Origin: an uncultured Actinomycetes bacterium
GTDB lineage: Bacteria; Actinomycetota; Thermoleophilia; Gaiellales; Gaiellaceae
Assembly (NCBI GenBank): GCA_963747125.1
Contig: CAVVEN010000007.1
Span: forward strand, 16,287-80,286
Direction of reading: 5' to 3'
DNA: 64,000 bases
Part shown: positions 1 through 64,000 of the stretch, piece by piece
How the letters are laid out: every line of letters begins with the position of its first letter
Position numbering within the stretch: position 1 is the stretch's first letter
Notes under the pieces: generated by a model
Told to the model about the DNA's origin: nothing
Seen by the model: the letters and a program-made list of their open reading frames with translations, nothing else
Database searches by the model: none
Position numbers and translations under genes: made by a program

Positions 1-262
1 AGCTCGGGAAGATCCAGTCGCGACGCTCGAGGGCGTGGACGGCGCCGGCCTGGATTCCCTCGTGGCCGCGGAAGATCGCGTAGGTGCCGATCCTGCCCTG
101 GCGGTGGTAGACGACCGAGCGCTCGTCGTACGTCCGCAGCAGGACGAGCGAGCGATGGATCGCGAGCAACGCCTCGTCGTCGAGCCCGTCGACCCGCCTG
201 TCGGGCTCGCCGTCGACCCCGATCACCCGCGTCAGCCCCTGCTCGACCAGAGCGCCTTCCAC
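1..262 (-). CDS. pdhA: Pyruvate/2-oxoacid dehydrogenase E1 alpha subunit, N-terminal part (runs off the window edge)
   Basis: Manual minus-strand translation from GTG262: VEGALVEQG...RTYDERSVVYHRQGRIGTYAIFRGHEGIQAGAVHALERRDWIFPS, a typical E1-alpha N-terminus. Not in the ORF track. Confidence 0.8.
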   Translation of the reverse strand, partial: MEGALVEQGLTRVIGVDGEPDRRVDGLDDEALLAIHRSLVLLRTYDERSVVYHRQGRIGTYAIFRGHEGIQAGAVHALERRDWIFPS

Positions 263-299
263 ACCTGAAGTGAAACAACGTTTCTGTTTTGCTGTCAAG
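263..299 (-). promoter_or_regulatory. Sigma70-type promoter for the E1-alpha gene, with a possible GntR operator
   Basis: Minus strand TTGACA-18 nt-TTCACT-6 nt-GTG; AT-rich inverted repeat GAAAC-AAC-GTTTC within it. Confidence 0.5.
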
Positions 300-420
300 T
301 GCTCGCGCGTGGTCGCGCTCCAGAGGGTCTGCCGGAAGACGGCCGTCGGTGTCTGACACCGATCGGCGCCCGGCCGCGCGCTCGCGTTCCCGGGCGCGAT
401 CCTGCGAGACTCCACGCGAC

Positions 421-1179
421 ATGTCCGCCGCCGCCCGGTTCGACGTCGAGCCCGTCCGCACCACGCGGACGTTCGAGTCCGCGATCGAGCATCTCACCGA
501 GGCGATCGAACAGGCCGGGCTCCGCACCGGTGATCGGCTCCCCAACGAGGGCGTGCTTGCCGAGCGGCTCGGGATCTCGAAGCCGACGCTCCGCCAGGCG
601 CTCCGCGTCCTCGAGCTCTCCGGGCTCGTCGAGGTGCGACGCGGGAAGTCCGGGGGGATCTTCGTGGTCACCGACCTCGTCCCGTCGGTCGCGATCTTCA
701 CCGCCGTCAAGCTCGAGGAGGAGGCGGCGATCGACGTCCTGCGCGCGCGGCGCGTGCTCGAGCGAGCCGTTGCCCAGGAAGCGATGCGTATCGCGACCGC
801 GCCGGACTTCGTCGAGCTCGAGCGGACGGTGGAGTTGCTGGAACGGCATCTCGGCGAGCGCCCGAGCGTCATGCGGGCGGACGCCATGTTCCACCGGGCG
901 CTCGTCCGGAGCTGCCGGAACGAGACGATCCAGGCGGCCATGCGGGGCGTCGGGCGCGGCCTTGCGCCGATCAGAGACGCGTACAGCGGCGGCGTGCCCT
1001 ACGACCGCCGGACGCTCGACGTGCACCGTCGGCAGATCGCGGCCATGCGACGCGGCGACGCGGACGCGCTCGACGAGGTGCTCGACGAGCACTTCCGCAT
1101 GCTCGAGACGCAGTTCGCGAAGGCGATCGGGCGCCGGTGGGCCGACATCTTCGGCGCCCGCGTCCGCCGCGGCGGCTGA
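421..1179 (+). CDS. GntR/FadR-family transcriptional regulator
   Basis: GDRLPNEGVLAERLGISKPTLRQAL wHTH followed by an FCD domain (DAMFHRAL). Confidence 0.9.
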   Translation: MSAAARFDVEPVRTTRTFESAIEHLTEAIEQAGLRTGDRLPNEGVLAERLGISKPTLRQALRVLELSGLVEVRRGKSGGIFVVTDLVPSVAIFTAVKLEEEAAIDVLRARRVLERAVAQEAMRIATAPDFVELERTVELLERHLGERPSVMRADAMFHRALVRSCRNETIQAAMRGVGRGLAPIRDAYSGGVPYDRRTLDVHRRQIAAMRRGDADALDEVLDEHFRMLETQFAKAIGRRWADIFGARVRRGG

Positions 1180-1184
1180 TCTAC

Positions 1185-2060
1185 CTACGCCGGGACGAGC
1201 GCCGTCACGGCTCGCGGCTCGGACTCGAGCTCGACCCGCTCGACGTCGCCGAGGTCCTCGCCGTCGACCTGCAGCGGCATCGGCCGATCGCACCGGATCA
1301 CGACCCGGTCGACATCGTGGAGGACGGTCAGCCCGGCCCGCGCGCTCGCGCCCCGGGTCAGCGTCACGAGCAGGCGGGGCAGCCCCCAGGGGCGAACGGA
1401 GACGGGTGCGACGACGGCGAGGCCAGCGTCGAACGACGCCCTCCGGGCGACCCTCACGGGCAGGCGCCCGGCAAAGGTGTATGGCTCGCAGTTGGCGACG
1501 AGGGCGAACGCCGCGCGACCCACGCCCTCGATCTCGAGCGCCTCCGTGAACCGTCCGCGATGGGCGGCCACGAGCCCGAGTGCCTCGCGGACGAACGCCG
1601 CGTCGCCGGGCCTTCGGCCGTCGGCCGCCCGGCCGCGCGCGTCGATCCGCCGGACGAGCTCGGCGTCGAACCCCACGCCGGCGTTGAACGAGAAGCGCCG
1701 GCCGTTGACCCGTCCGAGCCCGATCGGCCGCGTCGCGCCGCGCGCCACGAGGCGCGCCGCCGCCACCGGGTCGCGCCCGAGCCCGAGGGCGCGGGGGAGC
1801 ACGCTCGTCCCTCCACCCGGGAGGAACCCGAGCGGCACCGTGCCGCCGATCCCGTTCAGCACCTCGTTGTACGTGCCGTCGCCGCCGAGGACGTAGATCG
1901 CGTCCGCCGAGGCCTCGTGCTCGCGCGCGAACGCGGTCGCCTCGCCCCCCGCCGCCGTCCGAAGCACGACGAGATCGGGGGGGAGCGCCGCCGTCACGCG
2001 GCTGACCGTCTCCTCGGTGACCTTGCTCGCCAGCGGGTTGACGATGAGCACCGCGCCCAC
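1185..2060 (-). CDS. Diacylglycerol kinase family lipid kinase
   Basis: IVNP, GGDGTYNEVLNG, LPGG, QVDGE motifs. Confidence 0.88.
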   Translation of the reverse strand: MGAVLIVNPLASKVTEETVSRVTAALPPDLVVLRTAAGGEATAFAREHEASADAIYVLGGDGTYNEVLNGIGGTVPLGFLPGGGTSVLPRALGLGRDPVAAARLVARGATRPIGLGRVNGRRFSFNAGVGFDAELVRRIDARGRAADGRRPGDAAFVREALGLVAAHRGRFTEALEIEGVGRAAFALVANCEPYTFAGRLPVRVARRASFDAGLAVVAPVSVRPWGLPRLLVTLTRGASARAGLTVLHDVDRVVIRCDRPMPLQVDGEDLGDVERVELESEPRAVTALVPA

Positions 2061-2069
2061 GATGACACC

Positions 2070-2657
2070 CTACGCGGGTCGCGTCGCGTATCCCCTGACG
2101 CCGTCGAGGAGGGTGGAGAAGAACCGGTCGGCGAGGTCGTCCGTGTCGGCTCCGGGACGGATCCAGGTATAGGCCCAGTTCGCGGCCGAGAGCACGAGCA
2201 GGACGGCCGCCTCGACGTCGAGGTCGGAGCGAAGGGCGCCGCGATCGGCGGCCTCGCGCAGGAGGTCGCCCCACCGCGTCTCGTACCGCCGCCGCTCGGC
2301 GCGGAACGCAGAGCGCTCCGGCTCGTCGAGAAACCGCCATTCGCGCGTGAAGACCGTCGCGGCGCTCACCTGTGTCGCGACGACGCCGAGGTGCGCGCGC
2401 AGCGCGTGCCGGATGCGCTCGAGCGGCTCGGCGTCCTCGGGCACCCCGTCGAATCCAGCGTGGAACGATGCCGCGCCCTCGCGCGTGATCACCACCAAGA
2501 GCTCCTGCTTCGACGGGATCAGGGAGTAGAGCGACCCCTTCTGCATGCCCATCGCCCCCGCGAGGTCTGCCATCGACGTCCCGTGGTAGCCCCGCTCCGC
2601 GAACAGCCGCGCCGCAACGGCCACGAGCTCGTCGCGTCTCGAGCCGCTCGTTGCCAT
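2070..2657 (-). CDS. paaR: TetR-family regulator, PaaR-like
   Basis: N-terminal TetR HTH (AARLFAERGYHGTSMADLA); divergent from paaA across a PaaR-type operator. Confidence 0.8.
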   Translation of the reverse strand: MATSGSRRDELVAVAARLFAERGYHGTSMADLAGAMGMQKGSLYSLIPSKQELLVVITREGAASFHAGFDGVPEDAEPLERIRHALRAHLGVVATQVSAATVFTREWRFLDEPERSAFRAERRRYETRWGDLLREAADRGALRSDLDVEAAVLLVLSAANWAYTWIRPGADTDDLADRFFSTLLDGVRGYATRPA

Positions 2658-2662
2658 GTGGA

Positions 2663-2690
2663 CGATGCTACCGATCGTTCGGTAGCATCG
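2663..2690. promoter_or_regulatory. PaaR-type operator overlapping two divergent -10 boxes
   Basis: Inverted repeat CGATGCTACCGA-TCGT-TCGGTAGCATCG containing ACCGA-N4-TCGGT; TAGCAT on each strand lies 7 nt before each start codon. Confidence 0.8.
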
Positions 2691-2695
2691 ACGGG

Positions 2696-3595
2696 GTGGA
2701 CACGCGGACCGAGGAGTTCCTCGCCCACGTCCAGTCGGGTGGCGTCGTCGAGACTAGCGACTGGATGCCTGACGAGTACCGCGCGCGCCTGACGAAGTTC
2801 GTCGAGATGCATGCGAACTCCGAGCTCATGGGGATCCTTCCCGAGCGCGACTGGATCCTCCGCGCCCCGACGCTCCAGCGGAAGCTTGCCCTCACCGCGA
2901 AGATCCAGGATGAGGCAGGCCACGCGCAGCTCCTCTATCGCATCGTCGAAGACCTCGGCAAGCCGCGCGAAGCCTGCCTCGACGACCTCGTCGGGGGCCG
3001 CTCGAAGTTCCACAACGTGTTCCACTACCCGACGCGCAGCTGGGGTGACGTCGGGGTGATCGCCTGGCTCGTCGACGCGGCCGCGATCATCTCGCAGAAG
3101 GCCCTGCTCAAGTGCTCATACGCACCGTACGCGCGGATCATGCGCAAGATCTGCTGGGAGGAGTCGTTCCACATCCTCCACGGCCGCGACGTCGTGTTGA
3201 CGCTCGTCACCGGCACCGACGGGCAGCGCGCGCTTGTCCAGGAGGCGCTCGACCGCTGGTGGGAGCCGCTCATGATGTTCCACGGCAACCCCATCCCCGC
3301 CGACGACGACCCGATGATCCATTGGCGCATCAAGAGCCAGGCGAACGAGGAGGCGCGCCAGCAGTTCCTCGAGGGCTACGTGCCGCAGGTGTGGGAGCTC
3401 GGGCTGACGCTGCCCGACCCGAAGCTCCGCCGCGCAGACGACGGCACCTGGGCGTACACGGAGCCCGACTGGGAGACGCTCCGCGCCGTCGTGTCGGGCA
3501 ACGGGCCGGCGTCCGAGGAGCGGCTCGCCTTCCGCCGGCTCTCGCGCGACGAGGTCGCATGGGTCTCGCGCACGGTGCTCGCCGAGGCGGCGTGA
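2696..3595 (+). CDS. paaA: Phenylacetyl-CoA epoxidase subunit A
   Basis: DWMPDEYR, HANSE, APTLQRK, AKIQDEAGH, EESFH di-iron motifs. Confidence 0.93.
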   Translation: MDTRTEEFLAHVQSGGVVETSDWMPDEYRARLTKFVEMHANSELMGILPERDWILRAPTLQRKLALTAKIQDEAGHAQLLYRIVEDLGKPREACLDDLVGGRSKFHNVFHYPTRSWGDVGVIAWLVDAAAIISQKALLKCSYAPYARIMRKICWEESFHILHGRDVVLTLVTGTDGQRALVQEALDRWWEPLMMFHGNPIPADDDPMIHWRIKSQANEEARQQFLEGYVPQVWELGLTLPDPKLRRADDGTWAYTEPDWETLRAVVSGNGPASEERLAFRRLSRDEVAWVSRTVLAEAA

Positions 3596-3625
3596 GCCGT
3601 AGGCTCGACGGAGGCTCCGGTGAGC

Positions 3626-3655
3626 GGAGGCGCCGGCTTTCCCGGCGCCGGGAGC
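3626..3655 (+). repeat. Partial copy (module A hairpin) of the dispersed ~95-bp repeat
   Basis: GGAGGCGCCGGCTTTCCCGGCGCCGGGAG resembles the GCCGG-CTTTG-CCGGC-GGGAGG module at ~17035, ~21945, ~48990 and ~49046. Confidence 0.5.
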
Positions 3656-3659
3656 GGGA

Positions 3660-3950
3660 ATGAGCCTACGCGTCTTCGAGGTGTTCCGGCGCGAGCGCGC
3701 CGGCGCGCCGATGCAGCACGCCGGCTCGATCGTCGCGCCCGACGAGCGCTTCGCGGAGATCTACGCGCGCGAGCAGTACGGCCGCCGCGGCGAGTCGGAA
3801 GCGCTCTGGCTCGTCCCGCGCGAGGCGGTCGACGAGATCGAGGACTTCGTCGACGAGTTCGACCTCAAGTACCGGCGGGTCGACGGCTACTCGATCAAGG
3901 AACGGCTCAAGGAGGCGCGGGAGCGCGCCGGGACTGCCGGCGATGTCTGA
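3660..3950 (+). CDS. paaB: Phenylacetyl-CoA epoxidase subunit B
   Basis: FEVF..HAGSIVAPD..AREQYGRRGE..LWLVP. Confidence 0.88.
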   Translation: MSLRVFEVFRRERAGAPMQHAGSIVAPDERFAEIYAREQYGRRGESEALWLVPREAVDEIEDFVDEFDLKYRRVDGYSIKERLKEARERAGTAGDV

Positions 3951-4614
3951 GCGCGTCGACCTGCTGCTCGAGCTCGCCGACGACGAGCTGATCCTCGGCT
4001 GGCGGAACTCGGAGTGGACGGGGATCGCCCCGTTCCTCGAGGAGGACGTCGCGTTCTCCTCGATCGCCCAGAACGAGATCGGGCACGCGCGCGCGCTCTA
4101 CGAGCTCGCGGCGCGCGAGATCGGCACCGACGCCGACGCCCTGGCGTTCGACCGTCCCCTGGACGCGTATCGCTCGGCCGCGCTCGTCGAGCTGCGCCGG
4201 CTCGAGTGGGCGCGGACGATCGCCCGCCACTGGCTCTACGAGACGGCCGACGCGATCCGGCTCGAGGCCCTGAAGAGATCGGATGATCCCGAGCTCGCGG
4301 GGATCGCCGCCAAGATGGACCGCGAGGAGGTCTACCACCGGATCCACGCCGAGATGTGGATCGACCGCCTGCTCGGCTCGGACGAGGGGCGGCGGCGGCT
4401 CGACGAGGCGCTCGCGGAGCTCTGGCCGTACGCGCTCGGAGTCCTCGACGACGGGATGCGCCCCGAGCTCGAGCGCCGGGTGGGGACGAAGCTCGGCCGT
4501 GCCTTGCCGGAGGTAGATCCGATCGCGCGAGGGCGGCACGAGGCAGAGCTCGGCGACTTGCTCGAGGAGATGACCATGGTGCGTCGCTCCGCGCCGGCGG
4601 GGGCACGGTGGTGA
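3943..4614 (+). CDS. paaC: Phenylacetyl-CoA epoxidase subunit C
   Basis: LADDELILGWRNSEWTGIAPFLEEDVAFSSIAQNEIGHAR; ends GARW. Confidence 0.92.
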   Translation: MSERVDLLLELADDELILGWRNSEWTGIAPFLEEDVAFSSIAQNEIGHARALYELAAREIGTDADALAFDRPLDAYRSAALVELRRLEWARTIARHWLYETADAIRLEALKRSDDPELAGIAAKMDREEVYHRIHAEMWIDRLLGSDEGRRRLDEALAELWPYALGVLDDGMRPELERRVGTKLGRALPEVDPIARGRHEAELGDLLEEMTMVRRSAPAGARW

Positions 4615-4653
4615 CCACCGCGAGCCGTCACACCACGCCCGCAAGACCGTCAC

Positions 4654-5289
4654 GTGAGACCGGTGTCTGACTTCAGTCAGGCACCCCATCCTGCCGGCCG
4701 CCAGCCCGTAGGAGGCCGAGCGAGGCTCAAGCCACGCCCCGCACGCGGCGAAGGCACCGCGGGCCCTGCGGACGGCGGAGGCAAACCGGCAAGTAACACA
4801 GTGTCACTTGCGGCCGAGGCCGTCTGGGAGGCACTGGCCGCAATCCCCGACCCGGAGATCCCGGTGATCTCGATCGTCGACCTCGGCGTCGTCGCCGACG
4901 TCAGGGTCGACGGGGAGCGCGTCGAGGTGGACTTCACGCCCACGTTCATGGGCTGTCCGGCGCTCGAGGTGATGTGCGCGCAGATGGAGGGCGCGATCCG
5001 GGCGCTCGGCGCGGAGCCCGACGTGCGCGTCCTCCTCGACGACTCGTGGTCGACCGACCGGATCAGCCCCGAGGGGCGAGAGAAGCTCCGCGCCGCCGGA
5101 TTCGCGCCGCCCGCGCCTCGAAGTGCCGGGACGCCGACGCTCGTCCAGCTCGAGCGTGGCCCGTTCCGCTGCCCGTGGTGCGGCTCGACCGACACGCGCC
5201 TCGACAACGTCTTCGGCCCGACGCCGTGCCGCTCGCTCCGCTACTGCCAGGCCTGCCGCCAGCCGTTCGAGCAGTTCAAGACGATCTGA
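4654..5289 (+). CDS. paaD: Phenylacetyl-CoA epoxidase subunit D (PaaD/PaaJ); start uncertain, 5' part is repeat-derived
   Basis: DPEIPVISIVDLG, TPTFMGCPA, WSTDRI, CPWCGS, FGPTPCRSLRYCQACRQPFEQFK. Confidence 0.88.
   Translation: MRPVSDFSQAPHPAGRQPVGGRARLKPRPARGEGTAGPADGGGKPASNTVSLAAEAVWEALAAIPDPEIPVISIVDLGVVADVRVDGERVEVDFTPTFMGCPALEVMCAQMEGAIRALGAEPDVRVLLDDSWSTDRISPEGREKLRAAGFAPPAPRSAGTPTLVQLERGPFRCPWCGSTDTRLDNVFGPTPCRSLRYCQACRQPFEQFKTI
4789..4811 (+). repeat. 23-bp palindrome inside the paaD frame
   Basis: GCAAGTAACACAGTGTCACTTGC; 22/23 identical to the copy in argD read on its coding strand. Confidence 0.75.
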
Positions 5290-5439
5290 GAGTGGACGGC
5301 CACCCGATGGGCGGCGCTCGTCGTGACGCTGGCATACGCGGATACTGCTGTCGGCGGGCGCACGGGACGTTGCGGCGGGACGTGGACACCGGCGCGATAG
5401 CGGAGCGCCACCGCCCCCGGCTCGGGTAGCGTCCGGGCC

Positions 5440-5664
5440 GTGCGCATCGAGATCTTCTACTGCCCCGTCTGAAACGGCTACGACCGGCGGGCCGCGAGTC
5501 TCGCGGCCGTGTTGAGCGACGCGGGTCACGAGGCGTTCGCCGTCGAGGGCGACAAGAGCCAGTACGACGTCGTGGCCGACGGAGCCGTCGTCTTCTCGAA
5601 GCAGCGCGAGGGTCGCTTCCCGGAGGACGACGAGATCCTCGCGCTCGTCACCCACGGCGGCTGA
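5440..5664 (+). CDS. Rdx (SelW/SelT/SelH) family selenoprotein; UGA at 5470-5472 read as Sec
   Basis: MRIEIFYCPV-U-NGYDRRAASLAAVLSDAGHEAFAVEGDKSQYDVVADGAVVFSKQREGRFPEDDEILALVTHGG: CxxU plus the Rdx tail (FSK..GRFP). TAGCGT 7 nt upstream. Missed by the ORF track. Confidence 0.88.
5490..5508 (+). promoter_or_regulatory. Bacterial SECIS-like hairpin
   Basis: GGCCGCGA-GTC-TCGCGGCC, 8-bp stem starting 17 nt after the in-frame UGA, with G in the apical loop. Confidence 0.75.
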
Positions 5665-5686
5665 GCCCGGGATAGCCTCACGGGAC

Positions 5687-6613
5687 ATGGCGCTCCTGCG
5701 CGCACGCGAGCTCACCAAGACGTTCGGCTCGGTGAGGGCGCTCGACGCCGTCAGCTTCGAGATCGACGAGGGCATCACGGGCCTGCTCGGGTCGAACGGG
5801 GCCGGCAAGAGCACGTCGCTCAAGCTCTTCCTCGGCCTCCTCGAGCCGGACGCGGGGTCGGCGGAGGTTCTCGGCCAGGACCCGAGGATCTCGCCCGAGT
5901 ACCGGACCCGCGTCGGGTACGCCCCCGAGCACGACTGCCTCCCGCGCGACGTGTCGGCCGCGGAGTTTCTCGCCTACCTCGCCCGGATGAGCGGGTTGCC
6001 CGCGACCGCGGCGCGGCTGCGAGCGTCGGACGTACTGCGCCACGTCGGCCTCTTCGAGGAGCGGTACCGGCCGATGGGGACGTACTCGACCGGGATGAAG
6101 CAGCGCGTGAAGCTCGCGCAGGCGCTCGTCCACGACCCGTTGATCGCGCTCCTCGACGAGCCGACCGCCGGGCTCGACCCGCTCGGTCGCCGTGAGATGC
6201 TCGAGCTGATCCGCCGCGTCGGCGGCGAGTTCGGCATCAGCATCGTGATCTCGACGCACCTGATGGGCGACGTCGAGCGCGCCTGCGACTCGGTCGTCGT
6301 CCTCGACGCCGGGCGGCTGCTTCGCCACGGCCCGGTGTCGGGTTTCACGGAGGAGACCGAGACGCTGGAGGTCGAGCTGGTCGAGGGCGTCGACGCGGTC
6401 GCGGAAGGCCTCCGGCGACGAGGGCTGACGCCGACGGTCGACGGCCGCCGCCTGACGCTCGACGACGTGTCCGGGGAGGACTACGACGTCCTGCGCGACG
6501 TCGTCGTCGACGCCGGGGCGCTGCTCTACCGCCTTGCGCCCGCCCGCCACTCGCTGGCGGACGTGTTCGCAGGCGAGCCGTCCGCGCCGCGCGACGAGCG
6601 GTCGGCGCCGTGA
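5687..6613 (+). CDS. ABC transporter ATP-binding protein
   Basis: GSNGAGKS, YSTGMKQR, LLDEPT. Confidence 0.93.
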   Translation: MALLRARELTKTFGSVRALDAVSFEIDEGITGLLGSNGAGKSTSLKLFLGLLEPDAGSAEVLGQDPRISPEYRTRVGYAPEHDCLPRDVSAAEFLAYLARMSGLPATAARLRASDVLRHVGLFEERYRPMGTYSTGMKQRVKLAQALVHDPLIALLDEPTAGLDPLGRREMLELIRRVGGEFGISIVISTHLMGDVERACDSVVVLDAGRLLRHGPVSGFTEETETLEVELVEGVDAVAEGLRRRGLTPTVDGRRLTLDDVSGEDYDVLRDVVVDAGALLYRLAPARHSLADVFAGEPSAPRDERSAP

Positions 6614-7488
6614 GCGCCGGCCCGGCCGAGGTCTTCGACCTCGGCTACCGCGGCTACGAGGGGGAGCGAGCCGGACGCTGGGCACGCCGGGATGCGATCT
6701 GGCGTGACGGGATCCGGGTCTCGCTCGGCCTCGGGCGAGGGGTCGGCGGAAAGGTCGCGCCGTGGCTCCTCCTCGCGCTCGTCCTCGTCCCGATGGTCGT
6801 CCTCGTCGTCGTCGCGGCCGTCGTCGGCCCGGCGACCGACCCGAACGACTTCGAGCTTCCCTCCTACGGCGACTACTACGACTGGGCGATGGTGCCGCTT
6901 GGCCTGTTCGCGGCGGCTGTCGCGCCGCTCCTGATCTGCCCGGACCGCCGCGACGGGGTGCTCGCGCTCTATGCCGCGCGCCCGATCACCCCGCTCGACT
7001 ACGTCGCGTCGCGGTGGGCCGCGTTCCTGACCGTCGCCCTCGCCGCCGCGTGGCTCCCGGAGATGGTCCTCTTCGCATGGAACGCCCTCGACGCCGACTC
7101 GCCCGGGAGCTTCCTGGCCGACAACTGGGACGTCGTTCCGCGGTTCCTGCTGGCGGGCGGCCTGATCGCGGTCGTCCTGACGACGCTCGCGCTCCTCGTG
7201 GCGACGTTCGCGACGCGCCGCGCCTACGCGACCGTCGCGATGCTGGCCGTGCTCTTCGTCGGCTCGGCGGTCGGCGGCATCGCCGAGAACGACTTCTCCG
7301 GCGGAGTGGCGAACGCAGTCTCGCTCGTGAGCCTCCCACAGTCCCTCACCGATGCAGTCCACTGGATCTTCGGAGACGAGCTCGACCGCCCCGTCTCCGG
7401 GGCCGTGTCGCTCGCCTGGCTCCTCGGCCTGACTGTCGTCCTCGCCGCGTGGCTCGTCCGCCGCGCGAAGCGGCTGCTTCGCGCATGA
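6610..7488 (+). CDS. ABC-2 type permease
   Basis: About six TM segments; LYAARPITPLDY motif; coupled to the ATPase. Confidence 0.85.
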   Translation: MSAGPAEVFDLGYRGYEGERAGRWARRDAIWRDGIRVSLGLGRGVGGKVAPWLLLALVLVPMVVLVVVAAVVGPATDPNDFELPSYGDYYDWAMVPLGLFAAAVAPLLICPDRRDGVLALYAARPITPLDYVASRWAAFLTVALAAAWLPEMVLFAWNALDADSPGSFLADNWDVVPRFLLAGGLIAVVLTTLALLVATFATRRAYATVAMLAVLFVGSAVGGIAENDFSGGVANAVSLVSLPQSLTDAVHWIFGDELDRPVSGAVSLAWLLGLTVVLAAWLVRRAKRLLRA

Positions 7489-8424
7489 GCGCCCCGGCAG
7501 GGCCGACGGTCGTCGTCGACGGCGTCTCGAAGTGGTTCGCAGGCGTCGTCGCCGTGAGCGACGTCTCGCTCGTCGTGGAGCCGGGCGTGACGGCGCTGCT
7601 CGGGCCGAACGGCGCGGGCAAGACGACGCTGCTCCGCGCGATCGGCGGCCTGACCGCGCCGTCGCAGGGGACGGTGACGGTGTTCGGCGAGCGTGTGCGC
7701 GAGAACCCCGGGCTCTATCGCCGGATCGGCTACATGCCCGAGCACGAGTCGGTCTACGACTTCCTCACCGGCCGCCAGTTCGTCGAGCTGTCGGCGCGAC
7801 TGCAGGGCGTCGAGGGCCGCGAGCGCGCGGTACGCCGAGCGATCGAGACCGTCGACCTCGTCGGCGACCAGGACCGCCGGCTCAAGCACGTACTCGCGCG
7901 GAATGCGCCAGCGGATGCGCCTCGCCGCGACGCTCGTGCACGACCCCGAGCTCCTCGTGCTCGACGAGCCGCTCTCGGGCACCGACCCGGCTCAGCGGCT
8001 CCATCTCCAGGGCGTCGTGCGGACGCTCGCCGGCGAGGGAAGGACGATCCTCGTCTCGTCGCACATCCTCGAGGAGGTCGACGAGCTCGCCGACCGGATC
8101 CACCTCATGGTGAGCGGCAAGCTCGCGGCGAGCGGGGACTACCACGCGATCCGGCAGAAGCTCGACGACCGGCCGTTCCTCGTGCGGGTCGACTGCGCCG
8201 ACCCGAGGCGCCTCGCGGCGGGCCTCGTCGGCATCGACGCGGTCGAGTCGGTCGAGATCACTGGGACGAGCGGGCTCCGCGTGCGCAGCCGCGACGTGGC
8301 GTCGCTCCAGCGGTCGCTCCCCGCGGTCGCGCGCGAGCTCGGCGTCAGGCTCACACGCGTCGAGCCCCTCGACGACTCGCTCGAGAGCGTCTTCGAGTAT
8401 CTCGCGACGGGGACGGGGAGATGA
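7485..8424 (+). CDS. ABC transporter ATP-binding protein with a +1 frameshift near 7885
   Basis: GPNGAGKT in one frame; YSRGMRQR and LVLDEP in the next. Confidence 0.85.
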
Positions 8425-9137
8425 CGGCGATCTTCGGCCTCACGGTCCGGCAGCTCGCGGGCAGCCGGCGGCTGTGGATCGTCGCCGGCCTCGTCAGCCT
8501 CCCCGTTCTCGCCGCCGTCGTCTTTCGCGCCGGTGGCTCGACGACGACGAGCGCGCGCTTCGCCGACAACGTCACCCGCACGCTCATCGCATCGGTGATC
8601 CTCCCGCTCGTCATGCTCCTCTTCGCGACCTCCGCGTTCGGCAACGAGCTCATGGACAAGACGCTCGGCTACCTGACGCTCAAGCCGATCCCGCGCTGGC
8701 GCATCGTCGTCTCCAAGCTCGCTGCCGCGTTCCTCGTGGGCGGCGTCCCGATCGCGGTGAGCGGCTTCGTCGCGGTCGCGCTGGTCGACGCCGACGGGCT
8801 CGAGGGCGCCGTGGCGACCGGCGTGGGGCTGCTCGTGGGCGCCGCTGCCTACGCCGCGTTGTTCACCTGGGCGGGCCTTGCGACGCGGCACGCGCTTCTG
8901 ATCGGCCTCGTCTACGTCTTCGTGTGGGAGGCGACGCTTGCCGCATACCTCGACGGCGTGCGCTTCCTCAGCATCCGCCGCTACACGCTGGGGCTCATCC
9001 ACGGGCTCGACGCCGCGCGGCTCGCGACCCTCGACAACCCGCTCTCGACCGCCGGGGCGCTCGTCGGCGCGGCGCTCGTCATCGTCGCCTTCACGGCGCT
9101 CGCCGTGCGCAAGCTCGTCCGGATGGACGTGCCGTAG
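8421..9137 (+). CDS. ABC-2 type permease
   Basis: Hydrophobic; ELMDKTLGYLTLKPIPRWRIVVSKL motif. Confidence 0.85.
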   Translation: MTAIFGLTVRQLAGSRRLWIVAGLVSLPVLAAVVFRAGGSTTTSARFADNVTRTLIASVILPLVMLLFATSAFGNELMDKTLGYLTLKPIPRWRIVVSKLAAAFLVGGVPIAVSGFVAVALVDADGLEGAVATGVGLLVGAAAYAALFTWAGLATRHALLIGLVYVFVWEATLAAYLDGVRFLSIRRYTLGLIHGLDAARLATLDNPLSTAGALVGAALVIVAFTALAVRKLVRMDVP

Positions 9138-9186
9138 GACGGGCCGAACGACGGCCGAAGGACGTGCGCGGCGGTGCAGTCGGACA

Positions 9187-9221
9187 GACAACGCTTGTGT
9201 TGAATCACCACAAGCGTTGTC
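9187..9221. terminator. Hairpin between convergent genes (terminator or REP-like)
   Basis: GACAACGCTTGTG-N9-CACAAGCGTTGTC, perfect 13-bp stem. Confidence 0.55.
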
Positions 9222-9232
9222 CGGGCCACCGC

Positions 9233-10210
9233 TCAGCGCAGGAGGAAGCCTTCGCCGATCGGGTCGTCCGGGTCGAGCTCGAGCTCGGCCCGGCCCGTCC
9301 GGAAGGCGGAGCCCTCGACGTCGGTGATCACCGCGGGGATCCCGGCGACATCGCCGTCGCCGACGACGCGGCCGGTGAGCTCCGAGCCGACGATCGAGAG
9401 GTGCCGAAGCTCATCGCCGCGTGGGAGGCGGCGCTGCGCGTCGAGCAGCGCGAGGCGGGCCGACGTGCCCGAGCCGCACGGCGAGCGGTCGACCTCGCCG
9501 TCGGCGAACACCGTCACGTTGCGCTGCGTGAACGGCCGGTCGGCCTCGTGCTGCCAGAAGATGACGCCGTAGACGTCCCGGAGCTCCGGCTCAATGGGGT
9601 GGACGACGCCGTGCGCGGCCTCGATCTCGGCCTTCAGCTCACGCCCGAGCGCGATCAGGCGCGGCAGCTCGGCCGGCTCGACACGCTCCTCGAGCGTCGC
9701 GTAGAACGCGCCGCCGAAGGCGACGTCGACGACGCGGCCAGCGACCTCGACGCCCTCGGACCAGACGAACGCCGGCACGTTCCGGAACCGCACCGAACGC
9801 ACTCGCCCTCCCTCGACGGTCGCCCACGTCTCGAGGCGTCCGGACGGAACGTCGACGACGACGCGGTTCTCGCCGTCACGGCAGGCGACCACCCCTTCCT
9901 CGAGCGCCCACGTCACGAGCGCGATCGTCCCGTGCCCGCAGGCGGTCGAGTAGCCCTCGTTGTGGAAGAACACGACGCCGAGGTCGGCGCCCTCGTCGTT
10001 CGGCGGGACGACGTGGCAGCCGTACATGTCCGCGTGGCCGCGCGGCTCGTGGACGAGGAGGCGGCGAAAGCGGTCGAGCCGCTCGCGCGCGAACCGGCGC
10101 CGCTCGAGGATGGTGGCGCCCTCGAGCGCCGGAACGCCGCCGACCACGATGCGGAACGGCTCGCCACCCGTGTGGTAGTCGACGACCGAGACGACCGGCG
10201 GCCGGCGCAC
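9233..10210 (-). CDS. Proline racemase / hydroxyproline epimerase family protein
   Basis: DYHTGGEPFR, EPRGH, STACGHG, DRSPCGSGT (both catalytic Cys present). Confidence 0.9.
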   Translation of the reverse strand: MRRPPVVSVVDYHTGGEPFRIVVGGVPALEGATILERRRFARERLDRFRRLLVHEPRGHADMYGCHVVPPNDEGADLGVVFFHNEGYSTACGHGTIALVTWALEEGVVACRDGENRVVVDVPSGRLETWATVEGGRVRSVRFRNVPAFVWSEGVEVAGRVVDVAFGGAFYATLEERVEPAELPRLIALGRELKAEIEAAHGVVHPIEPELRDVYGVIFWQHEADRPFTQRNVTVFADGEVDRSPCGSGTSARLALLDAQRRLPRGDELRHLSIVGSELTGRVVGDGDVAGIPAVITDVEGSAFRTGRAELELDPDDPIGEGFLLR

Positions 10211-10215
10211 GGGGT

Positions 10216-10989
10216 TCAGCTTCCGGTGAACCGAGGGGCGCGCTTCTCGAGGAAGGCGGTGACGCCCTCGGCGAAGTCCGCCGTCCCGACCGACTCCTGC
10301 TGGAGCGCGGCCTCGAGCGCGAGCTGCTCCTCGAGGGAGGCGGTCGCCGCGTGGTCGAACAGCTGTTTCGTGCGACCGACCGCGAGCGTCGGTCGGCCAG
10401 CCCACTCGGCGGCGAGCTCCGCCACCCGCTCCGGGAAGGACGCGTCGGGGACGACCTCTGAGACGAGCCCCCAGTCGAGCGCCCCGGCGGCGCTCAGGCG
10501 CCGGTTCGAGCACATCCAGTCGAAGGCGCGGGCGAACCCGAGCAGGCGATGGACGAACCACGTCCCGCCCGCGTCGGGCACGAGGCCGATCCCGACAAAA
10601 CCGGGGACGAACGTCGCGGACTCGGCGGCCACGCGGAGGTCGCACGCGCAGGCGAACGACAGCCCTGCGCCGGCGGCCGGGCCGTTCACCGCGGCGATCA
10701 CCGGCTTGGCGAGCGTCCGGACGAGCCGGACGTTCGGGTGGTACGTCGTCTCCAGCGCGTCGCCGACCGTGCCCGACACGGCGCCGAACTCCTTCAGGTC
10801 CTGGCCGGCGCAGAAGCCCTTGCCGGCGCCGGTGATCACCACGCAGCGCACGGCCGGGTCGGCGGCCTCGGTGAGCGCGGCGTTGAGCGCCGTGTGCAGC
10901 TCCCGGTTGAAGGCGTTGTAGACCTCGGGCCGGTTGAAGGTGATCGTCAGGACGGCGCCGTCCCGACTCGTCAGCACCTCGTCGGCCAT
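10216..10989 (-). CDS. paaG: Crotonase, PaaG-like epoxyphenylacetyl-CoA isomerase
   Basis: GKGFCAGQDL, KPVIAAVNGPAAGAG, IGLVPDAGGTW (Asp-type catalytic motif); near paaABCD. Confidence 0.7.
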   Translation of the reverse strand: MADEVLTSRDGAVLTITFNRPEVYNAFNRELHTALNAALTEAADPAVRCVVITGAGKGFCAGQDLKEFGAVSGTVGDALETTYHPNVRLVRTLAKPVIAAVNGPAAGAGLSFACACDLRVAAESATFVPGFVGIGLVPDAGGTWFVHRLLGFARAFDWMCSNRRLSAAGALDWGLVSEVVPDASFPERVAELAAEWAGRPTLAVGRTKQLFDHAATASLEEQLALEAALQQESVGTADFAEGVTAFLEKRAPRFTGS

Positions 10990-11039
10990 GCGCGGAGCCT
11001 ATCGAGCGCAGGCTGCAAAGAAAGGATGGGTGCGCGGCT

Positions 11040-11873
11040 TCAGCCTCTCCCCTCTTCCTTTGCCCGCCTCGAGTCGAGGAACTCGCGGATCGCGCCCTGC
11101 GCCTCGTCGCCGAGCATCGAGAGGGAGAGCCAGTCCCGTGCGTGACCGACGGTCTGGTGCCAGGCCAAATCGCGCCAGACGTTGAGCTGCTGCTTGGCGT
11201 AGCGCGTCGTCTGCGGCAGCTTCCGGACGAGGCTCTCGACCCAGCCGTCGACGACGGCGTCGAGCTCCGCGGGCGGAACAGCACGGTTGACCAGACCCCA
11301 CTCGGCGGCCTGCACGGCCGGGATCTCGTCGCAGAGGAAGACGATCTCGCGCGCTCGGCGGTCGCCGACCATCAGCTGGAGCCACTGCGTCGCGCCACCG
11401 GCGGGCACCGATCCGTGCTCGAGCCCGACGTGGCGGATGAAGGCGTCGTCGACCATCACTGCGAGGTCGCACGCCATCTGCAGCTCGTTGCCACCGCCGA
11501 CGGCGATCCCGTTGACTCTCGCGATCGTCGGCTTGCCGAGCTCGCGCAACCGGTCGTGCATGTCCTTGAACGCGCCGAACCACTTCCAGTACTCCTGCGG
11601 CCTCCCGACGAGCGTGTCCTCCCACGACCGCAGGTCGGCGCCGACGCAGAACGCGCGGCCCTCGCCCGTGACGACGACGACGCGGATCTCGTCGTCCCAC
11701 GACGCGTCCTCGCACGCCCGCGCGATCTCCCGCAGCATGCGGAAGTCGAACGCATTCAGGACCTCCGGCCGGTTGAGCCGGATCGTCGCCCTCGGCGGAG
11801 CCTTCTCGTAGACGATCGCCTCGAAGCCGAGCTCCGCCGGGTCGACCGGGGTCGGATGCAGCGGCTCGGGCAC
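11040..11873 (-). CDS. Crotonase resembling Oah/BamA or MenB ring-opening hydrolases
   Basis: AFCVGADL, GRPQEY, KPTIARVNGIAVGGGNELQMACD, HGSVPAGGAT. Confidence 0.75.
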   Translation of the reverse strand: MPEPLHPTPVDPAELGFEAIVYEKAPPRATIRLNRPEVLNAFDFRMLREIARACEDASWDDEIRVVVVTGEGRAFCVGADLRSWEDTLVGRPQEYWKWFGAFKDMHDRLRELGKPTIARVNGIAVGGGNELQMACDLAVMVDDAFIRHVGLEHGSVPAGGATQWLQLMVGDRRAREIVFLCDEIPAVQAAEWGLVNRAVPPAELDAVVDGWVESLVRKLPQTTRYAKQQLNVWRDLAWHQTVGHARDWLSLSMLGDEAQGAIREFLDSRRAKEEGRG

Positions 11874-11937
11874 TAGACCAGCGCGGCGCGGGCATCGACC
11901 GGGGCTCGCATCTGCCCGAGCGTATAGCGTCGTGGTC

Positions 11938-12387
11938 GTGAGCGGCGGAACCGGAACGGCGGCGGCGCTCGCGCTCGCCGCGGGGCTGGCCGGCTCGGTG
12001 CAGGCCGCCGTGATGGGCCGCTTCGGCGAGCGGATCGGCACCCTCGAGGCGCTCGCCTGGGCGACGCTGCTGTCGGTGGTGATCGCGATGGCCGTGCTGC
12101 TCGTCGCACGCCGGGGGATCGGGGGGCTGTCGGATGCGTGGGCTGCGCCGAAATGGCTCTGGGCCGGGGCCGCGCTCGGCACGTTCATCGTGTTCACCAT
12201 CACGGTCGTGTCGCCCCGCATCGGGACGACGGCGACGATCGCGCTGCTCGTCGCGGGCCAGTTGGCGATGGGGACCGTGATCGACCGGTGGGGCCTCTTC
12301 GGCTTCGAGCAGATCGCGCTCACCTGGCCGCGCGCCCTCGGGATCGCGCTGCTCGCCGCGGGCGCCGCGCTCACACTCAAGCGGTGA
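11938..12387 (+). CDS. DMT transporter, YdcZ-like
   Basis: Five TM segments; PRIGTTAT..AGQL..IDRWGLFG. Confidence 0.82.
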   Translation: MSGGTGTAAALALAAGLAGSVQAAVMGRFGERIGTLEALAWATLLSVVIAMAVLLVARRGIGGLSDAWAAPKWLWAGAALGTFIVFTITVVSPRIGTTATIALLVAGQLAMGTVIDRWGLFGFEQIALTWPRALGIALLAAGAALTLKR

Positions 12388-13265
12388 CGCCGAAGGCGTG
12401 GGCGGCGCTCTCGGCCGTCTACGTGATCTGGGGCTCGACGTACCTCGGGATCCGCGTCGCCGGGGACACGATCCCGGCGTTCGCCGCCGTCTCGTCGCGC
12501 TTCATCCTGGCGGGCGCGCTGATGGCCGCCTGGGTGGCGTGGCGGCGCGGCGGGCGCTCGCTGAGAGTGACGCGGCGCGAGCTCGCGTGCGCGGCGCTCA
12601 TCGGGCTCCTCCTCCCCGGCGCCAATGGCCTCCTCTTCGTGGCGGAGCGCACGGTGCCGACCGGGGTCGCCTCGCTGATCATCGCCTCGGTGCCGCTCCT
12701 CGTCGTCCTCCTGCGGCTTGCGGGCGGCGAGCGGCCGCCGCGGCTCGCGATCGCGGGCGTGCTGGTCGGGTTCGCCGGCGTCGCGGTCCTGTTCCACCCG
12801 GAGGGCGGCGCAACCTGGTGGGGCATGGCGCTGACCGGCGTCTCCGCGGTCGCCTGGGCCACGGGGTCGTACCTCTCCTCGCGCATCCCGCTGCCGCGGG
12901 ACGCGTTCGTGGCGACGACCTTCGAGATGCTCGCAGGCGGGCTGATCCTCCTCCCGCTCGGCATCGCCCAGCGCCCCGATCTCGGGGCGATCTCCGGGAC
13001 GTCGCTCCTCGCGTTCGCCTACCTCGTGCTCGTCGGCTCGCTCGTCGGGTTCACCGCGTACGTCTGGCTCCTCCACCATGCGCCCCTGGGGACGGTCGCG
13101 ACCTACGCGTACGTCAACCCGGTCGTCGCGATCACGCTCGGCGTCCTCTTCCTCGGCGAGCAGGTCACGTGGCGGATCGCGCTCGGTGCGGCGATCGTCC
13201 TCGCGTCCGTCGCGGTCGTGCTCCGGCGCGAGTCGGACGCGGCGGTCGAGCCGTTCTCCGAGTGA
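12384..13265 (+). CDS. EamA/YedA-family transporter
   Basis: VYVIWGSTYLGIR, TYAYVNPVVAITLG. Confidence 0.9.
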   Translation: MTPKAWAALSAVYVIWGSTYLGIRVAGDTIPAFAAVSSRFILAGALMAAWVAWRRGGRSLRVTRRELACAALIGLLLPGANGLLFVAERTVPTGVASLIIASVPLLVVLLRLAGGERPPRLAIAGVLVGFAGVAVLFHPEGGATWWGMALTGVSAVAWATGSYLSSRIPLPRDAFVATTFEMLAGGLILLPLGIAQRPDLGAISGTSLLAFAYLVLVGSLVGFTAYVWLLHHAPLGTVATYAYVNPVVAITLGVLFLGEQVTWRIALGAAIVLASVAVVLRRESDAAVEPFSE

Positions 13266-13280
13266 GGCGCGCGTCGGTCG

Positions 13281-14102
13281 CTACGCGACCCAGTCGACGG
13301 CGACCGGGGCAGGGAAGGCGCCGATCGCCTCGCCGCGCCGCAGGAGCTCGGCAACCGCCGAGCGACCCTCGTCGCCGTAGTCCTTCGTCAGGTCGTTCAC
13401 GTACATCGAGACGAACCGGTCGGCCACCGCGGAGTCGATCCCGCGGCCGAACTGCAGGGCGTACTCGAGCGCCTCCTCGCGATGGTCGAGCCCGCACTCG
13501 ATCGCGTCGTGAAGCACCTCGGAGAGCTCCGCGTGGCGTTCGACGTCGCGTCGGACCACGTTCACGCCGAGCGGCAGCGGGAGCCCCGTCTCGAGCAGCC
13601 ACCACTCGCCGAGGTCGAGCACCTTCACGAGCCCGTGCTCCGAGAAGGTCAGCTGCCCCTCGTGGATCAGGAGGCCGACGTCGGCGCGGCCGCTCGCGAC
13701 CTCGTCGGGGATCTGCTCGAAGGGCAGCTCGCGGTAGACGCACTCGCCGAGCGCGAGCCGCAGCGTGAGGAAGGCGGTCGTCATGGCGCCGGGGACGACG
13801 ATCTCGCGTCCGCCCAGCGCCTCGGCGTCGAGCGGCTCGCGCGCGACGAGAACCGGGCCGTAGCCGGAGCCGATCGAGGCCCCGTGCGGGAGCAGCGCGT
13901 AGTCGTCCTGGACGAACGGGTATGCCGCGAGCGAGATCGCGGTCACCTCGAGCCGGGCGGCGCGCGCCCACTGGTTCAGGGTCTGGATGTCCGCGAGCAC
14001 CTGCTCGAAGCGAAAGCCGCGCAGGTCGACGAGATCCGTCGTCAGCGCCCAGTACATGAACGCGTCGTCGGGGTCGGGGCTATGGCCGACACGGACGTTC
14101 AC
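13281..14102 (-). CDS. mqnD: 1,4-dihydroxy-6-naphthoate synthase (MqnD family, futalosine menaquinone pathway)
   Basis: [41 protein letters not shown]. Confidence 0.85.
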
Positions 14103-14165
14103 GAAGCGGCGACGCTACCAGCGGCCGACCGGCCCTGGCGTAGGAACCCTCCGTACACTCGCGGG

Positions 14166-14609
14166 ATGCCGCCCGTGACGCTCTTGAGCGACGCGATCCA
14201 GCACTATCTGCGCGCGGTGTACAAGCTCGGCGCCGCCGGCGACCGCGTCTCGACGACCGCGCTCGCACGGGAGATGGGCGTGTCGCCCGCCTCGGCGAGC
14301 GCGATGGTGAAGAAGCTCGCCGCGCTCGGGCTCGCCTCGCACGCGCCGTACCGCGGTGTCTCGCTGACGTCGGCGGGCGAGCAGGTTGCGCTCGAGGTGA
14401 TCCGCCACCACCGCCTGCTCGAGCTGTACCTCGCGGAGACGCTCGGGATCGACGTCGACGAGGTGCACGACGAGGCCGACCGGCTCGAGCACGCCCTCTC
14501 GGAGGAGCTCGAGGCGCGGATCGACGAGGCGCTCGGGTTCCCGACCCACGACCCGCACGGCGACCCGATCCCGGACGCGAACCTCGAATGGCCGACCGAG
14601 CCCGGCTGA
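14166..14609 (+). CDS. DtxR/MntR metal-dependent regulator (no FeoA domain)
   Basis: [36 protein letters not shown]. Confidence 0.9.
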
Positions 14610-14634
14610 CGCGATCCGGATACGATCCAAGTCG

Positions 14635-14883
14635 ATGGCCGTCAAGGATCTCTTCTCGTTCCTCTTCCAGCGCTCGGCCGGCGAGGAGCGCGTCGCGCAG
14701 TACGTGATCCGCGAGCACGACCGCGGACGGACGCTGGCGGAGATCCTCGAGGACCGCTACGTCGTCAACCGTCTCCAGAGCCCGGAGCAGCGCGCCCGCC
14801 TGCTCGACCGCCCCGAGATCATCCAGGCGGTCGGCGGCGACATGGCCGAGGCCGCCAAAGCCTCGGTCGCGAACCCCTCGTAG
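14635..14883 (+). CDS. Hypothetical protein
   Basis: Plausible codon usage; TACGAT 8 nt upstream. Confidence 0.7.
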   Translation: MAVKDLFSFLFQRSAGEERVAQYVIREHDRGRTLAEILEDRYVVNRLQSPEQRARLLDRPEIIQAVGGDMAEAAKASVANPS

Positions 14884-14956
14884 CGCCGCCAGCAGCGCGC
14901 ACACTGCGCCTCGCCGGCGGTGCCCGTGACAACGCCGGACGATAACGTCCCCCGGC

Positions 14957-16291
14957 ATGCGGACGCTCTACGCGAACGGCTGGATCGTCGTGATGGACGA
15001 CGCCGGCACGGAGCATCCGAGCGGCTGGGTGCTCGTCGAGGACGCGACCATCGTGGCCGCGGGCGCCGGCGAGGAGCCGTCCCACGAAACCCGTATCGAC
15101 GTCGGCGGCGCGGTCGTGACGGCGGGGCTCGTCAACACCCATCACCACCTCTACCAGACCCTGACCCGGGCGCGGGCGCAGCAGGCGGACCTGTTCACCT
15201 GGCTCCGCGAGCTCTATCCCCTGTGGGCGCGGATCGACGCCGAGGCCGAGTACGCCGCTGCGCGCACCGGCATCGCGGAGCTCGCGCTCTCGGGCTGCTC
15301 CACGGTGTTCGACCACCACTACGTCTTCCCGCGCGGGCGCGAGGGGATCATCGAGGCCGAGGTGCAGGCGGCGCGCGAGCTCGGTGTCCGGCTCGTCGCC
15401 TCCCGCGGCTCGATGGACCTCGGCACCTCCGACGGCGGTCTCCCGCCCGACGAGCTGGTCGAGGAGATCGACGGCGTGCTCGCCGAGACCGAGCGCCTCC
15501 ACGGCACGCTGCACGAGGACGGCCCCGGCGCGCGGGTGCAGATCGCGGTCGCGCCCTGCTCGCCCTTCTCCGTCACCGGCCGGCTGATGGAGGAGTCGGC
15601 CGCGCTGGCGCGGCGCCTCGGGCTTCTCCTCCACACGCATCTCGCCGAGACGCGCGAGGAGGAGGCCTACTGCCGCGAGCTCTACGGCTGCTCTCCGGTC
15701 GAGTACCTCGATCGGCTCGGCTGGCTCGACCGCGACGTGTGGTGCGCGCACTGCGTCCATCTCTCCGACGCGGAGGTCGCGCGGTTCGGCGCGACCGGCA
15801 CCGGGGTGGCGCACTGCCCTACCTCGAACCTCCGCCTCGGCGCCGGCGTCGCCCCCGTGCGCGCGCTTCGCGACGCCGGCGTCCCGGTCGGGCTGGGCGT
15901 CGACGGCTCCGCGTCGAGCGAGCGCGGCGACCTGTTCGGAGAGGTCAAGCAGGCGCTCCTCGTCGCGCGCGGCCGAGGCGGCGGCGAGGCGATGACCGCG
16001 CGCGAGGCCCTCCGGCTTGCGACGCGCGGCGGCGCCGAGGTGCTCCAGCGCGACGACATCGGCTCCCTCGAGCCGGGGAAGCAGGCCGACCTCGCGATCT
16101 GGCGGACGGACGGCCTCGAGCTCGGCGGGGCGGACGACCTCGTCGCAGGGCTCGTCCTCTCCGGACCGCACCGTGCCGACCGGCTCGTCGTGGGCGGCGA
16201 GGACGTCGTCCGCGGAGGAGTGCTCGTCCGCGCCGACGAGAGCGAGATCGCGCGCGACCATCGGGCCCAGGCGCGAAGATTCGCCGCATGA
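14957..16291 (+). CDS. 8-oxoguanine deaminase (amidohydrolase)
   Basis: NTHHHLYQTLTRA, APCSPFSVT, HLAE, HCPTSN, GVDGSAS. Confidence 0.9.
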   Translation: MRTLYANGWIVVMDDAGTEHPSGWVLVEDATIVAAGAGEEPSHETRIDVGGAVVTAGLVNTHHHLYQTLTRARAQQADLFTWLRELYPLWARIDAEAEYAAARTGIAELALSGCSTVFDHHYVFPRGREGIIEAEVQAARELGVRLVASRGSMDLGTSDGGLPPDELVEEIDGVLAETERLHGTLHEDGPGARVQIAVAPCSPFSVTGRLMEESAALARRLGLLLHTHLAETREEEAYCRELYGCSPVEYLDRLGWLDRDVWCAHCVHLSDAEVARFGATGTGVAHCPTSNLRLGAGVAPVRALRDAGVPVGLGVDGSASSERGDLFGEVKQALLVARGRGGGEAMTAREALRLATRGGAEVLQRDDIGSLEPGKQADLAIWRTDGLELGGADDLVAGLVLSGPHRADRLVVGGEDVVRGGVLVRADESEIARDHRAQARRFAA

Positions 16292-16578
16292 GCTGCTCGA
16301 TCTCCACCCATGTGCTCGACACCGCCGTGGGGCGCCCCGCGTCAGGCGTCGCCGTGGAGCTGCTCCGCGGCGAAACCGCCGTCGCCTCTGCCGAGACCGA
16401 CGCCGACGGGCGGGCACGCCTCGCCGATGACCTTCCCCCCGGCACGTACGCGCTCGTCTTTCATCCGCCGTCGCCGTTCTTCACGCGGGTCGCGCTGCAG
16501 GTCGAGCTCGAGGACGGCCACTACCACGTCCCGCTCCTCGTCTCCCCCTTCGGATGCGCGAGCTACCGCGGCAGCTGA
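16288..16578 (+). CDS. uraH: 5-hydroxyisourate hydrolase
   Basis: ISTHVLDT, HYHVPLLVSPFG, C-terminal YRGS. Confidence 0.92.
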   Translation: MSCSISTHVLDTAVGRPASGVAVELLRGETAVASAETDADGRARLADDLPPGTYALVFHPPSPFFTRVALQVELEDGHYHVPLLVSPFGCASYRGS

Positions 16579-16994
16579 GCGCGGACGCGCTCGCGGAGCT
16601 CTTCGAGGGTCGCACACGCTTCGTCGAGCGGCTTGCGGTGGAACCCGATCCGCTCGTCCGCGCCCGCACCCTCGTCCACGAGCTGCCGGACGACGAGAAG
16701 CGCGAGATCCTCGACGCGCATCCCGTGATCGGCCAGCGCGCGGGCCTCTCTGCACGCTCCGCAGCCGAGCAGGGAGACGACGCCGACCCCTCCGTCCTCG
16801 CGGAGCTCGAGCGGCTCAACGCGGCCTACGAGCAGCGGCACGGATTCCGCTTCGTCGTCTTCGTGAACCGGCGCCCGAAGGCCGACATCCTCGAGGTGCT
16901 GCGGGGCCGGATCGACAACCCGACCGACGCCGAGCTCGAGACGGCGCTCGATGAGCTCGTCGCGATCGCCGAGGACCGCTGGGCGCGCGGTTGA
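16554..16994 (+). CDS. uraD: OHCU decarboxylase
   Basis: AHP, SAAEQ, LNAAYEQRHGFRFVVFV, IAEDR. Confidence 0.88.
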   Translation: MRELPRQLSADALAELFEGRTRFVERLAVEPDPLVRARTLVHELPDDEKREILDAHPVIGQRAGLSARSAAEQGDDADPSVLAELERLNAAYEQRHGFRFVVFVNRRPKADILEVLRGRIDNPTDAELETALDELVAIAEDRWARG

Positions 16995-17034
16995 TGTTCG
17001 TGGTCGCGCCTTCCGTGCGTGGCGCGTCGCGACC

Positions 17035-17129
17035 GGAGCCGGGCTTTGCCCGGCGGGAGGTCAGGTACCCGCAACCCATGCGCAAAGCAGGAGGAGGGGG
17101 CACATGGGGGAACCAGGGGTTCCCCCATG
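17035..17129 (+). repeat. Dispersed ~95-bp two-hairpin repeat, copy 1 (supplies the puuD ATG)
   Basis: GCCGGGCTTTGCCCGGC-GGGAGG...AGGAGGGGG..CATGGGGGAACC-AGG-GGTTCCCCCATG. Confidence 0.8.
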
Positions 17130-18284
17130 CTTGACTGGCTCGACCTCGGCCTGCGCTGGCTGCATGTGATCGCCGCCATGGCGTGGATCGGCACCTCGTT
17201 CTACTTCGTTCTGCTCGACCAGTCGCTCCGTGCGCCCAAGGACACGGCGGACGCGGACGCAGGCGTCGGCGGCGAGCTCTGGGAGGTGCACGGCGGCGGC
17301 TTCTACCACGTGCAGAAGTACGTGGTGGCGCCCCGCATGCTCCCGGAGCACCTCGCGTGGTTCAAGTGGGAGGCGTATGCGACCTGGCTCTCGGGCTTCG
17401 GGCTGATGCTCGTCCTCTACTACCTCGAGGCGTCCAGCGCGCTCGTCAAGCCGGGCGACGACCTCGAGCCGTGGCTCGCGGTCGCGATCTCGATCGGGCT
17501 CCTCGCGGCGGCGTGGATCGTCTACGACGTGCTCAACCGCGTCGTCACCGACCCGCGCGTGCTGTGGCCCGCGCTCCTCGTCCTGGTGGCGCTGGCGGCC
17601 TGGGGATCGGCCGAGCTCTTCGCCCCGCGGGCCGCGTGGCTTCAGCTCGGCGGGATGATCGGGACGGTGATGGCCGCGAACGTCTTCTTCGTGATCATCC
17701 CGGCTCACTGGGAGCTGATCCACGCGAAGGAAGCTGGCCGCGAGCCCGACCCCGCGCCCGCGATCCAGGCGAAGCAGCGCTCGATCCACAACAACTACCT
17801 CACGTTGCCCGTCTTGCTGACGATGCTGGCGGGGCACTTCCCGTTCGCCTACGGCGCCGACCACGCCTGGCTCGTGCTCGTGGCGCTGATGGCGATCGGC
17901 GCGTGGGCGCGACTGTTCTTCAACCTGCGGCACACCGGGCGGACGCACTGGTGGATGGCGGTCGCCGGCCTCGCCGCGTTCGTCGCCGTCGCCGTCTGGG
18001 TCGAGCGCGTGGACGAGCCGGCGGCGGCACCGTCGACTCCCGCGCACGTCACGCTCGGCAGGCAAGTCTTCGCCTCGGCCGGCTGCGCGGCGTGCCACAC
18101 CCTGGCGGACGCGGGGGCGACCGGCACCGTCGGGCCTGACCTCGACGCGGCGAAGCCCTCGGCCGCGCTCGTCGCGGACCGGGTCACGAACGGGCTCGGG
18201 GTGATGCCGTCGTTCGCCGGGAAGCTGTCGACGGGGCAGATCGACGCGGTCGCGGCGTACGTGTCGAGCACCGCCGGAAAGTAG
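17127..18284 (+). CDS. puuD: Urate hydroxylase PuuD (membrane domain plus cytochrome c)
   Basis: RWLHVIAAMAWIG, LWEVHGGGFY, WFKWEAY, KQRSIHNNYLTLPV, C-terminal CAACH. Confidence 0.9.
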   Translation: MLDWLDLGLRWLHVIAAMAWIGTSFYFVLLDQSLRAPKDTADADAGVGGELWEVHGGGFYHVQKYVVAPRMLPEHLAWFKWEAYATWLSGFGLMLVLYYLEASSALVKPGDDLEPWLAVAISIGLLAAAWIVYDVLNRVVTDPRVLWPALLVLVALAAWGSAELFAPRAAWLQLGGMIGTVMAANVFFVIIPAHWELIHAKEAGREPDPAPAIQAKQRSIHNNYLTLPVLLTMLAGHFPFAYGADHAWLVLVALMAIGAWARLFFNLRHTGRTHWWMAVAGLAAFVAVAVWVERVDEPAAAPSTPAHVTLGRQVFASAGCAACHTLADAGATGTVGPDLDAAKPSAALVADRVTNGLGVMPSFAGKLSTGQIDAVAAYVSSTAGK

Positions 18285-18293
18285 GATCGCCCG

Positions 18294-18701
18294 ATGCTCC
18301 GGATCAGCGCGGGAGGCTTCGAGTTCGCGGCGCGCCTCGAGGAAGCCGATGCGCCCGCGACCGTCGCCGCCTTCCGCCGGCTCCTCCCGCTCGAGTCGCG
18401 CATCATCCACGTCCGCTGGTCGGGCGAGGCGGGGTGGATCCCCTTCGGCGATCTCGACCTCGGCCTCGGCCCCGAGAACGCGACGTGCTACCCGCATCCG
18501 GGCGAGATCGTCCTCTACCCGGGCGGTGTCTCGGAGACCGAGATCCTGCTCGCCTACGGGTACGTCAGCTTCGCCTCGAAGGCGGGCCAACTCGCCGGGA
18601 ACCACTTCGCGACGATCGTCGAGGGCAACGAGCGCCTGCGCGACCTGGGGAAGAAGTTCCTCTGGGACGGCGCGCAGGAGATCGTCTTCCGCGAGACCTG
18701 A
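18294..18701 (+). CDS. DUF3830 cyclophilin-like protein
   Basis: HVRWSGEA, ENATCYP.PG, SETEILLAYG, GQLAGNHF. Confidence 0.8.
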   Translation: MLRISAGGFEFAARLEEADAPATVAAFRRLLPLESRIIHVRWSGEAGWIPFGDLDLGLGPENATCYPHPGEIVLYPGGVSETEILLAYGYVSFASKAGQLAGNHFATIVEGNERLRDLGKKFLWDGAQEIVFRET

Positions 18702-18719
18702 CCCGCGGTTGACGGCCGG

Positions 18720-19760
18720 TCAGCCCGACGCCAGCCGGCCGAGCGCGTCGGTCAGCACGTCGACGGCGAGCGCGACGTCCTCCGGCGATGACAGTTCGTC
18801 GGGCGAGTGGCTCACGCCGCCGTTCAGCGCCCGCACGAACAGCATCGCCGATGGCACGCCGGCACGCGCGAGCACGCCGGCGTCATGCCCCGCGCCGGAT
18901 GCGAGCTCGACGACGGGCAGCCCTCGCCCGCCGAGCGCCTCCCGCAGCGCCTCGACGGGCGGGCCTCCGAGGGGCGTCGGCGGCGTCGCTCCGTCGGCGT
19001 CGACCCCGAGCGCGTCGAGGAGCCGCGCGAGTCGTTCCTCGTCCGGTGCGCGGGCGTCGATCGTCAACCGCACCCGGCCGGGGATCACGTTGACGCCGTC
19101 TGGATCGACCTCGAGCCGCCCGACGGTGGCGACCGCATCGGGGATCCCGCGCGCGACGTCCCGGATCCGGAGCACTTCCTCGGCGGCGGTAACGAGAGCG
19201 TCGTCGCGCGCGTCCATCGGCGTCGTCCCGGCGTGGCCCGCACGGCCGTCGATCACGCGCTCGGCGCGCTTGTAGCCGACGATCGCGGTGACGACCGCAA
19301 GGGGCTCGCCCACGAGCGCGAGACGCGGCCCCTGCTCGTGGTGGAGCTCCACCCAGGCGCCCGGGAGCCCGCCGCTCGCCGCGCGCGCATGCGAGCCGAC
19401 GCAGCCACGCTCTTCCTCGCGAAAGGCGACGACGCCGAGCGTCCGGCGACGTTGTCCGAGCCGCTCGACCGCCTCCAGCGCGCCGACGACGCCGAGGACC
19501 CCGTCGTAGCGGCCGCCCTGCGGCACCGAGTCGAGATGCGAGCCCGACCACACCTCGGGCAGCGCCGGCTCGGCGCCAGCACGGCGTCCAACGAGATTGC
19601 CGGCCGCGTCGACCTCGACCTCGAGCCCAGCCTCGCGCATCCAGCCCTCGACGAGTCGATGGGCCTCGTCCTCCTCGGCCGAGTAGCCGGGACGATTCGC
19701 TCCCGGCCCGCCTCCGATCGCGTAGATCGCGTCGAGCCGGCGCTCGAGCCCGGTCGCCAT
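18720..19760 (-). CDS. M20 Zn hydrolase (allantoate amidohydrolase / N-carbamoylase-like)
   Basis: GSHLDSVPQGGRYDG, EEE, HAGTTPM, SGAGHDA, SHSPDE. Confidence 0.88.
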   Translation of the reverse strand: MATGLERRLDAIYAIGGGPGANRPGYSAEEDEAHRLVEGWMREAGLEVEVDAAGNLVGRRAGAEPALPEVWSGSHLDSVPQGGRYDGVLGVVGALEAVERLGQRRRTLGVVAFREEERGCVGSHARAASGGLPGAWVELHHEQGPRLALVGEPLAVVTAIVGYKRAERVIDGRAGHAGTTPMDARDDALVTAAEEVLRIRDVARGIPDAVATVGRLEVDPDGVNVIPGRVRLTIDARAPDEERLARLLDALGVDADGATPPTPLGGPPVEALREALGGRGLPVVELASGAGHDAGVLARAGVPSAMLFVRALNGGVSHSPDELSSPEDVALAVDVLTDALGRLASG

Positions 19761-20695
19761 CAGACGTCGACGCGCCGGCCGACGTCCCGCTCCACCGCCC
19801 GGCGGAGGACCTCGTGCCCGAGCGCGAGGTCCCACGGTGCGATCCCGTTGGACTTGAAGAGGACGACGTCGGCATCGGACTGACGGCCCGGGAGCTCGCC
19901 GGAGACGATCTGGTGCAGCTCCTGCACCTCGAGCCAGTCGAGCTGGCCCGCCGCGACGGGCTCGATCAGGTCTCCCGACTCGAGCCTCGCGTCCTCGATC
20001 GAGTCGCAGCAGACGAGCGTGGCGCGGGCGATCACCTGGGCGTCGAGCTCCCGCGCCGCCGGGTCGTTCGCGCCGATCGCGCAGACGAGGGCGCCCTCGT
20101 TCAGCCAGTCGCCGCGGAGCACGGGGTCCTTCGACGAGGTCGCGGTGACGACGATGTCGCAGCCCCCGGCCTCCGAGGGGCTCTCCGCGACCTCTGCCTG
20201 GTTGGCATCCGCGAACGTCTCTGTCCGGTCGCGCGAGCGGCTCGAGACGACCACCCGCTCGATCGACGGCACCGCCGCGCGGATCGCGGCGAGCTGCGAC
20301 TCCGCCTGCCAGCCCGCCCCGATCAGCCCGAGGCTCGTGGCGCCTGGACGGGCGAGGTGCTTCGCGGCGACGCCGCTCGCGGCGCCCGTCCGCACCTGGC
20401 CCAGCCGATCAGCGGCGATCAGCGCAGTGAGCGCGCCATCCTGAAGGGAGAAGAGGCAGACGACGAACTGAATCCTGCCGTCGACCAGGAGGTAGCTCTT
20501 GAGCCCTGCGACACCGAGGCCTCTGTCGGCGGCCGCCATCACCGCGAAGTACCCGCCGTCGACGGCAAAGCGGCGACGCGGCATCAGCTCGATCTCCCCC
20601 GCGGCCATGCGTCGGAAGCACTCCTCGATCACCGGCACGGCCTCGCCGGGGGTGACGAGCGACGCGACCTCGTCCTCGGAGAGCCAGAGCGGCAC
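19760..20695 (-). CDS. Ornithine cyclodeaminase/mu-crystallin family protein
   Basis: RTGAASGVA, IGAGWQA, FKSNGIA..D. Confidence 0.9.
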   Translation of the reverse strand: MPLWLSEDEVASLVTPGEAVPVIEECFRRMAAGEIELMPRRRFAVDGGYFAVMAAADRGLGVAGLKSYLLVDGRIQFVVCLFSLQDGALTALIAADRLGQVRTGAASGVAAKHLARPGATSLGLIGAGWQAESQLAAIRAAVPSIERVVVSSRSRDRTETFADANQAEVAESPSEAGGCDIVVTATSSKDPVLRGDWLNEGALVCAIGANDPAARELDAQVIARATLVCCDSIEDARLESGDLIEPVAAGQLDWLEVQELHQIVSGELPGRQSDADVVLFKSNGIAPWDLALGHEVLRRAVERDVGRRVDV

Positions 20696-20748
20696 GCCCC
20701 GATGCTAGCCCGGTGCATCGCGGGAAGCGCGCCCGCCGGAGCCGCAGA

Positions 20749-21873
20749 TCATCCGCGAATCGTGTCGGCAGAGTCAAACGGCAGCGTGAAGCGGAACGCG
20801 CTGCCGCCGCCTTCGCCGTGCTCGACCCAGATCCGGCCGCCGTGCGCCTCGACGATGCGCCTGCAGACGGCGAGGCCGATGCCGCTCCCCTCGACGCGGC
20901 GATCGACGCGCGAGAACATTGCAAAGATCCGGCGCCCGTCGTCCCGGCTCACGCCGATGCCGTTGTCCCGCACCGTCACGATCCACTCGCCGGGTCCGCG
21001 GTCCGTCGCGACCTCGACGCGCGGAGGCTCCTCCGTCCGGAACTTGAGCGCGTTGACGACGAGGTTCTGCAGCACGCGCCGCAGCTGGCGCGGATCGGCG
21101 CGCACCTCGGGCAGCTCCCCGACGACGAGCGTGCCACCCGTTTCTGCAAGCCGCGGCCGCAGGTCGGCCGCGACGTCGGCCATGACCGCCTCCAGCGCAA
21201 CCCGGCCGACGGCGAGCTCGCCCGAGCGAGCGTAGTCGAGCACTCCGTCGACGAGCTCGCGCGCCCGGTCGGAGGTCGCGCGGAGCTCGTGGAGCACCTC
21301 CGGCGCCGGAGGCTCGTCGGGCCGGAGCTCGAGGACGTTGACGAGCATCGCGATCCCGGCGAGCGGCGCGCTCAGGTCGTGGGCGACGACATCCGCGTAC
21401 GCGACGAGCTCGGCCTCCATCCGCCGGCTCGCCGTCACGTCGTGCAGGAACACGATCACCCCGTCCCCGAGCCTGGCCGCACGGTGGAGGAACGTCCCGA
21501 GCATGTAGCCGTCCCCGAACGGCGTGTCGTACGTCACCTCCCCGACGAGTGGCTCGCCCTTCTCGCACACGCCGACGTACTCATCGAGCATGTGGCTCTC
21601 GCGCATCTGCGGCAGCGCTTCGAGCAGCGTGTAGCGGTCGCGGGTCTCGGCCGGGAGCCGGAAGCCGCGCAGCATGGCCGGGTTGCCGTAGCCGAACGCG
21701 AAGTCGACGACGCGCCCGTCCGCGTCCCGGATCGCCCAGAGGACGCCGACCGGGTCGGGGAACCCGTCGAGGAGCGTCCGGAACCCCTCGGCGCCCCGCT
21801 CGCCGAGCAGCTCGACGAGCCGGGGATCCTCGCCCCACGGCTCGGGCTCGAACTCGCGGCGCACGTGGGTCAC
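20749..21873 (-). CDS. Cytoplasmic PAS sensor histidine kinase
   Basis: AHDLSAPL H-box, NLVVNALKF, DNGIG, GSGIGL. Confidence 0.88.
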   Translation of the reverse strand: MTHVRREFEPEPWGEDPRLVELLGERGAEGFRTLLDGFPDPVGVLWAIRDADGRVVDFAFGYGNPAMLRGFRLPAETRDRYTLLEALPQMRESHMLDEYVGVCEKGEPLVGEVTYDTPFGDGYMLGTFLHRAARLGDGVIVFLHDVTASRRMEAELVAYADVVAHDLSAPLAGIAMLVNVLELRPDEPPAPEVLHELRATSDRARELVDGVLDYARSGELAVGRVALEAVMADVAADLRPRLAETGGTLVVGELPEVRADPRQLRRVLQNLVVNALKFRTEEPPRVEVATDRGPGEWIVTVRDNGIGVSRDDGRRIFAMFSRVDRRVEGSGIGLAVCRRIVEAHGGRIWVEHGEGGGSAFRFTLPFDSADTIRG

Positions 21874-21942
21874 GACGAGGAAATCTAGGCGCTCTGGATC
21901 CAACGCGACGAGCGGTGGCCCGTGCGCCTGCGCCGGGGGCCG

Positions 21943-22038
21943 AAGGCCTGCTTTGCCGGCCGGGGAGGCCAGGAACTGGGCGACCCGTGCGCAGGCCAGG
22001 AGGAGGGGGCTGGCGGGGGAACGAGGGGTTCCCCCGCC
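21943..22038 (+). repeat. Dispersed ~95-bp two-hairpin repeat, copy 2 (just 3' of the tRNA)
   Basis: GGCCTGCTTTGCCGGCC-GGGGAGG...AGGAGGGGG..GGCGGGGGAAC-GAGGG-GTTCCCCCGCC. Confidence 0.8.
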
Positions 22039-22042
22039 CGTG

Positions 22043-22115
22043 TGCGCCCGGCACGATTCGAACGTGCGACCTCTGCCTCCGCAGGGCAGCGCTCTATCCC
22101 CTGAGCTACGGGCGC
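22043..22115 (-). tRNA. tRNA-Arg, anticodon GCG (CCA not encoded)
   Basis: GCGCCCGTAGCTCAGGGGATAGAGCGCTGCC-CTGCGGA-GGCAGAGGTCGCACGTTCGAATCGTGCCGGGCGCA folds into a full cloverleaf with A20. Confidence 0.93.
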
Positions 22116-22280
22116 GCGAAGGGCCAGTGTAGCGGCGGCGCGGCGCACGACTCCTCAAGCCTGACCCGACGACTCGTCATGACTGACGCGACGAATCGTC
22201 GAGACTGAGCCGACGACCCCCAGGCCGCACCCACCGAGCCGGGTCCCTCGTAACAGACTGTTGCAAGGTCGCTCGACCGG

Positions 22281-23105
22281 TTACGCCGGCAGCTGGTGCG
22301 CGTTGCCCCCGTCGAGGGAGAGCGTGGCGTCGGTCGGAACCTCGCGGCGGACGTAGCCCAGCGCGACGATGCCGTGCGCGGGATCGGCAGCGGCGCTCGT
22401 GACTCGGCCGACGGCCTTGCCGTCGAGGGTCAACTCTGTGTCATACGCCGGCAGATCAGGGCCGTCGAGCGCGAGTACGCGGAGCCCTCTGTTCGGGTGG
22501 CCGCGGAAATGGAGGCGCGCGACGGGCTCCTGGCCGGGGTAGCAGCCCTTCGTGAAGCTGATCGCGCGCGCTTCCAGGCCCGCCTCGGCGGGCATCACCC
22601 GATCGTCGAGCTCCCGCCCGAGGCGCGGCGTACGCGCGAGGATGCGGAGGCGCTCGAGCTCCAGCTCCGGGACGGGCGCCGCGCTCGACGGCGGAGCCGC
22701 GTCGAGCAGCTCGACCGCGGGCACGCCGTAGTCGCGGTTCGGCAGAGAGCGTGCCTGCGCCCCGGCCGGCGGCTCCGCAGCGCCGAGCACGACGACGGAG
22801 CGATGCTCCTCGGGCTCGACCGCGCACTTCGCCGCGAAGCGCCCGCGCAGGAGGTCACGCAGGAGCCGCTCGCCGGCGTCGGGCTCCGTGAGGAGCAGGA
22901 AGTCGTCGTCGGCCCGGCGCCAGACGACGAGCGGCGCGACGATCCGCGCCTTCGGCGTCAGCAGCAGCGCCTCGCACGACTCCCCGACGGCGAGCGCCTC
23001 GACGTCGTTCGAGAGCATCCGGTTGAGATAGGTCGCAGCCTCGGGACCGCGCACCGCGACGTACGACCGGGCGAGCGGTGCAGCCTGTAACGTCGGCACG
23101 GCCAT
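22281..23105 (-). CDS. ygfZ: YgfZ/GcvT-like folate-binding protein
   Basis: Signature SFTKGCYPGQE. Confidence 0.9.
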   Translation of the reverse strand: MAVPTLQAAPLARSYVAVRGPEAATYLNRMLSNDVEALAVGESCEALLLTPKARIVAPLVVWRRADDDFLLLTEPDAGERLLRDLLRGRFAAKCAVEPEEHRSVVVLGAAEPPAGAQARSLPNRDYGVPAVELLDAAPPSSAAPVPELELERLRILARTPRLGRELDDRVMPAEAGLEARAISFTKGCYPGQEPVARLHFRGHPNRGLRVLALDGPDLPAYDTELTLDGKAVGRVTSAAADPAHGIVALGYVRREVPTDATLSLDGGNAHQLPA

Positions 23106-23124
23106 CGAGACGAGGGTAGCGAGC

Positions 23125-23736
23125 GTGTTCAGGAGCAGGGCGGAGCGAAAGGTGGCCGAGGCGGGGTACGACCCGGCCCGGCTCCCTCCGGGTCAGTACC
23201 TGACCGAGAAATGGCCGGTGCTCCACGCGGGCGACGTTCCCTCCTACCCGACCGACCTCGCGGGCTGGGACTTCAGCGTCCACGGCGAGGTGGAGACGCC
23301 GCTGACGCTCTCGTGGGAGGAGCTGAACAGCCTGCCGCGGGCGACCGTGACGGAGGACATTCACTGCGTCACCCGCTGGAGCCGCTTCGACGCCGAGTTC
23401 AGCGGTGTCCCGTGGTCGGCGATCCGTGAACTGGTCGGGCCGCGCGAGAGCGCCCATTACGCCGTCGCGCACGCGGAGGCGGGCTTCACGGCGAACATTC
23501 CCGCGTCGTTCCTCGAGGCGGACGGCGCCCTGCTCGCGACGCACGCCGACGGCGAGCCTCTGACGCCAGAGCACGGCTGGCCCCTCCGGCTCGTGGTCCC
23601 CGGCAAGTACTTCTGGAAGAGCGCAAAGTGGCTCCGCGCGATCGAGCTCCGCGCGACCGACGCGCCCGGGTTCTGGGAGCGCTACGGCTACTCGAACGAC
23701 GCCGACCCGTGGAAGGAGCAGCGCTACGCCTTCTGA
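23125..23736 (+). CDS. Sulfite oxidase-like molybdopterin oxidoreductase
   Basis: RLPPGQ, DIHCVTRWS, EHGWPLRLVVP, WKSAKW, GFWE..GY. Confidence 0.9.
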   Translation: MFRSRAERKVAEAGYDPARLPPGQYLTEKWPVLHAGDVPSYPTDLAGWDFSVHGEVETPLTLSWEELNSLPRATVTEDIHCVTRWSRFDAEFSGVPWSAIRELVGPRESAHYAVAHAEAGFTANIPASFLEADGALLATHADGEPLTPEHGWPLRLVVPGKYFWKSAKWLRAIELRATDAPGFWERYGYSNDADPWKEQRYAF

Positions 23737-23817
23737 GCCGAGAATCACTCGAACGAGGGAGTAAGGCGCAGGACGGGCGGGCCGATCGTGGTATCACCCA
23801 CCCTCCCCAGCATCACC

Positions 23818-23855
23818 GAGGCGGCCGCTCCCCCAAGCGGCCGTCTCTCTTTTTG
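23818..23855 (+). terminator. Intrinsic terminator
   Basis: GAGGCGGCCGCT-loop-AGCGGCCGTCTC followed by TCTTTTT. Confidence 0.7.
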
Positions 23856-24052
23856 TCCCGCGAGCGGGAATCCGCCGAGCGGATTCCCGCCGCTCGATCC
23901 CCGCCTACGGCGGGGCAGATCCCTAAAGGCGTCGGCTTCGCCGCCGCAAACCCTCGTTGCCAAGCCGCTTGATCCCGGCCCGCCGGGCGCGGCGGCCTTC
24001 GAGCGTGTCGGCTTCTCTCCGCCGCACCCTTGCGTCCCGCCGCAGCGTCTTC

Positions 24053-24520
24053 TCAGGCGGCGCTGACGGGGCCCAGGTGCGCTCCGAGCTCCGCCGTGAG
24101 GTCGGCGGCGATCGTCCCGTCCCGCGGGGCGAGGAAGATCGTGTTGTCGCCGGCGATGGTGCCCGCGATCCCGGGATGACGTCCTTCGTCGATCGCCTGG
24201 GCCAGCGCGCTCGCGTAGCCCGACGGTGTCGTGACGACGACGAGCGGCCCTGCCTGCTCGACCCTCGTCGCATAGCGGCGCATCGCGACCCCGATCGAGC
24301 GGAGCCGATCGACGTCGTCCGATCCGGACGCCGCGTACACCAGTCGGCCGGACGGGGCCCGCACCTTCGTGAGGCCCAGGTCGTGGACGTCACGCGAGAT
24401 GGTCGTCTGGACGGCGTCGTATCCCTCCTCGCGCAGCGCGTCGACGAGCTCCGCCTGGGTCGAGATCGCCCGGTCGCGCACGAGGCGAAGGATCGCCTGC
24501 TGACGCACGACGCCCGTCAC
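24053..24520 (-). CDS. argR: Arginine repressor
   Basis: RQQAIL..ISTQAEL, QTTISRD, GTIAGDNTIF. Confidence 0.92.
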   Translation of the reverse strand: MTGVVRQQAILRLVRDRAISTQAELVDALREEGYDAVQTTISRDVHDLGLTKVRAPSGRLVYAASGSDDVDRLRSIGVAMRRYATRVEQAGPLVVVTTPSGYASALAQAIDEGRHPGIAGTIAGDNTIFLAPRDGTIAADLTAELGAHLGPVSAA

Positions 24521-25680
24521 GAGAGCACCGCGGCGAGAATCGCCAGCGCCTCGTCCACCTCCGCCTCGGTGATCACGAGCGGCGGCAGCAGGCGGAGGAC
24601 GTCGCTCCCGGCGGTCAGCGCGAGCAGGCCGTGGGCCCGGCACTCGTCGACGACCGCTCCGGCGTCGCGGTCGAGCACGCCGGCCAGGAGCAGCCCGCGG
24701 CCGCGCACCTCGAGCACGCCCGGCAGCCCGGCGAGACCGCGCGCCAGCTGCTCGCCGCGGGCCGCGACGTTCTCGAGCAGCTCGTCGTCGATCGCCTCGA
24801 GCACGGCGCAGGCGGCCGCGCACGCGACGGGGTTGCCGCCGAAGGTGGAGCCGTGGTCCCCTGGCCCAATCGCGGCGGCGATGCCGTCGCGGACGAGCAG
24901 CGCACCGATCGGGAGACCGTTCGCGAGCCCCTTCGCGAGGGTCACGAGGTCCGGCTCGATCCCGAGCTGCTCGTAGGCGAAGAACGTCCCCGTCCGGCCG
25001 AGCCCTGCCTGGACCTCGTCGACGCAGAGGAGCGCTCCGACCTCCCGCGCGATCTCGGCCGCCGCCTGGACGAAGCGCTCCTCGAGCGGGAGCACACCGC
25101 CCTCGCCGAGCACGGGCTCGAGCATGATCGCCGCGAGCTCGCCGCCGGGCGCAACGGCGGCCTCGAGCGACTCGATGTCGTTGGGCCGCGCGAAGGAGAT
25201 GCCGGGGACGAGCGGCCCGAAGCCCTCCCACTTGGCGGGCTGGCCCGTCGCCGAGAGCGCGCCGAGCGTGCGGCCGTGGAAGCCGCCCTCGAGCGCGACG
25301 ATGTGCGACCGCCCGGTCGCCTTGCGGGCGACTTTGAGCGCCGCCTCGTTCGCCTCGGCGCCCGAGTTGCAGAAGAAGGCCTGCGCGCCGCCCATGCGGT
25401 CGGACAGCAGCCCTGCGAGGCGGAGCATCGGCTCGGTCCAGTAGAGGTTCGACGCGTGCCAGAGCCGGTCGAGCTGCGCGTGCGCCGCCTCGGTGACCGC
25501 GGGGTGCCGGTGGCCGAGCCCCACCACCGCGATCCCGCCGCCGCAGTCGAGGTACGCGCGGCCCTCGGCGTCCCACACGCGGCAGCCCTCGCCGCGGACG
25601 ATGGTGACATCGGCGCGCGCGTAGGTCGGGAGCAGGGCGGCGCGAGCCGCAAGTGACACTGTGTCACTTGCGCCCGTCAC
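24517..25680 (-). CDS. argD: Acetylornithine aminotransferase
   Basis: NSGAEANE, FHGRT, DEVQAGLGRTG, TLAKGL, HGSTFGGNP. Confidence 0.92.
   Translation of the reverse strand: MTGASDTVSLAARAALLPTYARADVTIVRGEGCRVWDAEGRAYLDCGGGIAVVGLGHRHPAVTEAAHAQLDRLWHASNLYWTEPMLRLAGLLSDRMGGAQAFFCNSGAEANEAALKVARKATGRSHIVALEGGFHGRTLGALSATGQPAKWEGFGPLVPGISFARPNDIESLEAAVAPGGELAAIMLEPVLGEGGVLPLEERFVQAAAEIAREVGALLCVDEVQAGLGRTGTFFAYEQLGIEPDLVTLAKGLANGLPIGALLVRDGIAAAIGPGDHGSTFGGNPVACAAACAVLEAIDDELLENVAARGEQLARGLAGLPGVLEVRGRGLLLAGVLDRDAGAVVDECRAHGLLALTAGSDVLRLLPPLVITEAEVDEALAILAAVLS
25649..25671 (-). repeat. 23-bp palindrome inside the argD N-terminus
   Basis: Coding strand GCAAGTGACACAGTGTCACTTGC, translated ASDTVSLA. 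Confidence 0.75.
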
Positions 25681-26345
25681 GCCGGGACCTCGGTGGCGCC
25701 GATCGAGGCGGGGACGCCGCCGCGCGCCGCCCGGACGGCGGCGACGAGCTTCGGCACGATGCCGCCCTCGAAGCGCCCGGCGGCGAGGCCGGCCTCGGCC
25801 TCGTCGGCCCGGAGGACCGTCGCCAGCTCGCCGTCCAGCAGCACGCCGGGGACGTCGGTGACAAAGAGGATCCGCGACGCGCCAAGGCCGACGGCGAGCG
25901 CAGCTGCGACCTCGTCGGCGTTCACGTTCAGCGGGCCGGCCGCGAGAGGCGCGACGACCGGGACGAGTCCCGCGGCGAGCGCCTCGACCACCGCCGGCGG
26001 CGCCGACGGTGCCGGGTCCCCCACGAGACCGAGCTCCTCGACCCGGCGCGCCACGAGACCGATCTCGTCGCCGCGGAGGCCGACCGCGGACGGCCCGATC
26101 GCCGCGCAGAGCTCGGCGTTCACGGCAAGCAGCGCCTCGCGGACGACGTCGAGCACATCGGGCGTCGTGACGCGCCTGCCGTCGACGAAGACCGCCTCGA
26201 TCCCGCGCCGTTCCATCTCCGCGGTGATCTGAGGACCGGCGCCGTGGACGACCACGACGGGGCCGTCGACGTCCCCGAGTGCCGCGTGAACGGCGTCCGC
26301 CGCGACACGGCCGCCGAGCTTCACGACGACGGGCGCCTGGCTCAC
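25677..26345 (-). CDS. argB: Acetylglutamate kinase
   Basis: VVKLGG, VHGAGPQI, GRRVT, NVNAD, TDVPG. Confidence 0.9.
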   Translation of the reverse strand: MSQAPVVVKLGGRVAADAVHAALGDVDGPVVVVHGAGPQITAEMERRGIEAVFVDGRRVTTPDVLDVVREALLAVNAELCAAIGPSAVGLRGDEIGLVARRVEELGLVGDPAPSAPPAVVEALAAGLVPVVAPLAAGPLNVNADEVAAALAVGLGASRILFVTDVPGVLLDGELATVLRADEAEAGLAAGRFEGGIVPKLVAAVRAARGGVPASIGATEVPA

Positions 26346-27508
26346 GTCGTGTACTCCGCGTTGAGCTTGACGTAGTCCGTCGAAAGATCGGAGGCGAGGT
26401 ACGCGGCCTCGCCGTCGCCGAGACCGAGCTCGAGCTCGATGCGGCACGATGCCCCGCCGAGCTCCGGGACGAGCCCCGTCGGCGCGCCGCTCTCGAACAC
26501 CGTCGTCCCGTCGAACGAGACGGACAGCCGGTCGGGATCGAGGTGCGCGAACCCGCCGTTCCACGGCGCGGAGCCGGCGGCCGCCAGGACGCGACCCCAG
26601 TTCGGGTCGTGGCCGAAGGCTGCCGTCTTCACGAGCGGCGACGTCGCCACGCGCCGAGCGATCGCGTGCGCTTCCTCTGACGAGGAAGCGCTAGAGACGC
26701 TGATCTCGAGGACGACCGTCGCTCCCTCCCCGTCGGCGACTATCTGCCGAGCAAGCCCCCGGCAGACCTCCTCGAGGGCGGCGGCGAACTGTTCGTCGAG
26801 CGCGGAATCGCGCTCAGCGATTCCGCGCCGTGCGAGCAAGACGACGGCGTCGTTGGTGCTGCAGTCGCCGTCGACGGAGATCCGGTTGAAGGAGCGCTCG
26901 ACGGCCGGGCGCAGGAACGCGTCGGCGTCGCTCCCGGAGGCGAGCGGATAGTCGGTGGTGACGACGGCGAGCATCGTGGCGAGGCTGGGGTGAATCATCC
27001 CGGCGCCCTTGGCCATCCCGCCGACGGTGAACCCGTCACGCCGAGCGACGGCCGTCTTCGGGCCGTTGTCGGTCGTGAGGATCGCCTGCGCGGCCGCGTC
27101 GTCGCCGTCGGGCGAGAGCGCCGCCGCCGCCGAGTCGACGCCCGCGAGGAGCTGCTCCATCGGCAGCCGCGGGCCGATCACGCCGGTCGAGAGGACGACG
27201 ACCTCCTCCGGCGCGACCCCGAGCCGCTCGGCGACGCGCTCCGCGGTGGCGCGGGCGTCCTCCTCGCCCGGGAGGCCGGTCGCGGCGTTCGCAACGCCCG
27301 CGTTGACGACCACGGCCTGCGGCTCCGCGAGCTCGAGATGCCGCCGTGAGACCGTCACGGGCGCGGCCTGGACGCGGTTGCGCGTCCACATCGCGCAGCC
27401 CACCGCGGGCGCGAGCGAGCGGACGAGCGCTACATCCGGCTTGCGGGACGGCCGGATGCCCGCCGAGACCCCGGCGGCCGCGAAGCCCGGCGCGGCGGTG
27501 ACCGACAT
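26342..27508 (-). CDS. argJ: Ornithine acetyltransferase ArgJ
   Basis: STGVIG, ILTTD, GMAKGAGMIHPSLATML, DGEGAT, DPNWGR, YVKLNAEYTT. Confidence 0.94.
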   Translation of the reverse strand: MSVTAAPGFAAAGVSAGIRPSRKPDVALVRSLAPAVGCAMWTRNRVQAAPVTVSRRHLELAEPQAVVVNAGVANAATGLPGEEDARATAERVAERLGVAPEEVVVLSTGVIGPRLPMEQLLAGVDSAAAALSPDGDDAAAQAILTTDNGPKTAVARRDGFTVGGMAKGAGMIHPSLATMLAVVTTDYPLASGSDADAFLRPAVERSFNRISVDGDCSTNDAVVLLARRGIAERDSALDEQFAAALEEVCRGLARQIVADGEGATVVLEISVSSASSSEEAHAIARRVATSPLVKTAAFGHDPNWGRVLAAAGSAPWNGGFAHLDPDRLSVSFDGTTVFESGAPTGLVPELGGASCRIELELGLGDGEAAYLASDLSTDYVKLNAEYTT

Positions 27509-28500
27509 CAGACGAGGACCCCCGCGAGCCGCAGTCCCGCCGTCGGTGCCAGGCCGAACAGCGCGTTGACGTTCTGCACGGCCTGCCCCGCTGCGCCCTT
27601 GCCGAGGTTGTCCAGCGCGCAGATGACGATCGTCCGGTCGGTGTGGCGGTCGGCAAAGACCCCGATCTCCGCGCCGTCGGTCGCCTGGACGCGCGAGAGC
27701 TCGGGGGCGACGCCCTCGGGCAGCACGGTCACGACCGGGCTCGCCGCGTAGCGCTCCTCGAGCAGCTCGCGCAGGTCAGGACCGGTCGAGCGGACGTTGC
27801 ACGTGGCGAGCAGGCCCCGCCGGACCGGCAGGAGATGCGGGGTGAGCGAGACCGGGAAGCCGAGCAGTTGCGCGATCTCGGCGACGTGCTGATGCGAGCC
27901 GACCTTGTAGGGCGAGACGTTCTCCAGCACGAAGCCCGCATGGGTGGACGGACGCGGCGAGCGCCCCGCGCCGGTCATCCCCGACATCGCGTCGACGACG
28001 ACGCTCGCGGGGTCGATCGCGCCCGCGATCGGCCCCAGCACGAGCAGCACCGCCGTCGCGTAGCAGCCGGGGTTCGCGATCAACCGACCCTGCGGCGGGG
28101 ACAGCTCGGGCAGGCCGTACGACCACTGGCCGAGCCCGCCGGGCCGAGGATGGGTGAACCCGTACCACTCCTCGTACGCCGCCGGGTCGTCGAGCCGGTG
28201 CGCCCCGGAGAGGTCGACGACGACACCGCGCGACGGCGGCTCGAGCGCAGCCGCTTCGGCGTGGGAGAGGCAGAGGAACGTGATGTCCGCCTCGCACGCG
28301 AGCGCCGCCTCGTTCGTGATCAGCCGCGGGACACGCTTCCCGCCGTTGCGGTTGAGTCGCGGGTCGAGCGCCGTCGCGTCCTGGCCGGCCAGCGAGTCCG
28401 AGCCGACGGCGTAGAGCTCGAGGTCGGGATGGCGGAGCACCCGGTCGAGCGTCTCCTGGCCGGTGTAGCCCGCCGAGCCCACGATGCTGACGTACGGCAT
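27508..28500 (-). CDS. argC: N-acetyl-gamma-glutamyl-phosphate reductase
   Basis: GSAGYTG, DLSG, IANPGCYAT, DNLGKGAAGQAVQN. Confidence 0.93.
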   Translation of the reverse strand: MPYVSIVGSAGYTGQETLDRVLRHPDLELYAVGSDSLAGQDATALDPRLNRNGGKRVPRLITNEAALACEADITFLCLSHAEAAALEPPSRGVVVDLSGAHRLDDPAAYEEWYGFTHPRPGGLGQWSYGLPELSPPQGRLIANPGCYATAVLLVLGPIAGAIDPASVVVDAMSGMTGAGRSPRPSTHAGFVLENVSPYKVGSHQHVAEIAQLLGFPVSLTPHLLPVRRGLLATCNVRSTGPDLRELLEERYAASPVVTVLPEGVAPELSRVQATDGAEIGVFADRHTDRTIVICALDNLGKGAAGQAVQNVNALFGLAPTAGLRLAGVLV

Positions 28501-28533
28501 CTGCATAGTATGCATAAAAACGTGGAATTATGC
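28501..28533 (-). promoter_or_regulatory. Candidate ARG box and internal promoter of argC
   Basis: AT-rich island with palindrome TGCATA-G-TATGCA directly before argC; core is one base shorter than the canonical ARG box. Confidence 0.5.
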
Positions 28534-28536
28534 TGG

Positions 28537-31500
28537 TTAGGCGGTGAGGCGGCCCTCTTCGGCAGCCTCGCGCTCGACGAGCTCGCTGCGGGGCGCGAGC
28601 CGCCTGAAGCGGGTGACCGCTCGCTCCTGATCGGAGAGGAGCGCCAGTGCCCGTGCCGAGCCGGTGAGGCGGGCGTGCCGCTCGAGCAACTCGACGAGTC
28701 GCTCGCGCTCGGCTCGCTCGAGCGGCACGAGCGCCACGAGGTCGCCGTTCACGAGACGTTCGTCCGGGTCGAGCAGAAACGCCTCGCCGCCCGTCATCCC
28801 GGCGCCGAGGTTGCGCCCGTGCGGCCCGAGGACGACGACGGTCCCGCGGGTCATGTACTCGCAGCCGTGGTCGCCGACGCCCTCAACGACGGCGAGCGCG
28901 CCCGAGTTGCGCACGGCGAAGCGCTCGCCCGCCGACCCGGCGCAGAAGAGCTCGCCGCCGGTCGCCCCGTAGAGGACGGTGTTGCCGAGCAGGCAGGGGT
29001 CGCCGACGTCGTCGCGCGGGGGCGAGACGACGATCCGGCCGCCGGACATCGCCTTGCCCACGTAGTCGTTCGCCTCCCCGACGAGCCTGAGGTCGACGCC
29101 GGCCGTGAGGAACGCGCCGAAGCTCTGTCCGGCCGAGCCCTCGAAACGCGCGCGGACGCGGCCCGCGGGTGCGGCCGACCCCACCGCCTTTGCGATCGCG
29201 CCGCCCAGTCGGGCGCCGATCGCCCGGTCGGCGTTCGTGACCTGGTACGCGGCCTCGACGAGCCGCGCGCCGCTGATCGCCGCCTTCCCCTGCGCGAGCA
29301 GGAGCGCCCCGAGGCGGTCGCCTTCGTGCGGCACCGGCTGCCCGACGTAGCGGGCGTGGCCCTGCCCGGTCGAGACCAGCAGCGCGGCGAGGTCGAGCGC
29401 GTCCGCCGACGGGTCGCCGGTCCGGCGCTGGCGGAGGAGGTCGACCCGGCCGACGGCCTCGTCGAGCGTCCGCAGGCCAAGGCGGGCGAGATGCTCGCGC
29501 ACGTCGAGCGCGACGAAGCGGAGGTACGCCTCGACCATCTCGGGCGTGCCGGCGAACTTCGCGCGGAGCTCAGGGCGCTGGCTCGCGATCCCCACCGGGC
29601 ACGTGTCGAGGTGGCAGGACCGCACCATCAGGCAGCCCTCGGCGAGCAGGAGCGCGGTGCCGAAGGAGAACTCGTCCGCGCCGAGCAGCGCAGCCACGAC
29701 GACGTCCCGCCCGGTCTTGAAGCCGCCGTCGACGCGGACGCGGACCCGGCCGCGGAGCCCGTTCCCGACGAGCGCCTGCTGGGTCTCGGCGAGCCCCAGC
29801 TCCCAGGGCGCCCCCGCGTGCTTGATGGACGGCAGCGGGCTCGCCCCCGTGCCGCCGTCCGCGCCGGCGACGTGGACGATGTCCGCGTGCGCCTTCGCGA
29901 CGCCGGCCGCGATCACGCCGACGCCGGCCGACGAGACGAGCTTGACCGAGATGTCGGCGTCGGGGTTGACCTCGCGCAGGTCGAAGACGAGCTGGGCGAG
30001 GTCCTCGATCGAGTAGATGTCGTGGTGCGGCGGCGGCGAGATCAGCGACACGCCGGGCGTCGTCGAGCGCAGCCGCGCGATTTCCTCCGTCACCTTGTGC
30101 GCCGGGATCTGCCCTCCCTCACCGGGCTTCGACCCCTGGGCGACCTTGATCTGGAGCTCGTCTGCGGAGGCCGCGTACTCCGCGGTGACGCCGAAGCGGC
30201 CGGAGGCGACCTGCTTGATCTTCGAGTTGCGCTCGTCCCGGTAACGGGCCGGGTCCTCGCCGCCTTCGCCGGAATTCGACCGGCCGCCGAGACGGTTCAG
30301 CGCGATCGCGATCGTCTCGTGCGCCTCGGCCGAGAGCGCCCCGTGCGACATCGCCCCGCCGGAGAACCGCCGCACGATCGACTCCACGGGCTCGACCTCG
30401 TCGAGCGGCAACGGCTCGCCTACGGGCACGAGCTCGAGCAGGTCGCGCGGCTCGATCGGCGTGCGGCCGTCGACGAGCTCCGCGAACCGCGCGTAGAGCT
30501 CCTGGCGCTCGCCCTTGACCGCCTTCACGAGCGCGTGCGCCGCCGTCACGCTCGCCTGGAGCGCCTCGACGACGTCCGGCTCGGTGGCATGCGGCTCTCC
30601 GCCCTTGCGGAACTTGTAGAAGCCCGGGTTCTCGAGTTGCGGCTTCTCGGCCTCGCTCGCAGCAAGGCGGGCGAGCGCGTCGCGCTCGAGGCCGTCGAGG
30701 GAGACGCCGCCGATCGCCGAGGGTGTCCCGCCGAAGAACCGCCGGCAGAGCCGCCGGTCGAGGCCGACCGCCTCGAAGAGGCGCGCACCGCGATAGCTCG
30801 CGACGTCCGAGATCCCCATCTTCGACATCACCTTGAGGACGCCGTCCTCGAGCGACCCGAGGAGCCGGGCCTGTGCCTCCGCGGGCGTCGGCCGGTCGCC
30901 GCCGACCTTGTCGGTGTCGGCGAGCCGGGCAACCGTCTCGAGCGCGAGCCGCGGGCAGACGACATCCACACCGAAGCCGACGAGGGTTGCAACCATGTGC
31001 GTGTCGCGCGCCTCGTCGCTCGATACGAGCAGCGAGCAGGCCGTCCGCAGGCCGCTCTCGACGAGCCTGCCATGGGCGGCGGCAACCGCGAGCAGGGACG
31101 GGACGGGCGCGCGGTCGCCGCCTGCAGCGGCGTCCGTGAGGCACACGGCGGTCGACCCGGACTCCGCGAGCTCCACCGCGCGGTCGGCGACACGCTCGGC
31201 CGCAGCGCCGAGTCCCTCCTCCGCGGTGAACGTCGCATCGATCTCGTCCGGCGCGAGCGCGGCGAGGCCGTCCGGCGTGACCAGGAACGTCGGAAGCACG
31301 ACGAGCGGGGGCAGTGGTCCCTCGGCGTCGAGCGGCGCGCGTGCCCCGACCAGGGTTGCGACCGACATCACGGTGCGCTCGCGATAGTGGTCGATCGCCG
31401 GGTTCGTCACCTGTGCGAACCGCTGCCGGAAGTACGACGCGAGGGGGCGGCCGCGACCGGCGAGCGGCGCGATCGGCGCGTCGTCGCCCATCGAGTAGAC

Positions 31501-32847
31501 CGGGTCCGAGCCGGTCTGAGCGATCGGCCGCAGCATCAGCGAGAGCTCCTCGCGCGTGTACCCGTGGAGTGCGTGACGGGCGCCGAGATCCGCCTCGGGT
31601 GCGGCCAGCGGCTCGCCCTGCTCAGCGAAGCGCACGCTGTCGTCGACCCACGAGGCGTACGGCTTGCGCGACGCGAGCTCCCGCTTGAGCTCGCCGTCGA
31701 ACAGGAGCCCGCGGTGCGGGTCGAGCGAGAGGAGCTGCCCGGGGCCGAGCCGCGCGCGCCGGACGGCGACGCCGTCGGGCAACGGGATCGCGCCCGCCTC
31801 GGAGGACACGGCGACGAGCCCGTCCTCGCACACGGCGACCCGGAGCGGCCGTAGGCCGTTGCGGTCGAGCGCCGCGCCGCATACCTCGCCGTCGCCGAAC
31901 ACGAGGCCGGCGGGGCCGTCCCACGGCTCGGCGAGCATCGCGTGGTAGCGGTGCATCGCGCGCTCCCGCTCGTCGATGCGCGGGTCGTTCTGCCATGCCG
32001 GCGGGACGAGGAGCGTCACCGCCTCGCGCACGTCGAAGCCGGCCCGGACGAGGAGCTCGAGCGCGTTGTCGAGGAGCGCAGAGTCCGAGCCCTCACGGTC
32101 GAGCGCGGGCGCAAGCTCGGCCTCGAGACCGCGGGCGCTCTCGCGCGCCTCCATCCACGCGACGTTCCCGTCGATGGTGTTGATCTCGCCGTTGTGGCAG
32201 AGGAAGCGGAACGGCTGCGCGCGCTCCCAGCTCGGGTTGGTGTTCGTCGAGAAGCGCTGGTGGAAGATCGCCCACGACGCCGTCCAGCCGGGGTCCGCGA
32301 GATCGGGGTAGAAGGTACGGAGTTGCGTCGCGGCGCAGAGCGCCTTGTAGGTCACCGTCCGGAACGAGATCGACGCGACGTACACGCCGTCGACCCGCTC
32401 GGCGCGCCGTCGCGCGCGGTGCGCGCGCAGCTCGGCGTCCGCCTCGGCGCACGGGGCGAGGACCAGCTGGGCGATGCGCGGCATGCTCGCCGTCGCGGTG
32501 GACCCGAGCGCGGCGACGTCGGTCGGCACGTCCCGCCAGCCGAACGGCTCGAGCCCCTCGGCGCGGCAGGCCTCCTCGACGATGCCTCGCAGCCACGGCT
32601 CGCGCAGGAAGCACATCGCGAGACCTGCTCCCTCGATGCCCGTCAGCGAGGGGTGGAGCGGGAGCAGGACGCCCGCACCGTCGCCCGTGACGCCGTCCGC
32701 CGCCCACGCGCCGCGGTGCGAGACCGCCGCGAGCCCGGCGAGCGCGCGGTCGACGAGCTCGCGCGAGGCGCGCCCGCGCGCATCCGCAACGAGGCCGATG
32801 CCGCAGGCGTCGCGCTCGATGGTCGGGTCGTGGAGTGGCTGGCTCAC
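28537..32847 (-). CDS. gltB: Glutamate synthase large subunit
   Basis: DACG Ntn-Cys, HQRFSTNT, HNGEINT, QVTNPAID, KQVASGRFGV, CHLDTCPVGIA, GERFAVRNSG. Confidence 0.95.
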   Translation of the reverse strand: MSQPLHDPTIERDACGIGLVADARGRASRELVDRALAGLAAVSHRGAWAADGVTGDGAGVLLPLHPSLTGIEGAGLAMCFLREPWLRGIVEEACRAEGLEPFGWRDVPTDVAALGSTATASMPRIAQLVLAPCAEADAELRAHRARRRAERVDGVYVASISFRTVTYKALCAATQLRTFYPDLADPGWTASWAIFHQRFSTNTNPSWERAQPFRFLCHNGEINTIDGNVAWMEARESARGLEAELAPALDREGSDSALLDNALELLVRAGFDVREAVTLLVPPAWQNDPRIDERERAMHRYHAMLAEPWDGPAGLVFGDGEVCGAALDRNGLRPLRVAVCEDGLVAVSSEAGAIPLPDGVAVRRARLGPGQLLSLDPHRGLLFDGELKRELASRKPYASWVDDSVRFAEQGEPLAAPEADLGARHALHGYTREELSLMLRPIAQTGSDPVYSMGDDAPIAPLAGRGRPLASYFRQRFAQVTNPAIDHYRERTVMSVATLVGARAPLDAEGPLPPLVVLPTFLVTPDGLAALAPDEIDATFTAEEGLGAAAERVADRAVELAESGSTAVCLTDAAAGGDRAPVPSLLAVAAAHGRLVESGLRTACSLLVSSDEARDTHMVATLVGFGVDVVCPRLALETVARLADTDKVGGDRPTPAEAQARLLGSLEDGVLKVMSKMGISDVASYRGARLFEAVGLDRRLCRRFFGGTPSAIGGVSLDGLERDALARLAASEAEKPQLENPGFYKFRKGGEPHATEPDVVEALQASVTAAHALVKAVKGERQELYARFAELVDGRTPIEPRDLLELVPVGEPLPLDEVEPVESIVRRFSGGAMSHGALSAEAHETIAIALNRLGGRSNSGEGGEDPARYRDERNSKIKQVASGRFGVTAEYAASADELQIKVAQGSKPGEGGQIPAHKVTEEIARLRSTTPGVSLISPPPHHDIYSIEDLAQLVFDLREVNPDADISVKLVSSAGVGVIAAGVAKAHADIVHVAGADGGTGASPLPSIKHAGAPWELGLAETQQALVGNGLRGRVRVRVDGGFKTGRDVVVAALLGADEFSFGTALLLAEGCLMVRSCHLDTCPVGIASQRPELRAKFAGTPEMVEAYLRFVALDVREHLARLGLRTLDEAVGRVDLLRQRRTGDPSADALDLAALLVSTGQGHARYVGQPVPHEGDRLGALLLAQGKAAISGARLVEAAYQVTNADRAIGARLGGAIAKAVGSAAPAGRVRARFEGSAGQSFGAFLTAGVDLRLVGEANDYVGKAMSGGRIVVSPPRDDVGDPCLLGNTVLYGATGGELFCAGSAGERFAVRNSGALAVVEGVGDHGCEYMTRGTVVVLGPHGRNLGAGMTGGEAFLLDPDERLVNGDLVALVPLERAERERLVELLERHARLTGSARALALLSDQERAVTRFRRLAPRSELVEREAAEEGRLTA

Positions 32848-32939
32848 GAGGGGCAGGTCGGCCTTTCGTGGTCGGATACGAGGAGGGCTTCCCGCCGGGT
32901 CTCGGCTGCTAGCTGGCGGGGGCGGGAGGGGGTCGCCGG

Positions 32940-33032
32940 CTAGCGCCGTTTGGAGGCGATGAACGCAATCGGCGAGATCGGGACTACGGGGGCCCCTGCA
33001 CGGAAGTCAGGACGATTCGCCTCGCGCACCAT
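32940..33032 (-). CDS. Candidate gltB leader peptide (30 aa)
   Basis: MVREANRPDFRAGAPVVPISPIAFIASKRR; TACCAT upstream; the stop codon begins a GC-rich hairpin. Confidence 0.35.
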   Translation of the reverse strand: MVREANRPDFRAGAPVVPISPIAFIASKRR

Positions 33033-33087
33033 CGATCATCGATGGTAGTCGGCCGGACGGGTAGCCGCAAGCTGGACCAACGGCGAA

Positions 33088-33116
33088 TTGACAGCGACCC
33101 GGGCTTCCGGCACTCT
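33088..33116 (+). promoter_or_regulatory. Promoter of the ilv/thr operon
   Basis: TTGACA-17 nt-CACTCT. Confidence 0.6.
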
Positions 33117-33125
33117 CCGTCCAGG

Positions 33126-33221
33126 ATGCTCTGCCACGCCGTATCCGTATGCCCTCTCGTACCGCGCCCCGCGGTCGCGATCGGCGGCGGCATCGAGCTC
33201 ATCCTGATTCTCCCCTTCTAG
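33126..33221 (+). CDS. Ile/Leu/Val-rich leader peptide (attenuator) of the ilv operon
   Basis: MLCHAVSVCPLVPRPAVAIGGGIELILILPF: 13/31 ILV residues, GTA/ATT codons rare at this GC content; hairpin TCTCCCC-TTCTA-GGGGAGA over the stop. Confidence 0.65.
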   Translation: MLCHAVSVCPLVPRPAVAIGGGIELILILPF

Positions 33222-33357
33222 GGGAGATCGACGCTCACGCGCCGCACCGGGCGCACACGCCGACCGAGACCCCAGAAGAGGTGCGTCTACCGGGCGTACC
33301 GAGCGAGAGGAGCACCACCCCGATGACCGTCACTCCCCCGACACCCCGTTCCCTCCG

Positions 33358-34290
33358 ATGACCGGCCGCCAGACGTACGTCGTCGCATGCCTCGCCGGCC
33401 ACGGGATCGGGCCCGAGATCACGGCCGCCGCGAGCCGCGCGCTCGCAGGGCTCGCGCGCGAGCACGGCTTCGCGGTCGAGGAGCTGCACCCGCCGTTCGA
33501 CACCGAGGCGCTGACCCGCTCGGGCCACCTCCTTCCCGCGGCGACCCGCCAGGCGACGTCGAGCGCGGACGCCGTGCTCGTCGCAGGAGATGCCGCGCCG
33601 GCGCTCGAGGGCCTACGGGCGGCGCTCGACCTCGGCGCGCGGGTGACACGCGTGCTCGACGACACGGGCGAGGCGACGACCTTCTCGGCCCTGCACGAGG
33701 GGGCGGGCGACTGGACGCTCGACCGCGCGTTCGCAACGGCCCGCAACCGCTCCGGGCGGCTCACGTCGGTGGGCGTCTCGGAGACGTGGGCCGCGCGGGT
33801 CGATCGCCACGCCGACCGTCATCCGGGGGTCGAGGTCGACCATGTACCCCTCCCGCAGGCGCTCCATCGGCTCGCCTCCGGCTCGGCCGGCGTGCTCGTG
33901 GCCGAGCGCGTTCTCGGCGACGCGGTCGCCGAGGCGCCGAGGCTCGGCGGCCGTCGCAGGCTCGTCGCGTCCGCGTATCTCTCTCCGACCGGCCCCAGCC
34001 TCTTCGGCCCCGCGCAGGGGACGGAGAGCGAGCTCGCCGGGTACGGCATGGCCGACCCGAGCCCCATGCTGCTCGCGACGGCGCTGCTTCTCTCCGAGGG
34101 CCTCGGCCGCGCCGCCGCCGGCGAGGCGCTCGAGGAGAGCCTGACCGCCGCGCTCCGGGCGTCGCCGCGGCCGTCCGACGTCGCCGGGCCGGGCGTCACG
34201 GCGACGACCCGGGAGTTCGTCGACGCCGTGCTAGGCCTGCTACGCAGCGCCCGCCGCGACACCGAGTTCGCGCTGGGGGTGGGACCGTGA
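33358..34290 (+). CDS. Isocitrate/isopropylmalate dehydrogenase-like protein with degenerate active site
   Basis: GHGIGPE start, ADPSPMLLATALLL, TATTREF; lacks NLRP, RENTE, GDILSD and EPxHGSAP. Confidence 0.75.
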   Translation: MTGRQTYVVACLAGHGIGPEITAAASRALAGLAREHGFAVEELHPPFDTEALTRSGHLLPAATRQATSSADAVLVAGDAAPALEGLRAALDLGARVTRVLDDTGEATTFSALHEGAGDWTLDRAFATARNRSGRLTSVGVSETWAARVDRHADRHPGVEVDHVPLPQALHRLASGSAGVLVAERVLGDAVAEAPRLGGRRRLVASAYLSPTGPSLFGPAQGTESELAGYGMADPSPMLLATALLLSEGLGRAAAGEALEESLTAALRASPRPSDVAGPGVTATTREFVDAVLGLLRSARRDTEFALGVGP

Positions 34291-36017
34291 AGATGACCGG
34301 CGGCGACGCGATCCTCCGCTCGCTCGAGGCCGAGGGCGTGGACATGATGTTCGGCATCCCGGGCGGGGCGATCATGCCCACCTACGACGCCATGGCCCGC
34401 GGGACCGCCGTCCGTCATGTCCTCGCGCGGCACGAGCAGGGTGCCGGGCACATGGCGCAGGGCTACGCCCGGGCTTCCGGCCGAGTCGGCGTCGCGATCG
34501 CCACGTCCGGGCCCGGCGCGACGAACCTCGTCACGCCGATCGCGGACGCCTGGATGGACTCGACGCCGCTCGTGTGCATCACGGGACAGGTGCGTTCCAG
34601 CCTGATCGGCACGGACGGCTTCCAGGAGTGCGACATCACCGGGATCACCATGCCGATCGTCAAGCATTCGTGGCTCGTATCGGACGTCCGCGACCTTCCC
34701 GCGACGATGAAGGCCGCCTTCCACATCGCGCGCAGCGGCCGCTGCGGGCCCGTCCTCGTCGACGTGCCGCGCGACCTCCAGGAGGCGACGTTCGACTTCG
34801 CCTATCCGGACGAGGTCGAGCTCCCCGGCTGGCGGCCGCCGTCGAAGGTGCATCCGCTCCAGATCCGGGAGGCGGCGCGGGCGATCGCCCATGCGCGCAA
34901 GCCGGTGCTCTACGTCGGCGGCGGGACCCTCAACGGCGACGCCTGCGCGGAGCTGCTCCGGCTCGCCGAGGGCGGAACTCTCCCGGTCGTGACCACGCTG
35001 ATGGGCAAGAGCGCGTTCCCGGAGACGCACGAGCTCCATTTCGGCTGGCCGGGCATGCACGGGGCGAAGTGGTCGAACCTCGCGATGAACACCTGCGACG
35101 TGCTCGTCGCGATCGGCGCGCGGTTCGACGACCGCGTGACGGGCAAGCTCTCCGCCTTCGCGCCGGGGGCGACAGTCGTCCATCTCGACATCGACCCGGC
35201 CGAGATCTCGAAGCTCCGCAGCGCGGACATCCCGGTCGTCGGGCCGCTCGCGACGGCCGTGAGCGAGCTGGCGGACGCGGTCGCCGCCCAGCGCGCCGAG
35301 GGCGCGCCCGTGCCGGAGGCGTGGCTCGACCAGCTCCGCGCCTGGCGCGAGGAGTTCCCGCTCCGGTACGACACGAGCGAGGAGTGGCTCAAGCCGCAGC
35401 AGGTCGTGCAGGCGCTCCAGCGGCTCACCGCCGGCACCGACACGATCGTCACCACCGGAGTGGGCCAGCATCAGATGTGGGCGATGCAGTACGTCGTCTC
35501 CGAGCGGCCACGGAGCTTCATCACCTCGGGCGGCCTCGGGACGATGGGATACGGCATCCCCGCGGCGATCGGGGCCAAGGCCGCGCGTCCCGAGGCGACG
35601 GTCGTCTGCGTCGACGGCGACGGCTGCTTCCAGATGACCGCGCAGGAGCTCACGACGGCGGTGGTCGAGGACCTCCCGATCGTCGTCGTGCTCGTCAACA
35701 ACGCCCATCTCGGGATGGTCACGCAGTGGCAGGACATGTTCTTCGACGGACGGCGGTCGCACGTCCATCTCACCTCCCAGGTGCCCGATTACGCACGGCT
35801 CGCCGAGGCGTACGGCGGCGTTGGGATGGTCGCCAGGGACGAGGGCGAGCTGGACGTCGCGCTTTCGGAGGCGCTCGCATCCGGTCGGACAGCCGTCGTC
35901 GACTGCCGCGTCGACCCGGCCGAGCAGGTGTTCCCGATGATCCCGGCCGGTGCCGCGGCGCTCGACATGCTCGAGTACCCCGGGGCCGGCACGACCGTGG
36001 AGGCAAGAGCGCTATGA
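34287..36017 (+). CDS. ilvB: Acetolactate synthase large subunit
   Basis: FGIPGG, RHEQGA, TSGPGATN, GMHG, SGGLGTMG, DGDGCFQM, GMVTQWQ. Confidence 0.95.
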   Translation: MKMTGGDAILRSLEAEGVDMMFGIPGGAIMPTYDAMARGTAVRHVLARHEQGAGHMAQGYARASGRVGVAIATSGPGATNLVTPIADAWMDSTPLVCITGQVRSSLIGTDGFQECDITGITMPIVKHSWLVSDVRDLPATMKAAFHIARSGRCGPVLVDVPRDLQEATFDFAYPDEVELPGWRPPSKVHPLQIREAARAIAHARKPVLYVGGGTLNGDACAELLRLAEGGTLPVVTTLMGKSAFPETHELHFGWPGMHGAKWSNLAMNTCDVLVAIGARFDDRVTGKLSAFAPGATVVHLDIDPAEISKLRSADIPVVGPLATAVSELADAVAAQRAEGAPVPEAWLDQLRAWREEFPLRYDTSEEWLKPQQVVQALQRLTAGTDTIVTTGVGQHQMWAMQYVVSERPRSFITSGGLGTMGYGIPAAIGAKAARPEATVVCVDGDGCFQMTAQELTTAVVEDLPIVVVLVNNAHLGMVTQWQDMFFDGRRSHVHLTSQVPDYARLAEAYGGVGMVARDEGELDVALSEALASGRTAVVDCRVDPAEQVFPMIPAGAAALDMLEYPGAGTTVEARAL

Positions 36018-36529
36018 AGCACACGTTGTCGGTGATCGTCGAGGACCGACCCGGCGCGCTCACGCGCATCACGACGATGTTCGCGCGGCGCGGGTTCAAC
36101 ATCGAGTCGCTCGCGGTCGGTCCGACCGAGCGGCCCGGCGTCTCCTGCATCACGCTGCGTGTCGACTGCGCGCAGCACTCGCTCGAGCAGATCGAGAAGC
36201 AGATCCACAAGCTCGTCAACGTCCTCCGCGTGACGGAGCTCGTGTCCGGCGAGGCGGTCGAGCGCGAGCTGCTCGTCGTCCGCGTCTCGGCGGCGCCCGA
36301 GAAGCGCGCGGAGCTCGTCACAACCGCCGAGGCGCTCGGCGGCCGTCTCCTCGACGTCGGCTCGGACGCCGTCGTGCTCGAGCTGACCGGGACCCCCGAG
36401 GAGCTCGACTCCTTCCACGAGCTCTGCCACCCCTACGGGATCCTCGACCTCGTCCGCACCGGCCGCATCGGCGTGCCCCGCGCCTCGGCGCGCAGGCGCG
36501 CAGCGCGGCGGCTCGCGGCGATCAACTGA
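36014..36529 (+). CDS. ilvN: Acetolactate synthase small subunit
   Basis: HTLSVIVEDRPGAL, RRGFNIESLAVG, VRTG. Confidence 0.93.
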   Translation: MKHTLSVIVEDRPGALTRITTMFARRGFNIESLAVGPTERPGVSCITLRVDCAQHSLEQIEKQIHKLVNVLRVTELVSGEAVERELLVVRVSAAPEKRAELVTTAEALGGRLLDVGSDAVVLELTGTPEELDSFHELCHPYGILDLVRTGRIGVPRASARRRAARRLAAIN

Positions 36530-36577
36530 TCCGCGGCGAGCTATACCTCGCTCTCCATCCCAGCGAAAGGAATCCGC

Positions 36578-37573
36578 ATGGCAACGATCCTCCGCGACGG
36601 CGACCTCTCCCTCCTCGACGGCACCGTCGCAGTGGTGGGGTACGGAAGCCAGGGCCACGCGCACGCTCTCAACCTCCGGGACTCCGGCGTCAAGGTGGTC
36701 GTCGGCCTCCGCGAGGGCTCGTCCTCGGCGAGCGCGGCGGAGGAGGCAGGGCTCGAGGTCAGGACGATCCCCGAGGCCGTGCGCGGCGCGCAGCTCGTCT
36801 CTCTGCTCGTGCCCGACCAGGTGCAGCCTGCGGTGTTCGCGGAGTTCGTCGAGCCGGAGCTCGCCGACGGCGCCGCGGTGCTCTTCGCGCACGGCTTCAA
36901 CGTCCTCTACGGCCGCGTGGCCCCCGCCGCCGGCCACGACGTGGTCATGGTCGCGCCAAAGGGCCCCGGGCACGTCGTGCGGCGGCTGTTCACCGAGGGG
37001 TTCGGCACGCCTGCGCTGATCGCAGTCGAGCAGGATGCATCCGGCCGCGCCCGCGACCTCGCGCTCGCCTACGCCGTCGGGATCGGTGCGGCGCGGGCGG
37101 GGATCCTCGAGACGACGTTCAAGGAGGAGACGGAGACCGACCTGTTCGGCGAGCAGGCCGTGCTCTGCGGCGGGACGACCGAGCTCGTCCGGGCCGGGTT
37201 CGAGACACTCGTCGCGGCCGGGTACCAGCCCGAGATCGCCTACTACGAGTGCCTCCACGAGCTGAAGCTGATCGTCGACCTCCTCTGGGAGGGCGGCTTC
37301 CAGCACATGCGCTGGTCGATCTCCGACACCGCGGAGTTCGGCGACTACGTGAGCGGGCCGCGCGTTGTCGACTCGCACGTGCGGGAGCAGATGCAGCGCG
37401 TCCTCGACGACATCCGCTCGGGCGAGTTCGCCAAGCTGTGGATCGCCGAGATGGAGAGCGGCGAGGCGGGTCTCCGGGGGCACCGGGCCGAAGCGGCGAA
37501 CCAGCTGATCGAAACGGTCGGCGAGGAGCTGCGCTCGCTCATGCGCCGCGAGGACGCGAGTGCAGTCCGTTGA
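36578..37573 (+). CDS. ilvC: Ketol-acid reductoisomerase
   Basis: [42 protein letters not shown]. Confidence 0.95.
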
Positions 37574-38867
37574 CGTTCCCGTAGCCCTCCTGGGCTACGG
37601 GACGGTGGGCGCCGCCGTCCACCGCCTGCTCGCGGAGCAGGGCGACGAGATCGAGCGCGCGACCGGCCATCGACTTCGGGTCGTCCGGGCGCTCGTCCGC
37701 GACACGTCGCGCGAGCGGGGCTTCGACCCCGGCCCCGAGGTGCTGACGACCGACGTCGGGGAGATCGTCGACGACCCCTCGATCCGGCTCGTCGCCGAGG
37801 TGATGGGCGGGGTCGCGCCGGCGGGCGACCACGTCCTCGCGTTGCTCCGGTCGGGTCGCTCGGTGGTCACCGCGAACAAGCAGCTCGTCGCGCGGCAGGG
37901 CGTCGAGCTCTTCGCGGCAGCCGCGGCGGGCGGGGCGCAACTGCGCTTCGAGGCGTCCGTGTGCGCAGCGATCCCGGTGATCAAGGTGCTGCGCGAGTCG
38001 CTCGTCGTGACGAACGTCCATCGCGTCCTCGGGATCGTCAACGGGACGACGAACTTCATGCTCTCGGCGATGAGCGAGGGCCAGTCGTACGCCGAGGCGC
38101 TCGCGGAGGCGCAGCGGCTCGGCTACGCCGAGGCCGACCCGTCGGACGACGTCGGCGGGCTCGACGCCGCCGCCAAGATGGCGATCCTCGCCACGGTGGC
38201 GTTTGGCTCGCGCGTCCCGCTCGACTGGGTCGAGGTACAGGGGATCGAGGCGCTCCGCGAGGAGCATGTCGAGGCCGCCCGCGCGCTCGACATGCGCGTG
38301 AAGCTCCTCGGGCGCGCAACCCTCGCGCACGACCGCGTGGACGTCCGCGTCGGCCCGGCGTTCGTCGACGCCCACCACCCGCTCGCCGCCGTCGACGGCC
38401 CCTTCAACGCGGTGATGCTCCAGGGCGACGCGATTCGCGAGATCACGCTCGAAGGCCCCGGCGCAGGCGGGATCGAGACGGCGAGCGCGGTCGTGGCCGA
38501 CCTCGTCTCCATCGTCGGGACGACCGGGACCGGCTTCCTGCAGGGCGACCCGGTGTGGCGGCAGGTCGAGCGCATGGCGCCCGGCGAGCTGCCGTCGCTT
38601 TGGTACCTGCGCCTGGTCGTGGAGGACCGCGCCGGGGTGCTCGCACGGCTCGCGCAGGAGCTCTCGGTGGAGGGCGTCTCCGTCGCGCGGCTCGTCCAGC
38701 AACCGGCGAACGGCCATGCGGTGCTCCACGTCGTGACGCACGAGGCGCCCGCGGGCAGGGTCGAGGCGGCGCTCGCGTCGATCCGCGCGCTCCCAGAGTC
38801 GCGCGGCGAGGCGACGGCCGTTCCGGTCGTCTCCGAGCGCGGCGTCGAGGAGCTCGGCTGGGCATGA
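37560..38867 (+). CDS. hom: Homoserine dehydrogenase with C-terminal ACT domain
   Basis: [37 protein letters not shown]. Confidence 0.93.
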
Positions 38868-39877
38868 CGATTCCGGCTGCGCCGGAATCGTCTAGAAGTG
38901 CAGGTATGACGTTGCCCCTGATCGAGCGGTTCCGCGACCGGCTGCCCATCACCGCGGCGACGCCGGTGGTGACTCTGGGCGAGGGGTCGACACCCTTGCT
39001 GCGTGCGGACCGTCTCGCGGGTTCCGCAGGAATCCGCGAGCTGTGGCTCAAGTGGGAGGCCTCGAACCCGACCGGCTCGTACAAGGATCGCGGGATGACG
39101 GTCGCCGTCTCGAAGGCGCTCGAGGACGGGGCCGAGGCGGTGCTCTGCGCGTCGACCGGGAATACGGCCGGGAGCGCCGCGGCGTACGCCGCGCGCGCCG
39201 GCCTGCCCGCGGTCGTCCTCACCCCGCAGGGTGCCGTCGCCGGGGCGAAGCTCGCACAGACGCGCATGCTCGGGGCGACCGTGCTCGAGGTGCGCGGCGA
39301 CTTCGACCAGGCGCTCGCCGCGGCGCAGGAGCTCGCGGCACGAGGCACGCACGTGCTCGTCAACTCTCTCAACCCGAACCGGCGCGAGGGGCAGAAGACG
39401 GCCGTGCTCGAGATCGTGGAGGAGCTCGGCGGCGCCCCGGACGCGTTCGTGCTCCCCTACGGCGGCGGCGGGAACACGTCGTCGTACGCGCAGGGACTGC
39501 GCGAGCTCGGGGTCGATGCGCCGATCGTCTCGGTGGAGGCCCGGCTGCGCCGCGAGACGCTCGCGACCGCGATCCGCATCGGCGACCCGGTGCACGCCGG
39601 GGCCGTCGCAGACTCGGGCGCGCGCGTGGTCGCAGTTGACGACGACGAGCTCGTCTCGGCCTGGCGCAGGCTCGCCGCGGAGGAAGGGCTCTTCTGCGAG
39701 CCCTCGTCGGCGGCGGGGCTCGCGGCCGTGCTCCGCGGGGACGTCGAGGGCGAGCGCCTCGTGGTCACGATCACCGGTCACGGGCTCAAGGACCCGGCGA
39801 TCGCCGACCGGCTCGCCCCGCCGCCGATCGAGGTCGAGCCTGATCCCGACGCGATCGCCGCCGCGGCACGGCGATGA
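38864..39877 (+). CDS. thrC: Threonine synthase (alternative start 38906)
   Basis: LGEGSTP, NPTGSYKDRG, CASTGNT, EGQKT, TGHGLKD. Confidence 0.93.
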   Translation: MTIPAAPESSRSAGMTLPLIERFRDRLPITAATPVVTLGEGSTPLLRADRLAGSAGIRELWLKWEASNPTGSYKDRGMTVAVSKALEDGAEAVLCASTGNTAGSAAAYAARAGLPAVVLTPQGAVAGAKLAQTRMLGATVLEVRGDFDQALAAAQELAARGTHVLVNSLNPNRREGQKTAVLEIVEELGGAPDAFVLPYGGGGNTSSYAQGLRELGVDAPIVSVEARLRRETLATAIRIGDPVHAGAVADSGARVVAVDDDELVSAWRRLAAEEGLFCEPSSAAGLAAVLRGDVEGERLVVTITGHGLKDPAIADRLAPPPIEVEPDPDAIAAAARR

Positions 39878-40686
39878 TCGTCCGCGCACCGGCCACTTCG
39901 GCGAACGTCGGACCTGCGTTCGACTGCGCGGCGGTCGCGCTCGACCTGTGGAACGAGCTCGAGCTGACGGACGGCGAAGGCGTCTCCGTCGAGGGCGAGG
40001 GAGCGGGAGAGCTCGCCGAGGACGAGACGAACCTCTCGGTCAGGGCGTACTCCCTCCTCGCCGACCCGGCCGGCAAGCGGTTCCGCTTCGTGAACCGGGT
40101 CCCTCTCGAGCGAGGGCTCGGCTCGTCGGCCGCGGCAATCGCGCTCGGGCTCGCCGCGGCGCGCCCCGACGGAGACCCGGAGGAGCTCCTGGCCGCCGGC
40201 CTGACGCTCGAGAGCCACGCAGACAACCTCGCAGCCGCGCTCGTCGGTGGGGTCACGCTCACCTGGGAGGGCCGCATCGCTCGGATCGCCGACGTGCTCC
40301 CTCTGACGCCGGTCGCGCTCGTACCACGCGACCGGACGTCCACCGAGACGTCGCGCCGCTCGCTCCCCGCCGCGGTCCCCCACGCCGACGCCGCGGCGAA
40401 TGCTGGACGGGCGGCGCTTCTCGCCGCCGGCACCGTCACCGGCGACGCTGACCTCTTTGCGGCGGCGCTCGACGACCGGCTGCACGAGCCCTACCGACCT
40501 TCGCCGGCGCTCGAGGAGATCAGAGCCGAGCTACCGCCCGGCGCCCGCGGCGCGACGCTCTCCGGATCCGGCCCGACCGTGATCGTCTGGGCAGACGACG
40601 CGTCCGCCTGCGCGGCCGACCTAGCGGGTCGATTCCCGCACCACGACGTGCGAGTGCTCGCGGTCTCTCCGAGAGGGGCGCTGTGA
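39874..40686 (+). CDS. thrB: Homoserine kinase
   Basis: PATSANVGPAFD, RGLGSSAAA, HADN, SGSGPT. Confidence 0.93.
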   Translation: MIVRAPATSANVGPAFDCAAVALDLWNELELTDGEGVSVEGEGAGELAEDETNLSVRAYSLLADPAGKRFRFVNRVPLERGLGSSAAAIALGLAAARPDGDPEELLAAGLTLESHADNLAAALVGGVTLTWEGRIARIADVLPLTPVALVPRDRTSTETSRRSLPAAVPHADAAANAGRAALLAAGTVTGDADLFAAALDDRLHEPYRPSPALEEIRAELPPGARGATLSGSGPTVIVWADDASACAADLAGRFPHHDVRVLAVSPRGAL

Positions 40687-41393
40687 GCCTTCGCCTCGTC
40701 GACTGCCGGCCCCGCGCCGCATACGAGGCCGGTCACCTCCCCGGAGCCGTCCACCTCGACCCGGAGACGCAGCTCTCGACGCCGACGGAGGACCCGTCCG
40801 TCGGCGGACGGCATCCGCTCCCCGATCCGCACGCGCTCGGCGTCGTGCTCTCGGCTGCCGGGATCGGTCCGGACACGTTCGTCCTGGCGCTCGACGAGGG
40901 CACCGGCTGGGCGGCGCGCTGCTGGTGGCTGCTCCGGCATCTCGGCCACGACGCCGCCGGGACGCTCGACGTCCGTGCCTACGCGGGCCCGCTCGAGACG
41001 GACGCGCCGCGGGTCGACCGGGCGGCGTTCGTGCCGCACGTCCGCGACGACGACACGATCGACGGCGACGAGATCCGCGAGCGCCTGGGCGACCTCTCGC
41101 TCGTCCTCTTCGACACGCGCTCACCGGAGCGCTGGCGCGGCGACGTCGAGCCGCTCGACCCCGTCGCAGGACGGATCCCGGGCGCCAGGAACGCGTTCTT
41201 CGAGGAGCCATTGCCGGCGGACGCGACCGAGCCGCCGGAGATCGCCGTCTACTGCGGCTCGGGCGTGAGCGCCGCCCCCGTCGTCCAGCGGCTCGTGCTC
41301 GCGGGGCGCGCGGACGTCAGGCTGTACCCCGGTTCCTTCAGCGAGTGGTGCCGTGACCCGTCCAACCCGATCGAGCGAGGAGATCCCCCGTGA
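40683..41393 (+). CDS. Two-domain rhodanese / sulfurtransferase
   Basis: [36 protein letters not shown]. Confidence 0.9.
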
Positions 41394-43102
41394 CCACTCC
41401 GTACGACACCCCATCCGATCCCGCCAAGCGCCACAGCGCAGCGATGACCGACGGCCCCGACCGCGCGGGCGCCCGCGCGATGCTGAAGGGAACGGGCTTC
41501 ACGGACGAGGATCTCGCGAAGCCGATCGTCGGCGTCGGCACGACGTGGATCGAGACGATGCCGTGCAATCTCAACCAGCGCGATCTCGCCGTGCACGTCA
41601 AGCGCGGCGTCCGCGACGCCGGCGGCACGCCGATGGAGTTCAACACGATCGCCGTGTCGGACGGCGTCTCGATGGGGACGTCGGGCATGCGCGCATCGCT
41701 GATCTCGCGGGAGGTGATCGCCGACTCGATCGAGCTCGTCGCGCGCGGCCACCTGTTCGACGGGCTCGTGATGCTCGTCGCCTGCGACAAGACGAACCCC
41801 GGCGCGGCGATGGCGGTGGGGCGGCTCGACATCCCCGCCGTCGTCTCGTACACCGGGTCGATCGCGCCGGGTGTCTACCGCCAGCGCGAGGTCTCGGTCG
41901 CTGACGTCTACGAGGGCATCGGCGCCCACGCGGCGGGGAGGCTCAGCGACGCCGACCTGCACGAGCTCGAGTCGGTGGCGTGCCCCGGCGCCGGAGCGTG
42001 CGGCGGCCAGTTCACGGCCAACACGATGTCGACGATCCTCGACTTCCTCGGCCTCTCCCCGTTCGGCACGAACGGCATCCCCGCGATGCACCGCGCGAAG
42101 GAGGAGGCGGCGTACGAGCTGGGCCGGCTCGCCGTCCGCCTCGTGCGGGAGAACGTGACGCCAAGGTCGCTCGTCACGAGGGAGTCCTTCGAAAACGCCG
42201 TCGCGTCGGTCGCGGCGACCGGAGGGTCGACCAACGCCGTGCTCCATCTCGTCGCGATCGCCAGGGACTTCGGGATCGACTTCACGATCGACGACTTCGA
42301 GCGCATCTCGGCGCGGACCCCGATCATCGCGGACATGAAGCCCTGGGGCCGCTGGCACGCGAACGACATGTACGCGGCCGGCGGTGTCGCGCTCGTGGCG
42401 CGCGAGCTCCGCAAGGCCGGGCTCCTGCACGACGATGCGCGCACCGTCGACGGCGGCACGCTGAGCGAGCATGCTGATGCGGCGGTCGAGACGGACGGCC
42501 AGACGGTCGTCGTCCCGATCGAGGCGCCGCTCAAGGCACGGGGCGGCGTGGCGGTGCTGTACGGGAACCTCGCCCCTGAGGGGTGCGCGGTGAAGCTCGC
42601 CGGCCACGACCGGACGGTCCATCGCGGGCCCGCGCGGGTGTTCGACTCCGAGGAGGAGTGCTTCGCGGCGGTCAAGGCGGGAGCGGTCGTGGCGGGTGAC
42701 GTCGTCGTGATCCGCTACGAGGGGCCGCACGGCGGGCCGGGGATGCGCGAGATGCTGCACGTCACCGGCGCGATCGTCGGGGAGGGACTGTCGGACTCGG
42801 TCGCCCTCATCACGGACGGCCGGTTCTCCGGCGCGACCCACGGGTTCATGGTCGGCCACGTCGCGCCCGAGGCCTCGAAGGGCGGTCCGCTGGCCGCGCT
42901 CCGCGAGGGCGACACGGTCGTGATCGACGTCGATCGCCACGTGCTCGAGGTCGAGCTCGACGCGGATGAGCTCGACGCGCGGCTCGCGGACTGGACCGAG
43001 CCCGAGCCGCGCCATCGCCGCGGCGCGCTCGCGAACTACGCGACCCTCGTGTCCTCGGCCTCGAAGGGAGCGGTGACGCTCTCGCGCTACGAGAGCGCCT
43101 GA
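41390..43102 (+). CDS. ilvD: Dihydroxy-acid dehydratase
   Basis: [46 protein letters not shown]. Confidence 0.95.
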
Positions 43103-43142
43103 CCCGCCCGGGCCGCCCGAAGGCGACGGCGACAAGGGTGAC

Positions 43143-43853
43143 TCAGAGCCGCCGGAGGAGCTCGAGCATGCCCGCGGTGCCGTCCACGATCACGTCCGCC
43201 TCCTCGAGGAGCTCCGGCGGCGCCTCCGGCGAGGAAACCGCCACGCGGACCGCGAGCTCGAGCCCGTCCAGTCCGCGAAACGCGTCGACGTCAGTCCGGT
43301 CGTCCCCGGCATAGAGGGCGCGCCGGGCGCCGGCCCGCGCGACGAGCGTCCGCACCGCGGTGCCCTTGTGCGCCTCGACCGGCGGCCGCACCTCGAGCAC
43401 CATGCGCCCCCAGCGCGGGACGAAGCCCTCGGCCTCCGCCGACCGGGCGACGCGGGTCAGGTATGCCCGCGCTGCGTCCTCGTCGTCGGCGCGCCTGAAG
43501 TGGAAGGAGACCGACAGCGGCTTCTGCTCGGCGGGCCAGTCCACGCCGCGCGCGAAATCGGAGATCCGCGAGGCCCACGCTGCGGCCTCCGGCTCGAGCT
43601 CGAGCCCGTGCTCACCGACGACGGCGACCCCGGCCACGCCGATCATGCGCCGCACCTCCTCCCCCGGACGCCCGCTCACGCACGCCACCAGGGCGTAGCG
43701 GCCCGCGAGCCTGGCCAGCTCCTCCCGCGTTTCGTCCGGCACGCAGGCGTCCTCCGGCCGGTCGACGATCGGCGCCAGCGTGCCGTCGACGTCGAGCAGG
43801 ACAGCCGCCCCAGCAGGATCGGCCGCGAAGAGGCGTAGCGCGTCGTCGGCCAT
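43143..43853 (-). CDS. otsB: Trehalose-6-phosphate phosphatase
   Basis: LDVDGTLAPI, VSGR, GEHG, LEVRP..HKG, GDDRTD. Confidence 0.9.
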   Translation of the reverse strand: MADDALRLFAADPAGAAVLLDVDGTLAPIVDRPEDACVPDETREELARLAGRYALVACVSGRPGEEVRRMIGVAGVAVVGEHGLELEPEAAAWASRISDFARGVDWPAEQKPLSVSFHFRRADDEDAARAYLTRVARSAEAEGFVPRWGRMVLEVRPPVEAHKGTAVRTLVARAGARRALYAGDDRTDVDAFRGLDGLELAVRVAVSSPEAPPELLEEADVIVDGTAGMLELLRRL

Positions 43854-43895
43854 CCGCGACCCAGGATACGAGCGATGCGCTCCGAACGGCTTCCC

Positions 43896-44246
43896 ATGAC
43901 CGCTCGACTCGTCTCGATCGGCCTCGTCGCAGGCGTGTTCTCGGCGCTCTTCGGCGTCGGCGGCGGGATCGTCGTCGTGCCGCTCCTGGTCGCGCTGGTC
44001 GCGTTCCCGCCGCACGCCGCAGCCGCGACCTCGCTCGGGGCCATCCTCGTCACCGCCACCGCCGGCGTCGCGCTCTACGCGGTCCACGGCGAGGTTCGCC
44101 CTGCGTACGCCGTGCTCGTCGGCATCCCGGCGGTCGTCGGCGCGCTTGCCGGCACGCACCTCCAGCAGCGCCTCTCCGGGCAGGCGCTCACGCTCGCGTT
44201 CACGGGCCTGCTCGCCGTGATCGGGATCTGGCTGCTCGCGGGATGA
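43896..44246 (+). CDS. Half-size TauE/SafE sulfite exporter (1)
   Basis: SALFGVGGGIVVVP, AATSL; four TM segments. Confidence 0.8.
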   Translation: MTARLVSIGLVAGVFSALFGVGGGIVVVPLLVALVAFPPHAAAATSLGAILVTATAGVALYAVHGEVRPAYAVLVGIPAVVGALAGTHLQQRLSGQALTLAFTGLLAVIGIWLLAG

Positions 44247-44638
44247 CCGCCTGGACGATCGTGGCGGCGCTCTGCCTCGGCCTGAGCGCCGGGGTCCTGT
44301 CCGGCGTCTTCGGCGTCGGCGGCGGGATCCTGTTCGTGCCGACGCTCCTGCTCCTCGGCCTGGGCCAGGTCGAGGCGGCGGCGACGTCGCTGCTCGCGAT
44401 CGTGCCGACGGCCTCGGTCGGCGTCTGGCGCCAGCGCGCCTACGGCAACCTGCGCGCTCGCGCGGCGCTCGTCGTGGGGGTCGCATCGGTCGCAGGGGCG
44501 GTGATCGGCGTGCAGATCGCGACACGGATCGACGAGAGCCTCCTGCGGCGCCTCTTCGGCGCCCTGCTTCTTGCCGTGGCCGCGCAGCTCGCCGTCCGGG
44601 CCATCCGCCACGGCCGGCGCTACCCTGACGGGTCGTGA
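44243..44638 (+). CDS. Half-size TauE/SafE sulfite exporter (2)
   Basis: SGVFGVGGGILFVP, AATSL; four TM segments; ATGA coupling. Confidence 0.8.
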   Translation: MTAWTIVAALCLGLSAGVLSGVFGVGGGILFVPTLLLLGLGQVEAAATSLLAIVPTASVGVWRQRAYGNLRARAALVVGVASVAGAVIGVQIATRIDESLLRRLFGALLLAVAAQLAVRAIRHGRRYPDGS

Positions 44639-46110
44639 GGGCCGCCCGCGCAGCAGTCGTGCTCGTGCTCGCCGCGGCCGCCGTCGGCGTCGCCGCGGCG
44701 GCGTCCTCCCCGCAGGCCGACACCCAGACGCGCGCATCCGTGCTCGTCGCGCAGGTGACGGTGCCCGGACAGGCGGGCGGCGCGACGAGCGAGGTCGCGG
44801 CGCCTCCGACGGCGAGCGGCGGCGGGGCATTCGCCTATCCGGCCGACGGATCGGTCCTCCGCGTCGGCACGTCGACCGTCACGGCGACGGCGCAGCAAGG
44901 CACATCGTCCTCCGCCGAGGGCGTGATCACCGCGCTCGCCATCTCCGTCTTCGGCGGCGAGGTGACCGTCGACCAGATGAACATCCGTGCGGGCGCGGCC
45001 GCCGGTTCGGCCGGCGCCACCGGCGACGTCGGGACGTCCACGATCAGCGGCCTCGTCGTGCTCGGCCAGTCCGTCACGCCGAGCGGCAACGTGCAGCTGC
45101 CGCTCGCGGACTGGGGCACGCTCGACGTGCTCTCGTCCACCCGCTCCACCTCCGATGAGCCGCGCTCGGCAGAGAGCGCGGTCACCGGGCTCCGCATCAG
45201 GCTGATCTCCGAGCATGCCGGTCTGCCCGCCGGGACGCAGATGATCGTGGGCGTCGCGACCGCGCGCGCCGTCGCCCAGGCTGCACCGACGACGACGCCG
45301 CCGGCGAACGTCGACGCCGCGCCCCGCGCGGCCCAGGTTCCATCCACCCGTCCGAGCCCTCCCCGCACGCCGGTACGTCCCCCAGCCTCGGCGCCGCGTG
45401 AGCCCGGCCGCTCGATCCCCGGAGCCCCGCCCGAGGTGGTCCAGGCCGCCCCGGAGGTGACCGCCCGCCTCTCGAGCGGCGGCTACGTGTTCCCGGTCTT
45501 CGGCCCTGCCGCGTTCGGCAACACCTTCGGCGCCTACCGGGGCGACGTGGCTGGGAAGTGGCACCACGGCGAGGACCTCGTCGCGCCGTTCGGCACGCCG
45601 CTTCTCGCCGTCGCCGACGGAACCCTGTTCTCCGTCGGCTGGAACGACATCGGCGGCTGGCGGCTGTGGCTGCGCGACGACGCGGGCAACGAGTTCTACT
45701 ACGCCCACCTGAGCGCCTACTCGCCGCTCGCGATCGCGGGGAAGCGCGTCAAGGCAGGCGACGTGCTCGGCTTCGTGGGCACGTCGGGGGACGCCGACGG
45801 CGGGGTTCCCCATCTTCACTTCGAGATCCACCCCGTCGATCTCCTCCGCTATGGCTACGACGGGGCTGTGGCGCCCTACCCGTTCCTCGTTGCATGGCAG
45901 CGCGCGGAGGACGTGTCCTTCGCCTCCGGCCAGACGTACGTCCTCGGCCAGGACGGGCTCGCCGGCCCGCCGGGAGCGCCTGTCGCCGCGGCGCAGGCGG
46001 GCGCGGTGCTGCTGTCCGCGGACGACATCTCCACGGAGAGCGGGCTCGTGCCGGGGGCGCTGAAGCGGGCGCTCGCCGGCAGCGAGGCCCGCTCCCGCGC
46101 AAAGCCCTAG
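44635..46110 (+). CDS. Secreted M23 metallopeptidase with beta-rich N-terminal domain
   Basis: Signal peptide, Pro-rich linker, HHGED, YYAHL, PHLHFEI. Confidence 0.88.
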   Translation: MRAARAAVVLVLAAAAVGVAAAASSPQADTQTRASVLVAQVTVPGQAGGATSEVAAPPTASGGGAFAYPADGSVLRVGTSTVTATAQQGTSSSAEGVITALAISVFGGEVTVDQMNIRAGAAAGSAGATGDVGTSTISGLVVLGQSVTPSGNVQLPLADWGTLDVLSSTRSTSDEPRSAESAVTGLRIRLISEHAGLPAGTQMIVGVATARAVAQAAPTTTPPANVDAAPRAAQVPSTRPSPPRTPVRPPASAPREPGRSIPGAPPEVVQAAPEVTARLSSGGYVFPVFGPAAFGNTFGAYRGDVAGKWHHGEDLVAPFGTPLLAVADGTLFSVGWNDIGGWRLWLRDDAGNEFYYAHLSAYSPLAIAGKRVKAGDVLGFVGTSGDADGGVPHLHFEIHPVDLLRYGYDGAVAPYPFLVAWQRAEDVSFASGQTYVLGQDGLAGPPGAPVAAAQAGAVLLSADDISTESGLVPGALKRALAGSEARSRAKP

Positions 46111-46638
46111 CTAGCTCGTTGCCTTCGAGACCTTCTCCTTGACGTCCTTCGCGGTGTCCGCCGCGGAGTCGACGGCCTCGTCGACCGCGTCCGAGGCGGC
46201 CGACGCTGCGTCGCTCGCCATCGTGTCGAACGTCTCGAGCGGCTGGAGGTCGTCGCTGCCGGCGATCATGTCGAGCAGCTTCTCCCGCGTCTGGGCACCC
46301 GTCCACGGGTTGTAGAGCGCGCCCGCGACGACCCCCGCGAGCAGCACCATGTTGCGGCCCTTGTGGCCCTTCTTCTTCTTCCCCTGGAGCGTGTCCTTTG
46401 CGCTCATGAGGTCTTCGAGCGCCCGGCGCATCTGGTCTTGGGCCTTCTTGTCGGTCGCGAGCGCGCGGGCCGAGGCGCCGACGCCGTTCTTCTGCTTCGC
46501 GAGCGGGCCGTACAGCTCCCGCGCCGCGCCGAGCGCGTCCTTGAGGTCGTTCCGAAACTCTTCGTCACGGAGCGCCCGCTCGAGGTACGGCTTTACCAGC
46601 TCGAGCGTGTCTCCCATCTTTGCCGCCTTCTTCGCCAT
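46111..46638 (-). CDS. Hypothetical protein (YtxH-like C-terminal segment)
   Basis: Clear SD; Lys-rich helices; hydrophobic stretch then NPWTGAQTREKL. Confidence 0.7.
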   Translation of the reverse strand: MAKKAAKMGDTLELVKPYLERALRDEEFRNDLKDALGAARELYGPLAKQKNGVGASARALATDKKAQDQMRRALEDLMSAKDTLQGKKKKGHKGRNMVLLAGVVAGALYNPWTGAQTREKLLDMIAGSDDLQPLETFDTMASDAASAASDAVDEAVDSAADTAKDVKEKVSKATS

Positions 46639-46700
46639 TGTGCGGCCTTCCTTTCTCTCGTGAGGCGTTCCGGAAGTATTACCCGCGGTGGGCTTCTACG

Positions 46701-46847
46701 ATGCACGACATGTCGACGCTTCGACGGATCGGGCTCGCGCTCGGCGCGATCGTGGGCGTGCTCGTGTACGTCTGGGTCGCGGCGGTACGGGCCGTGCCCG
46801 GCGTCCGGCGCCGCAAGGATGAGGCCCGTGCCCCGCGTCATGCTTGA
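46701..46847 (+). CDS. Small single-TM protein
   Basis: MHDMSTLRRIGLALGAIVGVLVYVWVAAVRAVPGVRRRK... Confidence 0.5.
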   Translation: MHDMSTLRRIGLALGAIVGVLVYVWVAAVRAVPGVRRRKDEARAPRHA

Positions 46848-46886
46848 GACGACCCCCGCGCGTCGCGCCCAGTACGATCGCCGGTC

Positions 46887-47660
46887 ATGAAGGGCCTCGT
46901 CTGCGCAGGCGGTGAGGCGACCCGCCTCGGTGAGCTCACGCGGGTCGCAAACAAGCACCTGCTCCCGGTCGGCCGCTGGCCGATGATCTACTACCCGCTT
47001 CAGCTCCTCGAGCGAGCCGGGATCGAGAGCGTCCTCGTCGTCACGGGGAAAGGGCACGGCGGGCAGATGATCGACCTACTCGGTGACGGCCGGCTCACCG
47101 CGCGCGGATCGGACGACCCCCTCCTCTCCCTGGACATCACGTACAAGGTGCAGACCGAGCCGGGCGGGATCGCGCAGGTGGTCGGCATGGCACGGGACTT
47201 CGCGCGCGGCGAGAAGCTCGTCGTCGTCCTGGGAGACAACATCTTCGAGCGCTCGCAGGCTGCGGCGATCGCCTCGTGGGCGAACGGAGACGACCGGGCG
47301 CTGATCTTCGTGAAGGACGTGCCCGACCCGGAGAACTTCGGCGTCGTGGTCTACGACGAGGGCCGGGTCGTCGACATCGTCGAGAAGGCCGGGGTGGTCG
47401 ACATGCGCTACCCGGCCCCTCCGACCAACGACGCGGTCGTCGGTCTCTACTGCTTCCCTCCCGACGTGTTCGAGGTGATCGACCGCCTCGAGCCGTCGTC
47501 GCGCGGCGAGCTCGAGGTCACGGACGTGAACCGCCACTACGCGGAGGCAGGACGGCTCGAGGTCGTCCACGTCGAGGGATGGTGGGAGGACGCGGGCAAG
47601 CACTGGCTGCACCTCGCGGAGATCGGCAGGCTCGTCGACGAGACGGGGGCGAACGGGTGA
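46887..47660 (+). CDS. rmlA: Glucose-1-phosphate thymidylyltransferase-like
   Basis: AGGEATRL, NKHLLPV, LGDN, RGELEVTD. Confidence 0.85.
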   Translation: MKGLVCAGGEATRLGELTRVANKHLLPVGRWPMIYYPLQLLERAGIESVLVVTGKGHGGQMIDLLGDGRLTARGSDDPLLSLDITYKVQTEPGGIAQVVGMARDFARGEKLVVVLGDNIFERSQAAAIASWANGDDRALIFVKDVPDPENFGVVVYDEGRVVDIVEKAGVVDMRYPAPPTNDAVVGLYCFPPDVFEVIDRLEPSSRGELEVTDVNRHYAEAGRLEVVHVEGWWEDAGKHWLHLAEIGRLVDETGANG

Positions 47661-48127
47661 GCGGCAGCGTCGACGGCGTGCTGCGCATCCCGCTGCGCCG
47701 CTTCGAGGACGAGCGCGGCTGGTTCTGCGAGCTCCGCCGCGACAGCGCCTTGCCCCGGCCCACGGCCCAGACGAACGTCTCGTTCTCGCGCAAGGGCGTG
47801 ATCCGCGGGCTGCACTACCACGAGCGCGGGCAGGACGATCTCTTCGTCTGCCTGCAAGGCGCGGCGCGGGTCGTCGTGCTCGACCGCGAGACCGGCGCCG
47901 CGTTCAGCGAGGACATCGGCGACGACAACCCCGTCGCGATCTACGTTCCCGGCCACAAGGCGCATGGCTTCGAGGCGCTCACCGATCTCCTGTTCTGCTA
48001 CCACGTGACCGAGGAGTACGACCCGGACGACCCGGACGAGCACGGCGTCCCGTGGAACGACCCGCGGGTCGCGCATCTGTGGAGCACGACGACCCCGATT
48101 CTCTCAGAGCGCGACGTCGCACCCTGA
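47657..48127 (+). CDS. rmlC: dTDP-4-dehydrorhamnose 3,5-epimerase
   Basis: DERGWF, GVIRGLHYH, AHGF, WNDP. Confidence 0.9.
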   Translation: MSGSVDGVLRIPLRRFEDERGWFCELRRDSALPRPTAQTNVSFSRKGVIRGLHYHERGQDDLFVCLQGAARVVVLDRETGAAFSEDIGDDNPVAIYVPGHKAHGFEALTDLLFCYHVTEEYDPDDPDEHGVPWNDPRVAHLWSTTTPILSERDVAP

Positions 48128-48915
48128 TCACCGGGGCGGGCGGGCAGCTCGGGCACGCGCTCGCCGGCGCGTTCGCCGCGGACGACGTGCTCGCCCTCGA
48201 CCGGGCACGATGGGACGTCCGTCACGAGGCGCCTCGCCTTCCCTGGAGGCCCGACCTCGCACTCCACGCCGCGGCCTGGACGAACGTCGACGGCGCGGAG
48301 GACGACCCGCAGGGCGCCGCCGCGGCAAACGTCGCCGGGACGGCGCACGTCGCCGCCCTCGGCGCGCCGCTCGTCGCGTTCTCGAGCGACTACGTGTTCG
48401 ACGGGACGAAGGGCGCGCCGTACATCGAGTCGGACGCGCCCGCGCCGCTGTCGGCCTACGGTCGCTCGAAGCTCCACGGCGAGGCGGCCGCCGGCGAGCA
48501 GGCGTGGGTGGTGCGCTCCTCGTGGCTCTTCGGCGAGACCGGGCACAACTTCGTGCGGACGATGCTCCGCCTCGGCGCCGAGCGGGACGAGGTGGCGGTC
48601 GTCGACGACCAGCGCGGCTCGCCCACGTACGTCGCGCACCTCGCCGCCGCGACGCGGGAGCTGGTCGACGGCGGTGCCGCGTTCGGCATCTGGCACCTCG
48701 CCGCCGACGGTGACTGCACCTGGGCGGACTTCGCGGAGGCGATCTTCGAGGAGGCGGCGCTCGACTGTCGCGTGCGGCGGATCACGACCGCCGAGTTCGG
48801 CGCGAGGGCGCCCCGCCCGGCGGTCTCCGTTCTCCGCAGCGAGAAGGGCGCCCCGGAGCTACCGCACTGGAGCGAAGGGCTCCGGGCCTGCCTCGCGTCG
48901 CTGGGCTACGACTGA
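48079..48915 (+). CDS. rmlD: dTDP-4-dehydrorhamnose reductase
   Basis: ITGAGGQLG, SSDYVFDG, YGRSK, DQRGSPT, RP. Confidence 0.9.
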   Translation: MEHDDPDSLRARRRTLITGAGGQLGHALAGAFAADDVLALDRARWDVRHEAPRLPWRPDLALHAAAWTNVDGAEDDPQGAAAANVAGTAHVAALGAPLVAFSSDYVFDGTKGAPYIESDAPAPLSAYGRSKLHGEAAAGEQAWVVRSSWLFGETGHNFVRTMLRLGAERDEVAVVDDQRGSPTYVAHLAAATRELVDGGAAFGIWHLAADGDCTWADFAEAIFEEAALDCRVRRITTAEFGARAPRPAVSVLRSEKGAPELPHWSEGLRACLASLGYD

Positions 48916-48987
48916 CGCGCCGCCGCGAGAGCGGTGATGCCCTCGAGCCCGCGTGCCATCGGCCCAGCCGTGGTTCCAGGCGACGAG

Positions 48988-49137
48988 CGGCCGGCTTTGC
49001 TGCCGGGAGGCCAACCGACTCGACGCGAGCGGGGCGTGGCGGCCGGAGGCCGGCTCTGCCGGCCGGGAGGCCAACCAGCAATGGCGGGACAGCACGCCAG
49101 AGGAGGGGGTCGTGGGGGAACCAGGGGTTCCCCCACG
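48988..49137 (+). repeat. Dispersed two-hairpin repeat, copy 3 (module A duplicated)
   Basis: CCGGCTTTGCTGCCGGGAGGCCAACC...GGCCGGCTCTGCCGGCCGGGAGGCCAACC...AGGAGGGGG.CGTGGGGGAACC-AGG-GGTTCCCCCACG. Confidence 0.8.
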
Positions 49138-49153
49138 TCGTCTACCCTTCCCG

Positions 49154-50147
49154 ATGCGCGTGCTCGTCACCGGTGGCGCCGGTTTCATCGGCTCGCATTT
49201 CGTCAGGCGGCTCGTGGCCGGCGACGACGACGTCGTCGTCCTCGACAAGCTCACGTACGCGGGCAACCCGGCGAATCTCGACGGGACGGGCGTCGAGCTC
49301 GTCGTCGGGCGACATCGCCGACCCCGAGGCCGTGGAAAAGGCGGCGCAAGGGCTGCGACGCGATCGTCAACTTCGCCGCCGAGACGCACGTCGACCGCTC
49401 GATCCTCGGCCCGCAGCGAGTTCGTCCATACGGACGTGCTCGGCACGATGACCCTGCTCGAGTGGGCGCGCGCCGCCGGCGCGCGCTACGTCCAGGTCTC
49501 GACGGACGAGGTGTACGGCGATCTCGAGGCCGGCGGGCGCGCGCTCGAGACCGATCCGCTGCGACCGTCGAGCCCCTACAGCGCCGCGAAGGCCGGCGGC
49601 GACCTCCAGGTGCTCGCCTACGTGCGGACGTACGGCATCCAGGCGTCGATCACGCGCGGCGCGAACACGTACGGCCCGAACCAGTACCCGGAGAAGCTGG
49701 TGCCGCTGTTCGTCACGAACGCGCTCGACGGCGCGCCGCTCCCGGTGTACGGCGACGGCAAGCAGGTGCGCGAGTGGCTGCACGCCGAGGACCACTGCGC
49801 CGGCATCGATCTCGTCCTGCGCGAGGGCGGCCCCGGAGAGATCTACAACATCGGCGGCGAGGACACACGAGAACCTCGAGGTCACGCATCGCATCCTCGA
49901 GCTCACCGGGGCTGACCCTGCCCTCGTCCGGCACGTCGAGGACCGTGCGGGCCACGACCGCCGCTACGCGCTCGACGACGGCAAGCTGCGCGCGCTCGGC
50001 TGGGAGCCGCACCATTCGTTCGGCGAGGGCGGCCTGCCAGAGACCGTCGACTGGTACACGGCGAACCGCGCGTGGTGGGAGCCGATCAAGTCGGGCGAGT
50101 ACCGCCGCTACTACGAGGAGCAGTACGCCGAACGGCTCCGGGCCTGA
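49154..50147 (+). CDS. rmlB: dTDP-glucose 4,6-dehydratase with four +1 frameshifts
   Basis: TGGAGFIG, AAETHVDRSI, STDEVYG, SPYSAAK and GHDRRY lie in successive frames (shifts near 49308, 49348, 49413, 49865). Confidence 0.85.
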
Positions 50148-50172
50148 CGGCCCGCAGCCGATGGGTTTGACG

Positions 50173-51531
50173 ATGCGCGTCGCCGCAGTCATCGCCGTGC
50201 TGCTGGGTTTCGCCGCGGCGAGCGCGACGGCCGCAGCACCGAAGACGCCTGCTCCCGTCTTCGTCCTCGCAGGCGGCGGGTGGGGGCACGGCGTCGGGAT
50301 GAGCCAGTGGGGGGCGTACGGCCAGGCGAAAGCGGGCCGCGACTACCGGCAGATCCTCGCGACGTACTACCGCGGCACCGAGATGGGCTCGGCGCCGGAC
50401 ACGCTGATCAAGCGTGTGCGGGTGCTCGTCGCCGACGGCGCCGCCGCCGTGACGGTCGCGAACGTCGCCGCCGTGTTCGACGCCGCGGGCAAGCGGTACC
50501 CGATTCCGGGCGGCACGGTCACGACCGGCTCCGACCTGAAGCTCCCGGTCGGGAAGGCCGGCAAGCCGCTCGCCCTTGCCGGCCCGGTCACGATCCGGGC
50601 GGCGAAGGATGCGTTCCTGTCGTACGGCGGCAAGGAGTTCCGCGGCGACCTGCGGGTGGCGAACCTGTCGGGCCGCGTTCAGCTCGTCAACGTCGTCGGC
50701 CTCGAGGCGTACCTGCTCGGCGTCGTCCCCGGCGAGATGCCGAAGGACTGGCCGCTCGCCGCGCTCGAGGCCCAGGCGGTCGCCGCGCGGACCTACGCCG
50801 TCGGAAACATCGTCAAGGGACGCCCGTTCGACCTCTACTCGGACTGGCGCAGCCAGGTCTACTACGGCGCCGCCTCCGAGGCGCCGGGGCCGTCACAGGC
50901 GGTCCGCGAGACCAGCGGCCAGATTCTCACCTTCGACGGTGCCGCCGCGCAGACCTTCTACTTCTCGTCGAGCGGCGGCAGGACCGTGAGCGCGCTCGAC
51001 GCGTTCGGCCTCGACCTCCCATACCTCGTGTCGGTCGACGACCCCTGGGACGCTGTCTCGCCGAACCACGCGTGGCCGCCTCAGCTGCTCACCGCCTCCC
51101 AGCTCGCCACCCGGCTCGGCCTGAAAGACCCGGTCGCGGACGTCGCCTACGTCGCGGGCACGCCGGGCGAGCCCGCGGTTGTTCGCTTCACGACCGCGGA
51201 CGGCCGGACGACGGACAGGCGCCTGACGGACCTCCGGACGACCCTCGGGCTCAAGTCGACGGGCTTCCGGCTCGGCGTCCTGCGCCTCGACCCCCCGGCG
51301 CCGCCTGCGGGCAAGAACGCCTCGCTCCAGCTCACCGGGGTCGCCCGCGACGTCGCCGTCGCGACCCTCGAGCGGCGCACGCCCGCCGGCACCTGGGCGA
51401 CCGTGAAGCGGCTCTCGCCCGCCGCCGACGGCAGCTTCGCGGTCACGCTCAAGCCGAGCGGGACGACGACGTACCGGCTCTCTGCCAGCGGATTGAGCGG
51501 CCCACCGCTGACGGTCCGGGTCGCCGCGTGA
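50173..51531 (+). CDS. Secreted SpoIID/LytB domain protein
   Basis: GWGHGVGMSQWGA, LEAYLLGVVPGEMP, AQAVAARTYA, SQVY, SSSGG.T. Confidence 0.9.
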   Translation: MRVAAVIAVLLGFAAASATAAAPKTPAPVFVLAGGGWGHGVGMSQWGAYGQAKAGRDYRQILATYYRGTEMGSAPDTLIKRVRVLVADGAAAVTVANVAAVFDAAGKRYPIPGGTVTTGSDLKLPVGKAGKPLALAGPVTIRAAKDAFLSYGGKEFRGDLRVANLSGRVQLVNVVGLEAYLLGVVPGEMPKDWPLAALEAQAVAARTYAVGNIVKGRPFDLYSDWRSQVYYGAASEAPGPSQAVRETSGQILTFDGAAAQTFYFSSSGGRTVSALDAFGLDLPYLVSVDDPWDAVSPNHAWPPQLLTASQLATRLGLKDPVADVAYVAGTPGEPAVVRFTTADGRTTDRRLTDLRTTLGLKSTGFRLGVLRLDPPAPPAGKNASLQLTGVARDVAVATLERRTPAGTWATVKRLSPAADGSFAVTLKPSGTTTYRLSASGLSGPPLTVRVAA

Positions 51532-53183
51532 GCCCGCGCGCCCTCCTCCGGGCGCTCGCCGTCTGCGTCGCGCTCGTCCTCCCGGCGCCGGCGGTCGCCG
51601 CGGGGACGACCGTCGGGCTCGACCCCGGGGCCGACCCCGGCACCGTCGCCGCGGCGATCGAGCACGCGACGGGAATGCGCCCGACGAGCCTCGCGCCGTT
51701 GCATGCGCTGTCGGTCGACGCGCGGCCCGATCGGCTCCGCGGCATCGCGGGGGTCGCGTGGGTCGAGCCCGACCGCATCCGCCGCGTGTCGTTCGTCCCG
51801 ACGGATCCTCTCTCGCCGAAGCAGTGGTACGCGGTCTCGAACCGGGCGTACGACGCCTGGGAGACCCCGCCGCCGCTCGCACCGGTTCGCGTCGCGGTGA
51901 TCGACTCCGGCATCGACCTCGGCCACCCCGACCTCGCCCGCCAGGTTGCACTGGCGCGAAGCTTCGTCGGCGGCACGCCGCAGGACACCCGCGGGCACGG
52001 GACGGTCGTCGCGGGGATCATCGCGGCGCAGCTCGACAACGACGTCGGGATCGCAGGGCTGGCCCCGGCCGCGGAGCTCGTCGTCGCCAAGGTCGTAGCG
52101 CCGAGCGGGACAATCTCGGTCCAGGCTGAAGCGCGAGCGATCCGCTGGGCCGTCGACAACGGGGCACGGGTCGTCAACGTCAGCCTGGGCGGCCTGCGTG
52201 ACCCGCGGAATCCGAGTCGCGACACGTACTCCCGTCTCGAGCAGGACGCGATCGGGTACGCGGTGAAGCACGGCGCAGTCGTCGTCGCCGCTGTTGGCAA
52301 CGCAGATCAGGCCCCCCGGACGCCGTGGCGCTTCGCCAGCTACCCCGCCGCGCTCCCCCACGTGCTCGGGGTGAGCGCGCTGTCGCGGAGCGGCGCCTCG
52401 CCGGCGTTCTCGAATCGCGATGCCGTCTACAACGACGTCGCCGCGCCGGGGGAGGACATCCTCTCGACGTTCCCCCGCTCGCTGACCGGGGAGCGCCCGG
52501 CGTGCACCGACCAGGGGTACACGCTCTGCGCGACCGACGAGTTCCGTCCGCCCGAGGGAACCTCGTTCGCGGCACCGCAGGCCTCCGCGGTGGCGGCCAA
52601 CCTGCTCGGCGCACGACCCCTCCTGCGGCCGGAGCAGGTGACGGCGATCATCGAGCGAACCGCGGCAGATGCGAGCGCGGAGACAGGCTGCCAGGCCTGC
52701 GCGGCGGGACGCGACGCGTACACCGGCTGGGGCGCCCTCGACGGGACGGCCGCGATCGAGTCCCTCGCGCGCCCGCTGCCGCCGCAGGACGCCCACGAGC
52801 CGAACGACGACGCGGGCGACGACGCGTATCGGCTCTTCTTTCCCCCGGGCGACAAGGCGCGCGTCGTGAAGGCGTCGCTCGACTTCTGGGACGACCAGGA
52901 CGACGTGTACGCGATCTATCTGCGCCGCGGCGAGAAGCTCTTCGCATCGGTCGTCGCCACCGAGCGCGCGCGCCTGGCGGTTGCGCTCTGGCGCCCGGAG
53001 ACCGTTTCGGTCGCCGACCTCGCGCGGCAGGACCTCCGCGTCCGCCTCTCGAACCGCCCCGGCCGGCGCCAGCATGTCGCCTGGACAGCGGACGAGACGG
53101 GGTGGCACTTTCTCCAGGCTCGGCTCACCGCGCCGGCGGGAAGCCCAATCGCCTATCGGGGCTCGATCGTCCGCACGGAATAG
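51528..53183 (+). CDS. Secreted S8 (subtilase) serine peptidase
   Basis: VIDSG, HGTVVAG, AAVGN, GTSFAAP; signal peptide. Confidence 0.92.
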   Translation: MSPRALLRALAVCVALVLPAPAVAAGTTVGLDPGADPGTVAAAIEHATGMRPTSLAPLHALSVDARPDRLRGIAGVAWVEPDRIRRVSFVPTDPLSPKQWYAVSNRAYDAWETPPPLAPVRVAVIDSGIDLGHPDLARQVALARSFVGGTPQDTRGHGTVVAGIIAAQLDNDVGIAGLAPAAELVVAKVVAPSGTISVQAEARAIRWAVDNGARVVNVSLGGLRDPRNPSRDTYSRLEQDAIGYAVKHGAVVVAAVGNADQAPRTPWRFASYPAALPHVLGVSALSRSGASPAFSNRDAVYNDVAAPGEDILSTFPRSLTGERPACTDQGYTLCATDEFRPPEGTSFAAPQASAVAANLLGARPLLRPEQVTAIIERTAADASAETGCQACAAGRDAYTGWGALDGTAAIESLARPLPPQDAHEPNDDAGDDAYRLFFPPGDKARVVKASLDFWDDQDDVYAIYLRRGEKLFASVVATERARLAVALWRPETVSVADLARQDLRVRLSNRPGRRQHVAWTADETGWHFLQARLTAPAGSPIAYRGSIVRTE

Positions 53184-53300
53184 CCCGGGCTACCCCGGAG
53201 GAAGCTCTCCGGAATCTCCCGGCAAATGCGCGCGCGTATTTCCGGGGGCGTTCGGACCACCAATCGGGAATATCCCGACGAGAATCGACGGCCGAGTTCC

Positions 53301-53437
53301 TAGCCTGGGTCGTGTCAGAGCGGGACCGGACGGGCGACCCGACAGCGCCCGGCGGTAGCCGAGACGGAGACAGAGCCCGGCGGTAGCCGACACAGCCGGC
53401 TCGGCCCGTGTCCCGCGCCACTCGAAGGAGGGACACG
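53301..53437 (+). promoter_or_regulatory. -10 box and structured 5' leader with tandem repeat and SD-overlapping stem
   Basis: TAGCCT at 53301; 25-nt direct repeats at 53341-53365 and 53369-53393; CGTGTCCC (53407-14) pairs with GGGACACG (53430-37). Confidence 0.55.
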
Positions 53438-53584
53438 ATGCAGCGGACCCTGCGCACGCCTGCCCTGCTCGCCGCGCTCGCGGCGATCCTGGCCGGCCTC
53501 ACGCTCGGCGCAACGACGTCGCCGGCGCTCGCCGCCGGTCACCCGAAGGCGATGCCGCCGATCGGCTGCGGCGTCGGCTGTTAG
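53438..53584 (+). CDS. Small secreted peptide (48 aa) ending CGVGC
   Basis: AAGGAGG SD; MQRTLRTPALLAALAAILAGLTLGATTSPALA|AGHPKAMPPIGCGVGC. Below the ORF-track size cutoff. Confidence 0.7.
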   Translation: MQRTLRTPALLAALAAILAGLTLGATTSPALAAGHPKAMPPIGCGVGC

Positions 53585-53744
53585 AACTCGTTTCAGGATG
53601 ACGCTTCGCCGGCGGGGCGTTCTGGGCGAGCGCGATGCGAGGACGCAGGGAGGCCAATAGCAGCTGCTATTGGCGCGACCGAGGACGAAGCAGGGCGCCG
53701 CACAGGACGACCCGACGGCTCAAGGCTTCATTCTGAAACGAGTT
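53585..53744. mobile_element. MITE-like element (160 bp)
   Basis: 17-bp terminal inverted repeats AACTCGTTTCAGGATGA / TCATTCTGAAACGAGTT (one mismatch); central 22-bp perfect palindrome at 53653-53674. Confidence 0.7.
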
Positions 53745-56700
53745 TTCGGGCCCTCGGTGAGGGGAGCTCGACCGGGCTCCCCTCCCACTCTCGGCCGCCG
53801 AGCGTGGCGAGCCGCGCCCGGGCGAGCTCGGCGCCGCGGGCGTTGCCCTTGCTCTCGAACAACGCGATGCCCTCCCCCGCGGCCGCGTCGGCCTCGGCCG
53901 GCCTGCCGGCGTGGTGGAGCACCTCGGCGAGGTCGGTCACGGCTGCGGCTTGATCGTTGATGGCGTCCGTCAGCTCGAGCATCGCGATCGCCTCGCGGGC
54001 GAGCCGCTCACCCTCGGCCGGGACGCCCGTGGCCGCGCGGGCCTTCGCGAGCGAGCGCCGCCACCCGACCTGCGCCGTGACGTCGTCGGCCGGGGCGAGG
54101 AGCCGCGCCCGCTCCGCGTGCTCGACGGCTTCGCGGAACCGATCCTGATGACACAGGGCGTCAGCCAGAGCGGCCTCGAGCGTGGCGAGCCAGGCCTTGT
54201 CGCCCCGGGTCTCGAGCCCCGCGCATCCCTCACGCAGGATCTCCTCGGCGGCAGCGGCGCGACCGTCGAGCATCTCGACCCAAGCCGATGCGGCCACCCA
54301 GTCGCTCGGCGGCTCGCTGCCGCGTTCTTCCAGGAACGCTCGGGTGCGAGCGAGTGCCTCGCGCGCAGCTCCGCCGCGTCCTCGCATGGCTTCGAGGGTG
54401 GCGACGAGCAGCAGGATGTGCGGTCGCGCGGTGGGGTCTCCGGCCTCGCCCTGCACCAACCGCTCGCAGCGGTCGATCGCCGCGTCGACCCGCTCCGGAC
54501 CCGCGGTGACGGAGGCTGCCAGCAGCGAGAGGCAGGCGGCCGGCGGGCGGATAGCCGCTCGCGTGGTGATGCGCGAGCGAGCGCGTCGCCGCGTCCTGAC
54601 AGGCGGCCCATCGACCGTGGAGGCTCCGCACGGCGGCGATCAGAAGCCACGCGCGGCCGAGCCCCCGCTCGTCGCCGTCGCCCTCGAAGGCGGGAATCAC
54701 CCTGTCCGCCAGCTCGACGATCTCGTCGCCGTGGATCTCGCCGCGCAGATACCGGGGCCACGCTCGCTCGAGCTCGGCGCGTCCCTGGAGCCGGGGGATG
54801 CCCGCCGCACGCGCGACGTCGGACGCCTCGGCGAGCGTCGCCTCCGCGCCGGCGTCGTCGGAGACGAACTTGAGCACCGTGCCCAGCTCGCAGAGCAGCT
54901 CGAGCCGCCGCGTGTCGGACTCCGGGAGCAGCGACGTCGCGCGGGTGAGCAGGTTGCGAGCCGCCGGGGCGTCGTACCGCTTCCAGGCGTGGATTCCCGC
55001 CTGCCCCAGCCGGCGGCCCGCGTCCTCGGCGAGGCGGAGCGCCGCGCGGTCGGGCGGCGCAAGCTCGGTGCGGAGCACGTACGACCGCTCGAGGTGGTAG
55101 CCGACGAGCCTGTCGTCGGCGGACTCCCCGTCGAGCCTGTCCGCGAACCGCTCGTGGAGGTCGGCGCGGAGCCGCTTCGGCGCGGCTCGATACGCCGCCT
55201 CCTGCACGAGCACGTGACGAAAGCGGAACGTGCCGTTCGCCCGCAGCTGGACGAAGCCCCGCCTCGTGAGGGCGTCGAGATGCCTTGTGGCGGTGGGCAC
55301 CGCAACGGGCTCGAGCAACCCGGTCACGTGGTCGCTCGTGAACTCCCGGCCGACGACCGCGGCGCGCTCGAGCACGGCGCGCTCGCCGGGCCCGAGGCGG
55401 TCGAGGCGCGCCGCCAACAGCGCCTGGATCGTGGCGGGCAGGCTCTCGTCCGCGGCGAGCAGGTCGCCCTCGGCCGCGAACGCGACGAACTGCTCGACAA
55501 ACAGCGGATTGCCCTCCGCCGCCGCGAGGACGCGGGCGCGGACGTCGCGCTGCAGCGGCGCGCCTCCGAGCAGCTGATCGACGAGCGCCTCCACGTCTGC
55601 GACGGCCAGGCCGTCGAGTTCCACGCGGGTCGCGTTGGCGCGATCCTCGAGGAACGCCGGACGCTCGTCGAGCAGCTCCTCGCGCGCCAGCGCGAGGACG
55701 GCGATGCGCCCGCCGCCGTGGTCGACGAGGTGCTCGACGAGGTCGAGGAATGTCGGCTCGGCCCAGTGGAGGTCGTCGAGCGCGAGCAGCAGCGGGCGTC
55801 GCCGCGCACGGGCGTCGCACCAGCGCACGAAGGCCCAGGCAATCTCGGACGCGGGGCCGTCGAGCGCGGCCAGCCGATCGGCGACGGTCTCGGCGTCCCG
55901 CTCGTTGCGAAGCGACGCCCGGATCGCGTCGCGATCGTCGCCGACGATCTGGCGAAGCGGCCAGTATGTGATGCCCTGTCCGTACGACGGGCAGCGGCCG
56001 ACGACCACGTCGAGCCCGCGCGCGCCCCGCACGACCTCCCGCGCCAGGCGCGACTTGCCGATCCCGGCGGGGCCGTAGACACACACCGCCCGCACCGTCG
56101 ACCCGACCCGCGCCTCGCGGAGCACGGCGCGGAGCGCCTTGGCCTCGTGCGCGCGCCCGACGAGCGGCGTGTCGAGGAGGTTCGAGGAGGGTTGTGTATC
56201 TCCCGGAACGCTTATGACCCTGAACGCGGGAACGGGCCGGCTTCGGGCCTTCAGATCGAGCTCGCCGAGCGGCTCGACGTTCGCGGCTGCGCCGAGCAGC
56301 CGTCGCGTGAGCGGCCCTATGACCACCTCGCCCGCGCCCGCGGCCTGCTGGAGCCCTGCCGCGACGCCGATCGCCTCGCCCGTCACGAGCTGCTGGCGAC
56401 CGCCCGTCCCGGACGCGAGCACCTCCCCCGTCGCGATCCCGACGCGGACGTCGACCCGGGTTCCGCCCTCCGTCTCGACTCGCAGGCGCTCCACCGCGGT
56501 GCAGATGTCGACACCCGCGCGGGTCGCGCGGAGCGCGTGGCTCTCGTCGGCGGTCGAGACGCCGAAGGCGGCCATCACCGCGTCGCCGGCCATGCGCTCG
56601 GCGGAGGCGCCGTGGCTGCTCACGATCGAGGAGACCACCTCGTAGAAGCGACGGAGCACGTGGTGGAGCGCCTCGGGATCGAGCTCGTCCGACCGCGAGG

Positions 56701-57526
56701 ACGCCAGGATCTCGGCGACGAGGATCGTGGCGAGGCGCCGAAACTGCATCGACGCTCGCGGCGCCGAAGCCCGAGCGCCCGCGAGGAGCAACGACTCGTC
56801 CTGACGCAGGATCGCTGCGTGCAGGGTGCGAAGCTCGGGGCCGGGCTCGATGCCCAGCTCCTCGACGAGCACCGCTCGCGCGTTCCGGTAGGAGGCGAGA
56901 GCATCCGCCCGCCGGCCGGCGCGGTAGAGCGCGAGCATCAGCTCTGCGTGGAGGCGCTCGCGCAGAGGCTCCTGCGCGACGAGCGACTCGAGCTCCGGCA
57001 CGAGCTCGAGGTGACGCCCGAGCGCGAGGTCGACGTCGATTCGCTCCTCGAACGCGGCCTGACGGAGCTCCTCGAGCCGTCGTATCTCGGCCTGCGCAAA
57101 CGGCTCGTACGCGAGGTCGGCGAGCGCGGGGCCGTGCCACAGGCCGAGCGCCTCGCGCAGGATCGTTGCGGCGGTCTCCTCGTCCTGCATCGACCGCGCA
57201 GCGCGGGCCTCCCCGAGCAGGTGCTCGAAGGCGGGGACGTCGACCCCTACGCGACCGGTGTCGAGTGCGTAGCCCGGGTCCCGCGTCAGCACCGCCTCGT
57301 GGCCGAGTTGCTTGCGTAACTGCGAGACCGCGTTGTGGAGCGAGGCGACGGCGGTGCGCGGCGCCTCGACGCCCCACAGGTCCTCGACGAGCCGGTCGAC
57401 CGCAAGCGGCTCTCCCGCCCGGAGCGCGAGAAGGGCGAGGAGCGCTCGTTGACGGCGCTGACGGACGAGAACGACGCGCTGTCCGTCGACGATCGCGACA
57501 GGCCCGAGCAGCCGCACGTCCACCAC
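53728..57526 (-). CDS. SARP (wHTH-BTAD)-class III cyclase-like-AAA ATPase-TPR regulator, +1 frameshift near 54541
   Basis: RLLGP, ALGLWHGPAL, PLRE..LMLALYRAGR, MAGDAVMAAFG, RVGIATGE, GPAGIGKS, DDLHWAE, GNPLF; TPR tail in the second frame. Confidence 0.85.
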
Positions 57527-57560
57527 CCCCTTGTAACACCGCAGGCGGCGGGCGAGAAGG

Positions 57561-57587
57561 GGCTAGACCGGGTTAGACCGGGGTTAG
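57561..57587. promoter_or_regulatory. Direct repeats with 10-11 bp period upstream of the SARP regulator
   Basis: GGCTAGACCG GGTTAGACCG GGGTTAG. Confidence 0.45.
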
Positions 57588-57754
57588 CGCGACACCCGAC
57601 CCTGTTCGGCATGCAGTGGCTTCTGCGCACACGGGAGCAGGACGTGAATGCCGCCGCGGGCGCGCACCAATACCGCGAGATCCGGGTCAACCCCGACTCC
57701 GGTTCCACGTGCGCCCGGTGCCCGGCGGACGCCGACCGCCCTAGCGTCGGTCCC

Positions 57755-57898
57755 ATGACGAACGAACGGACACACGAGCCCTCCGCAGCCGAGCTGGCGC
57801 GCCTCCGCGAGGAGATCCGGCGCTACCTCGCAGCGGTCGACGAATTCCGGCGCCTCGGGTGCGAGCCGCGCTGGCGGACGGAGGAGGCACGCTCATGA
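57755..57898 (+). CDS. Small hypothetical protein (47 aa)
   Basis: TAGCGT 7 nt upstream; MTNERTHEPSAAELARLREEIRRYLAAVDEFRRLGCEPRW...; ATGA coupling to the next ORF. Confidence 0.6.
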   Translation: MTNERTHEPSAAELARLREEIRRYLAAVDEFRRLGCEPRWRTEEARS

Positions 57899-58002
57899 AA
57901 AGGCACCTCGCACGGCTGGCCGAGACCTCCGTCGGTCTCGCGCTGTGTCTCGCCGGGTGGATCGTCCTCTGCGAGCTCCTGCGATTTGGGTGGGCGCTAT
58001 GA
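57895..58002 (+). CDS. Small membrane peptide (35 aa)
   Basis: GGAGG SD; MKRHLARLAETSVGLALCLAGWIVLCELLRFGWAL; ATGA overlaps at both ends. Confidence 0.55.
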   Translation: MKRHLARLAETSVGLALCLAGWIVLCELLRFGWAL

Positions 58003-59364
58003 GCGAGCTCGTCAACGACGTCCACTCCCGCCTGAACCCGACCGCGGTCGCGCAGGTCGTGCGGCCGCGGTCGCTCGAAGAGCTGCAGGCGGCCGTTCGC
58101 GGGGCCGCGACGCGCCACGCGTCGCTCGCGCTCGTGCGGCGGCCGCCACGCGATGGGCGGCCAGCAGTTCTGCGCAGGCGGCACGCTCGTCGACACGACC
58201 GGGCTCTCCGGCGTCCTGTCGCTCGACCTCGACCGCGGCCTCGTCGAGGTCGAGGCCGGGATCCAGTGGCCGGCGCTGATCGACGCGCTCGCGGACACGC
58301 GGTGGTCGATCAGGCAGAAGCAGACCGGCGCGGACGACTTCTCCCTCGGCGGCGCGGTCTCCGCCAACGTCCACGGGCGCGGGCTCACGCTCGCGCCGCT
58401 CGTCGCCGACGTCGAGCGACTCGTGCTCGTCGGCGCAGACGGCGAAGCACGCACCTGCTCGCGCACCGAGCATCCGGAGCTCTTCCGGCTCGTCTGCGGC
58501 GGCTACGGGCTGTTCGGCGCCGTCTACTCGGTCACGCTGCGGCTCGTCTCAGCGACGCTGGCTCGAGCGCGTCGTCGAGCTCGTTCGGGCGGACGACCTG
58601 ATGGCGCGCTTCGAGGAGCGGATTGCCGCCGGCTACCTCTACGGCGACTTCCAGTTCGAGATCGATCCCGCTTCGGCCGGCTTCCTGCGCCACGGCGTCT
58701 TCTCCTGCTACCGACCCGTGGTCGACGCGAGACCGCTCGACGTGCCGGCCGCCCTGAGCGTCGAGCAGTGGGACGCGCTCCTCAGGCTCGCCCACACCGA
58801 CAAGGCGCGTGCCTTCGACGCTCTACGCCGAGCACTACCTCCGGACATCGGGCCAGGTCTACCTCTCCGACCGGCATCAGCTCGGCCACCTACGTTCCCG
58901 GCTACCACTGGGACGGGTCGAGCGAGATGATCAGCGAGCTGTACGTGCCGCGGCCGGCGCTCGACGAGTTCCTCTCGGCGGCGGCGCGGTCGCTGCGCGC
59001 ACACGAGGCGGACGTCGTCTACGGCACCGTCCGGCTGGTCGAGCGCGACGACGAGACCGTGCTTGCATGGGCGCGCGAACCGTGGGCATGCATCGGTGCG
59101 TCAACCTCCACGTCGAGCACGACCCGGTGTCCGTTGGTCGCGCCGCGGACGCCTTCCGCGCGCTGATCGACGTCGCGCTCGGGCTCGGCGGCTCGCTACT
59201 ACCTGACCTACCACCGCTGGGCGAGGCGCGACCAGCTCGAAGCGGCGTACCCGCGCATCCACGAGCTCGTGCGCGCGAAGCAGGCCCACGATCGGGACGG
59301 CGTCTTCGCGAGCGACTGGTACCGGCACCTGCTCCGCGTGCTCGACCTGCGGGAAGCGGCATGA
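57999..59364 (+). CDS. FAD-binding oxidoreductase (VAO/PCMH; DprE1/ALO-like) with about six frameshifts
   Basis: NDVHSRLN, GGRHAMGGQQF, VEAGIQW, GGAVSANVHG, GGYGLFG, YYLTYHRWA, KQAHDRDGVFASDWY spread over several frames. Confidence 0.78.
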
Positions 59365-60824
59365 GCGCGTCGAGCCTCAAGGCCGCGCTCGTGATCGCGA
59401 CGACGGCCGGCGTTCCCGGCGCGTGCGCTCTGGCGCGCGTCGCAACTCGAGAGCCGCGCATCGAGGAAACGGAGGTCGGCGGCGTCCCGGCCACGGTGGC
59501 GATGCCCGCGCGCGGCGGGCCGTGGCCCGCCGCCCTCGTGCTCAACGGGGCGACGCCGCTCGGCAACCACCACCGCGCGGTGCAGCGCCTGGCCGCGAGC
59601 CTTGCGCGCGCGGGATACCTCGCCGTGCTCCCCGAGTTGCCGGGGCTCGAGGAGGGCGAAGTCGATACGAAGACGGCCGAGGCGACTGTTCGGGTCGGAG
59701 CGGCGACCGCTGCACGATCCGATGTCCGGGCGGGCCGCGTCGCGCTGCTCGGCGTCTCGACCGGTGCAGGGCTGGCGCTCATCGCCGCCGACGACGAGCG
59801 CCTGCGCGGCAGGATCTCGGTCGTCGCGGGAGTCGCGCCGTTCGCCGACCTGCGACTCGTCCTGCGCCTCGCGACGACAGGGGTCTACGAGCGCGACGGC
59901 CAGCTCGCCCCCTACCGGACAGTCCCGCTGCTCGGGCGCGTCGTCGCGCGCTCGCTGGCCGCCTCGCTGACGCCGGGCGCCGATCGCGACCTGCTCCTCG
60001 CCTGGCTGCCCGCAAGCGGCGAGGAACGCGATCCTCTGGCCCCGCTCCCGTCCGATCTCTACGCGCGGCTGGGGCCGAACGGACGCGCGGTTGCCGACCT
60101 GCTCGCGAACCGCGACCCGGGGCGCTTCGACGGGCTCTTCGAGGCACTGCCGAGCGGCGCGCACGAGCTCGTGGCCCTGCTCTCTCCGGCGCGGCGGCAG
60201 CTCGCGATCGACGCTCCCGTCGAGCTCGTGACCGCGCCCGACGACGGCTACTTCCCGCTCGGCGAGGCAGAGCAGCTCGCAGCGGCGCTCCCGACCTCCC
60301 GGCTCACCGTGACGTCGGCCCTCGAGCACGTGCGATTGCGCACGACGCCGCGCGCCGTCCGCGACCTGCTCGGGCTCGGAGGGGCGGCGATCAGGTCGCT
60401 GCGCGCGGCGGCGGCCACCACCAGCGCACCGCGGAGCTCCCGCGACGTCAGGCAGCCGCTCCGGTTCGTGGCGGTCGGTAGCGGCGGGTACGGCGTCAAC
60501 CTGCTCGTGTTCGCGGCGCTGTACGCCGCGGGCATCTCCTACGCGGCCTCGGCCGTCGCCGCATACCTCCTCGCAAACGGCCTGATGTACCTCGGCAACC
60601 GCTACTACACGTTCCGCCTCGGACACGACGGGCTGCTGCGGGGATACCTCCGCTACGTCGTCGTCGGCCTGCTCGTGGTGGCGCTCAACGTCGTGCTGCT
60701 CGCCGGTCTCGTCGAGGGAGCGGGCCTCGACCCGCGCCTCGGCCAAGCGCTCTCGCTCCTCGCGCTGACGCCGGTCGCCTTCGTCGTGAACAAGCGATGG
60801 ACGTTCCAGCTCGCGAGCGCGTGA
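59361..60824 (+). CDS. Alpha/beta hydrolase fused to a C-terminal GtrA domain
   Basis: GVSTG nucleophile, DDGYFP, LEHV; then LRFVAVG..NRYYTF..FVVNKRWTF. Confidence 0.78.
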   Translation: MSASSLKAALVIATTAGVPGACALARVATREPRIEETEVGGVPATVAMPARGGPWPAALVLNGATPLGNHHRAVQRLAASLARAGYLAVLPELPGLEEGEVDTKTAEATVRVGAATAARSDVRAGRVALLGVSTGAGLALIAADDERLRGRISVVAGVAPFADLRLVLRLATTGVYERDGQLAPYRTVPLLGRVVARSLAASLTPGADRDLLLAWLPASGEERDPLAPLPSDLYARLGPNGRAVADLLANRDPGRFDGLFEALPSGAHELVALLSPARRQLAIDAPVELVTAPDDGYFPLGEAEQLAAALPTSRLTVTSALEHVRLRTTPRAVRDLLGLGGAAIRSLRAAAATTSAPRSSRDVRQPLRFVAVGSGGYGVNLLVFAALYAAGISYAASAVAAYLLANGLMYLGNRYYTFRLGHDGLLRGYLRYVVVGLLVVALNVVLLAGLVEGAGLDPRLGQALSLLALTPVAFVVNKRWTFQLASA

Positions 60825-61342
60825 GGCCACGGCGCTCGGCGCCCACGCCGACCGTCGCGGCGCTCGTCGCGACGCTCGCGCTCGTCGCCCTCACGCTCGC
60901 GGTCGACGCGTCGGGGGACGCAGGCGATCCGCGTCGCGCCGGCGCCGTCCTCGCCGTGCTCACCGGGCTCTTCGCCGTCCGAGTGGCCGGCCAGCTCGTC
61001 GTGCTCGCCGCGCGGCCGCGTTGGCTCCCACCGATGGAGCAGTGGAATCTCCTCCCCTATCCGATCCTGCTCCCGATCCAACTCACGCTCCTCGCGCTGA
61101 TGACCGCGGTGACCGTGGATCTCGCGCGCGGCGGCGCGGCGCTGACGCCCGGCGGGCCGGCGGCCGGCTCCGTGCTCCTCGGCCTCGCCTGTGCGTATTG
61201 GGCCGCCGTGGGGGTGCGCTATGTCGTGCGCATGCTGCGCCGGCCAGCCGAGCGGTGGTTCGGCGGGACGATCCCGATCGTCTTCCACTGCGTTCTCGCG
61301 GCCTGGCTGTTCGCCCTCGGCCTCTTCCTGGTCGCAGCCTGA
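60821..61342 (+). CDS. Hypothetical membrane protein
   Basis: About five TM segments; WLPPMEQW, LPYPILLPIQ, IPIVFHCVLA. Confidence 0.7.
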   Translation: MRPRRSAPTPTVAALVATLALVALTLAVDASGDAGDPRRAGAVLAVLTGLFAVRVAGQLVVLAARPRWLPPMEQWNLLPYPILLPIQLTLLALMTAVTVDLARGGAALTPGGPAAGSVLLGLACAYWAAVGVRYVVRMLRRPAERWFGGTIPIVFHCVLAAWLFALGLFLVAA

Positions 61343-61373
61343 CCGCAGGCCCGTCGTGGTTGTCGCGCGCGGC

Positions 61374-62027
61374 TCACGAGCCTCCGCCGCGGAGGTAGGC
61401 GAGCACGGCGAGCACACGGCGGTGGTCGTCCGTGGCGGGCAGCAGGCCGAGCTTGAGGAAGATCGAGTTGACGTGCGTCTCGACCGTCTTCGGGCTGAGG
61501 AAGAGCTTCTCGCAGATCGCCCGGTTCGAGCGACCTTCGGCGATCAGGCCTAGCACCTCCCGCTCGCGCGGCGTCAGCTCGTCGAGCGGGTCGTCCTCAC
61601 GCCGGCGGCCGAGCAGCTGCGCGACCACGTCTGGGTCGACGACGGTGCCGCCGTTTGCGACGCGGCGGACGGCCGAGAGGAACTCGTCGACGTCGACGAC
61701 GCGGTCCTTGAGCAGGTAGCCGAACCCCTCGGGGCTGTCGCGGAAGAGCGTCAGGGCATGGCGGGCCTCGACGACCTGCGAGAGGACGAGCACGCCGACC
61801 TCGGGATGTCGCGCCCGGATCTCGACCGCGGCCTGCGTTCCCTCGTCCGTCTGCGTGGGCGGCATCCGCACGTCGACGATCGCGACGTCCGGCCGCTCGG
61901 TGGCAACGACGCGCTTGAGCGCGTCCGCGTCGCCGACCTGGGCCACCACCTCGAAGCCGTTGTCCGCAAGGACCCGTGCGACGCCCTCGCGCAGCAGCAC
62001 GGAGTCGTCGGCGATCACGACGCGCAT
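61374..62027 (-). CDS. NarL/LuxR response regulator
   Basis: [29 protein letters not shown]. Confidence 0.93.
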
Positions 62028-63781
62028 GGCAGCTCCCCGACGACGAGGGTTCCTCCCCCGGGTGGGCTCTCGATCCGCAGCCGGCCGCCGTGCGCCTCGA
62101 CCCGGTCGGTGAGGCCGCGGAGGCCCGAGCCGCCGTTCGGACTGGCGCCGCCGACGCCGTCGTCCGCGACCTCGATCACGAGCTCACCGTTCCGCCGCAC
62201 GGCGGTGATCGTGACGGATGTCGCGTCGGCGTGCTTGACCGCGTTCGCAAGCGCCTCGCAGGCGACGAAGTACGCGGCGCCCTCGATCGGCGCCGGGAGC
62301 CGCCCCTCCGGCGCCGTCAGGATCCGCACGGGCAGCGGCGTCCGGTCGGCGAGGGACTCCAGCGCCGCCGCGAGACCCTCCTCGGTGAGGATCGCCGGAT
62401 GGACGCCTCGCGCCAGCTCGCGCAGCTCGCGGACGGCGAGCTGCAGCTCGTCGACGGCGTCCGTGAGCACCTCCTCGAGCTCGGGCGGCACGTCGCCCCC
62501 GAGACGCTTCTGGGCCGCGCGGAGCTCGAGCGCGAGCGCGACGAGCCGCTGCTGGGCACCGTCGTGGATGTCCCGCTCGATCCGGCGCCGCTGCTCGTCG
62601 CCGGCCGTCACGATCCTGGCACGTGACTCCTCGACCCGGGCGAGCTGCGCCTTGAGCTCCGCCTCCAGGCGCGCGTTCTCGAGCGCGAGGCGGGCGGCGG
62701 CGCCGGCCGCCTCGATCAGCTCGGGCTCGTCGCGCAGGCTCGGATCGTGGACGATCGCGGCCAGCGGCGCCCCCTCGTTGGCGAGGTAGGTGATCGCACG
62801 GCGCTCGCGGTCGGTCGGCAGCGTGACCGCGTGGCCGTCCGCGTCGACGTAGCCGTGGCGCTCCGGCAGCCAGAACGCGATCTCGAGCGAGGGGTCGTCC
62901 ACCGCCTGCGCGAGCGCCGCCCTGAGCTCGCGCGGCGGCACGCGATCCAGGGTGCGCATCAGGTCGCCCACGTGCGCCACGGCGAGCCTCGAGGAGAGCA
63001 GTCCGGCCAGGAGCGCTATGGGCAGCGCGATCTGGCCGATCACCTGCCACCAGTAGAGGTTGTCGGCGAGCTCCGGTGGAGGAGCGAGCGGGCTCTCGCT
63101 GGGCGTGACGAACGTCAGCAGAAACTCGTAGAACGCCCGCAGCGCCGCGACGAGGGCGGCAAGCAGGATCGGCAGCAGCACTCTCCGCGCCCGGGGCGTC
63201 GCCCGGACGAACTTGCGGATCACGAGCGCGACGAAGCAGGGTGCGAGCACACCCCACATGACGAGCACGAAGCCCTTGTCGAGGATCTCGACCGCGGTGT
63301 CGCTCGTGGTCACGAGGACCTCGCTCGGCACGCCCGGGCGCACGTACTTCACGTCGGCCGAGCCGTCGTAGACAAGGAGCGTCGCGACCGGGAAGGCGAC
63401 CGCCACGGCGTACCCGGCTCGGACGAGCATGAGTTCGAGCCGGTCGGTGATCCGGCCCGTCGGGTAGGCGAGCGTGATGTGTGCGAAGAGCGCCGCGCCG
63501 AGCCAGCCGAGGGCGAAGCTCACCGTGAATGCGAGGCCGTTGTCGCTGTACTGCCACGGCCGGACGAGCCACGCGAAGCCGAAGGCGACCATCAGCGGGC
63601 CGAGGCGGTTTCCGGGGCGCCGGGACCACGCGACGAGCCCCGCGACGATGCCGGAGAGGCCGACGGCCGGCGCCGGGAGCGAGCGGAGCACGGTCTGGTG
63701 CAGGTCGTGCCGCAGCAGCCAGTAGTCGACGATCGCGAGAACGACGCCGAGCGCGAGCAACGCGAGCCGCAGACGCTTCAC
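62015..63781 (-). CDS. Membrane sensor histidine kinase (HisKA_3)
   Basis: Multi-TM N-terminus; [35 protein letters not shown]. Confidence 0.9.
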
Positions 63782-64000
63782 GCCCGACCTTCGAGCACCG
63801 CGGAGAGACGCTCGCCCGCCAACTCGTCCTTGGCGACGAACCCGACGGCGCCGCACCTCGAAGCGCGGCTGCCGACGTCGACCTGGTGACGGCTCGAGAT
63901 GAGGACGACGCGGGTCGCCTCGCCGATCCGCTCGCTGACCTCGAAGCCGGTCATGTCGGGGAGCCCGACATCGACGAGTGCGAGATCGGGCCGGAGCCGC
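63778..64000 (-). CDS. Single-domain response regulator, C-terminal part (start outside the window)
   Basis: Manual translation RPDLALVDVGLPDMTGFEV..VVLISS..GFVAKDEL; stop overlaps the kinase start. Confidence 0.8.
   Translation of the reverse strand, partial: RLRPDLALVDVGLPDMTGFEVSERIGEATRVVLISSRHQVDVGSRASRCGAVGFVAKDELAGERLSAVLEGRA

Follow-up and report, generated by a model that had tools for sequence, protein, structure and literature searches.

A probable SelW-like selenoprotein gene, mis-called as a 51-residue ORF, in Gaiellaceae

The stretch of actinobacterial DNA analyzed here (64,000 nucleotides, hereinafter the window) contains a small gene that is truncated by standard gene calling and that, very probably, is a functional selenoprotein gene in which the UGA at codon 11 is read as selenocysteine (Sec). 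The UGA occupies the same codon of a redox motif in all the Gaiellaceae loci that were compared, and is followed by a conserved stem-loop resembling the bacterial SECIS elements. The initial annotation of the window, made from the sequence alone, had proposed a 74-codon frame broken by one TGA after Y-C-P-V, recoding of this UGA as Sec, a hairpin with a G-containing loop downstream of it and membership in the Rdx/SelW family, all of which are borne out by the results described below. A redox link to the phenylacetyl-CoA epoxidase encoded next to the gene, which that annotation itself called speculative, is not. The coordinates of the relevant features are given in Table 1.

Table 1. Features of the Rdx/SelW-like gene and its surroundings in the window
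Feature	Coordinates	Strand	Evidence and remarks
paaA	2651-3595	+	Pfam PaaA_PaaC
paaB	3660-3950	+	Pfam PaaB
paaC	3943-4614	+	Pfam PaaA_PaaC
paaD	4654-5289	+	Pfam FeS_assembly_P and Zn_ribbon_PaaD
-10-like hexamer TAGCGT (TAnnnT)	5427-5432	+	7 nt before the GTG; putative leaderless promoter
Predicted Rdx/SelW-like selenoprotein gene	5440-5664	+	GTG start, Sec codon 11, stop TGA 5662-5664; translation, HMMs, fold
Redox motif C-P-V-U	5461-5472	+	Cys8, TGC 5461-5463; Sec11, TGA 5470-5472
bSECIS-type hairpin GGCCGCGA-GUC-UCGCGGCC	5490-5508	+	Fold, covariation, synonymous constraint
Short 51-aa ORF of standard gene calling	5509-5664	+	ORF list; artefact of stopping at UGA
ABC transporter ATPase gene	5687-6613	+	Pfam ABC_tran; 22 nt downstream of the Rdx gene

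Gene structure and annotation

Translation of the window yields an Rdx/SelW-like frame of 74 codons with a single internal TGA. The N-terminus encoded between the GTG and this TGA is V-R-I-E-I-F-Y-C-P-V, and past the TGA the same frame continues, without a shift, to the terminal TGA, with SQYDVVADGAVVFSKQREGRFPEDDEIL contained in the tail of the protein. In the standard ORF list, this gene is represented only by its 51-residue tail, and the same product is the public protein record of the contig. The databases present a similar picture: the public entries for the family (15 read, among the best 120 of 319 matches) are mostly fragments of 48-52 amino acids, the rest being full-length calls in which W or G stands for the TGA. 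The W or G in these full-length calls, which come from short metagenome contigs, results from gene callers trying genetic codes 4 or 25 and is a systematic annotation artefact. Some fragments of the same clade, among the matches listed, carry the JGI label 'predicted Rdx family selenoprotein'. Thus, as was anticipated in the initial annotation, gene callers miss the Rdx/SelW gene, and we are confident that the 51-residue gene call is a mis-called part of a genuine SelW-like selenoprotein gene. The database entries in roughly a hundred Gaiellaceae species, both the 48-52 residue fragments and the products with W or G, need correcting.

Protein family and predicted fold

When read through the TGA, the protein matches the Pfam Rdx profile (PF10262) with 40.3 bits, compared with the cut-off of 22.6, across residues 2-71 of 74 and profile positions 1-73 of 74, and the NCBIfam profile CXXU_selWTH (TIGR02174) with 36 bits, compared with the cut-off of 34.2; both matches span the TGA. 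The score against the SelTWH_Campy equivalog (NF041051), 52 bits, is below the cut-off of 88, indicating a related protein but not a member of that group. Sequence comparison with proteins of solved structure ranks the bacterial SelW-related proteins 2fa8 and 2p0g, together with human MIEN1, highest. The CxxC motifs of these proteins align to C-P-V-[TGA], the second Cys of the motif in 2fa8 and 2p0g being placed at the TGA.

An AlphaFold model of the 74-residue protein, built from 20 aligned relatives, has a mean pLDDT of 94 and consists of a strand (residues 2-7), a helix (14-27), three further strands (31-36, 42-46 and 49-53) and a C-terminal helix (63-72), with the C8-P-V-U11 motif predicted to sit in the loop between the first strand and the first helix. 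The best PDB matches of the model are 2p0g, 2fa8 and 2ojl, all of them SelW-related, with TM scores of 0.84-0.88, and the wider set of structural matches (2p0g, 2fa8, 2ojl, 2obk, 3dex and 2oka) covers TM scores of 0.82-0.88 and rmsd of 1.4-2.3 Å over 74-77 columns; mouse SelW and thioredoxins rank after these bacterial SelW-related proteins. By profile, motif and predicted fold, the predicted protein is a member of the Rdx (SelW/SelT/SelH) family.

Conservation of the predicted selenocysteine codon

In a draw of the genomes of 24 species from the same genus, 15 contained an orthologue, at 53-86% identity. The in-frame TGA in the context C-P-[VT]-U is present in all 15 of these orthologues, with both the TGC codon of Cys8 and the TGA invariant. 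TGA also occupies this codon in each of 80 further Gaiellaceae loci from a species-representative collection, and neither TGC nor TGT was found there in any of the 80. A Cys form of the family was not encountered among the database matches inspected (15 read, from the best 120 of 319). In public sequencing runs, parts of the window were found only in contigs from soil DNA, where uncovered bins carry no meaning, and the independent soil-metagenome contigs that cover positions 5470-5472 show no other letter, with some of these runs possibly being the source sample of the metagenome-assembled genome (MAG) itself. The initial annotation had held that exchange of TGA for TGC among orthologues would be informative, and that reads with TGC or TGT at this codon would speak against recoding; neither was observed.

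Coding conservation extends on both sides of the TGA. Neither a nonsense mutation nor an error of assembly could be common to about 95 species in which the protein is conserved both before and after the TGA. The universal presence of TGA at the CxxU position, combined with the conserved hairpin downstream, supports recoding of the UGA as Sec.

The predicted SECIS hairpin

The hairpin downstream of the UGA has arms GGCCGCGA (5490-5497) and UCGCGGCC (5501-5508), which form 8 base pairs closed by the loop GUC. The stem begins 17 nt past the UGA, as the initial annotation had it, and the loop 25 nt past, so that the apical G and U are found at 26-27 nt. The UGA-to-loop spacing employed in bSECISearch-type searches is 16-37 nt. 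Because the folding energy of the hairpin is unremarkable in DNA of 71% GC (z = -0.77 relative to shuffled sequences, a weak test at this composition), the case for it must be made by comparison of sequences. In an alignment of 78 distinct sequences, paired cells make up 99.2% of the helix, compared with 25-51% when the partner arm is slid by 1-3 columns. Compensatory changes occur at two pairs, G-C to C-G in one and C-G through U-G to U-A in the other; the remaining variation in the helix is mostly G-U wobble and most positions are invariant, so that the covariation amounts to few changes.

The synonymous sites are constrained as well. Among the 15 same-genus orthologues, the synonymous codon identity is 0.95 for the hairpin codons 17-24, as opposed to 0.67 for codons 25-70, and for the four-fold degenerate Ala codons, the synonymous identity is 0.85-1.00 within the stem, compared with 0.24-0.45 elsewhere. 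The G and U of the loop come from a conserved Ser codon, AGT, which accounts for 1.2% of the Ser codons in the long ORFs of the genome. A scan of positions 5300-5800 against Rfam produced chance-level matches only, with no SECIS family among them. The conserved stem-loop is a well-supported, predicted bacterial SECIS element. Elevated synonymous identity is also seen in codons 1-10 (5440-5469), at 0.91 compared with the same 0.67 for codons 25-70 in the 15 orthologues; this is not explained by the hairpin, and leaderless initiation or an additional RNA element may be the cause.

Putative leaderless start and proposed decoding

There is no Shine-Dalgarno sequence ahead of the GTG at 5440, and a scan of positions 5200-5800 for sigma-70 promoters and intrinsic terminators detected nothing. 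A leaderless pattern consisting of a -10 box only emerged from the comparison of loci: in 73 of the 80 Gaiellaceae loci, the ATG or GTG is preceded by a TAnnnT hexamer whose end is 6-8 nt away, and the hexamer is found in the same-genus orthologues as well. In leaderless actinobacterial transcripts, the placement of the -10 box directs the initiation of transcription to the start codon itself, and the position of the TAnnnT box suggests that the mRNA of the Rdx/SelW gene is of this kind. The TAGCGT hexamer that the initial annotation noted 7 nt before the GTG is indeed there, and the promoter of its own that was attributed to the gene is plausible, given the recurrence of the box. Public datasets yielded no usable RNA run; in one metatranscriptome, 4% of the words sampled were present. 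The gene for the ABC transporter ATPase (ATG at 5687) likewise lacks a Shine-Dalgarno sequence and is preceded, 8 nt upstream, by a TAGCCT box (5673-5678) located just past the stop of the Rdx gene, so this gene may also be leaderless.

In the scheme that we propose, the mRNA would start at or next to the GTG, as judged from the position of the TAGCGT box. At codon 11, the hairpin would recruit SelB-GTP with Sec-tRNA(Sec), so that Sec would be inserted and translation would not terminate. The finished protein would be a small thiol/selenol oxidoreductase that presumably cycles between the reduced Cys-SH/Sec-SeH form and the Cys8-Sec11 selenenylsulfide.

Selenocysteine machinery and other candidate selenoproteins

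The window comes from a soil Gaiella/Gaiellaceae MAG (Thermoleophilia; 3.21 Mb in 34 contigs, 79% complete). In this 79% complete assembly, there was no match for selA, nothing above the cut-off for selB or selD, and no tRNA-Sec, with none of the 46 tRNAs identified by ARAGORN carrying the anticodon UCA. A 40-bit selD-like match and the selB-like matches in this genome are generic relatives, all below the cut-offs, and the best tRNA-Sec-like matches are tRNA-Ser. The tRNAs for Cys, Phe, Tyr and Ile are likewise missing from the assembly. Across the 24 same-genus genomes, selA is above the cut-off in 23 and selD in all 24, and in all five of the high-quality same-genus genomes selB and tRNA-Sec (62-68 bits) are present as well, in the order selA-selB-tRNA-Sec.

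The closest relative, G021, encodes selA, selB, selD and tRNA-Sec and shows the same combination of two paralogous Rdx families as the genome analyzed here, with Sec in the family of the present gene (family A) and Cys in the other (family B). The sel genes of G021 reside on a 116-kb contig, C6, the first 5.3 kb of which are collinear with contig C3 of our assembly at 82-85% identity, which is the level of the control locus. This match runs off C3 at base 5 (C3:5-3607 versus G021 C6:6-5278), and nothing in our assembly corresponds to the remaining 111 kb of C6, where selD is located at 71 kb and selA-selB-tRNA-Sec at 111-115 kb. Because the collinearity runs off the end of C3, the sel region appears to lie beyond the contig end rather than to have been cleanly deleted. 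The match consists of two BLAST pieces with an overlap of about 1.6 kb on C3, a sign of a local repeat or rearrangement at the contig end. The initial annotation had named the absence of selABCD from the genome as grounds for giving up the Sec assignment. Formally, such an absence is what we observe in the 79% complete assembly, but the machinery is present in the same-genus genomes and the synteny is interrupted at a contig end; incompleteness of the assembly, an indirect explanation that draws also on the other missing tRNAs, best accounts for the absence.

Outside the window, the genome contains an FdhA-like gene (C5:311868-313919; TIGR01591, 644 bits), an otherwise open frame with an in-frame TGA at C5:312285 within SCNRT-U-HAPSV, the classic Sec site of FdhA. 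This TGA is followed by the hairpin CGUCGUC-GGUCU-GGCGACG with the loop GGUCU, and the FdhA-like gene is a second selenoprotein gene of the same genome. The paralogous Rdx family B (C-V-P-x), which is represented at C32:28662-28877, also outside the window, has a Cys codon, TGC, and no TGA, both here and in G021, whereas in at least ten same-genus genomes the family carries TGA (C-V-P-U) and a hairpin with the apex GGUCU. Thus, family B is a case of Sec/Cys exchange within one genus.

Several interpretations of the TGA other than active Sec decoding have to be considered in the light of these observations. The species could have lost the Sec machinery, in which case the TGA would now act as a stop and the gene would be a relic, dead or decaying; the failure to detect selA, selB, selD and tRNA-Sec in the assembly and the Cys in the paralogous gene at C32:28662-28877 are compatible with such a loss. 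However, the gene, the TGA, the hairpin and the -10 box are all intact and show the same pattern as in the relatives that possess the machinery, including the closest one, with its identical Sec/Cys combination; the FdhA gene also retains a TGA within an open frame, the synteny with the sel contig of G021 stops at the end of a contig and not inside one, and the assembly is only 79% complete, so we consider a relic highly improbable. Even less credible, to the point of being almost negligible, is that the UGA is read as Trp or Gly (codes 4 or 25) or that a TGC was misassembled as TGA. The public gene calls with W or G on short contigs agree with the former reading, but the same gene ends in TGA, as do many of its orthologues, the sole tRNA-Trp in the assembly has the anticodon CCA and no tRNA there reads UGA, and the genus possesses a full Sec system; an error is contradicted by the recurrence of TGA in about 95 species, each assembled independently, and by the independent soil contigs. 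A pseudogene, an alternative genetic code and an assembly error are accordingly rejected on the evidence of conservation, tRNAs and Sec machinery, and decoding of the UGA as Sec is retained.

Genomic neighborhood and the proposed phenylacetate connection

The paaABCD genes lie directly upstream of the Rdx/SelW gene (Pfam matches) and no paaE was found in the window (TIGR02160), in line with the initial annotation on both counts. Within the paaD ORF, only residues 64-211 are conserved in relatives, so that the true start is probably about 60 codons downstream of 4654. The order seen here is maintained loosely across the Gaiellaceae, and the synteny of the gene with paaD, which the initial annotation had proposed to examine in relatives, proved to be weak: in about 58 of the 80 loci, paaABCD are found on the same strand no more than 6 kb upstream, but a paaD that directly adjoins the gene occurs in only 16, and paa genes are lacking within 6 kb in about 22 loci with full flanks. 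The gaps between paaD and the Rdx gene in the relatives are filled by variable genes of unrelated kinds, namely an ABC transporter pair, DUF899 and an AidB-like acyl-CoA dehydrogenase, and paaE is not found in these gaps. On the other side, the ABC transporter ATPase gene adjoins the Rdx gene in 12 of the 80 Gaiellaceae loci and in 7 of the 15 same-genus loci.

Given this neighborhood, the selenoprotein could be conceived of as a dedicated redox component of the PaaABCD phenylacetyl-CoA epoxidase, replacing or assisting the missing PaaE. Beyond the frequent proximity of paaABCD, this notion draws on the failure to find a canonical PaaE: none (TIGR02160) was found in the window or in our assembly, and the PaaE/PaaK profile TIGR02160 had no match above 46 bits in six genomes (our assembly along with G001, G004, G012, G021 and G023, the latter five being 90-97% complete and containing paaABCD), a search of uncertain power given that the controls also scored below the cut-off. 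However, the low frequency of direct adjacency, the loci that lack paa genes altogether within 6 kb, the unrelated genes in the gaps and the conserved -10 box of the Rdx gene itself all speak against a dedicated partnership, and the counts overstate the linkage inasmuch as gene order is shared by descent. The chemistry is problematic as well: PaaE passes single electrons via FAD and a 2Fe-2S cluster, and a dithiol-type protein with a CxxU motif could not plausibly take the place of such a reductase. We therefore regard a dedicated Paa partner as very unlikely. A role of this clade in phenylacetate catabolism of a somewhat different kind, namely protecting or re-reducing the oxygenase or handling the reactive epoxide, is conceivable because the family is Sec-only in about 95 species, most of which have it downstream of paaABCD, and no canonical PaaE was found in the lineage. 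This remains a long shot, which, if true, would be the first defined function for bacterial SelW-like proteins. The functional link to the epoxidase is, on the whole, not supported, and the neighborhood looks like gene order retained by descent around a small gene that is transcribed on its own. The predicted oxidoreductase probably has a general redox or stress role rather than catalyzing or assisting a step of phenylacetate breakdown.

Comparison with known systems

The gene is a solid but ordinary addition to a known bacterial selenoprotein family, and it leaves the current understanding of the Sec system and of the Rdx family unchanged. What it contributes is an abundant soil actinobacterial lineage among the users of SelW-like selenoproteins, a clean and well-conserved example of a bacterial SECIS on an apparently leaderless mRNA, and pointers to further selenoprotein genes in the same genomes, FdhA and the second Rdx family. 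A literature search retrieved no paper on Gaiella selenoproteins.

The putative SECIS element shares with that of Escherichia coli fdhF the placement of a hairpin within the reading frame, immediately 3' of the UGA, and the exposure of G and U at the apex. The [A/G]GUCU apex, which is common to this gene, the paralogous Rdx family and the FdhA gene of the same genome, presumably resembles the fdhF apex. In contrast to fdhF, the stem here differs in sequence and is fully GC-rich, with no bulged U evident, and the binding of SelB is putative.

Mammalian SelW (2NPB) and MIEN1 (2LJK) belong to the same Rdx family and share the CxxU/CxxC motif and the thioredoxin-like fold; their known partners, glutathione and 14-3-3, are not known to have bacterial counterparts. 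Unlike the gene described here, with its hairpin in the coding region, the eukaryotic genes have the SECIS in the 3' UTR. Their proteins also match the model less well, with TM scores of 0.61-0.75. The solved Cys-containing SelW-related proteins, 2P0G (Vibrio cholerae), 2FA8 (Agrobacterium Atu0228), 2OJL, 2OBK, 2OKA and 3DEX (Streptomyces SAV_2001), have the same fold as the one predicted here, and their CxxC motif aligns with CPVU, but they carry Cys in place of Sec, are only 23-30% identical to the Gaiellaceae protein and are about 5-15 residues longer.

The closest analogs are the bacterial SelW-like selenoproteins, one of the 25 bacterial selenoprotein families of Zhang et al. 2006 (PMC1794560), where the example from Actinobacteria is Symbiobacterium. 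Cys homologues of such proteins are scarce or lacking among organisms that use Sec (PMC1794560), and the proteins are frequent in marine metagenomes, as is apparent from the Sargasso Sea and GOS selenoproteomes (PMC1088965, PMC2398784). The predicted Gaiellaceae protein shares with them the small size, the N-terminal CxxU located right after the first strand, the thioredoxin-like fold, the UGA followed by a hairpin and the scarcity or lack of Cys forms among Sec users, and differs in forming a distinct clade within the Gaiellaceae (Thermoleophilia), with the signature CPVU-[NSGD]GYDRRAASLAA and an mRNA that is apparently leaderless.
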